A stretch of 64,000 nucleotides of DNA from Dehalococcoidia bacterium (GCA_965219085.1 OZ244720.1:1664001-1728000), one strand, 5' to 3'; shown: positions 1 through 64,000, counted from the first letter of the stretch. The notes: a model not told the origin generated them from the letters alone. Numbers and translations: made by a program.

Positions 1-549
1 GCGGGCCTGCTCGTGGGCGACATCGTCATCGCGATCGATGGGGCGCCGCTGCGCACCGCGGCCGAGCTGCGCGCAGCGGTGCAGGCGGTGATAGCCGGCG
101 AGGTCTACGCGCTGACGCTGCACAGCGGCGGCACGACGCGCGTCGTCGATGTCGAGCGTACGCATGCGGAGGACTCATTCTGGCGGTCGGACATGCTGCG
201 CACGCTGGCGCTTGGCTTGATGCTCGCCAACCGCCCGGGCGGGCTGGCGTTGCCGCCGTCGCTGCTTGGCGAACTGCTGGAGGAGACGCCCGACGGCCTG
301 CGCGTGTTCGCCGTCTTCCCCGGCTCGCCCGCCGACTCAGCCGGACTGCGCGCGGGCGACTACGTCCTCGCCATCGAGGGCCGCCCGATGCGCACCCTCG
401 ATGACCTCAACGCGCTGATGACCACCTTCAACCCGATCGCCGGCGAGACCGAGGTCACGCTGCGCCGTGATGGCGAAGAGATGACGGTCCGAGTTGCGTT
501 CCGGATCGGCGGGCTGTTCGGCGCCGGGACGCCGATACAGGTGGAGTAA
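1..549 (+). CDS. PDZ domain-containing protein (5' partial)
   Basis: Two PDZ-like segments (GLLVGDIVIAIDG; VFPGSPADSAGLRAGDYVLAIEG); frame is open from the window edge. Confidence 0.75.
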   Translation, partial: AGLLVGDIVIAIDGAPLRTAAELRAAVQAVIAGEVYALTLHSGGTTRVVDVERTHAEDSFWRSDMLRTLALGLMLANRPGGLALPPSLLGELLEETPDGLRVFAVFPGSPADSAGLRAGDYVLAIEGRPMRTLDDLNALMTTFNPIAGETEVTLRRDGEEMTVRVAFRIGGLFGAGTPIQVE

Positions 550-560
550 CTCGCCCCCGC

Positions 561-1826
561 TCATGGCGCCGCTTCCAGCAGCCCCGTGTCGTCGCGAGGG
601 AACACCGGCGCCCACGTGATGTCGGTGCGCACGCCCTCGAACGAGCGGCCTGTGTGGTGGGCGAGCACGCGCAGCATGAGCGCGTCGCGCTGCCGCAACG
701 CGGCGGTGCGGATCAGCCGCTTGCGCGCCACCTTGCGCAGCAGCGGGTCGAGCTCGATGCGCAGCGCGACGCCCGAGTGGTCGCCGCCACCGTCGCCGAA
801 GGCGACCCGCGGCGTCTCCGCAAGGTCGTGCAACGTGCGGTACACCAGGTCGACGTAGTCGACGTGGAGGCGCACGCCGCCGCCCTGCAGCAGATCCAGC
901 AGGTACGCGCGCGCCTGCTCCGGCAGCTCCCACACGGCGCCCGGCTGCACGGCGATGTCGCGTGACGCCTCGACGTTCTCGAGCACGGCGATGGGGTTGC
1001 CGGACAGCTCGATGATGCGACTGAGCTGCGTGAGCGCGCGGTTGAGTTCGACGATCGATTCGCGCAGCGGCTCGATGTCGGAGACGCCCCAGAGGTGCTT
1101 GGGGCGCGGCACGTTGGGGTAGAGCACAAACGGGATCACGCCGTACGGATTGGCTCGCGCCTCGGCGAGCTCCTCCTCGACCCAGAACTCGAAGCGGTCT
1201 GCGGTCCACACCTCCGTGACCTGCGCCGAGGCGGCCGGCTGGCCGCCTGCGCCGCGCGGCAGCCGGCCCGTGCGCGCCTCGACCTGCTCGGGCGCGACCT
1301 CGTAGCGGGACGCGACACGCCAGATGCGGCGCACGTCGTCGCCCAGGCTCCACACGTGCAGGCCCTGCACGTCGGGCGCGGAGACGACGACGCGCTGCTC
1401 GCGCTCGTCCCACGTCACCTTGTACGCGCCGTCGCCGAGCACTGCGGTGTCGAGCTCGCCGTCGAGATCGAGCCGCAGCAGGTCGTTCGCCTCCCACAGT
1501 TCGAGCAGCGCCTGCTCGGCCTCGGCGGCGCGACGGCGGCCCTCGGACGTCTCCCCGGTCGCGGTGACCACCGGGCGGTGGTCGCTCACGAGGTAGGCGG
1601 CGCCTTTCTCGACGAACGCGCGGGCGTAGTTGAACTGCAGCATGCGCTCGCGCGGCGACCCGGCTGGCGCGCCGCGGCGGCCCTCGAAGAAGTCGAGCAG
1701 CTCGCGGTAACGCGCGAATCGGGCGCGGTCGCGCTGCGCGAGCGTGCGCGGGAACGGCACGTGCGCGGCGGACGAGGCTGTCGAGGGAGCCCGCGGGATG
1801 CCGAGGCTCGTGACGGTGGCGGTCAT
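561..1826 (-). CDS. Phage portal protein, SPP1 Gp6-like
   Basis: Portal-typical motifs FNYARAFVEKGAAYL, VLGDGAYK, NPYGVIPFV, GVSDIEPL, SGVAL; lies downstream of terminase. Confidence 0.85.
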   Translation of the reverse strand: MTATVTSLGIPRAPSTASSAAHVPFPRTLAQRDRARFARYRELLDFFEGRRGAPAGSPRERMLQFNYARAFVEKGAAYLVSDHRPVVTATGETSEGRRRAAEAEQALLELWEANDLLRLDLDGELDTAVLGDGAYKVTWDEREQRVVVSAPDVQGLHVWSLGDDVRRIWRVASRYEVAPEQVEARTGRLPRGAGGQPAASAQVTEVWTADRFEFWVEEELAEARANPYGVIPFVLYPNVPRPKHLWGVSDIEPLRESIVELNRALTQLSRIIELSGNPIAVLENVEASRDIAVQPGAVWELPEQARAYLLDLLQGGGVRLHVDYVDLVYRTLHDLAETPRVAFGDGGGDHSGVALRIELDPLLRKVARKRLIRTAALRQRDALMLRVLAHHTGRSFEGVRTDITWAPVFPRDDTGLLEAAP

Positions 1827-2206
1827 CGGGACGTCTCCTTCGTGCTGTTTCGCGCCGGCGCGCCCTCGCGGGCCGGTTTGCGCTGCGTGCCGTGGGCGCC
1901 TTCGAGCGCGCGGAACACGGTGCGGCGCGAGACCTGGAAGCGGCGCGCGATCTCGTTCACCGGCGCCTCGTCGTCGAAGCGCATGCGGCGGATCTCACGG
2001 TCGCGCGTGCGGTTGAGCATCGCGCGCACGCCGCCAGGCTCGTCGTAGCGGCAGCGTGGCAGTGGGCAGCTCAGGCACGAGGGGAACAGGTCGCAGCCGC
2101 GGTCGCGGTAGTCGACGTGCTCGGGCAACGCGTCCTCGCGCGCCAGCCGCGGCTGCACCTCGGGGGGTTCGAGGGTCGGTGTCGGGCTCGGTGAAGCGTG
2201 ACTCAT
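1823..2206 (-). CDS. 4-Cys motif plus helix-turn-helix protein
   Basis: CDLFPSCLSCPLPRC followed by HTH VNEIARRFQVSRRTVFRAL; 4-bp overlaps with both neighbours. Confidence 0.75.
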   Translation of the reverse strand: MSHASPSPTPTLEPPEVQPRLAREDALPEHVDYRDRGCDLFPSCLSCPLPRCRYDEPGGVRAMLNRTRDREIRRMRFDDEAPVNEIARRFQVSRRTVFRALEGAHGTQRKPAREGAPARNSTKETSR

Positions 2207-3627
2207 GCGGATACCTCCAGGTGGTCAGGCGCGCTGAGCGCGCCGCGGCCCCGCGCCGTACGCGATCCGCCCGCGTCGCGGGCGGCGTCGACGGCAAGCG
2301 CGAGGCTCATCAGGTAGTCGTCGTGTCCCTCGCCGGGGTCGACGTGGAACTGCATCGTGCGTTCGTCGCGGTAGACGGCGCGGGCCAGCTCCAGCTGTCG
2401 GCGGCACTCGGCGGCCTCGGCCGAGCCGTCCGCGCGGTACAGCCGGAGCCGCCCGGAATGCGCCGCCGCGAGCAGGCCGAAGCCGAGCTGCGACTTGCGC
2501 GGCGTGCTGAACACCACCGCATCGACGCGGCCGGCGGGGAGACGGCGCGTGAGCAGGTCGGCGATGGGTGCGCCGAGGCCCGTCGCGTCGACGGCGAGGC
2601 GGCGCACGCGCCAGACGTTGCGCAGCCGGTCGGCCAGCGTCCCGACGATCGCGTCGGTCGCCTCGCCGCGCCACGCCTGGTGCTCGACCACCTCGATCGC
2701 CGGCAGCCCGCCTGTTTCCGAGCGCACGCGCGCGATGGTCAGCACGGTCCAGTCGCGGTCGCCGCCCTGTGCGCGGCCGTCGAGGGCCGGCCCCGCGAGG
2801 TCGAGGCCGGCGACGTAGCGCTCGCCGGGAAGGGGCGAGCGCAGCCGGTCGTGGCGACCCTCGATCTGTGCGCGCACGGCAGCGTCGAGCAGGCGATCCT
2901 CGTCGTGCAGCACCTCGAGGAGGTACTGCGTGCGGAAGATCGGGTGGCGCTCGCCGAGCCGCGCACGCTCGCCGTCGACGTACGCCCCGTAGGCGGGGTT
3001 GTAGTCGGCGACGCGCTGCCAGTCGACGCGGAAGTGGCGGCGCGGGCCGCCCGCCCGCTCGGCGTCGAGGTGCTGGGCCTCGGCCTGCGCGAGCAGTGAG
3101 CGCGGCCCCCACGGCGTGCCGTAGTAGACGACGGGCGCGTTGGTCGAGGCCGCCATCGGGCGGAAGTCGCGGTCGAACTTGTCCGGCCGCACGTCCTGCG
3201 CCTCGTCGACCTCGAGCAGCACGTCGGCCGTGTGGCCCACGACGTTCGCGCCGGGCTCGGCGGAGAGGTAGCGCACGCTCGCGCGGCCGCAGCGCACCGT
3301 CGCGGCGCCCTCGCGCGCGACGATGCGTTCGAGGCCCGCCTCGCGTGCGCGGGCGAGCAGCCGGTCGCGCGAGAGCACGGCCTGGGGCGCGAACGTCGGC
3401 GCGCACTTCACGACCGTGCCGCCGCGCGTCGCGCGCGTGAGCAGCAGCGCGAGCTCGACCTGCGCCGAGATCTCGTTCTTGCCGCCCTGGCGCGCGATCA
3501 GCACGGAGATCGAGCCGCCCTCGCGCGCTGCGGTCATGGCGAGGATCGCGCGGGCGACCTCGGCCTGGTACGGGCGGAGCTTCGGCAGCGCCCGCTCGCG
3601 TGGCGCCGGCGGCGCGAGGGCGCTCAT
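2203..3627 (-). CDS. Terminase large subunit-like protein
   Basis: Walker A ARQGGKNE, Walker B LLEVDEAQ, motif III YGTP, RNase H-like nuclease motifs GLDLAG, VDATGLG, HDDY. Confidence 0.85.
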   Translation of the reverse strand: MSALAPPAPRERALPKLRPYQAEVARAILAMTAAREGGSISVLIARQGGKNEISAQVELALLLTRATRGGTVVKCAPTFAPQAVLSRDRLLARAREAGLERIVAREGAATVRCGRASVRYLSAEPGANVVGHTADVLLEVDEAQDVRPDKFDRDFRPMAASTNAPVVYYGTPWGPRSLLAQAEAQHLDAERAGGPRRHFRVDWQRVADYNPAYGAYVDGERARLGERHPIFRTQYLLEVLHDEDRLLDAAVRAQIEGRHDRLRSPLPGERYVAGLDLAGPALDGRAQGGDRDWTVLTIARVRSETGGLPAIEVVEHQAWRGEATDAIVGTLADRLRNVWRVRRLAVDATGLGAPIADLLTRRLPAGRVDAVVFSTPRKSQLGFGLLAAAHSGRLRLYRADGSAEAAECRRQLELARAVYRDERTMQFHVDPGEGHDDYLMSLALAVDAARDAGGSRTARGRGALSAPDHLEVSA

Positions 3628-3851
3628 CCGCCCACCACCCGGCTCAGCAGCTCGGTGATGCCGACGCCGACCACGGTCAGGAACAGCGCCGTGATGCGGC
3701 CGCGCAGCTCGGACAGCTCGCGCTCCACGCGGTCGAGCCGCCCGGCGAGGTCGTGCGGCGGCGGCAGGAGAGCCTGCGAGGCGCCGCGAGGACGAGCGAG
3801 CCTGCGCACAGCCTCGGCGAGCCGGTCGCGGGGTGGGCGGCGGCTACTCAC
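3624..3851 (-). CDS. Small coiled-coil plus C-terminal TM protein (holin/XhlA-like topology)
   Basis: GTG at 3851; RLDRVERELSELRGRI followed by hydrophobic ALFLTVVGVGI; overlaps terminase start. Confidence 0.55.
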   Translation of the reverse strand: MSSRRPPRDRLAEAVRRLARPRGASQALLPPPHDLAGRLDRVERELSELRGRITALFLTVVGVGITELLSRVVGG

Positions 3852-4164
3852 GGGCCGCCCCCAGCACCTCGCCGAACTCCTCGAGCACGTTCGCCACGGC
3901 GTCGCCGAGGTGCTCCGCCTGCTTCGGGGAGAGCCGATGCTGCGCGAGCAGCGCCTGCACCAGCAGGCGCACGCCGCTCTGCAGCACCTTCGGGTCGACG
4001 TCTCCGTCACGGCCGGCGAGGGCGCGGCGAAGCTGCAGCCGCAGCAGCGCGACCTCGTCGCCGAGACCCTCGACCTCGCGCGCGACGTGGAAGTCGTGGC
4101 GGTCGGTGGCCTCCAGTACGGAGTCGTAGAAGGAGCTGCGCGTGGGGCGCTCGATGGGGCTCAC
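3844..4164 (-). CDS. Helical protein, candidate terminase small subunit
   Basis: GTG at 4164; 106 aa helical (EGLGDEVALLRLQLRRAL); position upstream of TerL; function inferred from context. Confidence 0.5.
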   Translation of the reverse strand: MSPIERPTRSSFYDSVLEATDRHDFHVAREVEGLGDEVALLRLQLRRALAGRDGDVDPKVLQSGVRLLVQALLAQHRLSPKQAEHLGDAVANVLEEFGEVLGAARE

Positions 4165-4307
4165 CGGCGTTCCACGCTGAGCAGCGCGATCATCTCGTCG
4201 CGCGTCTCGGGCGCGGCCGTGTCGAGCGCGCGGAGCACGCCCAGCACAAGCCGCAGCGCCGCCGCCTCGTAGCGCTGTTCGCGCAGCGCAACGTCCAGGG
4301 CGCTCAT
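4161..4307 (-). CDS. Small hypothetical protein (48 aa)
   Basis: ATG at 4307, MSALDVALREQRYEAAALRLVLGVL; 4-bp overlaps at both ends. Confidence 0.5.
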   Translation of the reverse strand: MSALDVALREQRYEAAALRLVLGVLRALDTAAPETRDEMIALLSVERR

Positions 4308-4585
4308 CGCCCGGCCCCCAACGCGATGACGACGCCGGTGGCGGCGTTCGCGAGCAGCAGCGGGGCGCGCAGCAGCGCGCCCGCGGCGCCGGGCTCGGAC
4401 AGCCCGAGCGCCGCGACGGCGTCGAGGCTGATCGCGGCGAACAGCACCGTGAGCAGCAGCGCGCCGAGGCGTCGTGCGCCTCGCGCCTTGAAGCCGCGGT
4501 GCGCGAAGTAGGCGGCGTTCGCCGCGCCGGCGCCGGCGATCGCGGCATGTTCGGCGATGGCGACGCCGGACCAGAATGGATGCAC
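4304..4585 (-). CDS. Small membrane protein (about 3 TM)
   Basis: GTG at 4585 preceded by GAAGGGAAG RBS; hydrophobic helices; first gene of the operon. Confidence 0.55.
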   Translation of the reverse strand: MHPFWSGVAIAEHAAIAGAGAANAAYFAHRGFKARGARRLGALLLTVLFAAISLDAVAALGLSEPGAAGALLRAPLLLANAATGVVIALGAGR

Positions 4586-4628
4586 GGTCTTCCCTTCGTT
4601 GCGGCCGGGAGCGGGCCACGTGGAAGGG

Positions 4629-4658
4629 AGCGTAGAACACACGTTCGTGCCACGCCAA
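4629..4658 (-). promoter_or_regulatory. Sigma-70-type promoter with LexA (Cheo/DinR-type) box
   Basis: Minus strand TTGGCG-18nt-TACGCT; AGAAC-ACAC-GTTCG at 4634-4647 lies between -35 and -10. Confidence 0.7.
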
Positions 4659-4705
4659 GCCGTGCCCGGCACGCACAACGAACCCGATAACGAGAACGAC
4701 TGGGC

Positions 4706-5335
4706 CTACAGCACGACCGCCGGGATGCTCACGCGTCGTTCGAGGTGCTCGCGCGTCTCGATCGCGAGCGGGTGGACCTCGCGGCCCATCGCGCGGTCGC
4801 GCTGCTCGGTGAGCGTGAGGTAGGCGAGCGCGGCCGCCTCGAGCGAGTCGTCGGCGAGGGCGAGCACCTGCCGGAGGGCGGGCCAGGCGTCGAGCTTCTT
4901 CTCCTCGACCTTGTCGGCGACGAACATCGACCACGCCTCGGGGCCGTAGTCGGGGTGGCCGGTGGTGTGGTAGCGGATCGCGTCGAGCACGCGCGAGTCG
5001 CGCACGCCGAAGCGCTCCTCGAGTTCGAGCGCGCCGAGGGGGCCGTGCAGCAGCACCGGGCGCTCGCGCTCCATCGGCAGCACGGCGAGGCCGCGCTGCT
5101 CGGCCTTGCGCAGCCACTCCTGCTTCGAGAGCGCACGCAGCAGGTCGTGGCCCTGGGCGGCGAGCAGCGCGGCCGCGAGGTCGGCGTCGTGGCCGCGGGC
5201 GAAGCGCTCGGTGAGGCCCACGACGCGCGCGATGTGCGCCATCATCACGGTCGGCACCTCGGGCGCCATGCGGCCGCGCAGCGCGAAGTGGTCGGGCTCG
5301 GTGCGGAAGGTGCGGCGCTCGCTCGTGTCCGGCAT
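4706..5335 (-). CDS. yqeK: HD-domain symmetrical Ap4A hydrolase, YqeK family
   Basis: HD motif GHDL, LLHGPLGA, AIRYHTTG, FVADKVE; ATG at 5335. Confidence 0.8.
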   Translation of the reverse strand: MPDTSERRTFRTEPDHFALRGRMAPEVPTVMMAHIARVVGLTERFARGHDADLAAALLAAQGHDLLRALSKQEWLRKAEQRGLAVLPMERERPVLLHGPLGALELEERFGVRDSRVLDAIRYHTTGHPDYGPEAWSMFVADKVEEKKLDAWPALRQVLALADDSLEAAALAYLTLTEQRDRAMGREVHPLAIETREHLERRVSIPAVVL

Positions 5336-5345
5336 CGACGCCGAT

Positions 5346-5405
5346 TGTACGGACGCGGCCGCGCGTCCGTACACGCGAAGGCGGCGCCGGAACACCGGCG
5401 CCGCC
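5346..5405. terminator. Two adjacent hairpins (probable terminator plus promoter-overlapping palindrome)
   Basis: TGTACGGACGCG-GCCG-CGCGTCCGTACA (5346-5373) and GGCGGCGCCGG-AACA-CCGGCGCCGCC (5380-5405). Confidence 0.5.
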
Positions 5406-5443
5406 CTTTGCGTTGGGCCCCATGTGTGGTGCGCCGACGCTAG

Positions 5444-6619
5444 GGATGGTCTGATCAGGTGGCGTGTCGGGCGCGGTGCGTATCGATCAGCGGGCCGAGC
5501 CGCGCTGTGGGGGCCCGATACCGCGGTCCATGGGTGGTCTCGCCTCCATGTCGCTCCGGAAGCGCTCCGGCGGGCGATTCGGGACGCACGGCTCCCGCGA
5601 TCAGGCGAGCTGAGGCTCGGCTCGCAACAGGTTCGTGAAACCGAGCAGCAGCATGAGACGCTGGCGGTTCTTCTCAAGACCCCGGTAGCGCACCTGCGCG
5701 TACCCGAAGTGCCGCTTCACGTAGAGAAACGGATGCTCAGCCTTGGCGCGCACCGAGGCCTTGCGCCGCTCCGCCTGCGCCTCCTCGCCCCCCGGCGCCA
5801 GCTGCCGCCTGAGACCCGGGCGCAGCGCCACCTGCCAGCTCACCTCCGACCCCGCGTGCTCCGGGCGCTTCTCCACTCCCTGGTAGCCGGCGTCGCCCCA
5901 CGCCTCCGTCTCACCCCCGTGCAAGAGGCGATGCGCCTCGGTCACGTCGGAGACGTTCGCCGCCGTCGTGCTCACGCTGTGGACCAGCCCCGTCCGCGCA
6001 TCCGTGCCGGTGTGCAGCTTCATCCCGAAGAACCACTGCCGGCCCTTGCTGGTCTGGTGCATCTCGGGGTCGCGCGCACGCTCGCGGTTCTTCGTCGATG
6101 ACGGCGCGCTGATGATCGTGGAGTCCACGATCGTGCCCTCGCGCACCTGCAGACCGCGCGCTGCGAGGTGCGCGTTGATCGTCGCAAACAGCGCCGTTCC
6201 CAACTGATGACGCTCCAGCAGGTGACGGAAGTTGAGGATCGTCGTCTCATCGGGAATCGGCTCGGAGAGGCTGAGACCGGCGAACTCGAGCATCGAGCGG
6301 GAGTCGTAGAGTTCCTGCTCCATGCCGGGGTCGCTGAGGTTGAACCAGAGCTGTAGGCAGTGGATGCGCAGCATCACGCGCAGCGGGTAGGGGCGGCGTC
6401 CGCGGCCGCGCTTTGGATAGACGGGCGCGATGCGCTGCTCCAGCTCCGCCCAGGGGACGAGCCCGTCCATGCGCTCGAGGAACGTCTGCCGCCTCGTCTT
6501 GACCTTCTTGTGCTCGTACTCGACGCTGCCGAACGAACGCTGCTGCATGGGTCGCCCCTCTCCGGGTCGCCCCATGATCGCATCTGCTCACCCGCTCAGG
6601 CGAGTTGTTCAGACCATCC
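5444..6619 (-). mobile_element. IS5-family insertion sequence
   Basis: Terminal IRs GGATGGTCTGA / TCAGACCATCC; CTAG direct repeats at 5440-5443 and 6620-6623. Confidence 0.92.
5601..6548 (-). CDS. IS5-family DDE transposase
   Basis: FLERMDGLVPW, MLRIHCLQLWFNLSD, IPDETTILNFR, IVDSTII, GMKLH, WGDAGYQG, RAKAEHPF. Confidence 0.93.
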   Translation of the reverse strand: MQQRSFGSVEYEHKKVKTRRQTFLERMDGLVPWAELEQRIAPVYPKRGRGRRPYPLRVMLRIHCLQLWFNLSDPGMEQELYDSRSMLEFAGLSLSEPIPDETTILNFRHLLERHQLGTALFATINAHLAARGLQVREGTIVDSTIISAPSSTKNRERARDPEMHQTSKGRQWFFGMKLHTGTDARTGLVHSVSTTAANVSDVTEAHRLLHGGETEAWGDAGYQGVEKRPEHAGSEVSWQVALRPGLRRQLAPGGEEAQAERRKASVRAKAEHPFLYVKRHFGYAQVRYRGLEKNRQRLMLLLGFTNLLRAEPQLA

Positions 6620-7570
6620 CTAGGTGTAGTGTCCCGGGACGTTGTTGACACGGCTGATCGGGGGTTCACCTCCGATCGCGGTGTGGCAACGGTGATGATT
6701 GTAGCGGTGCAGCGAAGGTCCGAGGGCGGCTGCGCGTTCGGCCTCGCTGCGGTAGACGCGGACGTAGGCCCACTCCTCGAGCAGCGTGCGGTGGAAGCGC
6801 TCGACCTTGCCGTTGGTTTGCGGGCGGTAGGGCCGGGTCCGCTTCGCCCGCCCGCCGCTGAGGCGGCAGGCGGAGCTGAACAGGCGGCTCTTGTAGGCGC
6901 CGCCATTATCGGTGAGCACGGCCCGCACCTCGATGCCGAGCTCGGCGAACCAGGCCCACGCCCGCTGCAGGAAGGCGGCTGCGCTGACGGCGCGCTCGTC
7001 CGCGAGGATCTCGCTGTAGGCGAGGCGCGTGTGGTCGTCCACGGCGGAGTGGATGAAGGCGTAGCCGGCGCGGCTGCGCGGCGCCTGGCCCCGTCCGTGG
7101 GCGCGCCAGCCGCCGCCCGGGGGCATGCGCCCCAGCTTCTTGACGTCGATGTGCAGCAGGTCGCCCGGGCGGGCATGCTCGTAGCGCCGGGGGCGGCGGA
7201 TCCGCTGCCCGCTCGGGCGGTCGAGCCAGGCGAGGCGGTTGAGGCCGCGGCGGCACAGCACGCGGTGGACGGTGGAGGCGTGCATCCCGAGGCGGAAGCC
7301 GATGCGTGCCGGACCGAGCTTCTCGCGGCGGCGCAGGCGCTCGATCGCGCGCTCCAGCCGTGCCGGGACACGCGCCGGGGAGCGTCGCGGGCGGCTGGGG
7401 CGGTCATCGAGACCGGCCTCGCCCTCCTCCAGCCAGCGTCGCCACCACTTGTAGGCGGTCGGACGGGAGACGCCCATCTCGGCGGCGACGTGCGCGACCG
7501 CGCGGCCCGCGGCGATGCGTTCCACCATCGTGCGGCGGGCGAGGAAGGTCAGTCGGGCGTTACGATGCAT
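6620..7570 (-). CDS. IS481-family transposase
   Basis: HRNARLT N-terminus, [30 protein letters not shown]; stop codon lies in the flanking target DNA. Confidence 0.92.
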   Translation of the reverse strand: MHRNARLTFLARRTMVERIAAGRAVAHVAAEMGVSRPTAYKWWRRWLEEGEAGLDDRPSRPRRSPARVPARLERAIERLRRREKLGPARIGFRLGMHASTVHRVLCRRGLNRLAWLDRPSGQRIRRPRRYEHARPGDLLHIDVKKLGRMPPGGGWRAHGRGQAPRSRAGYAFIHSAVDDHTRLAYSEILADERAVSAAAFLQRAWAWFAELGIEVRAVLTDNGGAYKSRLFSSACRLSGGRAKRTRPYRPQTNGKVERFHRTLLEEWAYVRVYRSEAERAAALGPSLHRYNHHRCHTAIGGEPPISRVNNVPGHYT

Positions 7571-7694
7571 CGGAGCCTCCAGGTGCAAGGTGCTGGCTTG
7601 TTACTCACACCTTCTCCCGGAGGCTCCCTTCACGAGCAACCCCTGCAGGGTTCAAGACGCCCTGCAGGGGTCAACAACGTCTGTGGACGTTACA
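6625..7694 (-). mobile_element. IS481-family element (copy A)
   Basis: TGT...ACA ends with imperfect IRs; GCTAGG target duplication, left copy interrupted by IS5. Confidence 0.9.
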
Positions 7695-7695
7695 G

Positions 7696-9063
7696 CTAGG
7701 GGCCTGCCTCGACCGCGACGGGGACCGGCACCGCGCCGCGCCGCAGCGCGAGCGCTTCGAGCATCCGCCCGCGCTCCTCGGCCTCCACCTCGGGCGCGAA
7801 GCGCACGACGAGCACCAGGCCGGAGACCAGCACCACGAATCCGCCGAGGAACATGAACGCGTCCTGCGTGGAGATGCTCTCCGCGCGGAACAGGAAGCCC
7901 GCCGCCACGGCCCCGGCGTTCCCGCCCGCACCGACGATCCCGGCCACCGAGCCGAGCGCGTTGCGGTTCACGAACGGCACGACCGAGAACGTCGCGCCCT
8001 CGGACATCTGCACGAAGATGCTGAACACGATCATCGCGGGAATCGCGAGCAGCAGAACGTCCATCCGCGAGAACACGAGCAGCGCGATGCCTTCGAGGAA
8101 CAGCACGACGCCGAGGAACAGCACCCGCCCGCGCAGCCCGAAGCGCACGCCGGCGAAGTCGCCGCAGACGCCGCCGAGCGTCCGCGCGAAGAGGTTCATC
8201 AGCCCGAACAGGCCGGCGATGAGCCCGGCCATGCCGATGCTCAACTCGAAGTGGTCGTGGTAGTAGAGCGCGGCGACGTTGTTGATGGTGAGCTCGATGC
8301 CGAAGCACGCGCCGTAGATGACAAACAGCGCCCACACGCGGCCGTCGCGCGCGGCCTCCATGAACGACCCCTTCGTCGCCTCGACGGGGGCAAGCTCGCC
8401 CCGCGCGCGCAGCTCGTCGAAGTTGCCGTCGGGCGCGTCCTTCGTGAAGCGGGCGTAGGCGATGCCGGTGATGAACAGCGCCACGCCCGGCACGATCATC
8501 GCCACGCGCCAGCCGACGGCCTCGCCGACGCCGAACATCAGGATCCCGGCGAGCAGCAGCGGCATCACCATCTGCGTCACGCCGCCGCCGAGGTTGCCCC
8601 AGCCGGCCGTCGTCGCGTTCGCGGTGCCGACGACGTTCGGGGCGAACATCACCGAGGTGTGGTACTGCGTGATGACGAACGACGCGCCAATCACGCCGAT
8701 CGCGAGCCGGAACAGCAGGAACGACTCGTAGTTCTGCGCCAGGCCGATCCCCATCACGGGCAGCGACCCGAAGATCAGCAGCCAGGTGTAGGCGCGGCGC
8801 GGACCGATGCGGTCGCTCAGCCAGCCGATGACGAGGCGGGCGACGATCGTGATCGCGACCGAAGCGATCACGGTGTTGCCGATCTGCGTCTTCGTGAGGC
8901 CCAGGTCGTCACGGACGATCACCATCAACGGCGCGATCCCGAACCACCCGAAGAACGCGAGGAAGAATGCGAACCACGACATGTGGAACGCACGCATCTG
9001 CACGGTCTGTAGTGAGAAGAGGGAGATGCCGGTTGCCTTGTTCCGGATCTGTGCCGAGTTCAC
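7696..9063 (-). CDS. narK: Nitrate/nitrite MFS transporter, NarK/NRT2 family
   Basis: AFHMSWFAFFLAFFGWF, nitrate signature AGWGNLGGG, GIVGAGGNAG. Confidence 0.9.
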   Translation of the reverse strand: MNSAQIRNKATGISLFSLQTVQMRAFHMSWFAFFLAFFGWFGIAPLMVIVRDDLGLTKTQIGNTVIASVAITIVARLVIGWLSDRIGPRRAYTWLLIFGSLPVMGIGLAQNYESFLLFRLAIGVIGASFVITQYHTSVMFAPNVVGTANATTAGWGNLGGGVTQMVMPLLLAGILMFGVGEAVGWRVAMIVPGVALFITGIAYARFTKDAPDGNFDELRARGELAPVEATKGSFMEAARDGRVWALFVIYGACFGIELTINNVAALYYHDHFELSIGMAGLIAGLFGLMNLFARTLGGVCGDFAGVRFGLRGRVLFLGVVLFLEGIALLVFSRMDVLLLAIPAMIVFSIFVQMSEGATFSVVPFVNRNALGSVAGIVGAGGNAGAVAAGFLFRAESISTQDAFMFLGGFVVLVSGLVLVVRFAPEVEAEERGRMLEALALRRGAVPVPVAVEAGP

Positions 9064-9099
9064 GCCGCGCTCCTTCCTCGCCTGCTGCGGTCGATTAGC

Positions 9100-9208
9100 A
9101 GGCTAGGGACGGCGCGTTACCGCGCCGTGCCATCCGCGTGAACTCCGGGAGACGGATCGGTTGCCGCGGCGTGACGAGGGGTTGTCGGTGGCGTGAACGC
9201 GGTGTTTC
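9100..9208 (-). promoter_or_regulatory. narK promoter with nine 11-bp-spaced GlnR/OmpR-like half-sites
   Basis: Pentamers at 9116, 9127, 9138, 9149, 9160, 9171, 9182, 9193, 9204; -10 TAGCCT at 9100-9105. Confidence 0.6.
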
Positions 9209-9210
9209 GC

Positions 9211-9342
9211 GCGCTCAGGCGCTGGGTGCCTCGACCGCGCTGACGCGCTGGGCCGCCTCGATCGCGCTCAGGCGCTGGGCCGCCTCGATCGCGCTCAGGC
9301 GCTGGGCCGCCTCGACCGCGCTGACGCGCTGGGCCGCCTCGA
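9211..9342 (-). repeat. 27-bp tandem repeat (about 5 units) at the nasA 3' end
   Basis: Unit GCGCTGGGCCGCCTCGATCGCGCTCAG encodes (R[LV]SA[IV]EAAQ)n. Confidence 0.85.
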
Positions 9343-11482
9343 CGCGGACGGCAGCGAACTTCAGCTCGGGCTGCTTCGAGCGCGCGTCGATCGCCTCGCT
9401 GGTGGCGTTGTTGGTGACCGCGTGGCGGCTAAAGAGTTCGCCCCAGTGGAACGGCGCGAAGACCGCTCCGCTGCGGATCGTGTCGGTCACGCGCGCCCGC
9501 ACTTCGAGGCTGCCGCGCCGCGACGTGACGCGCACGAGCTGCTTGTCGCTCACGCCGAGGTCGTCGGCGTCGTCGGGGTGCATCTCCAGGAAGGGCTCGT
9601 ACTCGCTGCGCATCAGCTTTGGCACCTTGCCCGTGCGGGTCATCGTGTGCCACTGGTCCTTGACGCGGCCCGTGAGCAGCGCGAGGGGGTACTCGTCGCT
9701 GAGTAGCTCCGCGGGCGTGCGGAACCCCGTCGGGTGGAAGCGCGCGCGTCCGTCGGGCGTGGGGAAGCGGCCCGCGCCGAACAGCCGCGGCGACCGCGCG
9801 ACCTCGCCGGTGGCGTTGGCGAGCACCGCGCCCTCGGGGTGCGGCCACTGGATGCCCGTGCCGGCCTCGCGCAGCAGGTCGTAGCTGACACCGGTGATGT
9901 CGAGGTCGCGGCCGCGGGTCAGCTCGCGGTACTCGTCGAAGATCGCCTCGGTATCCTCGTAGTCGAACGCGTCGCCGTATCCGAGCGCGTCGGCGATGCG
10001 GCAGATGATCCGCCAGTCCGGCAGCGCGAGGCCCGGCGCCTCCCCGATCTGTTCGAGGAGGCAGATGCGCCGCTCGCTGTTGGTCATCGTGCCCGGGCGC
10101 TCCGACCACTGCGCCGCGGGCAGGAGCACGTCGGCGATGCGTCCCGTCTCGGTCGGGTAGTACGCGTCCTGCACGACGACGAGCTCGGCGCGGCGCAGCG
10201 CCGCGCGCACGCGCTCGGCGTTGGGGAGCGAGGCGACCGGGTTCGTCGCGGCGATCCATACCACCTTCACCTCGTCGCGTTCGAGCGCCTCGACCATCTC
10301 GATCGCGGTCAGGCCGGGGCGGTCGGAGATCGAGCCCGGCTCGATGCCCCACGCGCGCTCGACCTCGGCGCGGTGGCCGGCGTCGGCGACGAGGCGGTGG
10401 CCGGGCAGCGTCGTGGCGAGTCCGCCGCATTCGCGCCCGCCCATCGCGTTGGGCTGGCCGGTGAGCGAGAACGGCCCCGCGCCGGGCTTGCCGATGTTTC
10501 CCGTGGCGAGCGAGAGGTTGATCAGCGCGAGGTTCTTGTCGACGCCCGACGTGCTCTGGTTCGCGCCCATCGTCCATAGGCTCAGCATCGGCCCGTTGTT
10601 GGCGATGATGCGCGCCGCGTCGACGATCTCCTGCGCGTCGAGGCCGGTGACCGACGACGCGCGCTCGGCGGACCAGCCCTCGAGCGCGGCTTCGGCCTCC
10701 GCCCAGCCGCTCGTGCGATCCTCGATGAACGCGGCGTCGAGGCCGCCCGCGAGGCGCACCTCGAAGAGCAGCGAGAGCAGTAGCGCCACGTCGGCGCCGG
10801 GCAGCACCGGCAGGTGGAGGTCGGCGATCTCGGCGGTGCGAGTCCGCCGCGGGTCGACGACGATCACCTGCACGCCGTCGCGGTCCGCGCGCTTCCGCGC
10901 CTTGATGCGGTCGAAGAGGATCGGGTGGCAGGCCTCCATGTTCGCGCCGAGGATGAGGAACGTGTTCGCCTCCTCGATGTCGGCATAGGACGCGGGCGGC
11001 GAGTCGGCGCCGAACGCGAGGTTGTACGCGGCGACGGCGCTTGCCATGCACAGCCGCGAGTTGGTGTCCTGGTTGTTGGTGCCGATGAACCCCTTCGCCA
11101 GCTTGCCGAAGAGGTAGTAGTCCTCGGTCATGAGCTGGCCGGAGCCGTAGAGCATGACCGAGTCCGGCCCGTGCTCCTCGACGTTGCGGCGGATCGTGTC
11201 GGCGACGCGGTCGATGGCCTCGTCCCAGCCGGTGACGCGGGTGTGCCCGCCCTTGCGGTCGCGCACCATCGGGGTGAGCAGGCGGTCGCCGGTGTCGAAG
11301 ACCTGGCCGAGCAGGGCGCCCTTGGCGCAGAGCTTGCCCTTGTTGACCGGGTGGTCGGGGTCGCCGCGGACCTCGCGCACGACGCCGTCCTTCGCACGCG
11401 CGAGCAGGCCGCAGCCGGTGCCGCAGTAGCAGCAGACCGAGCGACGCCAGCCGTCACCGGTCAGGAGCGGCATCCGCGGCAT
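9215..11482 (-). CDS. nasA: Assimilatory nitrate reductase catalytic subunit (NasA/NarB, Mo-bisPGD)
   Basis: CCYCGTGC...LCAKG 4Fe-4S motif, DTNSRLCMAS, LTGQPNAMGGRE, WHTMTRTG, KQPELK. Confidence 0.92.
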   Translation of the reverse strand: MPRMPLLTGDGWRRSVCCYCGTGCGLLARAKDGVVREVRGDPDHPVNKGKLCAKGALLGQVFDTGDRLLTPMVRDRKGGHTRVTGWDEAIDRVADTIRRNVEEHGPDSVMLYGSGQLMTEDYYLFGKLAKGFIGTNNQDTNSRLCMASAVAAYNLAFGADSPPASYADIEEANTFLILGANMEACHPILFDRIKARKRADRDGVQVIVVDPRRTRTAEIADLHLPVLPGADVALLLSLLFEVRLAGGLDAAFIEDRTSGWAEAEAALEGWSAERASSVTGLDAQEIVDAARIIANNGPMLSLWTMGANQSTSGVDKNLALINLSLATGNIGKPGAGPFSLTGQPNAMGGRECGGLATTLPGHRLVADAGHRAEVERAWGIEPGSISDRPGLTAIEMVEALERDEVKVVWIAATNPVASLPNAERVRAALRRAELVVVQDAYYPTETGRIADVLLPAAQWSERPGTMTNSERRICLLEQIGEAPGLALPDWRIICRIADALGYGDAFDYEDTEAIFDEYRELTRGRDLDITGVSYDLLREAGTGIQWPHPEGAVLANATGEVARSPRLFGAGRFPTPDGRARFHPTGFRTPAELLSDEYPLALLTGRVKDQWHTMTRTGKVPKLMRSEYEPFLEMHPDDADDLGVSDKQLVRVTSRRGSLEVRARVTDTIRSGAVFAPFHWGELFSRHAVTNNATSEAIDARSKQPELKFAAVRVEAAQRVSAVEAAQRLSAIEAAQRLSAIEAAQRVSAVEAPSA

Positions 11483-11502
11483 CGCGCGCTACCTGCTACC
11501 CG

Positions 11503-13035
11503 CTACCCGATGGCGACGAGGGACCGCGCGCGCTCACGTAGCGCGTCGGCGCCTCGCAGCGACCGCAGCTGTGCGGCGACGGCTTCGGGCAGGTCCGGCG
11601 TCAGCACGCCCTCGGCGGTGCGCTCACCGAGCCGCGCGTCGTCGCCGAGGCAGCCGCCGGCGAACACATCGGCTGCGTCGAGGATCTCGCCGTCGACGCG
11701 CTTGCGGTCGCCGAGCAGGCCGATCTCGGCGGCGCGGTGCTGGCCGCAGGCGTGCGGGCAGCCCGACATCTGGATGCGCACCGGCTCGTCGATCTCGTAG
11801 CGCTCCTCGAGCGCGCTCGCGAGCCTGAGCGCCTCCTCCTTCGTGTCGATGAGGCTGAAGTGGCAGTAGTCGTTGCCCGTGCAGGTCACGACCGAGCGCA
11901 CCCAAGGCGAGGGCTTCGGGCTGTACGTCTCCAGCAGCGGCTCCGCGAGCAGCGCGCCGAGGCGCTCGTCGGGTACGTTCGGGATGAGCACGTTCTGTTG
12001 CACGGTGAGTCGCAGCTCGGCGGTGCCGTACTCGGCCGCGAGCCGTCCGAACTCGATCAGGTCGTCGCCGCTCACGCGCCCCACGGGCACGAGGCAGCCG
12101 ACGACGCTGCGGCCGGGCTGCGCCTGCGGCGAGATGCCGATGTGGTCGCCGCCGTGCTTGCTGGTCGCGGACCGCGCCGCGCGCTCCAGGGGCACGCCCA
12201 CGCGCTCCTCGACGGCCGCGCGGAAGCGCTCGATGCCCCACGCGCCGAGCAGCACCTTGAGCCGCGCCCGCTTGCGCTGCTCGCGGGGTCCATGGTCGCG
12301 GAACGTCTCGAGGATGGCGAGCGCGACCGGGACGACGCCCTCCGGCTCGACGAAGACGTCGAGGGGCCGCGCCAGCTCGGGCTGCTGCCCGCCGAGGGCG
12401 CCGCCGACGAGCACGTTGAAGCCGGCGATCTCCCGGCCGGCCTCGAAGCGCGTCGCGGGCGCGAACGAGAGGTCGTGCGTCTGCGCGTGCGCGCAGTCCT
12501 CGCGGCAGCCGGTGATCGAGAGGTTGAACTTGCGTGGCAGGTTGCTGAAGCGCTTGCCGCCGACGATCGCCTGCTGCAGGCGCTCGGCGAGCGTGCGCGC
12601 ATCGATCAGCTCATCGGCGTCGAGGCCCGCGAGCGGGCAGCCGACGACGTTGCGCACGTTGTCCATGCCGCTCTGCTGCGAGTTGAGCCCGGCGGCGGCG
12701 AGCCGCTGCAACACCCACGGGGCGTCCTCGATGGTGATCCAGCGCAGCTGGATGTTCTGGCGCGTCGTGATGTCCGCAGTGCCCCGTCCGCAGCGGTTCG
12801 CGATCTCGCCGATCGCGGTGATCTGCTCCGAGGTGAGCACGCCGTTGGGGATGCGCATCCGCAGCATGAAGTAGCCCGGCGTCGCCTTGCGGTGGAACAG
12901 GCCGTACCACTTCAGGCGCTCGAAGTCGTCGGCCGGGATGGCGTCGACGCCCTCGACGGCGTAGCGGTAGAGGTCCGGGAGGACGTCGAGGCCGTCCTTC
13001 GCGCTCTTGAGTGCCTCGATGCGGTTGGGCGCCAT
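11503..13035 (-). CDS. nirA: Ferredoxin-nitrite reductase
   Basis: RLKWYGLF, ITTRQNIQ, NLPRKFN, CTGNDYC...SGCPHACG siroheme/Fe-S ligands; ATG at 13035 with GGAGGAG RBS. Confidence 0.9.
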   Translation of the reverse strand: MAPNRIEALKSAKDGLDVLPDLYRYAVEGVDAIPADDFERLKWYGLFHRKATPGYFMLRMRIPNGVLTSEQITAIGEIANRCGRGTADITTRQNIQLRWITIEDAPWVLQRLAAAGLNSQQSGMDNVRNVVGCPLAGLDADELIDARTLAERLQQAIVGGKRFSNLPRKFNLSITGCREDCAHAQTHDLSFAPATRFEAGREIAGFNVLVGGALGGQQPELARPLDVFVEPEGVVPVALAILETFRDHGPREQRKRARLKVLLGAWGIERFRAAVEERVGVPLERAARSATSKHGGDHIGISPQAQPGRSVVGCLVPVGRVSGDDLIEFGRLAAEYGTAELRLTVQQNVLIPNVPDERLGALLAEPLLETYSPKPSPWVRSVVTCTGNDYCHFSLIDTKEEALRLASALEERYEIDEPVRIQMSGCPHACGQHRAAEIGLLGDRKRVDGEILDAADVFAGGCLGDDARLGERTAEGVLTPDLPEAVAAQLRSLRGADALRERARSLVAIG

Positions 13036-13055
13036 GGGCGTTCTCCTCCGCCCAG

Positions 13056-13120
13056 ACGATGGCGATCGCGCGTTACGGCGTGGCGACGCCCGCGTGAACG
13101 GCGCGTGAACGTTCGTTTTC
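13056..13120 (-). promoter_or_regulatory. nirA promoter with 11-bp-spaced GlnR-like half-sites
   Basis: GTTAC 13072, GCGAC 13083, GTGAA 13094, GTGAA 13105, TTTTC 13116; shares GCGCGTTAC...CCGCGTGAAC with the narK promoter. Confidence 0.6.
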
Positions 13121-13265
13121 GTGCGCATTGCGGCGAGGACGCTCGGAGATTGGCCCCGAGGAGGCGGCGGCACGGGGGGACGCTTTGCGACACAATGGAT
13201 CGAGGGGTGGGGGCGCGGGCCGGGCGGATCATCCGCCCTCGGTCTGGACGCAGGAGGGATCCGCC

Positions 13266-14051
13266 ATGACCATGCGCAGCCACGTGATCGACTACCGCAT
13301 CCACGGCGACGACTTGCAGTTCGTCGAGGTCGAGCTCGACCCCGGCGAGACCGTCATCGGTGAGGCCGGCGCGATGATGTTCCTCGAGTCCGACATCGGC
13401 TTCGAGACGAAGCTGGGCGACGGGAGCAACCCGGACCAGGGGCTCTTCGGCCGCCTCAAGGACGCGGGCAAGCGCGCCCTCGCACAGGAATCGATCTTCA
13501 TCACGCACTTCACCAACGAAGGCCGCGGCAAGCAGATCGTCGCGTTCTCGGCCGAGTTCCCCGGCAAGATCGTCCCGATGGACCTTGCGAGCCTCGGCGG
13601 CGAGATCATCGCCCAGAAGGACGCGTTCCTGTGCGCCGCCCTCGGCACGAAGATCGACATCGCCTTCCGCCGCAACCTCGGCACCGGCCTGTTCGGTGGC
13701 GAGGGCTTCATCCTCCAGAAACTGCAGGGCGACGGCATGGCGTTCCTGTCCGTCGGCGGCACGGTGATCGAGAAGGAGCTGCGCAACGACAAGCTGCTCG
13801 TCGACACGGGCTGCCTCGTGGCGATGGAGCCGACCGTCGAGTACTCGATCGAGCGCGCAGGCAACCTCAAGTCGATGATCTTCGGCGGCGAGGGGCTGTT
13901 CCTCGCGAGCCTGTCGGGCTACGGCAAGGTGTGGCTGCAGTCGCTGCCATTCTCGCGGCTCGCGAACCGCATCATCGCGAACGCGCCCAGCGCCGGTGGC
14001 AGCTCACGCGGCGAGGGCTCCCTGCTCGGCGGACTCGGCCCCGTCCGCTAG
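13266..14051 (+). CDS. TIGR00266/AIM24 family protein
   Basis: [53 protein letters not shown]. Confidence 0.88.
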
Positions 14052-15013
14052 ATGTAGTGTCCCGGGACGTTGTTTACAGGCGTGAGGCGGGGACAGCCCC
14101 GCCGATACCGCCGTGCGGTCGGCGAGCATTGTAGCGATAGAGCCAGCGCGAGGAGCACGTGGAGGCGTTCGGCGTTGGAGCGGTATGGCCGGGCGTACGC
14201 CCATTCGTTCTGCAGGATCTGGATGAAGCGCTCGGCCTTGCCGTTCGTCTGCGGCCGGTAGGGTCGGGTGTGCAGCAGCTCCACGCCCGCGGCGGCGGCC
14301 GTGCTGCGGAAGCTGCGCGCGACGGTGTAGGCCTTGGCGTTGTCGGTCAGCACGCGCCTGACGCGCACGCCGCGCCGGCTGAACGCCGCGAGCGCCTGCT
14401 CGAGGAAGGCACTACAGCTCGCGGCCCGCTCGTCGGGCAGGGCGGCGACGTACGCGTAGCGGCTGTGGTCGTCCACGGCGACGTGTAGGTACTCAAGGCC
14501 CAGCGACCGTCCCCGCTGCGGCCCGGAGCGCGTCTCGGCGAAGCCGGGTGCGATGCGCTTACCGCCACCCTCGGGGATGCGCCCCAGCTTCTTCACGTCG
14601 ATGTGCAGCAGGTCGCCGGGGGCTGGGTGCTCGTAGCGGACCGTCTCGCGGGTGACACGATGCAACCGGTCGAGGCGGTTGAGGCCAAAGCGCCTGAGCA
14701 CGGCGTAGACCGTGGAACGGGCGAGCCCGAGCGCCCAGGCGATGCGATGCGGCCCGAAGCCCGCACTGCGGCGCACGGCGCAGATGCGTTGCTCCAGCTC
14801 GGGTGCGGTGCGCCGGGGGTTCGAGCGCGGCGCCGAGGTGCGGTCCTCGAGCCCGTCCGCTCCTGCCTCGCGGAAGCGCCGCACCCACTTCGCGACCGTT
14901 GGGCGCGAGACCGGGAAGCGACGGGCGACCTCGGCCTGCGGCCAGCCGTCCTCCACCTCCCGGACCAACTCCAACCGGGTGACCGGCGTCAGACGCGCGT
15001 TACGATGTGCCAC
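14048..15013 (-). CDS. IS481 transposase with apparent +1 frameshift near the C-terminus
   Basis: DDE motifs present; expected tail [17 protein letters not shown] lies in another frame after about 14152. Confidence 0.82.
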
Positions 15014-15101
15014 GAGAGGCTCCTCCCCTGCTACTGGTGCTTGCAACACACACAGCAGCAGGCGGAGCCCCTCACCTGCAACAACCTACGTGGGAACTAC
15101 A
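14053..15101 (-). mobile_element. IS481-family element (copy B, divergent from copy A)
   Basis: TGT...ACA ends; end TGTAGTGTCCCGGGACGTTGTT identical to copy A; flanks GCTAGA and GCTAGC. Confidence 0.88.
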
Positions 15102-15102
15102 G

Positions 15103-15774
15103 CTAGCCGGCGCGCAACGCCCCGGCGTCGAGCCCCGCGAACGCGGCGATCGAGGGGAGCCGCACGTCCGGTGGCGGGTCGATGGACTCGCCCGCGCGGG
15201 CGTAGCGCCCCTGCTCGACGAGCACCGTCGTCACGCGCTCGCCCAGCGCCGTCTTGATCGCGGCGTGGATCGCGGGCTTGTCGTCGACGACGACGTAGTG
15301 GTCGGCGGGGAAGCGCGCGCGGATCTCGTCGAGCTCGCGCTCCTTGTGCGCGTAGACGAGCACGCGGCCCTCGACGGCGGCCTCGATGCCCGCGGTGCGC
15401 GCCTTGTGGCGCTGGAAGCCCGGATGGCCGTCGGTCACCACCACCGGCAGCCCGATGGTGCTCGCGTGCCTGAGGGCGTCGAGCGCGCCGGGGTAGAGCA
15501 GCCAGGCGTAGTCGACGCCGTAGACCGCCTCCGCGAGCGGCGCGAGCAGCGATGCGTCGTCGCGCTCGCGTCCGAGCCGCAGCATCGCCTCGCGTATGTC
15601 GACGAAGCCGAGCGCGGCACGCACCTCCTCGTAGCACGCCCAGAAGCGCGCCGCCGTCGCCTCGCCGAGCGAGGCACGGATGCTGCCGTCGATGGCCGCA
15701 CTCGCGCCGCCGGCGTCGAGCAGCGTGTTGTCGAGGTCGAACAGCAGGACCGTGGAGGCCTCGGGCGTCGTCAC
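15103..15774 (-). CDS. HAD-superfamily hydrolase
   Basis: LFDLDNTLLD motif I, VTDG, VVDDK. Confidence 0.85.
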   Translation of the reverse strand: MTTPEASTVLLFDLDNTLLDAGGASAAIDGSIRASLGEATAARFWACYEEVRAALGFVDIREAMLRLGRERDDASLLAPLAEAVYGVDYAWLLYPGALDALRHASTIGLPVVVTDGHPGFQRHKARTAGIEAAVEGRVLVYAHKERELDEIRARFPADHYVVVDDKPAIHAAIKTALGERVTTVLVEQGRYARAGESIDPPPDVRLPSIAAFAGLDAGALRAG

Positions 15775-15787
15775 GGTCCCGGCCGAC

Positions 15788-17023
15788 CTACGCGGCGATG
15801 CGGTCGACGGCGGTCTCGCCGCCCTGCATGACGAGGCTGATGCGCTCGCGCTGCTGCAGCAGCGTGACGTCGGCGAGCGGGTCGCCGTCGACGACGATGA
15901 GGTCGGCGAGCTTCCCCGGCTCGAGGGTGCCGACGTCGGCGTCCACGTGGACGCACTCCGACGCGGTCTTTGTGGTCGCGACGATGGCCTCCATGGGCGT
16001 CATGCCGTGCTGCACCATCAGCTCGAGTTCCCAGGCGTTGGTGCCGTGCGTGCCGACGCCGCAGTCGGTGCCCATCGCGACCTTCACGCCGGCCTCGTGG
16101 GCGGCGCGGAAGCTGCGTGCGTTGGCCTCGATCACCTCGTGCGCCTTGCGCAGCGACTGCGGCAGCACGGACTCGGGCGACGCCTCGGCGTTCAGCACGA
16201 CGCTGCGAGGCGCGTGCAGCGTGGGCACGAGGAACGACCCCTGCTCCTTCATGATCGCGATCGCCTCGTCGTCCAGGTAGAAGCCGTGCTCGATCGACTC
16301 GACGCCGGCGCGCAGCGCGTTCTTGATCCCCTCGGTGGCCTGCGCGTGCGACATGCACGTCTTCCCGTGCATGCGCGCCTCGTAGACCATGACCGCGATC
16401 TCCTCCTGCGTGAACTGAGGCGAGCCCGGCTCGTCCGAGGGGGAGAGCACGCCGCCGGTGGCGTGCAGCTTGATGAAGTCCGCGCCGGCGCGGAGCACGG
16501 TCCGGACCGTCTTGCGCACCTCGTCGGGGCCGTCGCAGATGTGCTCGGGCCACTCCGGCCCGCGTTCGTCGCCGAGCCGACCGCCGGCCGGCATCGTGCC
16601 GTCGCCGTGCCCGCCGGTCTGCGAGAGCGCGACGATGGCGATGCGCATCCGCGGTGCGGCGATCAGCCCGCGCTCGGCGGCGAGCTTGAACCCGGCGGGC
16701 GTGCCGCCTGCGTCGCGCACCGTCGTGAAGCCGGCCTCGAGCGTCTCGCGCGCGTGCTGCGCCGCCTCGAACGCGCCGAGTGTGGGGGGCGTGAGCGCGC
16801 GCTCCTGCATCGTCTTGCTGGAGCCGTAGAAGTGGACGTGCGAGTCGATCATGCCCGGCATGACCGTCGCGCCGCCCACGTCGATGACGCGCGCGCCCTC
16901 GGGCAGCGCGTCGATGCGTCCCACGGCCGCGATGCGGCCATCCTCGATGACCACGCTCGCGTCGGCGACGGGGTCTGCGCCCGTGCCGTCGATGAGGGTG
17001 GCGCCGGTGACGACGGTGGTCAT
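15788..17023 (-). CDS. Metal-dependent amidohydrolase (prolidase-like)
   Basis: PGMIDSHVH, GFTTVRDAG, IKLHATGG, SIEHG, MGTDCG, GKLADLI. Confidence 0.9.
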   Translation of the reverse strand: MTTVVTGATLIDGTGADPVADASVVIEDGRIAAVGRIDALPEGARVIDVGGATVMPGMIDSHVHFYGSSKTMQERALTPPTLGAFEAAQHARETLEAGFTTVRDAGGTPAGFKLAAERGLIAAPRMRIAIVALSQTGGHGDGTMPAGGRLGDERGPEWPEHICDGPDEVRKTVRTVLRAGADFIKLHATGGVLSPSDEPGSPQFTQEEIAVMVYEARMHGKTCMSHAQATEGIKNALRAGVESIEHGFYLDDEAIAIMKEQGSFLVPTLHAPRSVVLNAEASPESVLPQSLRKAHEVIEANARSFRAAHEAGVKVAMGTDCGVGTHGTNAWELELMVQHGMTPMEAIVATTKTASECVHVDADVGTLEPGKLADLIVVDGDPLADVTLLQQRERISLVMQGGETAVDRIAA

Positions 17024-17115
17024 GTGTGGCCTCCTCGCGCGCTGCGCATGATACGAGGCCTGTGTCTGGTAGTGCCGGTCGCCGTGAGCGGGAGGTGTGA
17101 TGGCGCCACTGTTAG

Positions 17116-17386
17116 GGATGGTCTGATCAGGTGGCGTGTCGGGCGCGGTGGGTATCGATCAGCGTGCCGAGCCGCGCTGTGGGGGCCCGATACCGCAGTC
17201 CAGGGGTGGTCTCGCCTCCATGTCGCTCCGGAAGCGCTCCGGCGGGCGATTCGGGACGCACGGCTCCCGCGATCACGCGAGCTGAGGCTCGGCTCGCAAC
17301 AGGTTCGTGAAACCGAGCAGCAGCATGAGATGCTGGCGGTTCTTCTCAAGACCCCGGTAGCGCACCTTCGCGTACCCGAAGTGCCG
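17116..17386 (-). mobile_element. Truncated IS5 remnant (one IR plus transposase 3' end)
   Basis: Near-identical to 5444-5714; preceded by TTAG; second IR absent. Confidence 0.88.
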
Positions 17387-17704
17387 GAGGTCGGTCGCCC
17401 GAACAAGTTCGGTCTCCGCGTTCAGGGCGGCGATCTCGCGGAAGTGAGTCCGGAGTTCCCGGAGCTCCTCAGATTCCCCACTGGACGCAGCATCCGTAGT
17501 CACGGGCGTTCACCTGGACCTTCATCACGGGGATTGGGACACGATAGCGGAAGACCCGCGATCGACTCTTCACCCTGTCGCATGAGATCCCACAGGAACG
17601 GGGCTGGGAGGTCGGCAGGTCACTCGCCACCCCAGCCGAAGGACACACGAGCAATACGTCCGCCACCAACGCGAACCGCAACGGCCAGCTGCGCGTTCCG
17701 CGGT

Positions 17705-18736
17705 TCAGTCCGCGAACTCGCCCGCCGCCTCCGCCCCCAACTCCCCCACGATGAAGTCCCGCACCAGCGGGAACACCGGGCGCTGCCAGGCGCCGGCGAG
17801 ATCCTGCCACACCGCGCGGATCAGGAACGCGAACACGTAGCCCTCGCTCGGGGCGTCCGCGGGGCGGGCGTAGCCCGCTGAGACGCGGTAGCCGATCGGG
17901 GTCGGCGAGGTCCAGTAGCCCGCCTTCTGGCCGTACACGTAGCCCTCGACGCCCCACTCGGGGGGGAACGGCCAGAAGGCCGGGCCCAACTCAGGGCGCG
18001 TCGCGAGGTCGAGCAGGTACGCCGTGCGCTCCTCGTCGAGTTGCTCCCCGCGCACGAGCGAGACCCAGACGCGCGCGAGGTCGTGCGCGGTGAGGTGGGC
18101 GTAGCGCCAGCTGTGCTCGTACTCCGACGCCTCCGAGACGCCCGCCCGTTCCAGCACGGCGGCGATCTGCTCCGTGGTCACCTTGCCGTTGAGCCGGTCG
18201 GAGTGCGCGTCGAGCGACTTCGAGAGGATGATCTCGATGTCGCCCTGGACCTCTCCCTCGAACGCCAGCTCGCCGTCCTGCACGGCCCGCAGTGCGGTGA
18301 TCACGATCACGATCTTCCCCGCCGACGCCGGGTACTGGCCGTGCTCGGGGTTCACGAGGATCGTCTCGTCGCAGTCGAGGTCGACGAGGGCGAGCCCCCA
18401 GCCTCCGACGTACCCGCTCATCGCCTCCTCGACATCCTCGCGGAGCGCCGCGCCGCGATCCTCCAGCCCTTCGCAGCGGGCGAGGCGGGGGTCGGGTGCG
18501 GGTGTCGGCGGGGGCGTCCGCGTCGGTGTGGCGGTCGGGGTCGGCGTGGGCGTCGGGATCGGCGCTAGCGTGGGGGTGGGTGTTGGGCTGGGCGCGGGTG
18601 TCGAAGTGGGTGTCAGTGTGGCCGTGGGCGCGGCCGTCGCGACAGCGTCGGGCCGCTCCTCCGTGTCGGTGCAGGCGGTTACGAGGCCCGCGAGGAGCAG
18701 GCCGGCGAGCAGGAAGGACGGGGGCCGCGGCCGCAT
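17705..18736 (-). CDS. Lipoprotein serine hydrolase, class A beta-lactamase-like
   Basis: Lipobox LVTAC, Pro/Thr linker, SxxK (PASAGK), KAG triad motif. Confidence 0.8.
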   Translation of the reverse strand: MRPRPPSFLLAGLLLAGLVTACTDTEERPDAVATAAPTATLTPTSTPAPSPTPTPTLAPIPTPTPTPTATPTRTPPPTPAPDPRLARCEGLEDRGAALREDVEEAMSGYVGGWGLALVDLDCDETILVNPEHGQYPASAGKIVIVITALRAVQDGELAFEGEVQGDIEIILSKSLDAHSDRLNGKVTTEQIAAVLERAGVSEASEYEHSWRYAHLTAHDLARVWVSLVRGEQLDEERTAYLLDLATRPELGPAFWPFPPEWGVEGYVYGQKAGYWTSPTPIGYRVSAGYARPADAPSEGYVFAFLIRAVWQDLAGAWQRPVFPLVRDFIVGELGAEAAGEFAD

Positions 18737-18807
18737 CGACGCCTCCTGCGGAGCGTTCGTTCGCACGCAATGCAGTCTCAGTGCGCGAAGGGTCGCACGA
18801 AGGGCTG

Positions 18808-19206
18808 CTACGCCCCCATCAGCACGGCGCCATCCTCCCTGGAGAGGCGCCGATCGAAGGTGCGGAGATGCAGCGCGCCCACCCGCTGCGCAGCCGCAAG
18901 GATCATCAGGTCGGCGAAGTCGGGCCCGCCTTCTCGATAGCGGTGCGTTACGAGAGCCACATCGTCCGCAACTTCGATCACGAGGCTGTCCGTGGCGATG
19001 AGCCCAATGAGCATGTCCGCGATATCAGTACGCGCGAACCGGTACGAGCGCTCGAGCACCCACACCAACTCGATCGCCACCTCACGGCAGATGAAGCCGG
19101 GCTCGACAGCGGACAGGCCCTCAAGGAGTATCCGCGCGGATTCCGCCATCTCCTCGTCGTCCCGGACGAGGTAGCGCACCAGGACGTTGGTATCTACCGC
19201 GATCAA
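18808..19206 (-). CDS. vapC: PIN-domain toxin, VapC family
   Basis: IAVDTNVLVRYL, ELVWVL, DFAD, TFD. Confidence 0.9.
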   Translation of the reverse strand: MIAVDTNVLVRYLVRDDEEMAESARILLEGLSAVEPGFICREVAIELVWVLERSYRFARTDIADMLIGLIATDSLVIEVADDVALVTHRYREGGPDFADLMILAAAQRVGALHLRTFDRRLSREDGAVLMGA

Positions 19207-19436
19207 GCTCTGCGCGCCCCATCCGCAATGGCGTCATCCATGTCCTCGAGCGTGACGGGCGGGCCGTCGTACTTCAGGGCGCCGAAGAGCCGGTTGATGG
19301 GACGGACGGCCACGATGCGCACCTCGTCGCCCTGGATGATGTACCGCACGCGATCGCCGGGCTGCACGTGCAGTGCCTCACGAACAGCCTTCGGTAGTGT
19401 GGTCTGCCCCTTCGCAGTGATTCTGGATTCGACCAT
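19203..19436 (-). CDS. vapB: AbrB/MazE-type antitoxin
   Basis: SRITAKGQTTLPKAVREALHVQPGD; ATGA overlap with vapC. Confidence 0.88.
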   Translation of the reverse strand: MVESRITAKGQTTLPKAVREALHVQPGDRVRYIIQGDEVRIVAVRPINRLFGALKYDGPPVTLEDMDDAIADGARRA

Positions 19437-19550
19437 TCATCACACCTTAAACGCATTACATTTGTTACATTCGCATTACCACGCGAGTGTAACACGGACG
19501 GACCTCGCCGCATCACGCAGGGCGAGGCCCACCTTGCGCGTCACGACCGG

Positions 19551-20859
19551 CTACGCGGCCGACGTGTCCGCGCCCATGAGGGCGTGGGTGACCGTCGCGG
19601 GAGACTGGCCGCGCAGGCTGGCGGCGGGCGGCCGCGCGAAGGCGAAGAACAGCGCGCCCATCGAGGCGAAGAAGGCGAGCACCAGGAAGCTCACGCGGTA
19701 GCTCCCCGTCTGGTCGTACATGATGCCGGCGAACGTCGGGCCGATGATCATGCCGGACATGATCACCAGCGATGAGAACCCCATGATCGTCCCGAACGAG
19801 CGACGCCCGAAGTAGTCGGCGCGGATCGCCATCTGCAGCGGCGCGCGCAGCCCCCACGCCGCGCCGTTGATCGCCACCGACAGGTACACCATCGGCAGCG
19901 CCGGCGCGATCGCCAGCAGGAAGATCGCGAAGCCGTGGCCGAGCAGCGCGCCCACGATCAGCGGCCGCTTCGGCCAGCGGTCGCCGAGGTACGCCCCGGC
20001 CAGCTGGCCGATGATCTGGCCCACGGTCTGGATCGTGATCGCGAACGCGGCGAGGGCGAGGCTGTAGCCGAGGTCCTCGTGGATGTAGATCACGAGGTGC
20101 ACCATCAGCGCGCCGATGGACGAGCAGCGCCGAGGCCTGGCCGAGCGAGATCAGCCAGAACGACGACGTGCGCAGCGCGTCGGCCGTACCCATGCCCCAC
20201 TCTTCCTCCTCGTCGGGGTCGTCTGTGAGCTCGGCGTACGAGCTCGCGCCGTCGGGCAGCAGTCCGTGGTCCTCGGGGCGGTGACGGATGGCGCGGGCGA
20301 GCGGGAGGCCGATCACGAGCACCACGACGCTCGAGGCGAAGGCGGCCGTGCGCCAGCCGATGCTCTCGATGACGAGCGCCATGGGCGTGGCGGCGAAGCC
20401 ACCGATCGCGAATCCCATCGACAGCATCCCGAGGGCGAACGAGCGGCGTCGGCGGAACCAGTTGACGACCGCAACGACGAGCGAGAGGAAGCTGCTGAGC
20501 GACGCGCCGATCGCGATCAGCATGAACGAGATGTAGAAGGTCCAGGCATCCTGCACGAAGGCCAACATCATGAAGCCGATGGCGAACAGCACCATGCCCG
20601 CATACATGATCCGTCGCGGCCCGTAGTTGTCGATCGCCCAGCCCTGGATCGGGCCGAGGATGCCGCTCTCCGCGCGCTGCATCGCGAACGCGATCGAGAA
20701 CGTCGTGCGGCTCCAGCCGAAGTCGGCCTGCATCAGCGCCACGTACGTCCCGAACGAGTGGGACATCAGCATGCCGAGCATCAGCTGCGTGCAGAAGCCC
20801 GCACCGACGATCCACCAACCGTAGAAGATCGCCGGGCGCTCGGGCGCCCCGGCGGTCAC
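19551..20859 (-). pseudogene. MFS transporter with +1 frameshift at about 20118 (pseudogene or sequence error)
   Basis: IFYGWWIV N-terminal half and C-terminal half (19551-20105) are in different frames; extra C in GTC-C-ATC. Confidence 0.8.
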
Positions 20860-20869
20860 GAGGCGTCGC

Positions 20870-23476
20870 TCACGAGGCAGCGAAGGCGCGGCAGCGGATC
20901 GCACGCTCGAGGTCGTCGTTGGCCTCGCGCAGCGAGCGCTGGAGCAGCGGCAGGCGGTCGCCGAGGTCGGCGAGCGCTGCTCGCGAGCGCTCGATCACGC
21001 GCTCCTCGACGCGGCCGTGCGGGAACAGGCTCGCGAAGTACGAGCGGGTGAACTGGTTCTCGCCGGTCTCGAACACGCCCGGGACGCGGTCGAAGAACTC
21101 CATCGTCCACCGCTCGAGCATCTCGCGCTGGACGTGCCAGTGGAAGCCGGCCATCGCCGCGGCGGTGAGGTGCAGCGAGCCGTAGCCTTCCTCGTGGAAG
21201 CGACGCCACGCCTCGGCCTTCACCGCGGCGTCGGGCACGGCCACCTCGGCGCGCAGCCCGGCGCGTTCCCCGCGGTCCGAGGGGTCGCGCTCACGCTCGG
21301 CGGCGATGCGGTCGGCGGCGCCGTCGAGGCCGTGCGCGACGGCGCGCGTGGCGATCTCCCAGCGCATGTCCTGGTCGATCGTGAGGCCGGGCACAGCGAG
21401 CTCGCCGTCGGCGAGCGCGATCACGCGTGCGATGTCCTCCGGCGTAATCGCGAGCCCGACCAGCGTGCGGGCCCAGATGATCTGCCCGTCGCTCGTCGCG
21501 GCGCCCGGAACGGCGGCCCAGCCTGTCGTCGACGGTGCGACGCCCGGTGCGCCCTCGGAGAGCGCGCCCCACGCAAGCTCCGAGAAGCGGTGCGCCTGCT
21601 CCTCGCGCTGGGCGTCGGGGACGTAGCGCGCGATCGCGGCGGTGACAGTGGCGAGCACGGTCTCGATCAGCTCGATGTCCGTCTCACCCACCACCTTCGG
21701 GGCGGCGAGCGGGAGGTAGTCGGTCGACTTGAGCTGCTGGTCGCGGACCATGTTCCACAGCGCCTGCCAGATCAGCTGGCGTAGGAGCGGGTCCTCGACA
21801 CGCTCGAGGTGCTCGCGCACGTAGTCGAGCGAGCGGTCGTCGAGGGCGACCTTCACGAAGGCGTGGTCGCCGAGGTTCGGCATGACCAGCACCGGCTCGG
21901 GCGTGCCGACAGCCGCCGGCGCCTCGGTGCGCTCGCCGTCGACCGAGACGGGCACGCCCGCGACGTCGAGCGAGCCGTTCGACTCGGTGACCAACGCAAT
22001 GTCGAGCTGGTGGGGCCGCAGCGTCGGGTAGTCGTCCGGCGCGGTCTGGTCGAGCGCGAACGCGGTCAGCGCGCCGCCCTCGGCGTGCCAGTCCGCGCTG
22101 ATGGTGTTGAGCGAGGGCGTCTCGAGCCACAGTGCAGCCCACGCGTGCAGGTCGCGCTCGACGCCCTCGTCGATGGCGTCGAGGAACTCGGCGAGCGTGG
22201 TGTTGCCGAAGGCGTGGCGCTGGAAGTAGCGGCGCATGCCGTCGCGGAAGTCCTCGACGCCGACAGTGGCGACGAGCTGCTTGAGCACGGCCGCGCCCTT
22301 GCCGTAGGTGATGCCGTCGAAGTTGAGGAAGGTCGCGTCGGTGTCCGGGACCTGCCCGGCGATGGGATGGGTGGTGACGAGCTGGTCCTGGCGGTAGGCC
22401 CATGCCTTCATGCCGGAGTTGAACGCCAGCCACGCCGACTGGAAGCGGGTCGCCTCGGACAGCGAGAGGTACGCCATGTAGGTCGCGAAGCTCTCGTTGA
22501 GCCAGAGGTCGTTCCACCAGCGCATCGTCACGAGGTCGCCGAACCACATGTGCGCCATCTCGTGGAGGATCACCTCGGCGCGGCCGAGCCGTTGGTTCTC
22601 GGTCGGCGGGTCGCGGTAGACCATGCGCTCGGAGTGGGTGATCGCGCCGACGTTCTCCATCGCGCCGAAGTTGAACTCGGGCACGAAGACCTGGTCGTAC
22701 TTGTGGAAGGCGTACGGGTAGCCGAAGAAGTCCGCGTAGAAGTCGAGCCCCTGCCTGGTCACCTCGAACAGCTCGTCCTCGTCGAGGTACTGCGCGAGCG
22801 AGCCGCGGCAGTAGAAACCGAGCGGGATGCCGTGGTGCTCGTCGCGTACGACGTGATACGGCCCGGCGATGAGCGCGAACAGGTACGTCGAGAAGCGTTC
22901 GGTCTGCTCGAAGCGGCGGCGCAGCCGCCCGTCCGGCAGCTCCTCGCGCTCGGCCTCGCTCGTGTTCGCGACCAGCTCCCACTCGGCGGGCGCGTCGACC
23001 GTGAGCGCGTAGCTCGCTTTGAGGTCCGGCTGGTCGAAGCACGGGAAGAAGCGATGGCACGCGTAGGGTTCGAAGTTGGTGTAGAGGTACTCGCTGCCGT
23101 CCTCGGGGTCGATGAACTGGTGGAAGCCGTCGCCGGTGTGGTCGTAGTCGTGCTCGAAGACGATCCGCACCTCGTTGGTCGCCGCGAGCGCGTCGCCCGG
23201 CAGCGTCAGCCGGTAGTCGGTCTCGACGGGCTCGACTTCGACGCCGTTGACCTCGAGGCGCTCGATGCCGCCGCCGGTGTGGTCGAGGAAGACGTCGTCG
23301 CCGCCGCCGTCTCCCCCGGAGAGGGCGAAGCGGATGGTGACGTCGCCGCGGTAGCGCTCGGCGCCGCCGGTGAGGTCGAGGTGGAGGTCATACGAGACGT
23401 CGCTGACGCGCTCCGCGCGCGCGCTCGCCTCTTCCTGCGTCAGGCTGTCGCGCACGGCGACGGGCTCGGTAGTCAT
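20870..23476 (-). CDS. pepN: Aminopeptidase N (M1)
   Basis: GAMEN, HEMAH...LNE zinc motif, FPCFDQPDLKA, ITYGKGA. Confidence 0.95.
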   Translation of the reverse strand: MTTEPVAVRDSLTQEEASARAERVSDVSYDLHLDLTGGAERYRGDVTIRFALSGGDGGGDDVFLDHTGGGIERLEVNGVEVEPVETDYRLTLPGDALAATNEVRIVFEHDYDHTGDGFHQFIDPEDGSEYLYTNFEPYACHRFFPCFDQPDLKASYALTVDAPAEWELVANTSEAEREELPDGRLRRRFEQTERFSTYLFALIAGPYHVVRDEHHGIPLGFYCRGSLAQYLDEDELFEVTRQGLDFYADFFGYPYAFHKYDQVFVPEFNFGAMENVGAITHSERMVYRDPPTENQRLGRAEVILHEMAHMWFGDLVTMRWWNDLWLNESFATYMAYLSLSEATRFQSAWLAFNSGMKAWAYRQDQLVTTHPIAGQVPDTDATFLNFDGITYGKGAAVLKQLVATVGVEDFRDGMRRYFQRHAFGNTTLAEFLDAIDEGVERDLHAWAALWLETPSLNTISADWHAEGGALTAFALDQTAPDDYPTLRPHQLDIALVTESNGSLDVAGVPVSVDGERTEAPAAVGTPEPVLVMPNLGDHAFVKVALDDRSLDYVREHLERVEDPLLRQLIWQALWNMVRDQQLKSTDYLPLAAPKVVGETDIELIETVLATVTAAIARYVPDAQREEQAHRFSELAWGALSEGAPGVAPSTTGWAAVPGAATSDGQIIWARTLVGLAITPEDIARVIALADGELAVPGLTIDQDMRWEIATRAVAHGLDGAADRIAAERERDPSDRGERAGLRAEVAVPDAAVKAEAWRRFHEEGYGSLHLTAAAMAGFHWHVQREMLERWTMEFFDRVPGVFETGENQFTRSYFASLFPHGRVEERVIERSRAALADLGDRLPLLQRSLREANDDLERAIRCRAFAAS

Positions 23477-23626
23477 CGGTACCTCTCGGAGCAAGCGTGG
23501 ATGGCCGCAGGGTATCCCTGCGTACAGCTGCCGATACTGGGGTCGGCGCGCTGGCTATCGAGTATACCGAGCGCTGCGTGACGGGCGACGCCCGCCGGGG
23601 GCGCCGCGTCGGGTACGCCGAGGAGG

Positions 23627-23836
23627 CTACATCTCCTCGGTCTTCTCGCCGGAGAGGTAGGAGGCCGGGTCTTCCTCGAAGCCGAGACGGCAGCCGGCGC
23701 CACAGAAGTAGTACGTCGTGCCCTCGTGCTCGTAGGAGCCGCCGGGCGGGTTCTTCGTGTCGACGTCCATGCCGCAGCATGGGTCGGTCGCTGTGCTGTC
23801 GCCACCGCGCAGGAAGTCGAGAACCTTGCTCACCAT
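23627..23836 (-). CDS. YHS domain protein
   Basis: DPCCGM...YEHEGTTYYFCGAGC...FEEDPASY. Confidence 0.85.
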   Translation of the reverse strand: MVSKVLDFLRGGDSTATDPCCGMDVDTKNPPGGSYEHEGTTYYFCGAGCRLGFEEDPASYLSGEKTEEM

Positions 23837-23847
23837 CGTCAGTGTCC

Positions 23848-24609
23848 TTACGTCGTGTGCCCTGACGTCTCCGGGCCGCCGGGCGGCGGCTCCTCGGGCC
23901 GGCTCTCGCCGCCGCCGCGCCACACCCGCACACCGGCGGTCGCGACCATCGCCACCGCGAGGCCGAACCACGTCAAAGCGTACTCCATATGCGGTGTCGT
24001 GTTCGTGTAGCCCTGGTACAGCGTGACGGGCCGCTCCGGCGGCGCGCTGCGCGGGAACTGCTCGACGAGCTCGCCCGCCGTCGCTCGCCACGGTACGACG
24101 TCGTACGGTAGCAGCTCGGCGATCGAGGCGACGTCGAAGCGCGTCCACGAGCCGTCGGGGCCCTGCGTCGCGCGCAGGCTGCGCCCGGCGCGGATCAGCC
24201 CGTCGAGGCCCTCGTCCTCGTCGGCGAGGATCGCGAGCACGGCCTCGCGCTCCGCGGCCGGGTACCAGCCGCGGTTGACGAGCACGGCGGGGCCGCCGCC
24301 CGCGGGGCGCAGCGGCACCACGACCTCCTCGCCGCGCTGCCCGAAGCGCATGCGGTTCGCGATCACCTGCAGGCGGTCGTAGTCCCACTCGCCGGCGAGG
24401 GCGAGGCGACGGTAGTCGAGGTCAGCGTCGGGTATCGAGGCGGCCTCGACGGGTGTGAGCGGGGCTGCGGCGACGCGCGCGTCGAGCTCGCGCGCGAGGT
24501 CGTGCTTGTAGTCGTTGCGCGTGAGCTGCCACGCGCCAAGGCCGGAGAGCACGACGGCGCCCGCCGCCGCGAGGGCGAGCAGCAGCAGCGTCGAGCGTGG
24601 CATTCGCAT
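23848..24609 (-). CDS. SURF1/Shy1 family protein
   Basis: LGAWQLTR, VLVNRGW, HMEYALTWFGLA; TAGCAT 6 nt before ATG suggests a leaderless mRNA. Confidence 0.88.
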   Translation of the reverse strand: MRMPRSTLLLLALAAAGAVVLSGLGAWQLTRNDYKHDLARELDARVAAAPLTPVEAASIPDADLDYRRLALAGEWDYDRLQVIANRMRFGQRGEEVVVPLRPAGGGPAVLVNRGWYPAAEREAVLAILADEDEGLDGLIRAGRSLRATQGPDGSWTRFDVASIAELLPYDVVPWRATAGELVEQFPRSAPPERPVTLYQGYTNTTPHMEYALTWFGLAVAMVATAGVRVWRGGGESRPEEPPPGGPETSGHTT

Positions 24610-24707
24610 GCCTCGATGCTACCGCGTGACCGGGGCCTGGGGATTGACGCCTCCCATACGCTGCCGAGGCAGCCTCGCGGCCCTGCGAGCGCCGAGGGAC
24701 GGCGTCC

Positions 24708-26480
24708 ATGAGAACGCGCCTGGTAGTGGTCGCCGTCGTGGCCGGGATAGTGGCGCTGTCGGTCGGTGTCGTCTGGGCTACCAGTCACGACAGTACCGAG
24801 GTCCGCGTGACGGCCCGGCGGCTCAACAGCGGGCGGGTCGAGTTCGCGCTCCAGCAGCGCGAGCCCGATGGAGCGTGGGGCGATCGGATCCTGCCTACCC
24901 GGCGATTCTTCCCGCCGATCGCCGACGAGGGCCGGTGGCTCGTCTCGTCATCGGTCGAGCTGCCCATCCCCACTCCGGCGCCCAGCCCCATGCTCACCGT
25001 GGCCGAGTACATCGAGTGGTGCGGCGGCTACGCCGACTTCGAAGTGGTGGACCCGGAAGACGCGACGTGGGCGGACTCCCGAGGAGTACTGCTCGACGCA
25101 TTCGAGGAGGTGCTCGTCGATTTTCGACGCATCGAGCCCCCCGCCACGCTCCGCAAGTACCACAACTCGGTCTTTCTGATGCACGCGGCCTCCAGACCAT
25201 TCTTCGAAGTCATCGAAGAGGAGACGCTGTTCGAAGACGCGCAGGTAGCCGTCGCAATCCTCTTCGTCTTCGGCTCTTCCGTCACGGACGAGATCAGAGC
25301 CCTTCCAGATGACATCCGGGCGCAACTCACCGAGGCCGGTTGCATCGGGATACCCCGCGACTCCGCCGACTCCGCCGACTCCGATCCGTCGGACGAAACC
25401 GGCGAGGAACCACCGGTGACAGCAACCTCGACCGCAACCCCCACGCCAGATCCAGACCCTGAACCGCCGGCAGCGGGCGGCCCACAGTCCTGGCGCACCC
25501 TCGAACACGTGATCGCCCGCGACGAACTCTGGTGTGGCGTCAAGCAGACGCAACCCCTGTTCGGCTTCAAGGGGGCCGACGGGACCGTCACCGGCTTCGA
25601 CGTCGAGTTCTGCAAGGCGCTCGCTGCCGCCGTGCTGGGCGACGCGACGAAGGTCGAGTACGTGGACGCCTCGGACGCCTCGACGCGCTTCGAGATGCTG
25701 AACGAGGCCGTGATCGACGTGCTGATCCGCACGACCACCGTCACTGCTTCGCGAGACCGTGAGCTGGGCGTCGACTTTGCGCAGACGACCTTCTACACGG
25801 GGCAGGGCTTCCTGGTGCGCAAGGACTCGGGCTATCACTCCACGGCCGATATGGGCGACGCCACCATCTGCGTACAGACGGGCACGACGACCGAGCAGTA
25901 CCTGGCCGACCACTTCACCAAGATTGGCCTGAAGTACGACCCGAAAGGCGGTCTCAGCTCAGACGTCGCCGACGCATTCTTCTCCGGACGCTGTGACGTG
26001 CTGACGGCGGACGTTTCGGGCCTCGCCTCGCGGATCGCGCTACGCCAAGACGCGGCCGACTACCAGATTCTTCCGCTGCTGATCTCGAAGGAGCCGCTGG
26101 CGCCTGCCGTCCGCGACTACGACAGCGAGTGGAAGGACGTCGTCAACTGGGTCGTGCACGGTCTGATCGCGGCCGAGGAGCTGGGGATCACGCAGGCCAA
26201 CGTCGGCTCGCTCGCGGCGAACCCGCCGAACACCACGATCGCGCGCCTCCTCGGCGTCTCGTACAGGGGTGGCGAGGTTTCCGACCTGGGCTTTGGGCGC
26301 GTCAACGCGCAGTTCATCCAGCGAGCCATCGCGGCCGTCGGGAACTACGGCGAGATCTACGACCGAACCATCGGCGACTACATCCCGCGCGCGTGCTCGC
26401 TCAACGCGCTCGCCATCGACGACTCGGTCGACTGTCCGCCGGGTCAGGGCGGCATCCTCTACGCGCTGCCGTACCGCTAG
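24708..26480 (+). CDS. Amino-acid ABC substrate-binding protein (AapJ/BztA-like) with long N-terminal extension
   Basis: C-terminal GFDVEFCKALAAAVLGD, ICVQTGTTTE, ISKEPLAP, VGNYGEIYDR; about 260 aa of extra exported N-terminal domains. Confidence 0.85.
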   Translation: MRTRLVVVAVVAGIVALSVGVVWATSHDSTEVRVTARRLNSGRVEFALQQREPDGAWGDRILPTRRFFPPIADEGRWLVSSSVELPIPTPAPSPMLTVAEYIEWCGGYADFEVVDPEDATWADSRGVLLDAFEEVLVDFRRIEPPATLRKYHNSVFLMHAASRPFFEVIEEETLFEDAQVAVAILFVFGSSVTDEIRALPDDIRAQLTEAGCIGIPRDSADSADSDPSDETGEEPPVTATSTATPTPDPDPEPPAAGGPQSWRTLEHVIARDELWCGVKQTQPLFGFKGADGTVTGFDVEFCKALAAAVLGDATKVEYVDASDASTRFEMLNEAVIDVLIRTTTVTASRDRELGVDFAQTTFYTGQGFLVRKDSGYHSTADMGDATICVQTGTTTEQYLADHFTKIGLKYDPKGGLSSDVADAFFSGRCDVLTADVSGLASRIALRQDAADYQILPLLISKEPLAPAVRDYDSEWKDVVNWVVHGLIAAEELGITQANVGSLAANPPNTTIARLLGVSYRGGEVSDLGFGRVNAQFIQRAIAAVGNYGEIYDRTIGDYIPRACSLNALAIDDSVDCPPGQGGILYALPYR

Positions 26481-26574
26481 CGGCGAGCATCGACCACGCT
26501 CACCTCGCACGACCGTTCGGCGCGAGGTCGCCCTCGTGACCGTCAAGTGTGTGCCGGTCGAGTCCGAACCGGTA

Positions 26575-26763
26575 TCAGCCCACCGCGCGGATGATGACGG
26601 CCGTTGCGATAGCGATCGCCGCGATGATCGTCCCGGCGGCTCCGCCAACAGCCATCAGGAGCGTCGAGCGGAGCCGTTCGAGGTCGGCCTTGGTGGCGAG
26701 GTGCTCGTAGGCGCCCTCAAGCCGGGCAACGCGCTCACTGGTCGACCCCGTTTGCGCCACCAC
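26575..26763 (-). CDS. Small coiled-coil plus TM protein (LATKADL motif, DUF1640/CCDC90-like)
   Basis: ERVARLEGAYEHLATKADL followed by a TM helix; GGAGGAGG RBS and TATACT -10 upstream. Confidence 0.7.
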   Translation of the reverse strand: MVAQTGSTSERVARLEGAYEHLATKADLERLRSTLLMAVGGAAGTIIAAIAIATAVIIRAVG

Positions 26764-26880
26764 GTCTCGCCTCCTCCGACAGAGTATACGAGACAGCCCG
26801 GCCTATATGGACATTTCTACGTATCGGATTTGTTGTACCGCGCACCGCACGGCGGTGTTGGCGCACGGGTTCGTGCGGGT

Positions 26881-28074
26881 TTAGAAGGGCCGCCCGGTCC
26901 CCTGGAGGAGCAACTCGAGGAATTCCGCTGCGCCCATCACCGGCAGGCCGTATCGGCGAGCCGTGCGTGCCTTGCCCGACTGGCTGGATGGATCTGCCGC
27001 AACAAGCAGATCACACCCCTTCTTCGTGACCGATGCGACTGGCTGCATGCCAGCCTGAGCCGCGCGCTCCTCGAGGAAGTGCCGCGAGAACGCGGTCCCA
27101 TCGACGACTACGTTCCCTGTGAAGCAAATGTGCATCCCCACTCGGAGGCTTGCCGACTCGGGAAGCTCTGTCACGGCTGGCAGTGTGACGTCGGTGATTT
27201 CGAGCGCACGCATGACCTGCTCGATGAGCCGTCGCTCGGCCTCCGTCACGATCCCATCTCGTTCAGCGGCAGCGATGATCGAAGCGAGGTAGGAGCGATG
27301 TGCCTCCTCGCGCATGGCGTCCGAGATGCCGAGACTCCCGGCGAACTCCTTCATCGCCGCGTGCTCTTCGTCGTCGATGTAGTGGTCGTCGAGCACCCAG
27401 TCGAGCGCGTCGAGGTAGAGGAGCAGCGCCTCGTCGGAGTACGGGTAGTGCGAGAGGGACACGATGCGCGCCATCTCGCTGATGCCGGCGTCCGCGCCCT
27501 CTCGGCGGAGCGTCCTCGGATTGGGAACCTGCGGCAGGTAGCCGACCGTGACTCCCTTGCCTTCCGACCTCGAGTCCGCGAGCACTTCGCGGGCCAAAGC
27601 GGCCGTCGCACGCGCATCGGCCAGGGCGCGGTGCTGGTGCGTCAGACGGATCCCGTGGCGGTCGCATGCCGCGACAAGCTTCTCCCCCGTCGCGCGGTAC
27701 GTGCAGAGACCGGAGCCGAGATTGAGCGCCGCGCCGAGCCGTTCGAACTCATAGCCCAACATCCGAGCGTCGAACGGCAGGTTGTGCGCGATCAAGACCG
27801 AGCCGTGGAGCCGGCGGGAGAGCGCGGCCGCTACCTCCGAGAAGACCGGCGCTGCCTCCACCATTGACGCTGTGATGCCGTGCAGCCCGGTCGGTCCGAC
27901 ATCGCGCTCGGGATTGATCAGCGTGTCGTACTCGTCGACCAGCTCCCAGGTTTGCGGGTCGAGCGTGACCGCCGCAATCTCGACGATGCGGTCGTGCTTC
28001 CCAAGTCCGGTCGTCTCGCAGTCGACGACGACGAGTGGCGGAAGCGCCGACGACCTCAGCAGGCTGCTAACGAT
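26881..28074 (-). CDS. DEDDh 3'-5' exonuclease (DnaQ-like) with C-terminal BRCT domain; start uncertain
   Basis: ExoI VVVDCETTG lies upstream of the first ATG (27864); AHNLPFD, HRALADA; BRCT ICFTG...SVTKKGCDLLV. Confidence 0.8.
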   Translation of the reverse strand: MVSSLLRSSALPPLVVVDCETTGLGKHDRIVEIAAVTLDPQTWELVDEYDTLINPERDVGPTGLHGITASMVEAAPVFSEVAAALSRRLHGSVLIAHNLPFDARMLGYEFERLGAALNLGSGLCTYRATGEKLVAACDRHGIRLTHQHRALADARATAALAREVLADSRSEGKGVTVGYLPQVPNPRTLRREGADAGISEMARIVSLSHYPYSDEALLLYLDALDWVLDDHYIDDEEHAAMKEFAGSLGISDAMREEAHRSYLASIIAAAERDGIVTEAERRLIEQVMRALEITDVTLPAVTELPESASLRVGMHICFTGNVVVDGTAFSRHFLEERAAQAGMQPVASVTKKGCDLLVAADPSSQSGKARTARRYGLPVMGAAEFLELLLQGTGRPF

Positions 28075-28104
28075 TACGGTCCCCTCTCGGCCGGCCCCCG
28101 GTCG

Positions 28105-29184
28105 CTAGTTGAACATCAGCACGGTGCGGGCCACCTCGCCCGCCTTCATCGCGCGGAACGCCTCGTTCACGTCCTCGAGGGCGCCGCGACGGGTGATCAT
28201 CTCGTCCAGCAGGAGCTTGCCCTGCAGGTACCAGTCGATGTACGCGGGCATGTCGATGCGGAAGCGGTTCGAGCCCATGCTCGAACCCTGCAGCGTCTTG
28301 CCGCCGAGCAGCGAGGGGCCATCGATCTCCACCGTCTGGCCCTGCGGGATCATGCCGATGATCGTCGCCGTGCCGCCGCGCCGGATCGACTCGTAGGCGG
28401 CCTCGGCCGCCGACTTCAGGCCGATCGCCTCGAAGCTGTAGTCCACCCCGCCCGGCACGATGCTCTGGATCGCCTGCACCGGGTCGCGCGAGGAGGCGTC
28501 GACGGAGTGCGTCGCGCCGAGCTCGCGCGCCGTGGCGAGCTTCGACTCGTGGATGTCGACGGCGATGATGGTGCGCGCGCCGCCGATGCGCGCGCCCTGG
28601 ATCGCGGACAGCCCGACGCCCCCCGCGCCGAAGACCGCGACCGTCGAGCCGGGCTCGATGGCGGCGGTGTTGAGCACCGCGCCGAGGCCCGTCGTGACGC
28701 CGCAGCCGATCAGCGCGGCGCGGTCGAACTCGATCTCCTTCTCGATCTTCACCAGCGCGTTCTGGTTGACCAGCATCTCCTCGGCGTACGTCGCGAGGCC
28801 CGCGAACTGCTGCACGCGGCCGCCCTTCCACGTCAGCGCCGGCTCCTCGCCGGGGCCCCGCACCGGACGGCGCGAGCACAGGAACGGCTCACCGCTGAGG
28901 CAGCGCTCGCACGTGCCGCAGAAGATCGACAGGCACGCGATGACGCGGTCGCCGGGGACGAACTCGGTGACCTGCGAGCCGACCGCCTCGACGACCCCGG
29001 CCGCCTCGTGGCCCAGCACGGCTGGCGTGGGCATGACGTAGAGCCCGTCGTAGAAGTGCACGTCGGAGTGGCACACGCCGCTCGCGGCCGTGCGCACGAC
29101 GACCTCGTCGGGGCGCGGCTCGTCGTGGTCGATGTCCTCGATGGTGAGTTGCTCGTGGGCGGCGTGGAAGACAGCGGCTTTCAT
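28105..29184 (-). CDS. Zn-dependent alcohol dehydrogenase
   Basis: GVCHSD, LGHEAAG, CGTCERC structural Zn site, FGAGGVG. Confidence 0.92.
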   Translation of the reverse strand: MKAAVFHAAHEQLTIEDIDHDEPRPDEVVVRTAASGVCHSDVHFYDGLYVMPTPAVLGHEAAGVVEAVGSQVTEFVPGDRVIACLSIFCGTCERCLSGEPFLCSRRPVRGPGEEPALTWKGGRVQQFAGLATYAEEMLVNQNALVKIEKEIEFDRAALIGCGVTTGLGAVLNTAAIEPGSTVAVFGAGGVGLSAIQGARIGGARTIIAVDIHESKLATARELGATHSVDASSRDPVQAIQSIVPGGVDYSFEAIGLKSAAEAAYESIRRGGTATIIGMIPQGQTVEIDGPSLLGGKTLQGSSMGSNRFRIDMPAYIDWYLQGKLLLDEMITRRGALEDVNEAFRAMKAGEVARTVLMFN

Positions 29185-29286
29185 CGGGCTCCTCTTCGTG
29201 CGCCCCGCATGTCCCGGCGAGGCGTCGCGGGCATGTTCGGGCACACCGCGAAGCGGTGTCTACCGCGCGAGGGGCCAAGCGCTCGC

Positions 29287-31371
<2,085 letters not shown>

Positions 31372-31459
31372 GGGGTGCTCCCGTCGATGCGTGGCCCCGC
31401 CGCCCGGCCTGTCGCGCCGGCGCGGGGGCTCACGGGATCATCGTAGCGTCCGGCGGTCG

Positions 31460-31960
31460 CTAGGCGGTGAGCGCCTGCATGACGGCGCCGAGGATGACGC
31501 CGTACACCGCGTGCGCACCCACCAGCATCGCCATCCGGCGCGCGCGGTCGCCCGGCTCGAGCGCGTCGAGGCGCTCCTGCAGGCCAATCGCCGGTACCCA
31601 GAACGCGAGCGCGACGACAGCGAGGACGAGCCCGTAGAGGAGACCCGCGACCCAGAGCCGCTCGTCCCACGCGGGGACGCGCAGCGTCCAGTCCGGGAGC
31701 GCCGTCGTCCAGTCGGAGACGCTGACGCTCCACCCCGGTACGCGCGCAGTGACGTAGGCGAAGACTCCGCCGAGGAGCGCGCCATAGCCGAGCTGGAGGA
31801 GCCCCCCGAGCGCGGCGTAGTCGCGCGCGTCGCCGCCGCTGATCCGTGCCAGCAGCAGGGACGGGTCGGGTGGCTCGGCGCGCATCTCGGGCGTCCGCAC
31901 CCAGAACATCACGGCCGCGCCGGCGAGCCCGCCGATGAGCCCCGCAATCACCTCGATCAT
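31460..31960 (-). CDS. Hypothetical membrane protein
   Basis: Four hydrophobic segments, ending HAVYGVILG. Confidence 0.65.
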   Translation of the reverse strand: MIEVIAGLIGGLAGAAVMFWVRTPEMRAEPPDPSLLLARISGGDARDYAALGGLLQLGYGALLGGVFAYVTARVPGWSVSVSDWTTALPDWTLRVPAWDERLWVAGLLYGLVLAVVALAFWVPAIGLQERLDALEPGDRARRMAMLVGAHAVYGVILGAVMQALTA

Positions 31961-31981
31961 CGCGCGCTCACCCGCTCGCGC

Positions 31982-32740
31982 CTACCACAGCCGCCGCAGG
32001 CTTGAGAGCACGTCGCGCGCGTCGTCGACCAGGCCGTGGCGGCGGGAGCGCCCACGCCGCGAGCCCGCGCTCGAGGGGCCCTGGTTCGCGGGCTCTTCAG
32101 TCTCGTGCTCATCCACACCCGCCGGCTGCGCATACACGATGGACTCGGCCGTCCGGGGCGCGCGCCGTGGCCGAGCCCGCGCAGGCGCGCCACTCTCGGG
32201 CTCCGACGCCGGTACGGACTCCTCGCCGTCCTCGGGCTGCTCGGCAGGCGGAGGGAGTTGCATCAGCGACTGCACCTGCATCTGCACGTTGCCGAGCAAC
32301 CGGCGCAGCTCCGCGCGCTCGGTCGCGGCCTCGCGCTGCGCCTCGATCGCGCCGTCGAGCTGGCGTTCGAGCCGCCCAATCTCGCGTTCGAGGCCCACCC
32401 GGCGCTCCCGAGCCGACAGCAGCAGCTGGTCGCGGTGCGCGATCTCGAGCCGCAGCCGCTCGATCTCCGCGGAGGCGGCGGTGACCACCGGCTGAGGCGG
32501 CGACGCCGCCGGAGCCGCGAACACCGGCGCGGGCCGGGGATCGGGCTGGACCGGGGACGACGAGGCCGGCTCCGGCGCGGGATCGGCCTCCGCAGCGGTG
32601 GGCGGCTCCGGCGCTGCGTCGGGTTCAGCCGGCACGGGCGCGTCGGGTGTGGGATCGGGCTCCGCCGAGGCCGCGGGCGCGGGCTCCGGCTCGACGCTGT
32701 CGTCGGCGATGTCGTGGGGGAGGGCTTCGCTGTCCGTCAT
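31982..32740 (-). CDS. Hypothetical Pro/Ala-rich coiled-coil protein
   Basis: Low-complexity N-terminus, central heptads (ERAELRRLLGN); fits gene order. Confidence 0.6.
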   Translation of the reverse strand: MTDSEALPHDIADDSVEPEPAPAASAEPDPTPDAPVPAEPDAAPEPPTAAEADPAPEPASSSPVQPDPRPAPVFAAPAASPPQPVVTAASAEIERLRLEIAHRDQLLLSARERRVGLEREIGRLERQLDGAIEAQREAATERAELRRLLGNVQMQVQSLMQLPPPAEQPEDGEESVPASEPESGAPARARPRRAPRTAESIVYAQPAGVDEHETEEPANQGPSSAGSRRGRSRRHGLVDDARDVLSSLRRLW

Positions 32741-32764
32741 CTCGGCCGGGATGGTACACGGCCT

Positions 32765-33817
32765 CTACGCGTCCGGGCGCGCCGCGGCGACGACCTCCCC
32801 GAATCCCGCGCCCTCCGGCCGCCCGAGGCCATCGAGGGTGCACTCGCGCGGATCCTTGTCGGGTCGCCAGCGCTCAAAGCGCGCGGCGTGGCGGAGGCGG
32901 CCCCCGGTCGTCTGGTCGTAGCTCACCTCGACCACCACCTCCGGCCGGACCGGCACGAACCCTGCGTCGCGACCCTGCGACCAGCGGCTCTCCATGCCCG
33001 GGTGGCGCGCGTCCTCGCCGAAGCTCGCCTCCGCGCGCAGCGCCCCGAAGCGCGCGAGCAGCGCCACGCGCTCCTCGTCCGCGAACCCCGAGATGTGCCC
33101 CACGAAGTGCATCCGCCCTGCTGCGTCGTACATGCCGAGCAGCAGCGAGCCGATGCGGTCGCCCTCCTTGTGCACCCGGTACCCGCCCACGACGACGTCG
33201 ATGGTGCGGCGGTGCTTGATCTTCAGCATCTCGCGCTTGCCCTCGACGTATCTGCCGTCGAGCCGCTTCGCGACGATGCCGTCGCAGCCCGCCGCCTCGA
33301 AGCGCGCGTGCCACTCCTCGGCGGTCGCGAGGTCGCGCGTCGACGGGGTCAGCGACCACGGTGCGCCGAGGCCCGCGAGCAGGGCGGCGAGGCGCGCGCG
33401 GCGCAGCTCGAACGGCTGGGCGCGCAGGTCCTCGCCACCGATCGCGAGCAGGTCGAAGGCGACGAGCTGCGCCGGCGTCTCCGCCGACAGCCGCTCGATG
33501 CGCGACGCGGCGGGGTGGATGCGCTGCTGCAGCGCGTCGAAGTCCGTTACGTCGCCGGTCACCACCACGATCTCGCCGTCGACGACGGTGCCCCCGGGCA
33601 GTGCGTCGAGGGCGTCGCGCAGCTCGGGGAAGTAGCGCAGCAGCGGGCGCTCGTTGCGGCTGTCGAGGCGGGGTTCGCCGTCGGGGCCGACGCTCCAGGC
33701 GAGCGCGCGGAAGCCGTCCCACTTCGGCTCGTAGGCCCAGCCGGGCGGATCGGGGAAGCGTTCGCGGACGCGCGCTTCCATGGGCTTGCGAGGCGCGTCG
33801 AACGGCCACTCGGGCAT
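32765..33817 (-). CDS. ligC: ATP-dependent DNA ligase, LigC-like
   Basis: YEPKWDGFR adenylation motif, LLRYFPEL, VDGEIV, DGIVAK, VVEVSYD. Confidence 0.9.
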   Translation of the reverse strand: MPEWPFDAPRKPMEARVRERFPDPPGWAYEPKWDGFRALAWSVGPDGEPRLDSRNERPLLRYFPELRDALDALPGGTVVDGEIVVVTGDVTDFDALQQRIHPAASRIERLSAETPAQLVAFDLLAIGGEDLRAQPFELRRARLAALLAGLGAPWSLTPSTRDLATAEEWHARFEAAGCDGIVAKRLDGRYVEGKREMLKIKHRRTIDVVVGGYRVHKEGDRIGSLLLGMYDAAGRMHFVGHISGFADEERVALLARFGALRAEASFGEDARHPGMESRWSQGRDAGFVPVRPEVVVEVSYDQTTGGRLRHAARFERWRPDKDPRECTLDGLGRPEGAGFGEVVAAARPDA

Positions 33818-33943
33818 GTGCGGGACGGTAGCATGGCGGCTGCCGGGCGGCGTCGTGCCGGGATCGGCGGCATCACGGCCATATTCCACGCTACAATCTT
33901 GGAGGCGGGCAGTCGCGCCCCCGCGATGAAGGAGCTATTACGA

Positions 33944-35374
33944 ATGACCATCGAGCAGGTCACCCCGAGCTACCAGATCGAGTCGTTTGGCAACCTCGAG
34001 GACTACATGGAGGAGCCCTACGAGGCGATCAACCTCCATAACTTCGAGAAGGTTCCGCAACTCGCCGCCCTCCCGGCCGACCTGCGCTCCGAGATCCGGG
34101 TGGTCGGCAACGTGTTGCCGTTCAAGGCGAACAAGTACGTGATCGACCACCTCATCAACTGGGACAACGTGCCGGACGACCCGATGTACCGGCTCACCTT
34201 CCCGAAGCGCGAGATGCTCGAGCCCGAGGCCTACCGGCGCATCGAGACCATGCTCGATGCGGGCGCCACGGACGAGGAGATGAAGCAGGCCGCCGACGAG
34301 ATCCGGTGGACGCTCAACCCACACCCGGCCGGCCAGATGGAACACAACGTGCCGGCGCTCGACGGCCGCCCACTCAATGGCATGCAGCACAAGTATCGCG
34401 AGACCGTGCTGTTCTTCCCCAGCCAGGGCCAGACCTGCCACGCGTACTGCACGTTCTGCTTCCGCTGGCCGCAGTTCGTCGGCCTCGAGGACCAGAAGTT
34501 CGCGATGCGCGAGGCCACGCTGCTGCGTGACTACGTGGAGGCGCACCCCGACGTCTCGGACATCCTGTTCACCGGCGGCGACCCGCTGATCATGAAGACG
34601 CGCGTGCTGCGCCGCTACATCGAGCCCCTGCTCGAGCCCGGCGCGGCGCCCAACATCTCAACGATCCGCCTCGGCTCGAAGGCGCTGGCCTACTGGCCGC
34701 AACGCTTCGTCTCCGACGACGACGCCGAGGATCTGCTCGATCTGTTCCGCGAGGTGGTGGCCTCGGGCCGGCAGTTGTCGTTCATGGCGCACTTCAGCCA
34801 TCCGGTCGAGCTCGAAACGTCGATCGTGCAGGAGGCGATCCGCGCGATCCGGAGCACGGGCGCGCAAATCCGCACCCAGACGCCGCTGCTGCGGCACATC
34901 AACGCCGACGCGGCCACGATGGCGAGGATGTGGCGGCTCCAGACGCAGCTCGGCTGCATCCCCTACTACCTGTTCGTGGAGCGCGACACCGGCGCGCGGC
35001 GCTACTTCGAGCTACCGCTCGTGCAGTGCTGGGAGATCTTCCGCGAGGCCTACTCCTCGGTCGGCGGCAACTCGCGCACCGTGCGCGGGCCGAGCATGTC
35101 GGCGACGCCGGGCAAGGTGCAGGTGCTCGGGGTGACCGAGGTCGCCGGCGAGCGCGTGATCATGCTGCGCATGCTGCAGGGCCGCAATCCGGAGTGGGTC
35201 GGCCGCCCGTTCTTCGCGAAGTACGACGACAAGGCGAGTTGGCTTGACGCCCTCGAGCCCGCGTTCGGCGAGGAGAAGTTCTTCTTCGACGAAGAGCTGG
35301 ACGAGATGCTGTCCGTCCAGGGCAGCCCGTGGTCGCGCAATGACCTCAGCCTGCCGATGGCGAGCCCCAACTAG
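33944..35374 (+). CDS. KamA-like radical SAM protein (lysine 2,3-aminomutase family)
   Basis: QHKYRETVL, CHAYCTFC, LFTGGDP, PYYLF; -10 TACAAT upstream. Confidence 0.85.
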   Translation: MTIEQVTPSYQIESFGNLEDYMEEPYEAINLHNFEKVPQLAALPADLRSEIRVVGNVLPFKANKYVIDHLINWDNVPDDPMYRLTFPKREMLEPEAYRRIETMLDAGATDEEMKQAADEIRWTLNPHPAGQMEHNVPALDGRPLNGMQHKYRETVLFFPSQGQTCHAYCTFCFRWPQFVGLEDQKFAMREATLLRDYVEAHPDVSDILFTGGDPLIMKTRVLRRYIEPLLEPGAAPNISTIRLGSKALAYWPQRFVSDDDAEDLLDLFREVVASGRQLSFMAHFSHPVELETSIVQEAIRAIRSTGAQIRTQTPLLRHINADAATMARMWRLQTQLGCIPYYLFVERDTGARRYFELPLVQCWEIFREAYSSVGGNSRTVRGPSMSATPGKVQVLGVTEVAGERVIMLRMLQGRNPEWVGRPFFAKYDDKASWLDALEPAFGEEKFFFDEELDEMLSVQGSPWSRNDLSLPMASPN

Positions 35375-35406
35375 GCAGGGCGCCGAATCTCGAACCTGGG
35401 CCGATG

Positions 35407-35775
35407 CTAGGCGGGCGAGCCGTCCGGCTCCTCCGTCACCGGGACGCCGGGGATGGGTAAGACCATCTCGGCGTCGCCGGTGTCGAGGCCGCGTGGCTCG
35501 CGGTGCTCGAAGCGGCTGATCGGCACCGCCGGCAACGTCTCGACGTGCGCGCCCGCGCGCACCCCGTACTCGAGCGAGAACTGCGCGATCGCCTGGTTGT
35601 CGTCGGCCTCGACCATACTGATGAAGTCGTAGTGGCCGAGCACCCCGTAGAGGCCGAGGCACTCGACGCCGGGCTGCTCCGTCTCGCGCTCGATGCGTAG
35701 CAGCCGCGCCGGATCCTCGAACGAGGCCTCGCGGCCCTCGGGCGTCAGCGTGATCAGCAGGAAGTACGTCGCCAT
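35407..35775 (-). CDS. GYD domain protein
   Basis: MATYFLLITLT, LGHYDF, VETLPA. Confidence 0.8.
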   Translation of the reverse strand: MATYFLLITLTPEGREASFEDPARLLRIERETEQPGVECLGLYGVLGHYDFISMVEADDNQAIAQFSLEYGVRAGAHVETLPAVPISRFEHREPRGLDTGDAEMVLPIPGVPVTEEPDGSPA

Positions 35776-35984
35776 CGTCGTGCTCCGTCGTCCGCGCGGC
35801 GCGGCACATCACCGCGCCCGTGCTCGCGCGCCATTGTGGCATCCGAGGCCAACTCGCGGGCAGCGATCGCGCGACGGAACGCGCTGGAATGGAGCACAGA
35901 GGGAGCGGCAATGCCGACCCCTCTGGGCTACCGGGCAGGGCTTAGTGCGTAACCTCGGTTAACACGTCCGCCCGGCAGCCCTTC

Positions 35985-36066
35985 GCTACCGCGTCTCGGC
36001 GGGCTACGCCCGCCCCGCGGACGCCTCGAGCGAGGGCTACGTGTTCGCGTTCCTGATCCGCGCGGT
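35985..36066 (+). repeat. 82-bp inverted copy of a serine hydrolase 3' segment (17811-17892)
   Basis: 2 mismatches in 82 bp; encodes YRVSAGYARPADAxSEGYVFAFLIRAV. Confidence 0.88.
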
Positions 36067-36085
36067 ATGTCTCTGGAGTAGGGGA

Positions 36086-36922
36086 CTAGGCAGGTGCCGC
36101 GAGCCCGAGCGCGGCCGCCAAGTCGGCGCGAGGGCTCTCCGACGACCAGCGTATGAGGCCGTCCGAATACTGTTCAAGTGCGTCAATTGTGCTCGGATCC
36201 CAGAGATCAGCGGCCCGGCCCGTGTCGTCCATGACCGCTAAGAATCGGTATGGCTCCCTGGGGGAGAGCACTTCGTTGTGGGCTGCCTGGAAAGCCTCTC
36301 TCACATCCACGATCCGGAAAATAAACCTCTCAGCCTTGCTGGTGAGAACGTTCCGAGAAGTCCCACTGAGTGGCTGGAGCAACGCGTTCGCCGCGCCGTT
36401 GACGTGGAAGCTGAATCTGCGCGGGCCTGTGCGGCCTCGGACAGTCAGATCGCGCTGGTACTGGGCTCCGACGCTGATGAGTTCGACCTCAACACGTTCT
36501 TCGAACCTGACAGTCCCGCGCTCGCGTCGACGGTAAATCAGGTAAGAGGTGTGCTGAGCCGCGCGGGCCACTGCCGCTAGTGTCCAAGCGAAGCTGGGCT
36601 CGTCCGTTTCCAGCAAGATTTCTTCGTCTTCGATGTGAACGCCGAAGGACTCGCCTATCGCATTGAGCTGCTGCTGGAACGGAGCGTTGCGCCGGACCGC
36701 GAGACCGCTCAGGCGAAGGTAGTCGATGGTCTCGCCACCGTCCGTGACTACGAGTCGCCCGTCGGCCCCTTCGTCGATCCGGAGTACGACGGGATCATTG
36801 TCGTGGCGCAAGAACGGAGTGACCACGAAACACGCACCTGCCTGCTCGTACGCCTCGAACTCAGCGGCGAGGTATTCTCTCACCAGCGCTAAGCGTGCTT
36901 CGCAGGATTGATCGGAAGTCAC
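36086..36922 (-). CDS. DUF1828-like domain protein
   Basis: VVTPFLRHDNDPV...LVVTDGGETIDYL; C-terminal VRGRTG..FSF nuclease-like segment. Confidence 0.75.
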   Translation of the reverse strand: MTSDQSCEARLALVREYLAAEFEAYEQAGACFVVTPFLRHDNDPVVLRIDEGADGRLVVTDGGETIDYLRLSGLAVRRNAPFQQQLNAIGESFGVHIEDEEILLETDEPSFAWTLAAVARAAQHTSYLIYRRRERGTVRFEERVEVELISVGAQYQRDLTVRGRTGPRRFSFHVNGAANALLQPLSGTSRNVLTSKAERFIFRIVDVREAFQAAHNEVLSPREPYRFLAVMDDTGRAADLWDPSTIDALEQYSDGLIRWSSESPRADLAAALGLAAPA

Positions 36923-37380
36923 GCGCCACCTCCGATGCCTGGCAGTTCAGGGGCATAGCCCCCCGGCTCCTCTATAGTAATCCCGCATTCAGCCAGAAAG
37001 CTCATGAGGATGCTGTCGCGCGAGGCGGTATCGATGTCGGTCGGAATGTAAGCTCGCCGGTCCTCATGCACGTCGTCCCAATCGTGCTTGTGCTCTCCCG
37101 CGATGCGTTGCCCGTCGGGGTTCCGATGTGGCCCCCTGCTCTCCCACCGGCGTATGCACACTCCGCGGTAGATGAACGCGCACTTGGTCTCGTACTGCGT
37201 GAAGGTAGCCTCGATTCTCCCGAGGACTGCCATTTGCGGGTCGTTCCGGTCTGGAACGCGCACCGAGAACCTGCACTCGAACTTAGGTGTCCTCCCGGGT
37301 CTACTCGTCCACTCGAACTGCTCCGTGACTTGCTTCGGGACAGCGAGAACCCAAGCGACTTCGTCGTTGGTCAGGGTCAT
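36919..37380 (-). CDS. Hypothetical protein (DUF6978-like partner of DUF1828)
   Basis: HRNPDG...HKH motif; GGAGG RBS; 4-bp overlap with the DUF1828 gene. Confidence 0.65.
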   Translation of the reverse strand: MTLTNDEVAWVLAVPKQVTEQFEWTSRPGRTPKFECRFSVRVPDRNDPQMAVLGRIEATFTQYETKCAFIYRGVCIRRWESRGPHRNPDGQRIAGEHKHDWDDVHEDRRAYIPTDIDTASRDSILMSFLAECGITIEEPGGYAPELPGIGGGA

Positions 37381-37422
37381 TTGCCTCCGCTTGGCGCGCT
37401 CGAAACCGTCACGTACGTACCC

Positions 37423-40107
<2,685 letters not shown>

Positions 40108-40181
40108 ATCGGCTCCGATCAGTTCCGCCGCTATGGTAACGGAAGCCCGCCGCGATGATGGCGGCGGCGGACGGTCGCTGA

Positions 40182-41210
40182 TCAGTCGCCGTCGCCCACG
40201 GGCAACCGTCCGAGGATCGCCTCCACGCGGGGGGCGAAGACTGCCTTGAGCCCCGGGAGGTGGTCGAGCATCCAGACCCTGATCTCCTCCCGTTCCTCGG
40301 GCGGATCGTGGATCGCCCCGTCGCGCCGGATGCTGATGCTGGAGAACGCGTAGGAGTCGTGCCTGCGCCAGTCCAACTCCGGCGACGGGGCGTCCCCCTC
40401 AGCCTGCTCGCGGTCCCCCACGAGTTCGGCGAACTCCGCCTCGATCTCCTCGCGGGCGGCGTGGAGTTCGTCGAAGATGCGGTTAGTTCGCTCGATGTCG
40501 TCCGTGCGGATGTGGAACGTGACCCAGGCGTCGTTCTGTCCCTCGAGGGATACCGCGTAGCCGATGTGCTCCCCGATCGCGGGGGTGAAGAATCGGCCGG
40601 TACGGTCGAAGAGCTGCCGAGCACCGGCGGCGAAGCCCGTCCGCATGAGTTCGGCGGTCAGCGGCTGGAAGAAGTCGTCGTAGAGCTGGCCCTCCTCCGA
40701 CTGGGCGCCGTCGGGCGCCGTGGAGTCCTAGTCCCAGCCGCCGGGCCACACCACCCTGCGAAACCGCGGCTCGAGTTCCGTGGAGCCTTCTCGCCCGACG
40801 ACCTCGACCCGGACGCCGTAGAAGCTGATCCCGTCGCGGGTCCATTCGTTGAGCCGGTGCAGGGCCTCGGCGAGTTGACGCCGGAACTCGGGCGCGACCC
40901 ACACCGCGACGCGTGCATCGCGCCCCGTCGCGTAGGTGAGCAACTGGCCGAGGTGGAGAAGGTCGCTCCACTCCAACTGGTTCTCGATCGCAACCAGCAC
41001 GTCACCGCCGTCCTCGCCGGGCGCCTTCGCCAGGATGTCGAGTAAGTACGGGCCTACCGGCGCCTCTTGCCTGACCTCCTCCAGCGTCAGCCCCAACTCC
41101 GCGCCGAGGGGGTCGAGGTGCTCCGCCAGCCACGGCGTGAAGTCGTACGCCTCGCTGGGCCACATTGAGTGGACGTCGACGCGCTGCACGTCTTCCCCGG
41201 ACGCAGTCAT
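40182..41210 (-). pseudogene. NucS-like PD-(D/E)XK nuclease plus DUF4268-like domain, interrupted by an in-frame TAG at 40728-40730
   Basis: DFTPWL, DILA, IENQL..SD..HLGQLLTY; downstream ORF is in the same frame; ELDWRR C-terminal domain. Confidence 0.75.
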
Positions 41211-41216
41211 GGCGGT

Positions 41217-41597
41217 CTACCCTTCTCGCCGGCCGCTGTCGCCGCCGCGCACGACAAAGTCGCGGCGGTCGCGGTAGAGCAGCGCGCGGTTGAGCACGTA
41301 GTCGTCGGCCTTGAGGTCGATCTCCGCGCAGTCGGTCATCGTCCAGTACTTGTGTGCGCCCAGGAAGAGATAGTCGCGGGTCTGACCGAAGAAGCGGCCC
41401 TCGACGCCTTCCCCGCGCGCGATGCGACCGCAGAACGCGGCCAGCAGCGCTTGCTGCCCGTCCTGCTTGACGACGACGTACTCATGGGGCCAGGTGTCGC
41501 GGTACGTGACCGCCTCGCGCCACCGAGCGCGCGCGATCAGCGTCATGATGTCGGGGACGGGCTTCTCCGGAGCTTCGAGTTGGTGGCATAGCGGCAT
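41217..41597 (-). CDS. Hypothetical protein
   Basis: W..AVTY..TWPHEY...KYWTM...VLNR; GAGGGAG RBS. Confidence 0.65.
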   Translation of the reverse strand: MPLCHQLEAPEKPVPDIMTLIARARWREAVTYRDTWPHEYVVVKQDGQQALLAAFCGRIARGEGVEGRFFGQTRDYLFLGAHKYWTMTDCAEIDLKADDYVLNRALLYRDRRDFVVRGGDSGRREG

Positions 41598-41704
41598 TTC
41601 AGGCTCCCTCGACGGCCGTCGTCGCAGCCCTCTATCCCTATCTGTTCGGCCACAATGGTAGCGAATCGGGGGCACATCCCTCCGGAACACAGCGGAGGCG
41701 GACG

Positions 41705-44700
41705 GTGAGCGCAATCGACATCGAGGAGCGCACGCAGCAGCTCGGTCGCGAGTTGCTCGCGGAGGCCGGGCGCTACCGGCCGGGTGCGGCGGAGCGTGTC
41801 CAGGACTGGCTGCTCGGCCTGACCGCCGCGAACGAGCGCTTCCGGGGCCGCCTGCTGCGCTATCTGGACGTGCTCGCGTCGGTCGACCACGACAGCAGCG
41901 GCGCGGAGGCGAAGCGCCTCGCCGCGGAGTACTTCGGAGACGAGTTCCCGGAGCTGCCGCGCGGGCTGCGCTGGCTGCTGCGGCTCGCGCGCGACGAGCG
42001 CGTGCCCGCGCGCGTCATGGGCGAATCCTCGCGGCGCGCCGCCGAGCTGTTCGCGCGACGCTTCATCACCCCGCCAGGTGTGGACGCGGTGGCCGGGACG
42101 ATCCGGCAGCTGCGCGACCACGGCCGCTTCCCCTCGTTCGACCTGCTCGGCGAGGCCGTGCTCAGCGAACGCGAGGCCGAGGCGTACCTCGCGCGCTACC
42201 TCGAACTCATCGGGCAGCTCGGCGACGACCCCGCGGCGGGCGAGGTGACGCCGGGCGGCGTGTTCGCGCTCCAGGTCTCGCTCAAGCTGTCCTCGCTCAC
42301 CCCACACTTCAGCCCCGTCGACCCCGAGGGCACCATCGCGCGGGCCCGCCCGCCCCTCGAGGCGATCGTGGGGGCGGCCGACCGCGCGGGCGTCGGGGTC
42401 ACGGTCGATATGGAGCAGTTCGAGTACCGCGACCTCACGTGGGAGCTGTTCACCCGCACGTTCGCGCGCGGCGAGCGCTTCGGCGGCTGGCCCGGCGCGG
42501 GGATCGTGCTCCAGGCCTACCTGCGCGAGGCCGACGCCCACGCGGACGCCCTCGTCGCGTTCGCGCGAGCGCGGGGCGTGCCGTACCAGGTGCGGCTGGT
42601 GAAGGGCGCGTACTGGGACTACGAGACCATCGTCGCCGAGGCGGCGGGGTGGACGCCGCCCGTGTTCACGCGCAAGGCCGCGACCGACGCCGCGTTCGAG
42701 CGCGTGCTCGCTCGGCTCGTCGGAGCGCACCCGGCGCTGCACGTGGCGGTCGGCAGCCACAACGCGCGCGCCCACGCGCTGGCCGAGGCGCTCGCCGAAG
42801 CCTCGGGCCTGCCGGAACGGGCGGTCGAGCACCAGACGCTGTTCCGCACCGCCGAGGGCACCAGCCGCGCGCTCGCCGGGCTCGGCTGGGCTGCGCGCGA
42901 CTACGTGCCGTCGGGCGAGCTGCTCCCGGGCATGGCGTACCTCGTGCGGCGCGTGCTCGAGAACTCCTCGCAGGCCGGCGTGCTGCTGGCCAGCCGCACC
43001 GGCGCATCGCCCGAGGACCTGTTGCGGCCCCCGCCCGCGCTCGATCCGCCGCCCCCGCCGCCCGCGCCACCGCACGGCTTCGCGCGGGCGCCCGAGGCGC
43101 GTTGGTTCGCTCCCGACTTCCGCGACGCGTTCGCGGCGGCGCTCGACTCGACCCGCGCGCGCTGGGGCGGGCGCTTCCCGTTGCGCGCTGGTGGAGTGGA
43201 CCTGCGGGCCGCCGATACGGTTGCTGTGCGCAGCCCGTCGCGCCCGGATGGCGAGCCGGTGGGGTTCGCCGAGTTCGCAGACGCCGAGGCCGCACGCCGC
43301 GCGATCGCCGTCGCCACCTCGGGGAGCGCCGCATGGGCGGCTACGCCGGTGGCGGAGCGCGCCTCGATCCTGCGCCGTGCGGCTGGCCTCCTCGAGGCGC
43401 GCGGCCACGAGTTCGCCGCGTGGGTTGTGCACGAGGGCGGGCGCGACCGCGCCGGCGCGTGGACGGAGGTCGAGGAGGCCGTCGACTTCCTGCGCTACTA
43501 CGCCGGCCAGGCCGAGGCGCTGTTCGGGGACTTCGGCGACCGCATCGCGCCTCGAGGTGTCGTGGCGGTGATCCCGCCGTGGAACTTCCCGCTCGCCATC
43601 CCGTGTGGGATGACGGCGGCCGCGCTGGCCTGCGGGAACGCGGCGATCCTCAAGCCCGCCGAGCAGACGCCGCTGATCGGCCTGCGCCTCGCGGCGCTGC
43701 TGCACGCGGCCGGCGTCCCGCGCGACGCACTGATCGCGCTCCCCGGCCGGGGCGAGACGGCGGGGGCGGCGCTGGCGGAGAGCCCCGATGTGGCGATGGT
43801 GGCGTTTACGGGGTCGCGCGCTGTCGGCACGCTGCTGCACGAGGTCGTCTCGCGCGTCGAGCCGACCGGCGAAGCCGTGACGAAGACGCTTGTCGCCGAG
43901 ATGGGTGGCAAGAACGCGATCATCGTCTTCCCCGACGCCGACCCCGACGAGGTCGTCGACGGCGTGATGCGGTCGGCGTTCGGCCACGCCAACCAGAAGT
44001 GCTCGGCGGCCTCGCGTGTCCTTGTAGCCGAGTCCGTGTACGAGACGATCCGCGACCGCCTGGTCGAGGCCGCGCGCAGCCTCCGCACGGGACCCGCCGA
44101 CGCGCCCGAGACGCAGATCAACCCCGTCATCGACGCCGAGGCCCGCGCGCGCCTCATGCGCGACGCCGAGGTCGCCCGCGGCGAGTGCGAGGTGCTCCTC
44201 GATCACTTCGAGGAGCCGGCCGCCGACGGCGGTCTGGCGCTCGGCCCGCTCGTCGTGGAGCTGCCCGCGGAGCGGGCGCGCGCCGCGCGCACGACGACCG
44301 AGGAGCTGTTCGGCCCGATCCTCGCGCTGATCCCGTTCGCGACCGAGGAGGAGGCGTACGCGGTGGCGAACGGGACGGACTACGGGCTCACCGCCGGGAT
44401 CTTCTCGCGCAGCCCCGCGACCATCGATCGCGCCGCACGGGTGATCGAGGCGGGCAACGTGTACGCCAACCGCGCGATCACCGCCGCGCGCGTCGGCGTC
44501 GAGCCGTTCGGCGGGATGAAGATGTCGGGCAGCGGCCCGAAGGCCGGCGGCAGCGACTACCTGTGGGCGTTCGTGTGCCGCAGCGACGCGCCTGCCGACG
44601 ACACCGGCCTGTCCGCGGCGACACCGTCGCGTGTCGCCTCGCCGCCGCCCGACCTGCCGTCAGGCGTCTGGCGCGAACCACTCGACATGCGCGTCGAGGT

Positions 44701-45310
44701 GGTCGAGCGGGCCGCGGTGCTCCTCGGCGACGCCGGCCGGTACGGAGACGCGGGTGTGCTGCTCGCGGCGTCGCAGGCCGCGCGCCGTGAACTCGGCCGC
44801 GCGCAGCCGACCATCCCGGTGGCCGGCCAGCGCACCGAGCTGCGCTACGGCACGCCTCGTGGCATCGGGCTGCTCCACGCGGCCGGGCCCGACGCGACGT
44901 GGTGGCTTGCCGCCACACTGCTCGCGGGCAACGGCCTCGCGCTCTTCGACTCGCGCGGCCTCTACCCCGTCACGGAAGCGCTGCTGCGAGCGGGTCTGCC
45001 GCCCGAGGTGGTGCCACCTGACCCCGGCGGCCTCGGCGCGATGCTCGCCGCGGCCCGCCGCCCCGAGGTCGCGTTCGCCGCGACCGACGGGGGGCCCGCG
45101 CTCGCCCGTGCGCTGCATCGTGAACTGGGGCCGACGGCGCCCGGTCAGCGGTCGCTCAAGGCGCTGCTCTCGCGCCTCGACGGTCCGCAGGCTGGGGAGC
45201 CGGGGTTCGTGCGGCGCTTCGCGTGGCCGAAGGTGGTCGCGGTGCGCACGCTGCGCCACGGCGCCGACCTGGGACTCGATCCGGTTGAAGCGCAGAAGCG
45301 CCGCGGGTAG
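41705..45310 (+). CDS. putA: Bifunctional proline dehydrogenase / P5C dehydrogenase
   Basis: FDLLGEA, RLVKGAYW, YLVRRVLEN; ALDH motifs PPWNFP, FTGS, EMGGKN, QKCSA, EELFGP. Confidence 0.92.
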   Translation: MSAIDIEERTQQLGRELLAEAGRYRPGAAERVQDWLLGLTAANERFRGRLLRYLDVLASVDHDSSGAEAKRLAAEYFGDEFPELPRGLRWLLRLARDERVPARVMGESSRRAAELFARRFITPPGVDAVAGTIRQLRDHGRFPSFDLLGEAVLSEREAEAYLARYLELIGQLGDDPAAGEVTPGGVFALQVSLKLSSLTPHFSPVDPEGTIARARPPLEAIVGAADRAGVGVTVDMEQFEYRDLTWELFTRTFARGERFGGWPGAGIVLQAYLREADAHADALVAFARARGVPYQVRLVKGAYWDYETIVAEAAGWTPPVFTRKAATDAAFERVLARLVGAHPALHVAVGSHNARAHALAEALAEASGLPERAVEHQTLFRTAEGTSRALAGLGWAARDYVPSGELLPGMAYLVRRVLENSSQAGVLLASRTGASPEDLLRPPPALDPPPPPPAPPHGFARAPEARWFAPDFRDAFAAALDSTRARWGGRFPLRAGGVDLRAADTVAVRSPSRPDGEPVGFAEFADAEAARRAIAVATSGSAAWAATPVAERASILRRAAGLLEARGHEFAAWVVHEGGRDRAGAWTEVEEAVDFLRYYAGQAEALFGDFGDRIAPRGVVAVIPPWNFPLAIPCGMTAAALACGNAAILKPAEQTPLIGLRLAALLHAAGVPRDALIALPGRGETAGAALAESPDVAMVAFTGSRAVGTLLHEVVSRVEPTGEAVTKTLVAEMGGKNAIIVFPDADPDEVVDGVMRSAFGHANQKCSAASRVLVAESVYETIRDRLVEAARSLRTGPADAPETQINPVIDAEARARLMRDAEVARGECEVLLDHFEEPAADGGLALGPLVVELPAERARAARTTTEELFGPILALIPFATEEEAYAVANGTDYGLTAGIFSRSPATIDRAARVIEAGNVYANRAITAARVGVEPFGGMKMSGSGPKAGGSDYLWAFVCRSDAPADDTGLSAATPSRVASPPPDLPSGVWREPLDMRVEVVERAAVLLGDAGRYGDAGVLLAASQAARRELGRAQPTIPVAGQRTELRYGTPRGIGLLHAAGPDATWWLAATLLAGNGLALFDSRGLYPVTEALLRAGLPPEVVPPDPGGLGAMLAAARRPEVAFAATDGGPALARALHRELGPTAPGQRSLKALLSRLDGPQAGEPGFVRRFAWPKVVAVRTLRHGADLGLDPVEAQKRRG

Positions 45311-45324
45311 GCTGAGATCCGCGG

Positions 45325-45401
45325 GGGCGGTTAGCTCAGTTGGTACGAGCGCTCGCTTCACACGCGAGAGGTCACTGGTTCAAGTCCAGTACCGCCCACC
45401 A
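45325..45401 (+). tRNA. tRNA-Val(CAC)
   Basis: Acceptor stem GGGCGGT/ACCGCCC, anticodon arm CTCGC-TTCACAC-GCGAG, TTCAAGT T-loop, encoded CCA. Confidence 0.95.
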
Positions 45402-45486
45402 CCTTGATAACCTTGCTCATGGCATCGGGACCCACGACGAAGGACGCGCCGACTGGGCGCCCTTCGTCTCGAGCGGTGGATGGCTG

Positions 45487-46605
45487 CTACTGCGCGAGCG
45501 CGCTCAGCGAGAGACCCTGCATCCGCACGATCTCTTCGTCCGTCATGCAGTCCCACCTGAGGAGGCCGTCGGCGGCGATCTCGGCGCGCTCGTCAGCGTC
45601 CATCGTCGAGGGGTCGTACGCGTGCGCGTTGACGAGCGCCCGGTAGTGAGGATGCTCCCGGGCGAAGTCCGCGAGGCAACTCAGCGTCTCGTCGCTGAGC
45701 GTGTCTCCCGAGCTGGACGCAAAGATCGAGACAAACACCGCGACCTCGCCTTCATCCGAGATGCAATCCGTCAGCGCATCCGAGATGTCGAAGGCCCCGT
45801 GGACGGTCGTCGCGAGGAGCGCCTTGTACTCCGCGTCGGTGAGGGCGTCCCGGATGCACGCTGCGTCGGCGGCCGGAAGAGCGTTGATCAGGTCGCGCTC
45901 GGCGGACGTAAAGGCGTCGATGACCTCCTCGAAGTCGAGCAGGTAGTCCAGCTGCTCCTCGGACGTCATGCAGTTGTAGAACTCCACGATGTACGGGTGT
46001 GCCGCGGCGGCCGCGCTCGCCTCGGGCGAAGACAGCCCGATGCTCGTGAGGACCGCGTCCGGGTGCTCGAGGCCGACCTCGACCATGCACGCGCGGGTCT
46101 CCGCGGCCCATCCGCCGGCTGACGCCTCGATGAACGCGACGCCGACACGCACGACGCTCTCGATCTCGAGGCAGCCGAACAGCGGGGCCGCGGCGGCGGG
46201 GTCGCTGCCCGCCGCGAGCAGCGGCGTGCCTTGCATGACGGCGTAGATGAAGTCACCGAACACTTCCTTGATGCAGCCCCGCTCCTCCTCGGAGAGCCGG
46301 TCGAGCAGATCCTTGCCGGTTGTTGCGGGGGTGACGACGAAGTCTTCGAGCGTGGGCGCGGGAGTCGGCGCGGGGGTGGCAGTCGCCGGAGGCGGCGTCG
46401 GAGTCGGAGTCGGTGTTGGTGTGGGCGTGGGCGTGGGAGTGGGTGTGGCCGTGGCGGGCGTCGCGGCAGCGGGCGCCTGCGTGGCGGTCGGCGTCGGCTC
46501 GGGCTCGTCGTCGGACGTGCAGGCGGCGAGAGCGCTGATCGCGAGCGCCACGACGGCGATGATCAGCCAGCTCATGCGCAAACCGGATACGACGCTCGCA
46601 ACCAT
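45487..46605 (-). CDS. Cys-containing lipoprotein with two internal repeats
   Basis: Lipobox LAAC, (PT)n linker, duplicated domain of about 150 aa with aligned Cys. Confidence 0.75.
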   Translation of the reverse strand: MVASVVSGLRMSWLIIAVVALAISALAACTSDDEPEPTPTATQAPAAATPATATPTPTPTPTPTPTPTPTPPPATATPAPTPAPTLEDFVVTPATTGKDLLDRLSEEERGCIKEVFGDFIYAVMQGTPLLAAGSDPAAAAPLFGCLEIESVVRVGVAFIEASAGGWAAETRACMVEVGLEHPDAVLTSIGLSSPEASAAAAAHPYIVEFYNCMTSEEQLDYLLDFEEVIDAFTSAERDLINALPAADAACIRDALTDAEYKALLATTVHGAFDISDALTDCISDEGEVAVFVSIFASSSGDTLSDETLSCLADFAREHPHYRALVNAHAYDPSTMDADERAEIAADGLLRWDCMTDEEIVRMQGLSLSALAQ

Positions 46606-46721
46606 TGGCCCGTCCTTCGAGTGAGCGATCACGAGCTGGATTGGGTCTCGGGGTCTTGCAGTATAATAGCTGGGACGTGGACCGTAGCCGCACGCCCGTG
46701 GCATGTCGGTCCGCGCACCGA

Positions 46722-46808
46722 GCCGAAGTGGCGGAACGGCAGACGCGCTGCGTTCAGGGCGCAGTGAGGTTTATCCTCGTGTGAGTTCAAATCTCACCTT
46801 CGGCACCA
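46722..46808 (+). tRNA. tRNA-Leu(CAG)
   Basis: GCCGAAG/CTTCGGC stem, CTGCG-TTCAGGG-CGCAG, long variable arm, CCA; TATAAT at 46662. Confidence 0.95.
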
Positions 46809-46823
46809 GTCATCTCGACTCGC

Positions 46824-46899
46824 GCGCCTGTAGCTCAGGGGATAGAGCGCAGCCCTGCGGAGGCTGAGGTCAGAGGTTCAAATCCTCTCAGGCGCGCCA
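46824..46899 (+). tRNA. tRNA-Arg(GCG)
   Basis: GCGCCTG/CAGGCGC stem, CAGCC-CTGCGGA-GGCTG, CCA. Confidence 0.93.
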
Positions 46900-46972
46900 T
46901 CCGCACCCACCCTGCCACCATCCACGCCACGCGCTTGCGCGGGCGCACCGACGCGCCTGCGGGCCCTCGCGC

Positions 46973-49495
46973 CTACGGGATCGAGGGGATGTACTCGTCG
47001 CCGATGTGGCCCATCTCCTCGAAGCGCCGGTAGTCGGCGTCGGAGAAGCCCAGCAGCTCCTTGTAGACGTACTCGTTGTCCTGCCCCAGCAGCGGCGCGT
47101 GCCGTGGCAGCGGGGGATCCGTCCGGCTTGCCGTCCACGCCTCCCGCACGTGGCGGTACGTGCCGGCCTCGGGGTGCACGATCTCCTGGAAGAACCCGCG
47201 CTGGTCCAGGTGCCGGTCCTCGTACACGTCGGCCTCCGACATCACGACGCCGGCCGGGATGCCGGCGTACTGGAAGCGCTGCGCCACCCAGCGCGGGTCG
47301 AGCAGTTCCGTCCACTGGCCGATGATCGCGTCGAGCTCGCGACGGTTCTGGTGGCGCGCGGCCATGTCGGCGAAGCGCGGGTCGTCGATGAGGTCCTCGC
47401 GCCGGATCGCCTCGCAGAGCAGCGGCCACTGCGCCTCGTTGGTGATCGAGATGGTCACCCACGCGTCGTCACCGCGGCAGCGGTAGACGTTGTGCGGGGC
47501 GAGCCACCAGTGGTCGTTGCCCATCTGCTCCCAAAGCCGGCCGTTCATCGAGTAGTCCATGATGAACTCGCCGATCAGCGGCACGAAGTTCTCCGCCGTC
47601 GCCATCTCGACGAGCAGCCCCTTGCCGGTCCGCTCGCGCTGGCGCAGTCCCATCATGAACGCGTACGCGTTACCCATCCCCGACGCCGCGTCCGAGGGCA
47701 CGCCGAGCGGTGCGTACTCCAGGCTGAGGCCGGGGTAGCTGCGGATCGCCGGGTGCCCCGCGATCGCCTCCATGTGGTTCCCGTACGTGCGGTAGCCGCG
47801 GTACGGCCCGTCGATGCCGAACGCCGGGATGCGCACCATCACGAGGTTCGGGTTGACCGCCGAGAGCGCGTCCCAGCTCACCCCCTGCCGCTCGATGTTC
47901 GGCGGCAGGTTGTTCTCCATCAGCCCGTCGGACACCTCGACGAGCCGGTGCAGCACCTCCTGGCCCTCGGGCCGGGTGAGGTCGACGGTCATCGAGAGCT
48001 TGTTGCGAGCGTGGTGGTTGAAGATCGAGCCGCGGTTCCACGGTCGCTCGCCGGCCACGTTGTCCGGGTAGCCGATGCCCGCGCCGGACTGCGCCATCGC
48101 GTCGACGAACTCCTGCGGCGGCCGCGCCAGCAAGCCCCGCGTCGCCGAGGCAAAGTGCTGCGTCGACTCGACGCGGATCACCTCGGCGCCCCAGTCGGCC
48201 ATCTGCATCGCGCCGTACGGCCCGGCGAGGACGACCGTGAAGTCGACGATCCGCACGCCCTTCAGCGGGAGGTCCCTCGATGCGCCGCCCGCACCGCGCC
48301 GGTCGTGGGCGGCCGGCTCGCGCTCAGGCCGCGACTCGGCAAGGACCTCATCGGTGTGCTCGCCGAGGAGTGGCGCGCGACGGCGCGACGGCATTGGGCC
48401 CTCCGGGCGGTGCAGCCGGAAGTGGTAGCCGGGGTACTCCAGCGGCCCGGTTTCCGGGTGGTCGATGGTCTGGAAGAACTCGCGGTAGCGGAAGTTCTCG
48501 TCCTCGAACAGGTCGGCGACGGTGTTGATGGGCCCGGCCATGACGCCGTGGTCCTCGCACGCCTTGCGGATCTCGGTGCGCGTGTGTGACAGCAGCCACG
48601 GGAACGCCAGCATGTTGAACTCGTCGATGCGGTCGACGTGCGAGCACGCCTCGACGGTCGACCACTCCGGCGTATCGAGCAGCGACTCGTAGCCCATCAT
48701 GCGCAGCGCGGTGTGAATGCGCTGCGGGCCGTTGGACATCAGGAAGAAGCCGTCGGCGCATGGGTACACCCCGCTGCCGACACCCGCGGCGAGCGTCGGC
48801 CGCGACGTGTACGTGCCGCTGTATTGGTACATCATCAGCCGCGCCAGGCGGATGTCGATCGAGTGCAGCGCCGTCTCGTAGAGGTTGACGTCGACGTGCT
48901 CGCCCTCGCCGCGCAGCTCCGCGCCGCGGATCGCGACCGAGGTGGCGAGCGCGCCCACGAGCCCTGTGTGGTAGCTGGTCATCCGTCCGGCGGTCTTGAC
49001 CGGCTCGTAGCTGGCCTCGCCGGAGACGAGCATCGGGCCGCCCATCGCGTACAGCGTGAGGTCGGTCCCCACCCAGTCGCGGTACGGCCCGTCCTGCCCG
49101 AAGTTGGAGATCGAGGTGAGCACGAGGCGCGGGTTCACCTCGTGCAGCGTCTCGTAGCCGATCCCCAGCCGCTCGAGCGTGCCGGGCATGAAGTTCTCGA
49201 CGACGACGTCGGCGTCCGCCGCGAGTTGCAGGAAGCGCTCGCGGCCCTCGTCGGTTTTGAGGTCGAGCACGACGCTGCGCTTGTTGGTGTTGAGGAACAG
49301 GAACATGCCGCTGCGGTCCGGCCCCGGCTCGTCGCCGAGGAACGGTGGCAGGCGGCGCGAGGGATCGCCCTCGGGCGGCTCGATCTTGATCACGTCGGCG
49401 CCGTAGTCGCCCAGCAGTCGCGTGCAGAACGGGCCCGCCGCGTGACGCGTCAGGTCCAGCACGCGCACGTCATCAAGCGGCATTATCTCGGTCAT
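46973..49495 (-). CDS. Double-domain family III CoA-transferase (CaiB/BaiF)
   Basis: Two modules: RVLDLT..AGP..LGDYGADVIKIE and RIVDFT..AGP..DWGAEVIRVE; APLLG twice. Confidence 0.92.
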   Translation of the reverse strand: MTEIMPLDDVRVLDLTRHAAGPFCTRLLGDYGADVIKIEPPEGDPSRRLPPFLGDEPGPDRSGMFLFLNTNKRSVVLDLKTDEGRERFLQLAADADVVVENFMPGTLERLGIGYETLHEVNPRLVLTSISNFGQDGPYRDWVGTDLTLYAMGGPMLVSGEASYEPVKTAGRMTSYHTGLVGALATSVAIRGAELRGEGEHVDVNLYETALHSIDIRLARLMMYQYSGTYTSRPTLAAGVGSGVYPCADGFFLMSNGPQRIHTALRMMGYESLLDTPEWSTVEACSHVDRIDEFNMLAFPWLLSHTRTEIRKACEDHGVMAGPINTVADLFEDENFRYREFFQTIDHPETGPLEYPGYHFRLHRPEGPMPSRRRAPLLGEHTDEVLAESRPEREPAAHDRRGAGGASRDLPLKGVRIVDFTVVLAGPYGAMQMADWGAEVIRVESTQHFASATRGLLARPPQEFVDAMAQSGAGIGYPDNVAGERPWNRGSIFNHHARNKLSMTVDLTRPEGQEVLHRLVEVSDGLMENNLPPNIERQGVSWDALSAVNPNLVMVRIPAFGIDGPYRGYRTYGNHMEAIAGHPAIRSYPGLSLEYAPLGVPSDAASGMGNAYAFMMGLRQRERTGKGLLVEMATAENFVPLIGEFIMDYSMNGRLWEQMGNDHWWLAPHNVYRCRGDDAWVTISITNEAQWPLLCEAIRREDLIDDPRFADMAARHQNRRELDAIIGQWTELLDPRWVAQRFQYAGIPAGVVMSEADVYEDRHLDQRGFFQEIVHPEAGTYRHVREAWTASRTDPPLPRHAPLLGQDNEYVYKELLGFSDADYRRFEEMGHIGDEYIPSIP

Positions 49496-49651
49496 GGGAC
49501 GCCCCCCGGTCTCTTTGGATGCGAGGAACCCTCGCTGGGTGCCCGCGAACGCGAGGAGACCTCGCTGGCGCGGAGCATACACGCGTCGCCGCGGGTCGAG
49601 GCCCCCCTCGGTCCCTCGACGCGCAGCGATGGCGCCGCGGTGCACGTCGGC

Positions 49652-49716
49652 CGCTGTATCGTGGCCGCCACCACGTGGGAGCCTACGACTGGAGGGCGCG
49701 ATGACTGTCGATGCCA
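49652..49716 (+). repeat. 65-bp direct repeat (promoter, RBS, first 5 codons), copy 1; copy 2 at 50402-50466
   Basis: About 80% identical at an exact 750-bp offset; includes TATCGT, GGAGG and ATGACYGTCGATGCCA. Confidence 0.85.
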
Positions 49717-50294
49717 GTGAGCCTGTCGCGCGCGAGGACCACCCCGGCTGGACTGACCTGGTTGAGGTGCTGGGTGACCGGGCGCGCGCTGTGCCGGCGA
49801 GCGCGTTCCGCGCCGACGGCCGGGACGCAAACCGGTGCGGGGTCGACGGCTGGTGGGCGGACGAGACCGCGCGTCGCCTGATCGAGAAGGCGCTCGACAC
49901 GGATGCCGCCTCGTTGATCTACGTCGGCAGAACGACGCGGACCCTTGCGACCCGTGTGCTTGACGACCATCTCAATGGCAGCATTAGGAATTCGACGCTG
50001 CGGTGGAGCCTTACCGCGATCCTGATGACAACCCCGGCGTTCGCCGCCAAGCACTCCGACCCGCGTGCGGTCGTCCGGAGCCCAATGCTGTCTGTCTGGA
50101 TGCGGAAGCATCTTGAGGTCGCGATCATCGCAGTCGATCGCCCAGAACTGGTCAAAGGGAGGGTGATCAACCACTACGATCCACCGCTGAACCTTCGCGG
50201 CGTAGACAGGACGCCAGCTCGTGCGCGGCTCACAGAGCTACGGAAAGAGCTGAAGCCCGCGCGAGATGCAGGCAAACGCCTTCCGCTCCAGTAG
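49701..50294 (+). CDS. GIY-YIG-like nuclease domain protein
   Basis: GVDGWW...LIYVGRT..LATRVLDDH, NSTLR, PPLN; first motif is degenerate. Confidence 0.7.
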   Translation: MTVDASEPVAREDHPGWTDLVEVLGDRARAVPASAFRADGRDANRCGVDGWWADETARRLIEKALDTDAASLIYVGRTTRTLATRVLDDHLNGSIRNSTLRWSLTAILMTTPAFAAKHSDPRAVVRSPMLSVWMRKHLEVAIIAVDRPELVKGRVINHYDPPLNLRGVDRTPARARLTELRKELKPARDAGKRLPLQ

Positions 50295-50450
50295 TCACGC
50301 CTGACCTCGGCCCCTCGGCCCCTCGGCCGCTCATCCGCGCCTGATTCGGCCTCGCCGAGCAGCGAGTCGCGGAACGCCGTGGTCTCCGGCGCCTGACCCG
50401 GCGCTGTATCGTGGTCGCCACCACTCGCAGCCACACGATCGGAGGACGCG

Positions 50451-51344
50451 ATGACCGTCGATGCCAACGTCATTCGGCATCTCTACCGCTACGACCGGAC
50501 CCTGCCGCTGCTACCCACGAGCGAGTCCGACGCCGTGATGGTGGTGCGCAACGGCAACTTCGAAGCCGTCGACAGCCTCGCCCGCGAGCGCGTCACCTTC
50601 GGCACGACGCACGATGAGCGCGTGACGGCGACGCTGACCTACCCGGCCTCGGGCGGCCCGTTCCCGGCTGTCATCCTCCAGCACGGCTCGACGGCGCTCG
50701 GACGTCACATGTGGGCGACCCGGCCGGTCGACGTCGACTGGGCGCTGGAGCACGGCTTCATGGCCGTCGCCGTCGATGCGCCCGGATTCGGCTCGCGCGA
50801 GCGCGCCGACAATCGCGGCCGGCTGGTGCGCGACCGCCCGGACCTGATGTTCCGCACGCGCGACCAGCGCATCCAGAACGTGCAAGACCTGATGCGCACC
50901 GTCGACTACCTGTGCTCGCGCGACGATGTGCTCGCCGACGCCATCGGCTTCTGCGGCGTCTCGATGGGCACGCGCGTGGGCGCGCCGTTCTTCGGCCTCG
51001 ATGAGCGCGTGCGCACCGGCGCGTTCTTCATCGGCGGCTCGGGGCCGTACTCGGGCTTCGAGGTGGAGGGCACCGCGTTCGCCGACCTCGCGGCCGAGGA
51101 GCGCCTGATCTTCGACCTGACCGACCCGATCGTGTTCGCGCCGATGTCCGCCGGGCGCGAGGTGATCGTGATCAACGGCACGCGCGACACCGTCGTCGGC
51201 CCCGGCGCGGGCGAGCGGCTACAGGAAGCGTTCGGCGAACCGAAGACGCTGCGCTGGTACGACGGCGACCACGGCGAGGTGCCCGGCGAGCTCTATGACG
51301 AGGCCGGTTCCTTCCTCGTGAGCCACCTGCGGGTCCCGGCGTAG
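50451..51344 (+). CDS. Alpha/beta hydrolase (dienelactone hydrolase/esterase-like)
   Basis: GVSMG nucleophile elbow, INGTRD, YDGDH. Confidence 0.85.
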   Translation: MTVDANVIRHLYRYDRTLPLLPTSESDAVMVVRNGNFEAVDSLARERVTFGTTHDERVTATLTYPASGGPFPAVILQHGSTALGRHMWATRPVDVDWALEHGFMAVAVDAPGFGSRERADNRGRLVRDRPDLMFRTRDQRIQNVQDLMRTVDYLCSRDDVLADAIGFCGVSMGTRVGAPFFGLDERVRTGAFFIGGSGPYSGFEVEGTAFADLAAEERLIFDLTDPIVFAPMSAGREVIVINGTRDTVVGPGAGERLQEAFGEPKTLRWYDGDHGEVPGELYDEAGSFLVSHLRVPA

Positions 51345-51410
51345 CGGTCGGCGGGCGCTCACCGAGCCATAACGCGTGCTATGTTGCGGTTGCACCGCAG
51401 GAGGTGACAC

Positions 51411-52634
51411 ATGGATTGGAGCGACACACCCGACCAGGCCGCATTCCGGCAGGAAGTGAAGGCGCTCGTCGACGAGCATCTCCCGGCCCTCTATCGCCGC
51501 ATGCGCGACGAGGGCATCGAGGAAGGCTACGAGGGCGGCTGGATTGCCGACCGTGTGTCGGACGACACCGAGCGCAAGGGGGCGGCAGAGGACTGGACCG
51601 ACGCGGTCTCCGACCGCGGCTGGTTCGCCCCGCACTGGCCCGAGGAGTACGGCGGCGCGGGCCTCTCGCCGATGGAGCAGTTCATCTACAACCAGGAGCT
51701 GGCGGAGGCCGGCGCGCCGATTGTCGGCGGCTCCGGGGTAAGCCTGCTCGGCCCGACGCTGATCGTGCACGGCACCGAGGAGCAGAAGGAGAAGTACCTC
51801 ACGAACATCCTCTCCGGGGAGACCGTGTGGGCGCAGGGCTACTCCGAGCCCGGCGCGGGGTCCGACCTCGGATCGCTACAGACGCGCGCCATCCGCGACG
51901 GCGACGAGTACGTGATCAACGGCCAGAAGATCTGGACGTCGAACGCGCACTACTCCGACGCGATCTTCGCGCTGGTCCGCACCAACCCGGACGCGCCGAA
52001 GCACCGCGGCATCTCGTTCCTGTTGATCGACGACATCCACACGCCGGGGCTGAACCTCCGGCCGCTGATCAACATGGCGTGGCAGCACGGCTTCAACGAG
52101 ACGTTCTTCGAGGACGTGCGGACGCCCGCGGCCAACGTCCTCGGCGAGGTCGACCGCGGCTGGTACGTCGGCATGACGCTGCTCGACTACGAGCGCTCGA
52201 ACATCAGTGGGGCCGTGACGCTGCGCCGCCATATCGGCCAGCTGATCGACTTCGCCCACGGCAGGGACGCCGACAAGGTGCGGATGCTGCCCTCGGTACG
52301 TGCCGAGATCGCGGACCGCTACCTGGAGGCGGAGGTCGGCTACAACTTCTCGTTCCGCATCATCTCGATGCAGAACGCGGGGGTGATCCCGAACTACGAG
52401 GCGTCGACGGCCAAGATGTTCATCTCGGAGGCCGTGCAGCGCCTGTGCCGGACCGGGATGAAGACGTTCGGCCTCTACGCGAACCTGTGGGACGAGGACG
52501 ACAAGTACGCGCCCGCGAGGACGGCGTTCACGCAGCGCTACATCACTTCGATCCCCGGCACGATCGGCGGCGGTAGTTCCGAGATTCAGCGGAACATCAT
52601 CGCCACCCGCGGGCTCGGCCTGCCGCGCGGCTAA
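51411..52634 (+). CDS. Acyl-CoA dehydrogenase
   Basis: WPEEYGGAG, QGYSEPGAGSDL, INGQKIWTS, IGGGSSEIQRNII. Confidence 0.95.
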   Translation: MDWSDTPDQAAFRQEVKALVDEHLPALYRRMRDEGIEEGYEGGWIADRVSDDTERKGAAEDWTDAVSDRGWFAPHWPEEYGGAGLSPMEQFIYNQELAEAGAPIVGGSGVSLLGPTLIVHGTEEQKEKYLTNILSGETVWAQGYSEPGAGSDLGSLQTRAIRDGDEYVINGQKIWTSNAHYSDAIFALVRTNPDAPKHRGISFLLIDDIHTPGLNLRPLINMAWQHGFNETFFEDVRTPAANVLGEVDRGWYVGMTLLDYERSNISGAVTLRRHIGQLIDFAHGRDADKVRMLPSVRAEIADRYLEAEVGYNFSFRIISMQNAGVIPNYEASTAKMFISEAVQRLCRTGMKTFGLYANLWDEDDKYAPARTAFTQRYITSIPGTIGGGSSEIQRNIIATRGLGLPRG

Positions 52635-52669
52635 GTTCGCGCGCCCAGGGCGCTCGCAGGCGCACACGA

Positions 52670-52695
52670 CGAGGGGGCCCGCTCGGGCCCCCTCG
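52670..52695. terminator. GC-rich hairpin
   Basis: CGAGGGGGCCC-GCTC-GGGCCCCCTCG after the ACAD stop. Confidence 0.65.
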
Positions 52696-52748
52696 CTGCG
52701 TTCTTCGTGACGGCGCCCACACACTGGTCGACGCAGTACAATCTTGTC

Positions 52749-53108
52749 ATGACGACGAACGGGCAGCCGTACAGCGACACCGGCCGCGAGTTCCTCGCAC
52801 GGGCCCGGACATACCTTGCCGAGGACGACCTCCTTCAGTCCTCCGAGAAGGGCTGGGGCGCTGCCGCGCAGATGGTGAAGGCCGCCGCCGAGTCGCGTGG
52901 CTGGCGCCATCGCAGCCACCGCGACTTGCACGTCGCCATCAACCAGCTGGCCGAGGAGACGGGCGATGCCGAGATCGGCGACCTGTTCGATGCGGCGAAC
53001 CAACTCCACACGAACTTCTACGAGGGTTGGCTCCCGCGCGAGACAGTCGAGCGAAACCTGTCCCGCGTGATCACGCTGGTCGAGAAGCTGGACGGCCTCG
53101 CAGCATGA
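52749..53108 (+). CDS. PaREP1/HEPN-like protein, copy 1 (leaderless)
   Basis: QSSEKGWGAAAQMVKA, LHTNFYEG; TACAAT 6 nt before ATG. Confidence 0.82.
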   Translation: MTTNGQPYSDTGREFLARARTYLAEDDLLQSSEKGWGAAAQMVKAAAESRGWRHRSHRDLHVAINQLAEETGDAEIGDLFDAANQLHTNFYEGWLPRETVERNLSRVITLVEKLDGLAA

Positions 53109-53461
53109 CCACCAACGGGCAGCACTACAGCGACACCGGCCGCGAGTTCCTCGCGAGGGCCCGGACGTACCTCGCCGAGGACGACCTGGCCCAGGCCTCG
53201 GAGAAGGGCTGGGGCGCGGCCGCGCAGATGGTCAAGGCCGCCGCGGAGACCCGCGGCTGGCGGCACCAGAGCCACCGCGACCTTTACGTGACGATCGATC
53301 GGCTGGTTGAGGAGACCGGCGACAGCGACATCCGGCTAGCGTTTGCCTCCGCGGGCGCACTCCATACCAACTTCTACGAAGGCTGGCTCTCGCACGAGAC
53401 CGTCGAGGCGCACCTCGTGGAGGTAACCAGGCTCGTCGGGAGGCTCGACGCTCTCGCGTAG
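53105..53461 (+). CDS. PaREP1/HEPN-like protein, copy 2
   Basis: Close paralog of copy 1 with ATGA overlap; QASEKGWGAAAQ, LHTNFYEG. Confidence 0.82.
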   Translation: MTTNGQHYSDTGREFLARARTYLAEDDLAQASEKGWGAAAQMVKAAAETRGWRHQSHRDLYVTIDRLVEETGDSDIRLAFASAGALHTNFYEGWLSHETVEAHLVEVTRLVGRLDALA

Positions 53462-53520
53462 GCGCGGCTCCATGCAGGTACTGACAGGCCGCACCCAGGG
53501 AGGGCCAGGCGCGTTGCTGG

Positions 53521-53826
53521 CCCTCCCTGGCTCGCAGCGACCATGCGCGTGGTGATCTCCAGGAGGCCTCGGGCAAGGGCTGGGACGCTCTCGCCAAGAG
53601 GTTGAGCGGCGTCGCCGAGGCCCGCGGTTGGCCCCATCGCACTCACCGCGACCTGTTCGCCGCCATCAGCCGCATCGCCGAGGAAACGGGCGATCGCGAA
53701 CTACTCCCCCAGATGGCTTCCGCGATCGCGCTCCACACGAATTTATTCGAAGGGTGGCTGCCCCGCAGTTGGGTCGAACGGGACCTCGACCACGTGGCAG
53801 AACTCGTCGAGAGGCTCGACGCGTAG
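53521..53826 (+). pseudogene. PaREP1-like protein, copy 3 (divergent, lacks a proper start)
   Basis: GDLQEASGKGWDA...LHTNLFEGW; in-frame TGA at 53482 and no start codon before the conserved block. Confidence 0.65.
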
Positions 53827-53850
53827 GCAGCCGTTCCAGCGCACCACGCG

Positions 53851-53876
53851 GCGAGGGGGCCTCGTGGCCCCCTCGC
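53851..53876. terminator. GC-rich hairpin between convergent genes
   Basis: GCGAGGGGGCC-TCGT-GGCCCCCTCGC. Confidence 0.65.
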
Positions 53877-53909
53877 TCACTCGTACCGTGGTCGTGTCGA
53901 GGCCGGGCG

Positions 53910-54350
53910 TTACGCCCTGGGTAGTGAGACCACCACCGGGCCGGGGCCGACCGAGACGCCCTTCGGCGTCTCCGTCCACATCTCGATCTCCACCAGGTGG
54001 TCGCCGTCGTCCTCCCACTTGCGGGTGACGCGGCCCTTCGTCGTCGAGGTCTCACCGACGACGTTGAAGATCTTCATGCGGAACGGGCCTACCTTGCGGA
54101 TCCGCCCGTCGAGGCCGATGAACTCGCGCGTGCAGCGCTCCCACCAGCCCTGGATGAAGACGTTGTTGGCGTACATCTCCGGTGCGCCCTGCCCCTGCGC
54201 GACCTCGGTGTTGTGGTGAATCTGCGCGAAGTCGCGGTTCGCCCCCGCCTCGACGACGAGGCGGTGCACGGTGATCGGGATCTCCACCGGGTCGAGCTCG
54301 TCGCCCTCGCTGACCTCGTCCCACGTTCGCTGTCTGGTCCAGTCCGCCAT
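53910..54350 (-). CDS. MaoC-like (hot-dog fold) dehydratase
   Basis: AGANRDFAQIHHN catalytic motif; GGAGG-like RBS. Confidence 0.85.
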   Translation of the reverse strand: MADWTRQRTWDEVSEGDELDPVEIPITVHRLVVEAGANRDFAQIHHNTEVAQGQGAPEMYANNVFIQGWWERCTREFIGLDGRIRKVGPFRMKIFNVVGETSTTKGRVTRKWEDDGDHLVEIEMWTETPKGVSVGPGPVVVSLPRA

Positions 54351-54400
54351 TGGTTCCTCCCGCGGTGTCCCGCTTGCTGGTGTGACTTGCGTCGCGCGGC

Positions 54401-54991
54401 CTACTCGAACGGGACGTACGAGTAGAGCCCGCGGCGCACGGTGGCGATCAGCTCGCCGTCCTGGTTGTGCACGTATGACTCGAAGATCTGGAACGCGCCC
54501 CGGCCGACCGAGGTCTGTTTCGGCACGCACGAGATGAGCCGGTTGCCGGAGTTGGTGAGCCGGTCACCCACGTACGCGTCCGTGTGGTACTCGATCTCGA
54601 TGTCCGTCGCGAAGGCGGCGGTGGTGGCCGGGACCGGCTGAGGGATCACGCCCTCGGCCGCGGGGGACCGCGGCGGCGGCGCGTCGCGGTCGTTGGTGGG
54701 CCACGCGAGCTCGCGGTCCGCCGTCCAGATGCCGTTCGCGAGCCAGGTCTGCGAGATGCCGCTGGTGGGGGCGGGGATACCGTCGTAGCCGTGCGCCCGG
54801 GCCACGTCCTCGTCGAGGAAGATCGGGCAATCCATCTCGAGTGGCTCGACGTACTTGCGGACGGCGCCCCTCTCGATCTCGTCGATCGCCGCGCTCTCCG
54901 CCCCGGGGCTGAAGTCTGTGCCGACGGAGTCGGCGAGTGGCTGCCAGGCCTGTTCCCAGTCGTCGGCCTTCGCCCATTCGGTGTCGCTCAC
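54401..54991 (-). CDS. MaoC-family dehydratase partner subunit (FAS1-like N-terminal domain)
   Basis: IERGAVRKYVE..PIFLDEDVARAHGY..IPAP, EIEY...VGDRL, NQDGELIA. Confidence 0.8.
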   Translation of the reverse strand: MSDTEWAKADDWEQAWQPLADSVGTDFSPGAESAAIDEIERGAVRKYVEPLEMDCPIFLDEDVARAHGYDGIPAPTSGISQTWLANGIWTADRELAWPTNDRDAPPPRSPAAEGVIPQPVPATTAAFATDIEIEYHTDAYVGDRLTNSGNRLISCVPKQTSVGRGAFQIFESYVHNQDGELIATVRRGLYSYVPFE

Positions 54992-55247
54992 GCAAAACCC
55001 CCTGCCGCTGCATAGCCGGGTCGTTTCGCAATCAGTAGCGATCGCGGTCGAGGCTGTCAAGGCCGCGGCGAGGTTGTGCCACGGGGAGGAAGCCGCAACG
55101 CCGGTCCCGTGCTATCCTCCGGTCGCTCGAATTCACGCCAGAGGCGTCCTCAGAACACGTCCCACGCGGAGTCAGAGCGATCGAAGAGTGCCGGCAATCT
55201 GGCCGGCGTAGCAGTCCCGGACGTGACGGGACCAGGAAGTTGTGGAC

Positions 55248-55676
<429 letters not shown>

Positions 55677-55912
55677 ACGCCCTGCGGGCTCCCGCCCGCG
55701 AGGACGACGACCCAGACAGCCGATCACGGCGTTGCGCGCCCCAGGCGCGCAACGCTTCGTGCTACCTGCCAGGACCCACGACGCCGGCGGGCCGCCGCAT
55801 TGGGAGGATCGCTCACACCCGTCACGCGATCCGTTGTGATGCTCGGCGTGGAACGAGGTACGGCTCGCGCTGGTTTGCGCTAGAGAGCTGGTTGGACTAG
55901 CTGTCTCGCGCA

Positions 55913-56550
55913 ATGCGTTCGCTCGTGCGCACGCTGCTGTCCAGCCTCGGTTCGCTGGTTCTGGCGATGGTGTCGCGAGGCGTGGGTACGCGCTGAACGC
56001 CGTCGCCGAAGTTCCGCCCGTAGCGCTGATCTCCCGCGAGCTTCCCACCACAGACAATGATGAAGGCGACGAGGACGACGAGCCGCCTCCTACCGACGAC
56101 GACGGATTCGACACCCCGCCAACCGACAGCGACGGGTACGACACGCCGCCGATGGACTACGACGGCGTCGATACGCTGGACACCGACGCCACCCCGTACA
56201 CCGACTCCGACGGGTACAGCACGCCTCCGACCGATGGCGAGGGGATCGACACGGCGAGGCCGACTGACAACGACGGAATAGACACGCCGCTCACAGACCG
56301 CGACGGGGTCGATACCCCGTACACGGACGGCGATGGCGTCGACACGCCGGGCACCGACAACGACGGGTTCGACACGCCGTACACGGACCACGACGGCGTC
56401 GAGACTCCACTGCACGCAACCGTTTCGATTGGAGCGAGCGTGATCTCGCCGTGCGTGCAGGTGTTTGCCGGTTGCGGGTGTGCACGAACGCGATCCGTCA
56501 CCCTCGGGCGGATTGGCGAGACGAACTGGAGGCCAGCCTCTCGCTGGTGA
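55913..56550 (+). pseudogene. Probable secreted Asp/Thr-rich repeat protein with a frameshift near 55980
   Basis: Signal-like MRSLVRTLLSSLGSLVLAMV is in one frame and the TDxDGxDTPx repeats in another. Confidence 0.55.
56092..56412 (+). repeat. About 10 degenerate 30-bp coding repeats (TDxDGxDTPx)
   Basis: TDDDGFDTPP, TDSDGYDTPP, TDNDGIDTPL, TDRDGVDTPY, TDGDGVDTPG and others. Confidence 0.85.
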
Positions 56551-56648
56551 ACGAAACCTCGAGTTGAGACGTTCTCGCGCTGTCCTGACGCGGCGCCCTC
56601 GCGACGTTGACATGGCGACCCGGTGGGCTGGAATCTGGAAGCCGGAAC

Positions 56649-56724
56649 GCGCCGGTAGCTCAGGGGACAGAGCATCAGACTTCGGATCTGACGGTCGAGG
56701 GTTCGAATCCTTCCCGGCGCGCCA
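56649..56724 (+). tRNA. tRNA-Arg(TCG)
   Basis: GCGCCGG/CCGGCGC stem, TCAGA-CTTCGGA-TCTGA, TTCGAAT T-loop, CCA; TTGACA at 56607. Confidence 0.94.
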
Positions 56725-56934
56725 CCGCCCCCCACATCCCTCGAAACCGCTGACGTGACATAGCGGGGTGCCCCGCGGGGGCGACCCCGGCGAGTCCGCC
56801 CCGTGCGCGGGTGTTGGCAACTGGCCCGGAACGGAGTAGAAACACACATGCAGGCGGGGCGGTCGCGTCGCGTCCGCTTACGCGAGTAGCGATCGCCGGC
56901 GCCAGAATGGCGCTGGACGGAGGATGGAGGAGAC

Positions 56935-57366
56935 GTGCCGAAACAATCCCCAGTACCGGACGAGTTGACCAAGCCTTTCTTCGACGCGTGTAACGAAGAC
57001 CGGCTCGTAGTTCAGAAGTGCGTGGACTGCACTGCCCGCGCGGGCCTGCTCGTGCTGCAGCAGCCCCCCGAGGCCGTGTGCAACCGCTGCGGCGGCGACA
57101 ACATCGAGTGGCACGAGGTCAGCGGCCGCGGCCGCATCCAGTCGTACGTGACCATGTACGACACCCCGGTGGCCTCGCTACAGGAGGACCAGCCGTTCAA
57201 CATCGCAGTGATCGAGCTGCACGAGGACAAGAACGCGCTGTTCCTGTCGCACCTCCCCGGCACTCCGGTGCGCGAGGTGCCGATGGGCGCCACCGTGCAG
57301 GTTGAGTTCGAGGTGACCCCGGCCAACGGCCAGAAGGTTGCTGAGTGGCGGGTCGTCGAGGACTAA
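56935..57366 (+). CDS. Zn-ribbon plus OB-fold protein (DUF35/ChsH2-C-like)
   Basis: PFFDAC..RLVVQKCVDC...CNRC, SGRGRIQSY. Confidence 0.88.
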   Translation: MPKQSPVPDELTKPFFDACNEDRLVVQKCVDCTARAGLLVLQQPPEAVCNRCGGDNIEWHEVSGRGRIQSYVTMYDTPVASLQEDQPFNIAVIELHEDKNALFLSHLPGTPVREVPMGATVQVEFEVTPANGQKVAEWRVVED

Positions 57367-57426
57367 TCTCCTCGCCGTTCCGTCAGACAACAACACCAGG
57401 GCATATACGCCCAGGAAGGGCAGGCA

Positions 57427-58734
57427 ATGACTGAGAATGCACCTGCGGACTTCTACCGGACCGCAGAGAACCCGGGCCTCTGGGAGCACCGCGGCAAGGT
57501 CGTCGCGGTTGGCATCGGCCACTCCCCGACGGCACGGCGCTGGGACGGCCAGGCCGACACCAGCATCGGCGCGTGGACGCGCGTAGCGATCCGCGACGCC
57601 ATCGAGGACGCGGGCGTTGACCCCGCCGACGTCGACGGTCTCGTTCTGGACCGCTCGACCACGACAGGCGCGTGGTGGCCCGAGGGCGACCCGTTGCCCG
57701 AGGACGTCATCTCGCAGTTCGAGCCCGGCATCGAGCCCTTCGACGGGATCGCCGCGCTCAGCTCCGAGTGGATCCTCAACAACATGCCGGAGCTGTCGAA
57801 CGTCAACTTCACGATGTACGGCCCCGGCTGCATGTCGAACGTCGTCTGTGTCGCCGCCGAGGCCATCGGCCGCGGCCTGGCGCACACCGTGATCTGCGTC
57901 AAGGCGTGGCACAACTTCCCTGGTCGCTACTACCAGGGCGGCGCCAACGCCAAGGAGACCATCGAGGGCCCGGCCGTGTGGCGGAACCCTTGGGGCGTCA
58001 GCGCCGCCACCGGCGACGGCTGGACCTTCCAGGAGTACATGGCCAAGTACGGCGGAACCCACGACATGATGGCTCCGTTCATCGTCGAGGAGAAGAAGAA
58101 CGGCCTCATGTTCCCCGAGGGCTTCTTCGCGCAGCACCGGCCCGACGAAGTGACCGTTGAGGACTACGTCAACGCTCGCTGGATCGTCGAGCCGATGAAC
58201 CTCTTCGACCACGACATGCCCATCCACGTCGCGGTCGCCTACGTCTTCACGACCCCCGAGCGGGCCGCGGGGATGAAGCAGACCCCGGTCTACATCCTGA
58301 ACCACGGCACGACTCGCCCGAAGTTCGGTCTGACGCAGGGGCTCGACAACGCTGAGGCTTCCACCGACTCGAACGGCCGCAAGTTGCTCGCCGGCGCCGG
58401 CATCACCGCCGACGACCTGGACTTCGAGAACATGTACGAAGGTTTCACGACCTTCCACAACTACTTCATCGAGGGTCTGGGGTACGCGGGCATCAAGCGC
58501 GGTGAAGCGCTCGGCCTCTACGCGGACGACATCAGCGTCACCTCCGCGAAGCCGGTGTCGCCGAGTGGCGGCAACCAGGGCAGCGGTCGCACGCGGATCT
58601 GGATGCACACGGACAGCATCGCGCAGCTCCAGGGCCGCGCTGGTGGTCGCCAGGTCGCCGGTGCCGAGATCGGCATCTCCGGTGGCCCGATGCCACAGGG
58701 CGGCGACTTCACCATCTGGGGCACCACCGCCTAA
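57427..58734 (+). CDS. Thiolase-superfamily protein (SCP-x/Ltp2-like)
   Basis: VVAVGIG, DAGVDPADVDG, YEGFT, VSPSGG, QLQGRAGGRQV; adjacent to a DUF35 gene. Confidence 0.82.
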   Translation: MTENAPADFYRTAENPGLWEHRGKVVAVGIGHSPTARRWDGQADTSIGAWTRVAIRDAIEDAGVDPADVDGLVLDRSTTTGAWWPEGDPLPEDVISQFEPGIEPFDGIAALSSEWILNNMPELSNVNFTMYGPGCMSNVVCVAAEAIGRGLAHTVICVKAWHNFPGRYYQGGANAKETIEGPAVWRNPWGVSAATGDGWTFQEYMAKYGGTHDMMAPFIVEEKKNGLMFPEGFFAQHRPDEVTVEDYVNARWIVEPMNLFDHDMPIHVAVAYVFTTPERAAGMKQTPVYILNHGTTRPKFGLTQGLDNAEASTDSNGRKLLAGAGITADDLDFENMYEGFTTFHNYFIEGLGYAGIKRGEALGLYADDISVTSAKPVSPSGGNQGSGRTRIWMHTDSIAQLQGRAGGRQVAGAEIGISGGPMPQGGDFTIWGTTA

Positions 58735-58772
58735 GGGACTCGTGCACCAGAAGCTCTGACCTCAGAGCAAAC

Positions 58773-58798
58773 GAAGCCCCCTCGCGAGAGGGGGCTTC
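58773..58798. terminator. Hairpin between convergent genes
   Basis: GAAGCCCCCTC-GCGA-GAGGGGGCTTC. Confidence 0.7.
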
Positions 58799-58892
58799 TG
58801 CTTGTCTGCGGCGCGCTCCCCTGCGCGCAAGGGGCTTCAGGTTGCCCGGAGCCGGCGAGGTGTCTCGAGGCGTCTCGGAGTGTGCGGCGCCG

Positions 58893-59672
58893 TTAGTCGG
58901 GCCGCACCGCGACGTGCAGCGACACGGCGCCGACACCAAACGTCCGCACCCGCTCGACCTCGAAGCCCGAGGCGGCGAGGCGCGCCGAGAGCTCCTCGAC
59001 CGACATGAAGTGCTCGGCGGAGACCGGCAGGTAGCTATACGCGTCGCTGTGGCCGCCGAAGAGCCGGCCTAGCAGCGGCACGACGCGCGCGAGGTGGAAG
59101 CGCTTGAACGGCGCGAGCAGGCCGCCCTCGATACGCGGGATGTCGAGCACCGCCAGCCGCCCTCCCGGCCGCAGCACGCGGTGCGCCTCGGCCAGCAGGC
59201 CGTCGACGTCCGGCACGTTGCGCATCACGAACGCCGCGCACCACGCGTCGACCGAGCCGTCGGCGAGTGGCAGCCGCAGCCCGTCGCCGTGCACGAACCC
59301 GACGCCCGGCGCGCCAGACGTGCCCCGCCGCGCCGCCTTGCGGCGGGCGATCGGCAGCATCGGCGCGGCGAAGTCGACGCCGAGCACCGCGCCGGCGCCG
59401 GCCCGCGCGCACGCCAGCGAGAGGTCGCCCGTCCCGCACCCCACGTCGACCACCCGGTCGCCGGGGCGCGCGAGGGCGCGCGCCGTCGCCGTCCGCCACG
59501 CGTGGTGGCGACCGCCGGTCATGATCGTGTTCATGAGGTCGTAGCGCCCGGCGATCTCGCCGAAGATGCGCCGCACGTACCCCGCCCGGTCGGCCGAGGG
59601 GTCGTACAGGCCCTCGACGTCCGCGGGCGTCGAGGGCTGCTGAGGCGGGTCGGAGGGCGGTGTGCCGGTCAC
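58893..59672 (-). CDS. ubiE: UbiE/MenG-family methyltransferase
   Basis: FGEIAGRYDLMN..MTGGRHHAWR, DVGCGTGD, AYSYLPVS. Confidence 0.88.
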   Translation of the reverse strand: MTGTPPSDPPQQPSTPADVEGLYDPSADRAGYVRRIFGEIAGRYDLMNTIMTGGRHHAWRTATARALARPGDRVVDVGCGTGDLSLACARAGAGAVLGVDFAAPMLPIARRKAARRGTSGAPGVGFVHGDGLRLPLADGSVDAWCAAFVMRNVPDVDGLLAEAHRVLRPGGRLAVLDIPRIEGGLLAPFKRFHLARVVPLLGRLFGGHSDAYSYLPVSAEHFMSVEELSARLAASGFEVERVRTFGVGAVSLHVAVRPD

Positions 59673-59711
59673 GGGTTCGAGCCTACGGCGCGGCGGCGCT
59701 AGCGGCAGTCA

Positions 59712-59903
59712 TCAGGTCTTGTGCTGCTCGTAGATGATGTCCCGAAGGTCCCGCCATGAGTGCGCCTCCAGCGGGTCGTCATCGCCCGCGCGGCCGACGC
59801 TGAGATCAGGCAGCACGTAGCGGCCGCGAAGGCTTGCCGCGCTGCTCGCCAGACCGCTTCCCGGCGAACAGCGGCCGTCGTCGGGATTGGGATTCGTCCT
59901 CAT
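59712..59903 (-). pseudogene. Possible antitoxin C-terminal remnant
   Basis: LPDLSVG...SWRDLRDIIYE resembles VapB-type antitoxin tails; no DNA-binding N-terminus and no toxin gene. Confidence 0.3.
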
Positions 59904-60000
59904 GGGATCCACGCTACTCGTGCAGGTGTGGCTCGTCGAGTGTGCCATCCTGGCGCCGCGACCCGAGCTGCCCCGGCGCGCAGGCTGGATGGGTGTGCAT

Positions 60001-60024
60001 AGTACGAATGTGCTGACGTATACT
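60001..60024 (+). promoter_or_regulatory. Probable LexA box adjacent to a -10 element
   Basis: AGTAC-GAAT-GTGCT (60001-60014), then TATACT (60019-60024), upstream of a DNA repair operon. Confidence 0.6.
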
Positions 60025-60068
60025 GCGCTGCGCCAGACGGCACTCCCCCCGGAAGCACCATCACGGCG

Positions 60069-61079
60069 ATGACGCTCCTCCTCCCCTGGTCCCCCGAGTA
60101 CGGCAGCGGCATCGAGGCCGACGCCGACACGCCCGATGACGGCGTCACGCCTGACACTCATGTCGAAGGCCCGTGGCAGGTCATGAGGCCGGGCGACGGC
60201 CCGCGTGCACCCGTGCAGATCATCGACGGCGTCCCCCGCGTTGAGGCCCATGCCATCGACGACACAGCCGACGGCGGGATCGCCTTCGGGCTCTTCGGTT
60301 CGTACGCCGTTGGGGTCGTGCGCTGCGAGGGCACGCTTGCCCGCATCCTGGATGGCGAAGGTGAGCTGCGCGTGGAACGCGTCTACCTGCAAGGTGGTGG
60401 CGAGCCCCAGGATCACGAAGTCACCTCAGGCGGCATGCAACTGCTCTTCCGTGCATCGCTGCAGGAGAGGGCGGGTACGGCGAAGAAGCTCGTGAACGCG
60501 CTCCAGACTGCGATGCTTGGTGCGGAGGCGTTGCTTGCCGAGACGCTCGCGGAGGACGAGGGACTGCTCACTGTGGTTGACGGCCCGCTGCGCCTGCGGT
60601 CTGTGCGACGGCGCGTGGTGGGCTACGTGAAGCGTGTGCAGGACTGGTACATCGAGCCTCCGGAGCGAGCGCTGCTCTCGGAGCTCGCCGTGGGCGATCG
60701 CACACCGCTGTTCCGCATCCCCGGAGGCGGCGAGGCGGGCAGCCGCGGGCGTCCGGATCGCTATGCCTGGTATCTCCGCATCGGCGACGCGGGCGAGCAG
60801 TACCACCACCTCGCCGGGATTGTGCGGCTCGAGGCACCAGGCGCGCTGCCTCCTGCCGACGCCGCCCGCCTCGCCGACGAATGCGGCCGGTCGCTACCGC
60901 GGCTCGCCTCCTCGCCGGTGCGCGACCCTCGCGCCCCGCAGAACCTCACACCTGTCGGGGCGCTCGAGGATGTGCTGCGGCGTCGGCTCGGCGAGCGCGA
61001 GTGGGTAAGACGGCTGATCGCGGTCGCGCTGACCGGCCCGGCGCCTGGTGCGACCACGGAGGGTGGTGCAGGGTGGTAG
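60069..61079 (+). CDS. nurA: NurA-family nuclease
   Basis: IIDGV, VVDGPL, VGYVK, RTPLF, WYLR, DPRAPQNLTPV..LE. Confidence 0.85.
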   Translation: MTLLLPWSPEYGSGIEADADTPDDGVTPDTHVEGPWQVMRPGDGPRAPVQIIDGVPRVEAHAIDDTADGGIAFGLFGSYAVGVVRCEGTLARILDGEGELRVERVYLQGGGEPQDHEVTSGGMQLLFRASLQERAGTAKKLVNALQTAMLGAEALLAETLAEDEGLLTVVDGPLRLRSVRRRVVGYVKRVQDWYIEPPERALLSELAVGDRTPLFRIPGGGEAGSRGRPDRYAWYLRIGDAGEQYHHLAGIVRLEAPGALPPADAARLADECGRSLPRLASSPVRDPRAPQNLTPVGALEDVLRRRLGEREWVRRLIAVALTGPAPGATTEGGAGW

Positions 61080-62806
61080 AGCGTGAACCCGGCGCGAACG
61101 GCGCCGCCGAGCTGGCCGCCTCGACGCCGGCGGGGCTCGTGCTCGGCATGGAGGACGCGGCGGCGACGCCGCTGGGCTTCTCCGTCTTCGTCGACCGCGA
61201 CCGCTACCTCCAGCTCGACGACGTCGTGCACGCACGCTCGCCGCTGCCCCCCGGCAGCCCCGTCGACGCCGTCGACTTCTACGGCGTCGTCGACGAGGTG
61301 CGCGCGGTGCAGGAGGGCGTGCGCTTCGACTCCGATGTCGCGCTCGCGAGCGAGGGGCTACTGCCCGCCGAGCCCGCGGTCACGGCGCACGTCGCGGTCA
61401 CGCGCGTGGAGCCGGAGATCTTCGTGCCGCCGCGTCCCGGCCAGCCGGTCCACCTCGCACGCGGCGAGGCGCGCGACCGCGCGCTGTTCTTCGACGCGAT
61501 GAAAGCGAACCAGACCGCAGTGCCGTTTGGGCTGTCTCGCGATGGCGAGACGGTGTTCGCCAACCTCGAGTTCCTCGACGGCACGCGCGGCGCGCATGTC
61601 AACATCTCCGGCATCTCCGGCGTCGCTACGAAGACCTCGTACGCGATGTTCCTGCTGCACACGCTGTTCGAGAGCGGCACGCTCGGCCCGGAGGCGGCCA
61701 ACACGCGCTCGCTCATCTTCAACGTGAAGGGCGAGGACTTGCTGTACCTCGACAAGCCCAACGCCCAGCTCGCCGATGACGACCGCGCGGACTACGCGCG
61801 CCTCGGGCTACCCGCCGAGCCGTTCCGGTCGGTCTCGCTCTACGCGCCGGCGAGCCGTGGCGCGCTGCCCATCCCGGACACGGGCTCCCGCAAGCAAGGC
61901 GTCACCGGCTTCTACTGGACGCTGCGCGAGTTCTGCGCCGAGCGCTACCTGCGCTTCCTCTTCGCCGATGCCGACGACGAGCGCTCGCAACTCGGACTCG
62001 TCGTGCAGCAGGTGGAGGCGCAACTCGCGCTCGCCGCGCGGATCTCGCTGCCCCTCGACGCGCCGACGGTCGAGATCGGCGGCGAGGTGATCGCGGACTT
62101 CGACGAGCTCGTCGACGCGATCGGGCTGATGACCGACCCCGACGAGGGCGGCACGTGGGCCGGGCGCGCGGCCACCGGCACCGTGCAGGCGTTCCTGCGC
62201 CGCCTCGATGCCGCCAAGCCGTACGTCGGCCACCTCATCCGCGGCCACGCGTCCGAGGACGACGCTGCCCACCAGATCGACACGAGCCGCGCACAGGTCA
62301 CGGTCGTCGACATCCACCGCCTCCACGACCGCGCGCAGCGCTTCGTCGTCGGCGTGATGCTGAAGCGCGAGTTCGAGCGCAAGGAGGCCAGCGGCTCGCC
62401 GCGGCCGCTCATGCTCGTCGTACTCGACGAGCTCAACAAGTACGCCCCGCGCGAGGGCCGCAGCCCCATCAAGGACGTGCTGCTCGACATCGCCGAGCGC
62501 GGGCGCTCGCTGGGCGTCGTGCTGATCGGCGCGCAGCAGACGGCGAGCGAGGTCGAGCCGCGCGTGGTCGCGAACTGCGCGTACCGCGTCGCGGGCCGCC
62601 TCGACGCCGCCGAGGCGCAGCGCGGCGAGTATGGCTTCCTGACGCCGGCCGCGCGGGCGCGGGCGTCGCTGCTCAAGCCGGGCTCGATGATCCTCGCGCA
62701 GCCGGAGATCCCGGTGCCGCTGCTGCTGCGCTTCCCGCATCCTGCGTGGGCGACGCGCCCCTCCGAGGTCGCTCAGACGACCGACCCGTTCGCGAGGTTC
62801 GAGTGA
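61073..62806 (+). CDS. herA: HerA-family ATPase/helicase
   Basis: HAS-barrel N-terminus, HVNISGISGVATKTS, FNVKGEDL, VLDELNKYAP, RGRSLGVVLIGAQQ. Confidence 0.88.
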   Translation: MVEREPGANGAAELAASTPAGLVLGMEDAAATPLGFSVFVDRDRYLQLDDVVHARSPLPPGSPVDAVDFYGVVDEVRAVQEGVRFDSDVALASEGLLPAEPAVTAHVAVTRVEPEIFVPPRPGQPVHLARGEARDRALFFDAMKANQTAVPFGLSRDGETVFANLEFLDGTRGAHVNISGISGVATKTSYAMFLLHTLFESGTLGPEAANTRSLIFNVKGEDLLYLDKPNAQLADDDRADYARLGLPAEPFRSVSLYAPASRGALPIPDTGSRKQGVTGFYWTLREFCAERYLRFLFADADDERSQLGLVVQQVEAQLALAARISLPLDAPTVEIGGEVIADFDELVDAIGLMTDPDEGGTWAGRAATGTVQAFLRRLDAAKPYVGHLIRGHASEDDAAHQIDTSRAQVTVVDIHRLHDRAQRFVVGVMLKREFERKEASGSPRPLMLVVLDELNKYAPREGRSPIKDVLLDIAERGRSLGVVLIGAQQTASEVEPRVVANCAYRVAGRLDAAEAQRGEYGFLTPAARARASLLKPGSMILAQPEIPVPLLLRFPHPAWATRPSEVAQTTDPFARFE

Positions 62807-63990
62807 GGCTGCTGCACACCGCCGACTGGCACGTTGGCCGCACCATGCGCGGCCGCAGCCGCGTCGCGGAGTTCGAGGCCGTGCTCACCGAGGTGGTCGA
62901 CATCGCGCGCCGCGAGCGCGTCGAGGCGATGCTCGTGTGCGGAGACATCTGGGACCACCACGCGCCCTCGGCGGAGTCGGACCGCCTCGTGTTCGAGGCG
63001 TTGCGCGAGTGCATCGGCCACGGCATCCAGGTGGTGCTGCTCGCCGGCAACCACGACAACCCGCGCAAGCTGCGCGCGCTCGGCCTGCTCTCGGAGCTGC
63101 TCGGCGTGCAGACGCAGTCGGACGTGCGGCGGCCGAACGCCGGCGGCGTGCTCACGATCGAGGGCCGCGAGCACGTCGCGCGCATCGCCGCCGTGCCCTT
63201 CATCACCGAGGGCCGCTACGTCGACGCCGCCGCGATCATGGGGCTGCAAGAGGACTGGGTCAGCGCCTACGCAGACGGCGTCGCCGAGATCCTGCGCGCC
63301 GCCGCCGCCACCTTCGACGCCGCCACCGTCAATATCCTCGCGACCCACATCTTCGTCGACAAAGCTCGCGTCCAGCGCGTCGACGGCTCCGAGCGCAAGC
63401 TCCACATCGGGCAGACATACGGGGTGACCGCCGCCAGCCTGCCCTCGACGCCCCAGTACATCGCACTCGGCCATGTGCACGAGCCGCAGGACATCCTCGA
63501 CGCTCCCGTGCCGACGGCGTACAGCGGCTCGCTGCTCCAGCTCGACTTCGGCGAGCGCGGGCAGCAGAAGGTCGTGCGCGTCATCGACGCCGAGCCCGGC
63601 CGGCCCGTGACCCAGACGCCGGTTGCGCTCACGAAGGGCCGCCCGCTCGCCGAGCTGCGCGGCACGCTCGACGACGTGCTCGCGCAGGGTGCCGAGGCCC
63701 GCGACGCGCATCTGCGCGTGCGCCTCGATGTCGAGCGGCCCGAGCCGGGCATCGCCGAGCGCGTGCGCGACGCACTCCCCAACGCCGTCGACGTGCAGCT
63801 CGAATACGAGGTGCCCGAGGATGACGAGGCCGTCGAGGCGATCGGGCACCTCAGCGCGGCGGAGCTGTTTAGGCGCTACTACCAGGCGCAGCACGGCGCG
63901 GACCCCGCGCCGGAGCTCGTCGGGCTCTTCGAGGAGCTGCTCGTGGAGGGCGACGAGACGCGCGCGGCGGAGACGGCGGCGTCCCAGTGA
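62803..63990 (+). CDS. sbcD: SbcD/Mre11 nuclease
   Basis: LLHTADWHVG, CGDIWD, AGNHD, YIALGHVH, YSGSLLQLDFGE. Confidence 0.93.
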   Translation: MRLLHTADWHVGRTMRGRSRVAEFEAVLTEVVDIARRERVEAMLVCGDIWDHHAPSAESDRLVFEALRECIGHGIQVVLLAGNHDNPRKLRALGLLSELLGVQTQSDVRRPNAGGVLTIEGREHVARIAAVPFITEGRYVDAAAIMGLQEDWVSAYADGVAEILRAAAATFDAATVNILATHIFVDKARVQRVDGSERKLHIGQTYGVTAASLPSTPQYIALGHVHEPQDILDAPVPTAYSGSLLQLDFGERGQQKVVRVIDAEPGRPVTQTPVALTKGRPLAELRGTLDDVLAQGAEARDAHLRVRLDVERPEPGIAERVRDALPNAVDVQLEYEVPEDDEAVEAIGHLSAAELFRRYYQAQHGADPAPELVGLFEELLVEGDETRAAETAASQ

Positions 63991-64000
63991 GGCCGCTCCG
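63987..64000 (+). CDS. sbcC: Probable start of SbcC/Rad50 (cut off by the window edge)
   Basis: GTGA overlap with the sbcD stop; begins MRPL as SbcC typically does; context only. Confidence 0.5.

What the first reader, a model, noticed from the sequence alone, without database searches (positions are those of the whole stretch)
561..4660. Domesticated, SOS-controlled phage DNA-packaging operon (GTA-like candidate)
Seen: seven co-oriented genes joined by overlapping start/stop codons (membrane protein, 48-aa ORF, TerS-like ORF, coiled-coil/TM ORF, TerL with intact ATPase and nuclease motifs, 4-Cys-HTH protein, portal). They are bounded by host-type genes (PDZ protein, yqeK). No integrase, att repeat, replication, capsid or tail gene is adjacent, base composition looks host-like, and there is no sign of decay. 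Established: gene transfer agents are host-regulated, phage-derived packaging genes that are often split over several loci. Inference: this is a host-maintained packaging module, possibly part of an undescribed split GTA or other virus-derived machine in this lineage.
Basis: partly seen in the sequence, partly recalled or inferred. Interest (0 to 1): 0.82.

Follow-up and report, generated by a model that had tools for sequence, protein, structure and literature searches.

The report
Split SOS-controlled phage-derived particle genes
A Dehalococcoidia bacterium carries an intact, host-inherited set of phage head, DNA-packaging and tail-tip genes in two distant chromosomal loci behind matching DNA-damage operators, which looks like an undescribed gene-transfer-agent-like machine.

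Summary
Window 561-4646 (minus strand) holds seven translationally coupled genes: a small membrane protein, a 48-aa ORF, a TerS-position ORF, a coiled-coil/TM ORF, TerL, a 4-Cys HTH protein and a portal. A perfect GAAC-N4-GTTC box lies about 50 nt upstream.

- **Second locus:** the genome's only detected HK97-type capsid gene lies 604 kb away. With it are a scaffold-like gene, a head-tail adaptor, a 658-aa propeller plus baseplate-hub protein and a 71-aa ORF. The same box core precedes the capsid gene. The motif also precedes recA, a recQ-like gene, an IMS-family polymerase, a dnaE2-like gene, ruvB and a DUF5131 gene.
- **Inheritance:** TerL occurs in 18 of 18 sampled congeners and the capsid gene in 17 of 18. 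Identity tracks RecA, supported tree nodes agree, and dN/dS matches that of flanking host genes. Other families keep one contiguous cluster, so this genus split it.
- **Missing phage parts:** I found no integrase, att repeat, tRNA, second portal, tape measure, Dit or sheath.
- **Limits:** particle formation, DNA content and transfer are untested. Deeper distribution is patchy and several lineages carry broken copies. My literature searches found no description.

The parts
4635..4646 (.). LexA (SOS) box candidate GAACACACGTTC, about 50 nt upstream of the first gene's GTG
   Evidence: It is the only exact match in the window. The same 12-nt core lies 81 nt upstream of the unlinked capsid gene. 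The motif also precedes recA, a recQ-like gene, an IMS-family polymerase, a dnaE2-like gene, ruvB and a DUF5131 gene in this genome. A box with at most 1 mismatch lies upstream of the packaging operon in 13 of 14 relatives checked.
4304..4585 (-). 93-aa membrane protein with three hydrophobic stretches; candidate holin (inferred)
   Evidence: The frame is coding by GC3. A GTG start with an upstream GAAGGGAAG lies at 4585, and the stop overlaps the next start. No family hit. 92% identical in G018 with dN/dS 0.20; also detected in G020.
4161..4307 (-). 48-aa ORF of unknown role
   Evidence: Coding by the frame plot. ATGA and GTGA overlaps on its two sides. Conserved in G018, G014, G006, G001 and G020. 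dN/dS 0.21.
3844..4164 (-). 106-aa all-helical protein in the small-terminase position
   Evidence: Conserved upstream of TerL in 10 aligned lineages. The AF2 model has five helices and pLDDT 78.9. No fold match at E 0.001 and no family hit. Atlas neighbours are only Chloroflexota clusters, and the nearest named one is T5_Terminase_small at 0.82, which is a lead only.
3624..3851 (-). 75-aa coiled-coil protein with a C-terminal hydrophobic helix
   Evidence: Coding by the frame plot. GTG start at 3851 and an ATGA overlap with TerL. Conserved at lower identity (82% in G018, 35-40% in more distant congeners).
2203..3627 (-). Large terminase (ATPase plus RNase H-like nuclease)
   Evidence: phrog_7579 at 5e-9. 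Phage TerL hits at up to 31% identity, 3e-36. Several homologues carry PF17289. Catalytic motifs are invariant in 15 of 15. Found in 36 of 41 relatives.
1823..2206 (-). 127-aa 4-Cys plus HTH DNA-binding protein; candidate activator or DNA-recognition partner of terminase (inferred)
   Evidence: HTH hits fall below the Pfam cut-offs (Sigma70_r4, HTH_23, HTH_7). phrog_836 'late transcriptional activator' at 1.8e-5. Atlas neighbours are HTH_23 clusters. The cysteines and the D..PE motif are conserved. The gene always lies between TerL and portal.
561..1826 (-). Portal protein (SPP1 gp6-like)
   Evidence: PF05133 at 4e-11 and phrog_64 at 7.5e-20. It is the only portal found in the genome. dN/dS 0.085 against G018.

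Best explanation
This is one half of an anciently domesticated, phage-derived particle system of Chloroflexota. It resembles a gene transfer agent (a 'viriform').

**Shown**
- Twelve intact genes lie in two loci 604 kb apart.
- The window locus encodes a membrane protein, a 48-aa ORF, a TerS-position protein, a coiled-coil/TM protein, TerL, a 4-Cys HTH protein and a portal.
- The second locus (G000:C1:2269100-2273518) encodes a scaffold-like protein, an HK97-type capsid protein, a head-tail adaptor, a 658-aa beta-propeller plus gp27/Mu-gp44-type hub protein and a 71-aa ORF.
- Both loci are embedded in host genes. They co-diverge with the host, evolve under purifying selection like their neighbours, and carry the same LexA-type operator core in their promoter regions.

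**Inferred mechanism**
- DNA damage cleaves LexA and both loci are derepressed.
- Scaffold, capsid protein and portal build a procapsid.
- TerL, with the small helical protein and/or the HTH protein, fills the procapsid with double-stranded DNA and cuts it with its nuclease.
- The adaptor, a hub trimer and the 71-aa protein close the portal as a very short tail.
- The small membrane proteins help release.
- No single capsid-sized DNA piece could carry loci 604 kb apart, so the particles cannot propagate their own genes. They would carry host DNA to neighbouring cells.
For: **Second locus**
- The genome has one PF05065 capsid hit, 604 kb away.
- Its neighbours are a SU10_adaptor protein (PF24175, 1.5e-8), a 658-aa protein and a 71-aa ORF, flanked by a GNAT gene and ruvB.
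- The capsid protein matches phrog_212 at 1.5e-72.
- The 658-aa protein models at pLDDT 93.8. Its C-terminal ~340 residues match baseplate-hub and VgrG-type chains at E 1e-15 to 1e-9, and viral 'tail protein / protein D / Mu gpP' models.

**Operator**
- There are 39 exact boxes genome-wide. They include sites upstream of recA, a RecQ-like helicase, an IMS-family polymerase, a DnaE2-like polymerase, DUF5131 and ruvB.
- GAACACACGTTC lies before both loci.
- Boxes with at most 1 mismatch stand upstream of the packaging operon in 13 of 14 relatives, and at -47 to -81 of the capsid gene in 7 of 12.
- An exact box lies within 1 kb upstream of the capsid gene in 11 of 73 loci, against 0 of 73 inside the gene and 0 of 68 downstream.
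- Boxes also stand directly before TerL or the portal in four loci of other classes.

**Inheritance**
- TerL is in 36 of 41 relatives (18 of 18 congeners) and the capsid gene in 30 of 41 (17 of 18). All 30 capsid-positive genomes are TerL-positive.
- Identity to the window genome tracks RecA identity across 24 genomes (Spearman 0.94 for the capsid protein, 0.91 for TerL; kin are not independent).
- RecA, capsid and portal trees share every well-supported node.
- The 18 class members form one side of a branch against 6 sequences of other classes (support 87/80).
- Against G018, dN/dS is 0.08-0.36 for the 12 genes and 0.10-0.27 for 10 flanking host genes, with similar dS.

**Split**
- Other families keep terS-terL-HTH-portal-scaffold-capsid-adaptor-hub-71aa as one cluster. 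yqeK and ruvB sit at its ends in G034.
- In this genus the two halves lie 355-604 kb apart where both are on one contig.

**No other phage parts**
- No Peptidase_S78, tape measure or Dit was found, no sheath hit reached the cut-off, and there is no second portal.
- The module is single-copy. No att repeat or tRNA was found.
Against: - There is no experimental or expression evidence of any kind.
- No tail tube, tape measure or lytic enzyme was found in this genome. A hub attached straight to an adaptor is an unprecedented architecture as far as I recall, so DNA delivery is doubtful. A relative in another class does carry an Amidase_2 gene inside its cluster.
- The 'small terminase' has no family or fold support.
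- Distribution is patchy above genus level. In the same family, neither marker was convincingly found in 4 of the 6 other genera sampled, at one genome each.
- In the phylum sample the capsid profile hit 24 of 44 other genomes of the class and 22 of 356 genomes of other classes.
- Copies are broken or truncated in G009, G012, G017, G030 and G027, so the system is dispensable.
- Deep nodes of all trees are unresolved. Ancient horizontal spread between orders is therefore not excluded.
- An exact box upstream of the capsid gene is present in only 11 of 73 loci.
- Capsid size and DNA capacity are unknown.
Confidence: 0.55

Rival explanations
1. The gene set is domesticated and SOS-induced, but not for gene transfer. 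It could be a PBSX-like killer or defective-phage particle. It could instead serve damage-triggered altruistic lysis with DNA release, or a capsid used for some other cellular purpose.
For: The evidence for vertical inheritance, purifying selection and LexA boxes is the same as for the main reading. The hub protein has a large N-terminal beta-propeller of the sialidase/NHL kind that could bind or cut a surface polymer. No tube or tape measure for DNA delivery was found. SOS induction is the hallmark of PBSX-type elements (recalled).
Against: An intact terminase, with invariant ATPase and nuclease motifs in 15 of 15 sequences, and an intact portal are maintained. That argues that DNA packaging itself is under selection. 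A killing particle normally relies on a contractile or long tail, and none was found.
Confidence: 0.22
2. It is a capsid-forming satellite (cf-PICI-like), or a head-only element that borrows tails from an infecting helper phage.
For: The gene content (terminase, portal, scaffold, capsid, adaptor) without tube or tape measure resembles capsid-forming satellites (recalled). IMG/VR lists 287 related stretches as viral.
Against: No integrase, att repeat or tRNA was found. The two halves lie 604 kb apart in this genus. The position is stable between yqeK and ruvB across families. The genes co-diverge with RecA. The element has its own hub-type tail-tip protein. No other portal or capsid gene in the genome could mark a resident helper. 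All 80 IMG/VR contigs kept are short, 4.0-27.2 kb, and the 10 examined carry the same gene set.
Confidence: 0.08
3. It is a decaying cryptic prophage remnant with no present function.
For: Some lineages carry truncated or frameshifted copies (G009, G012, G017, G030, G027). Several genera lack the genes altogether.
Against: All 12 ORFs are intact here. dN/dS is 0.08-0.36, like the host neighbours. The genes are retained across a class, with capsid-protein identity tracking RecA. Translational coupling is kept at all six junctions. The operators are conserved.
Confidence: 0.04
4. It is a still-autonomous temperate phage whose remaining genes were simply not recognised.
For: Chloroflexota phages are poorly known, so tail, lysis or replication genes could escape the profile searches.
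Against: The two halves are separated by 355-604 kb of host genes in this genus. Flanks are housekeeping genes in every lineage examined: ABC transporters, a GNAT gene, ruvB, ProRS, GcpE, a histidine kinase and dnaE2. The closest isolated phages are at most 41% (capsid protein) and 31% (TerL) identical.
Confidence: 0.02

Closest known systems
RcGTA-type gene transfer agents of Alphaproteobacteria (Rhodobacter capsulatus, Caulobacter)
   Same: Both are phage-derived head and packaging genes fixed in the chromosome, vertically inherited and under purifying selection. Both are spread over more than one locus, lack integrase and replication genes, and are under host regulation. A link between LexA and RcGTA production is recalled, not checked here. 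Both have an HK97-family capsid protein (PF05065).
   Different: This element is in a different phylum. The gene set is much smaller (12 genes, about 8.5 kb) and has no tail tube, tape measure or head spikes. The tail tip is a single propeller-hub fusion directly after the adaptor. LexA boxes sit directly on both loci. No sequence comparison with RcGTA proteins was made. Function is unproven here.
PBSX-type SOS-inducible defective prophages of Bacillus
   Same: Both are chromosomal, non-propagating phage-derived particles induced by DNA damage. PBSX packages host DNA (recalled).
   Different: PBSX is one contiguous cluster with a full contractile tail and a lysis cassette, and it is confined to a narrow group. 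Here no sheath, tube or tape measure was found, the genes are split, and the family spans a phylum.
Capsid-forming phage satellites (cf-PICIs)
   Same: Both encode terminase, portal, scaffold, capsid and connector genes without a long tail (recalled).
   Different: Satellites are mobile, with an integrase, att sites and helper dependence. None of these was found here, and the genes co-diverge with the host.
Siphoviruses with phrog_212-type capsid proteins (e.g. Pseudomonas phage PaMx28, Clostridium phage vB_CtyS-FA70) and Bacillus phage vB_BboS-125 (TerL)
   Same: These are the nearest isolated viral relatives of the capsid protein (40-41% identity) and TerL (31%).
   Different: They are complete 55-58 kb phages. 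Identity is far below that among the Chloroflexota chromosomal copies, which is 55-97%.

Membership tests
Gene transfer agent / viriform | Phage-derived structural and packaging genes resident in a cellular chromosome without integration, replication or lysogeny genes | tested here: met
   The gene set was identified. Flanks are host genes. No att repeat or tRNA. The nearby rve-domain ORF is an IS481-type transposase that is absent from G018 and G014.
Gene transfer agent / viriform | Vertical co-divergence with the host under purifying selection | tested here: met
   Within the family the trees are congruent at all supported nodes. The class is separated from other classes on the capsid tree. 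Identity tracks RecA. dN/dS is 0.08-0.36, against 0.10-0.27 for host neighbours. Deep nodes are unresolved, and the patchy distribution needs repeated losses.
Gene transfer agent / viriform | The genes for the particle cannot travel together in one particle | tested here: met
   The two loci are 604 kb apart in this genome and 355-427 kb apart in G018, G004 and G001. The capsid's capacity itself is not known.
Gene transfer agent / viriform | Particles contain essentially random host DNA and deliver it to recipient cells | not testable with these tools
   This needs sequencing of DNase-protected particle DNA and transfer assays.
Gene transfer agent / viriform | Production controlled by host regulators | tested here: met
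   The evidence is in silico only. LexA-type boxes lie in both promoter regions, and the same motif precedes recA and other repair genes.
Intact temperate tailed prophage | Integrase with att sites, replication and lysogeny modules, and a complete tail and lysis cassette in one contiguous block | tested here: not met
   None is adjacent. No tape measure, Dit, sheath or prohead protease was found in the genome by the families tried. The block is split.
Capsid-forming phage satellite (cf-PICI) | A mobile island with integrase and att sites and patchy, horizontal distribution | tested here: not met
   No integrase or att sites. Synteny with yqeK and ruvB holds across families. The genes co-diverge with RecA.
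LexA (SOS) regulon, Gram-positive-type box | The palindrome GAAC-N4-GTTC in the promoter region, shared with core SOS genes of the same genome | tested here: met
   A LexA gene is present (PF01726, 3.9e-18). The claim that this motif is the LexA site in Dehalococcoidia is recalled from a 2002 paper that my search did not retrieve.
LexA (SOS) regulon, Gram-positive-type box | LexA binding and damage-inducible transcription | not testable with these tools
   No RNA run is listed for this stretch. EMSA or RNA-seq is needed.
Small terminase (for the 106-aa ORF) | Recognisable TerS family or fold | tested here: not met
   No Pfam or PHROG hit. No PDB sequence hit. No fold match at E 0.001. Only its position upstream of TerL supports the name.

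The most novel reading that the evidence does not exclude
Chloroflexota carry an independently domesticated GTA that predates the class Dehalococcoidia and is wired directly into the SOS regulon. Its particle would be a new minimal design: an HK97-type head whose portal-adaptor is closed by a trimeric gp27-like hub fused to a beta-propeller, with no tube or tape measure. If so, DNA-damage-triggered packaging and export of chromosomal DNA is a conserved trait of a large, mostly uncultured phylum.
Probability: 0.4. Interest if true: 0.9.

Novelty: new variant of a known kind. Interest (0 to 1): 0.82.

Why it matters
As far as I recall, only a handful of independent GTA lineages are known, and none is in Chloroflexota. 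My searches found no description of one. A 2024 GTA review has no occurrence of 'Chloroflex' or 'Dehalococc'.

This family occurs in at least 545 stretches of species-representative genomes. It is compact: 12 genes. It has a simple predicted switch, LexA. It is therefore a tractable system for three questions: how phages are domesticated, how little is needed to build a DNA-delivering particle, and how gene flow works in slow-growing, uncultured Dehalococcoidia.

There is also a practical point. IMG/VR holds 287 related stretches on contigs it lists as viral. The 80 best are 4-27 kb, and the 10 I examined carry this same gene set. Such chromosomal modules can therefore be counted as viruses in metagenome surveys.

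Tried and rejected
- **Expression.** No RNA holder is listed for window 561-4700.
- **Hub and 71-aa protein complex.** The complex-prediction job (hub residues 335-658 with the 71-aa protein) returned 'no answer'.
- **TerS-position protein.** It has no family, PDB sequence or fold match. The Atlas gave only a 0.82 lead to T5_Terminase_small.
- **71-aa protein.** It has no PDB sequence match better than E 0.15.
- **Promoter and terminator scan.** The consensus scan found nothing in 300-5000. That scan is not designed for this GC content.
- **Third locus.** Proteins that accompany the cluster in low-GC lineages (168, 508, 92, 74, 142 and 163 aa, and a DUF6941 protein) have no tblastn match in this genome. 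Other LexA-boxed genes of unknown function have no structural-phage PHROG hit.
- **Prohead protease.** None was found. A scaffold-based assembly is therefore assumed.
- **An unrelated Dehalococcoidia element.** A 2026 preprint on 'IME1' elements (10.64898/2026.09.15.751708; I read the abstract and passages) concerns elements that lack tailed-phage hallmark genes.
- **Errors to disclose.**
  - In one search the 'memb' query was translated in a wrong frame. This was corrected.
  - In one search the 'rimI' rows come from a wrong frame and are void.
  - The first 240 residues of the '390-aa' ORF used as a query are the antisense of a GNAT gene. Only residues ~241-390 (L033:9100-9552) are the scaffold-like protein.
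  - The gene map used to place boxes is a crude GC3 filter that covers 73% of the genome.
- **Papers.** Supplementary files were not consulted. Facts about RcGTA-LexA, PBSX, cf-PICIs, T7/P22 tails and the Dehalococcoides LexA site are recalled.

Full report
**What is in the window**

The window is G000:C1:1664001-1728000 of a 3.31-Mb single-contig genome with 69.8% GC. A GC3 frame plot and ORF list place seven genes on the minus strand between 561 and 4585:
- membrane protein, 4304-4585
- 48-aa ORF, 4161-4307
- 106-aa helical ORF, 3844-4164
- 75-aa coiled-coil/TM ORF, 3624-3851
- TerL, 2203-3627
- 4-Cys HTH protein, 1823-2206
- portal, 561-1826

Every junction overlaps: ATGA four times, GTGA once and one 8-nt overlap.

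The portal matches PF05133 and phrog_64. TerL matches phrog_7579 and phage terminases. Its Walker A-like, Walker B and nuclease residues are invariant in 15 of 15 homologues drawn from the class and from other classes. The cysteines of the HTH protein are conserved.

The flanks are a convergent PDZ-protein gene and a YqeK-like gene. Beyond the latter lie an IS5-family element, an IS481-family element and narK. Both IS elements are missing from the syntenic loci of G018 and G014. No att-like repeat and no tRNA was found.

**The missing capsid**

A search of the whole genome with PF05065 gave a single hit 604 kb away. That locus (L033 = G000:C1:2260001-2280000) reads as follows:
- a GNAT acetyltransferase gene on the minus strand
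- a 150-aa acidic scaffold-like protein, 9100-9552
- the capsid protein, 9757-10647 (phrog_212, 1.5e-72)
- a SU10-type head-tail adaptor, 10687-11319 (PF24175)
- a 658-aa protein, 11326-13302
- a 71-aa ORF, 13303-13518
- ruvB, convergent

The 658-aa protein has homologues only in Chloroflexota and no Pfam domain. It folds with pLDDT 93.8 into an N-terminal beta-propeller and a C-terminal domain. The C-terminal domain matches baseplate hubs of contractile injection systems, Mu gp44, T4 gp27, VgrG and siphovirus tail-tip proteins at E 1e-15 to 1e-9. It also matches viral 'tail protein / protein D' models.

Several other phage parts were sought and not found in the genome:
- No prohead protease, tape measure or Dit was detected.
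- No sheath hit reached the cut-off.
- No second portal was detected.
- The packaging genes are single-copy.

**SOS control**

The only exact GAAC-N4-GTTC in the window is at 4635-4646, about 50 nt before the first gene's GTG. Genome-wide there are 39 exact sites; I estimate about 25 from base frequencies. Sites stand just upstream of these genes:
- recA (PF00154)
- a RecQ-like helicase
- an IMS-family polymerase
- a DnaE2-like polymerase
- a DUF5131 gene
- ruvB

A LexA gene is present. The same 12-nt core, GAACACACGTTC, lies 81 nt upstream of the capsid gene's ATG.

Conservation of the box in relatives:
- A box with at most 1 mismatch lies upstream of the packaging operon in 13 of 14 relatives examined, and at -47 to -81 of the capsid gene in 7 of 12.
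- In 73 loci from named genome records, an exact box lies within 1 kb upstream of the capsid gene in 11. None lies inside the gene (0 of 73) or within 1 kb downstream (0 of 68).
- In four loci from other classes, a box stands directly before TerL or the portal. In one of them the cluster abuts the IMS-dnaE2 cassette.

Binding by LexA is inferred, not shown.

**Inheritance**

Names attached to homologues place the genome in Chloroflexota, class Dehalococcoidia.
- TerL was found in 36 of 41 relatives, including 18 of 18 other species of the genus.
- The capsid gene was found in 30 of 41, including 17 of 18 congeners. All 30 are TerL-positive.
- Gene order terS-(cc)-terL-HTH-portal is kept in all 13 loci where the genes were found together.

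In other families the two halves form one cluster. In G038 the order is terS-terL-HTH-portal-scaffold-capsid-adaptor-hub-71aa. In G034 the same order is bounded by yqeK and ruvB. The two-locus state of this genus is therefore a secondary split between portal and scaffold.

Identity to the window's proteins falls in step with RecA identity over 24 genomes (Spearman 0.94 and 0.91). This is descriptive only, because kin are not independent. RecA, capsid and portal trees agree at every supported node. On a wider capsid tree the 18 class members are one side of a branch against 6 sequences from other classes (87/80).

Against G018, the 12 genes have dN/dS 0.08-0.36 and dS 0.15-0.60. Ten flanking host genes have dN/dS 0.10-0.27 and dS 0.20-0.70.

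**Against a simple picture**

- In the same family, four of six other genera (one genome each) lack convincing hits to both markers.
- In a 401-genome phylum sample, the capsid profile hit 24 of 44 other class members and 22 of 356 genomes of other classes, but 6 of 6 and 4 of 4 in two genera.
- Broken copies occur in G009, G012, G017, G030 and G027.
- The system is thus dispensable and repeatedly lost. Deep tree nodes are unresolved, so old transfers between orders cannot be excluded.

**Relation to viruses**

The nearest isolated phages share at most 41% identity with the capsid protein and 31% with TerL. IMG/VR holds 287 related stretches. The 80 best lie on contigs of 4.0-27.2 kb, and the 10 I examined carry the same HTH-portal-scaffold-capsid-adaptor-hub-71aa set and nothing like a tail module.

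Clusters in other lineages are also flanked by housekeeping genes: glycosyltransferases, ProRS and GcpE in L060, and a histidine kinase in L057. One cluster includes an Amidase_2 gene.

**Interpretation**

The evolutionary statements are well supported: the genes are phage-derived, host-inherited, selected, split and LexA-boxed.

The mechanism is inferred from the known roles of these protein families. It runs: SOS derepression, procapsid assembly, terminase-driven packaging, closure by adaptor, hub and the small protein, release, and carriage of host DNA.

The weakest links are the identity of the small terminase, the absence of any tube, tape measure or lysin in this genome, and the total lack of expression or particle data.

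**Literature**

Searches on GTAs, terminase/portal/capsid, prophages and LexA in Dehalococcoidia, Chloroflexi and Chloroflexota found no description of this system. These were search listings only, with two exceptions:
- PMC11841831, where a term search gave 0 occurrences of 'Chloroflex' and 'Dehalococc'.
- The IME1 preprint, of which I read the abstract and passages and which is unrelated.

Noticed in passing
window 5440-7588: An IS5-family element (transposase 5601-6575, DDE_Tnp_1) and an IS481-family element (6620-7588, rve) sit between the YqeK-like gene and narK. Both are absent from the syntenic loci of G018 and G014. The IS5 end is repeated at least 18 times in the genome and creates a false N-terminal extension of the YqeK-like ORF.
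   Followed up: partly
window 1-549 (gene starts before the window): The PDZ-domain protein next to the portal is only 72-77% identical in G018 and G014, where neighbouring genes are about 92%. It is missing at this position in G006. It therefore evolves fast and is not part of the module.
   Followed up: partly
L033:9553-9756 (G000:C1:2269553-2269756): The scaffold-capsid spacer holds three tandem copies of a 9-nt GC-rich unit right after the scaffold stop codon, followed by the LexA box.
   Followed up: no
G000:C1:2638273-2638989: A second LexA-like gene (PF01726, 2.6e-10) lies beside an XRE-type HTH ORF and has its own GAAC-N4-GTTC box. A third LexA-domain hit is at 839866.
   Followed up: no
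L047 (G012:C4:1-14000): A 28.9-kb contig of G012 carries the capsid locus and its host flanks at 95-97% identity to the window genome. The main chromosome of G012 has its own, broken, copy at 80%. This looks like a second strain or a binning mix rather than gene transfer.
   Followed up: partly
L056:7066-20000 and L057:5559-15626: In other Chloroflexota classes the cluster order differs: the adaptor lies between portal and scaffold. One cluster carries an Amidase_2 gene. Another lies directly beside an IMS-dnaE2 cassette that has its own LexA box.
   Followed up: partly
G000:C1:821701-834633: A giant open frame of about 4,310 codons was seen while mapping boxes. It gave a sub-threshold Phage_sheath_1 hit that I regard as chance.
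   Followed up: no
L217:5961-8089, L060:11725-12003 and 14212-14700: Low-GC lineages insert extra genes into the cluster: a 168-aa protein (phrog_23653), a 508-aa protein, a 92-aa protein and a DUF6941 protein. None has a match in the window genome.
   Followed up: partly
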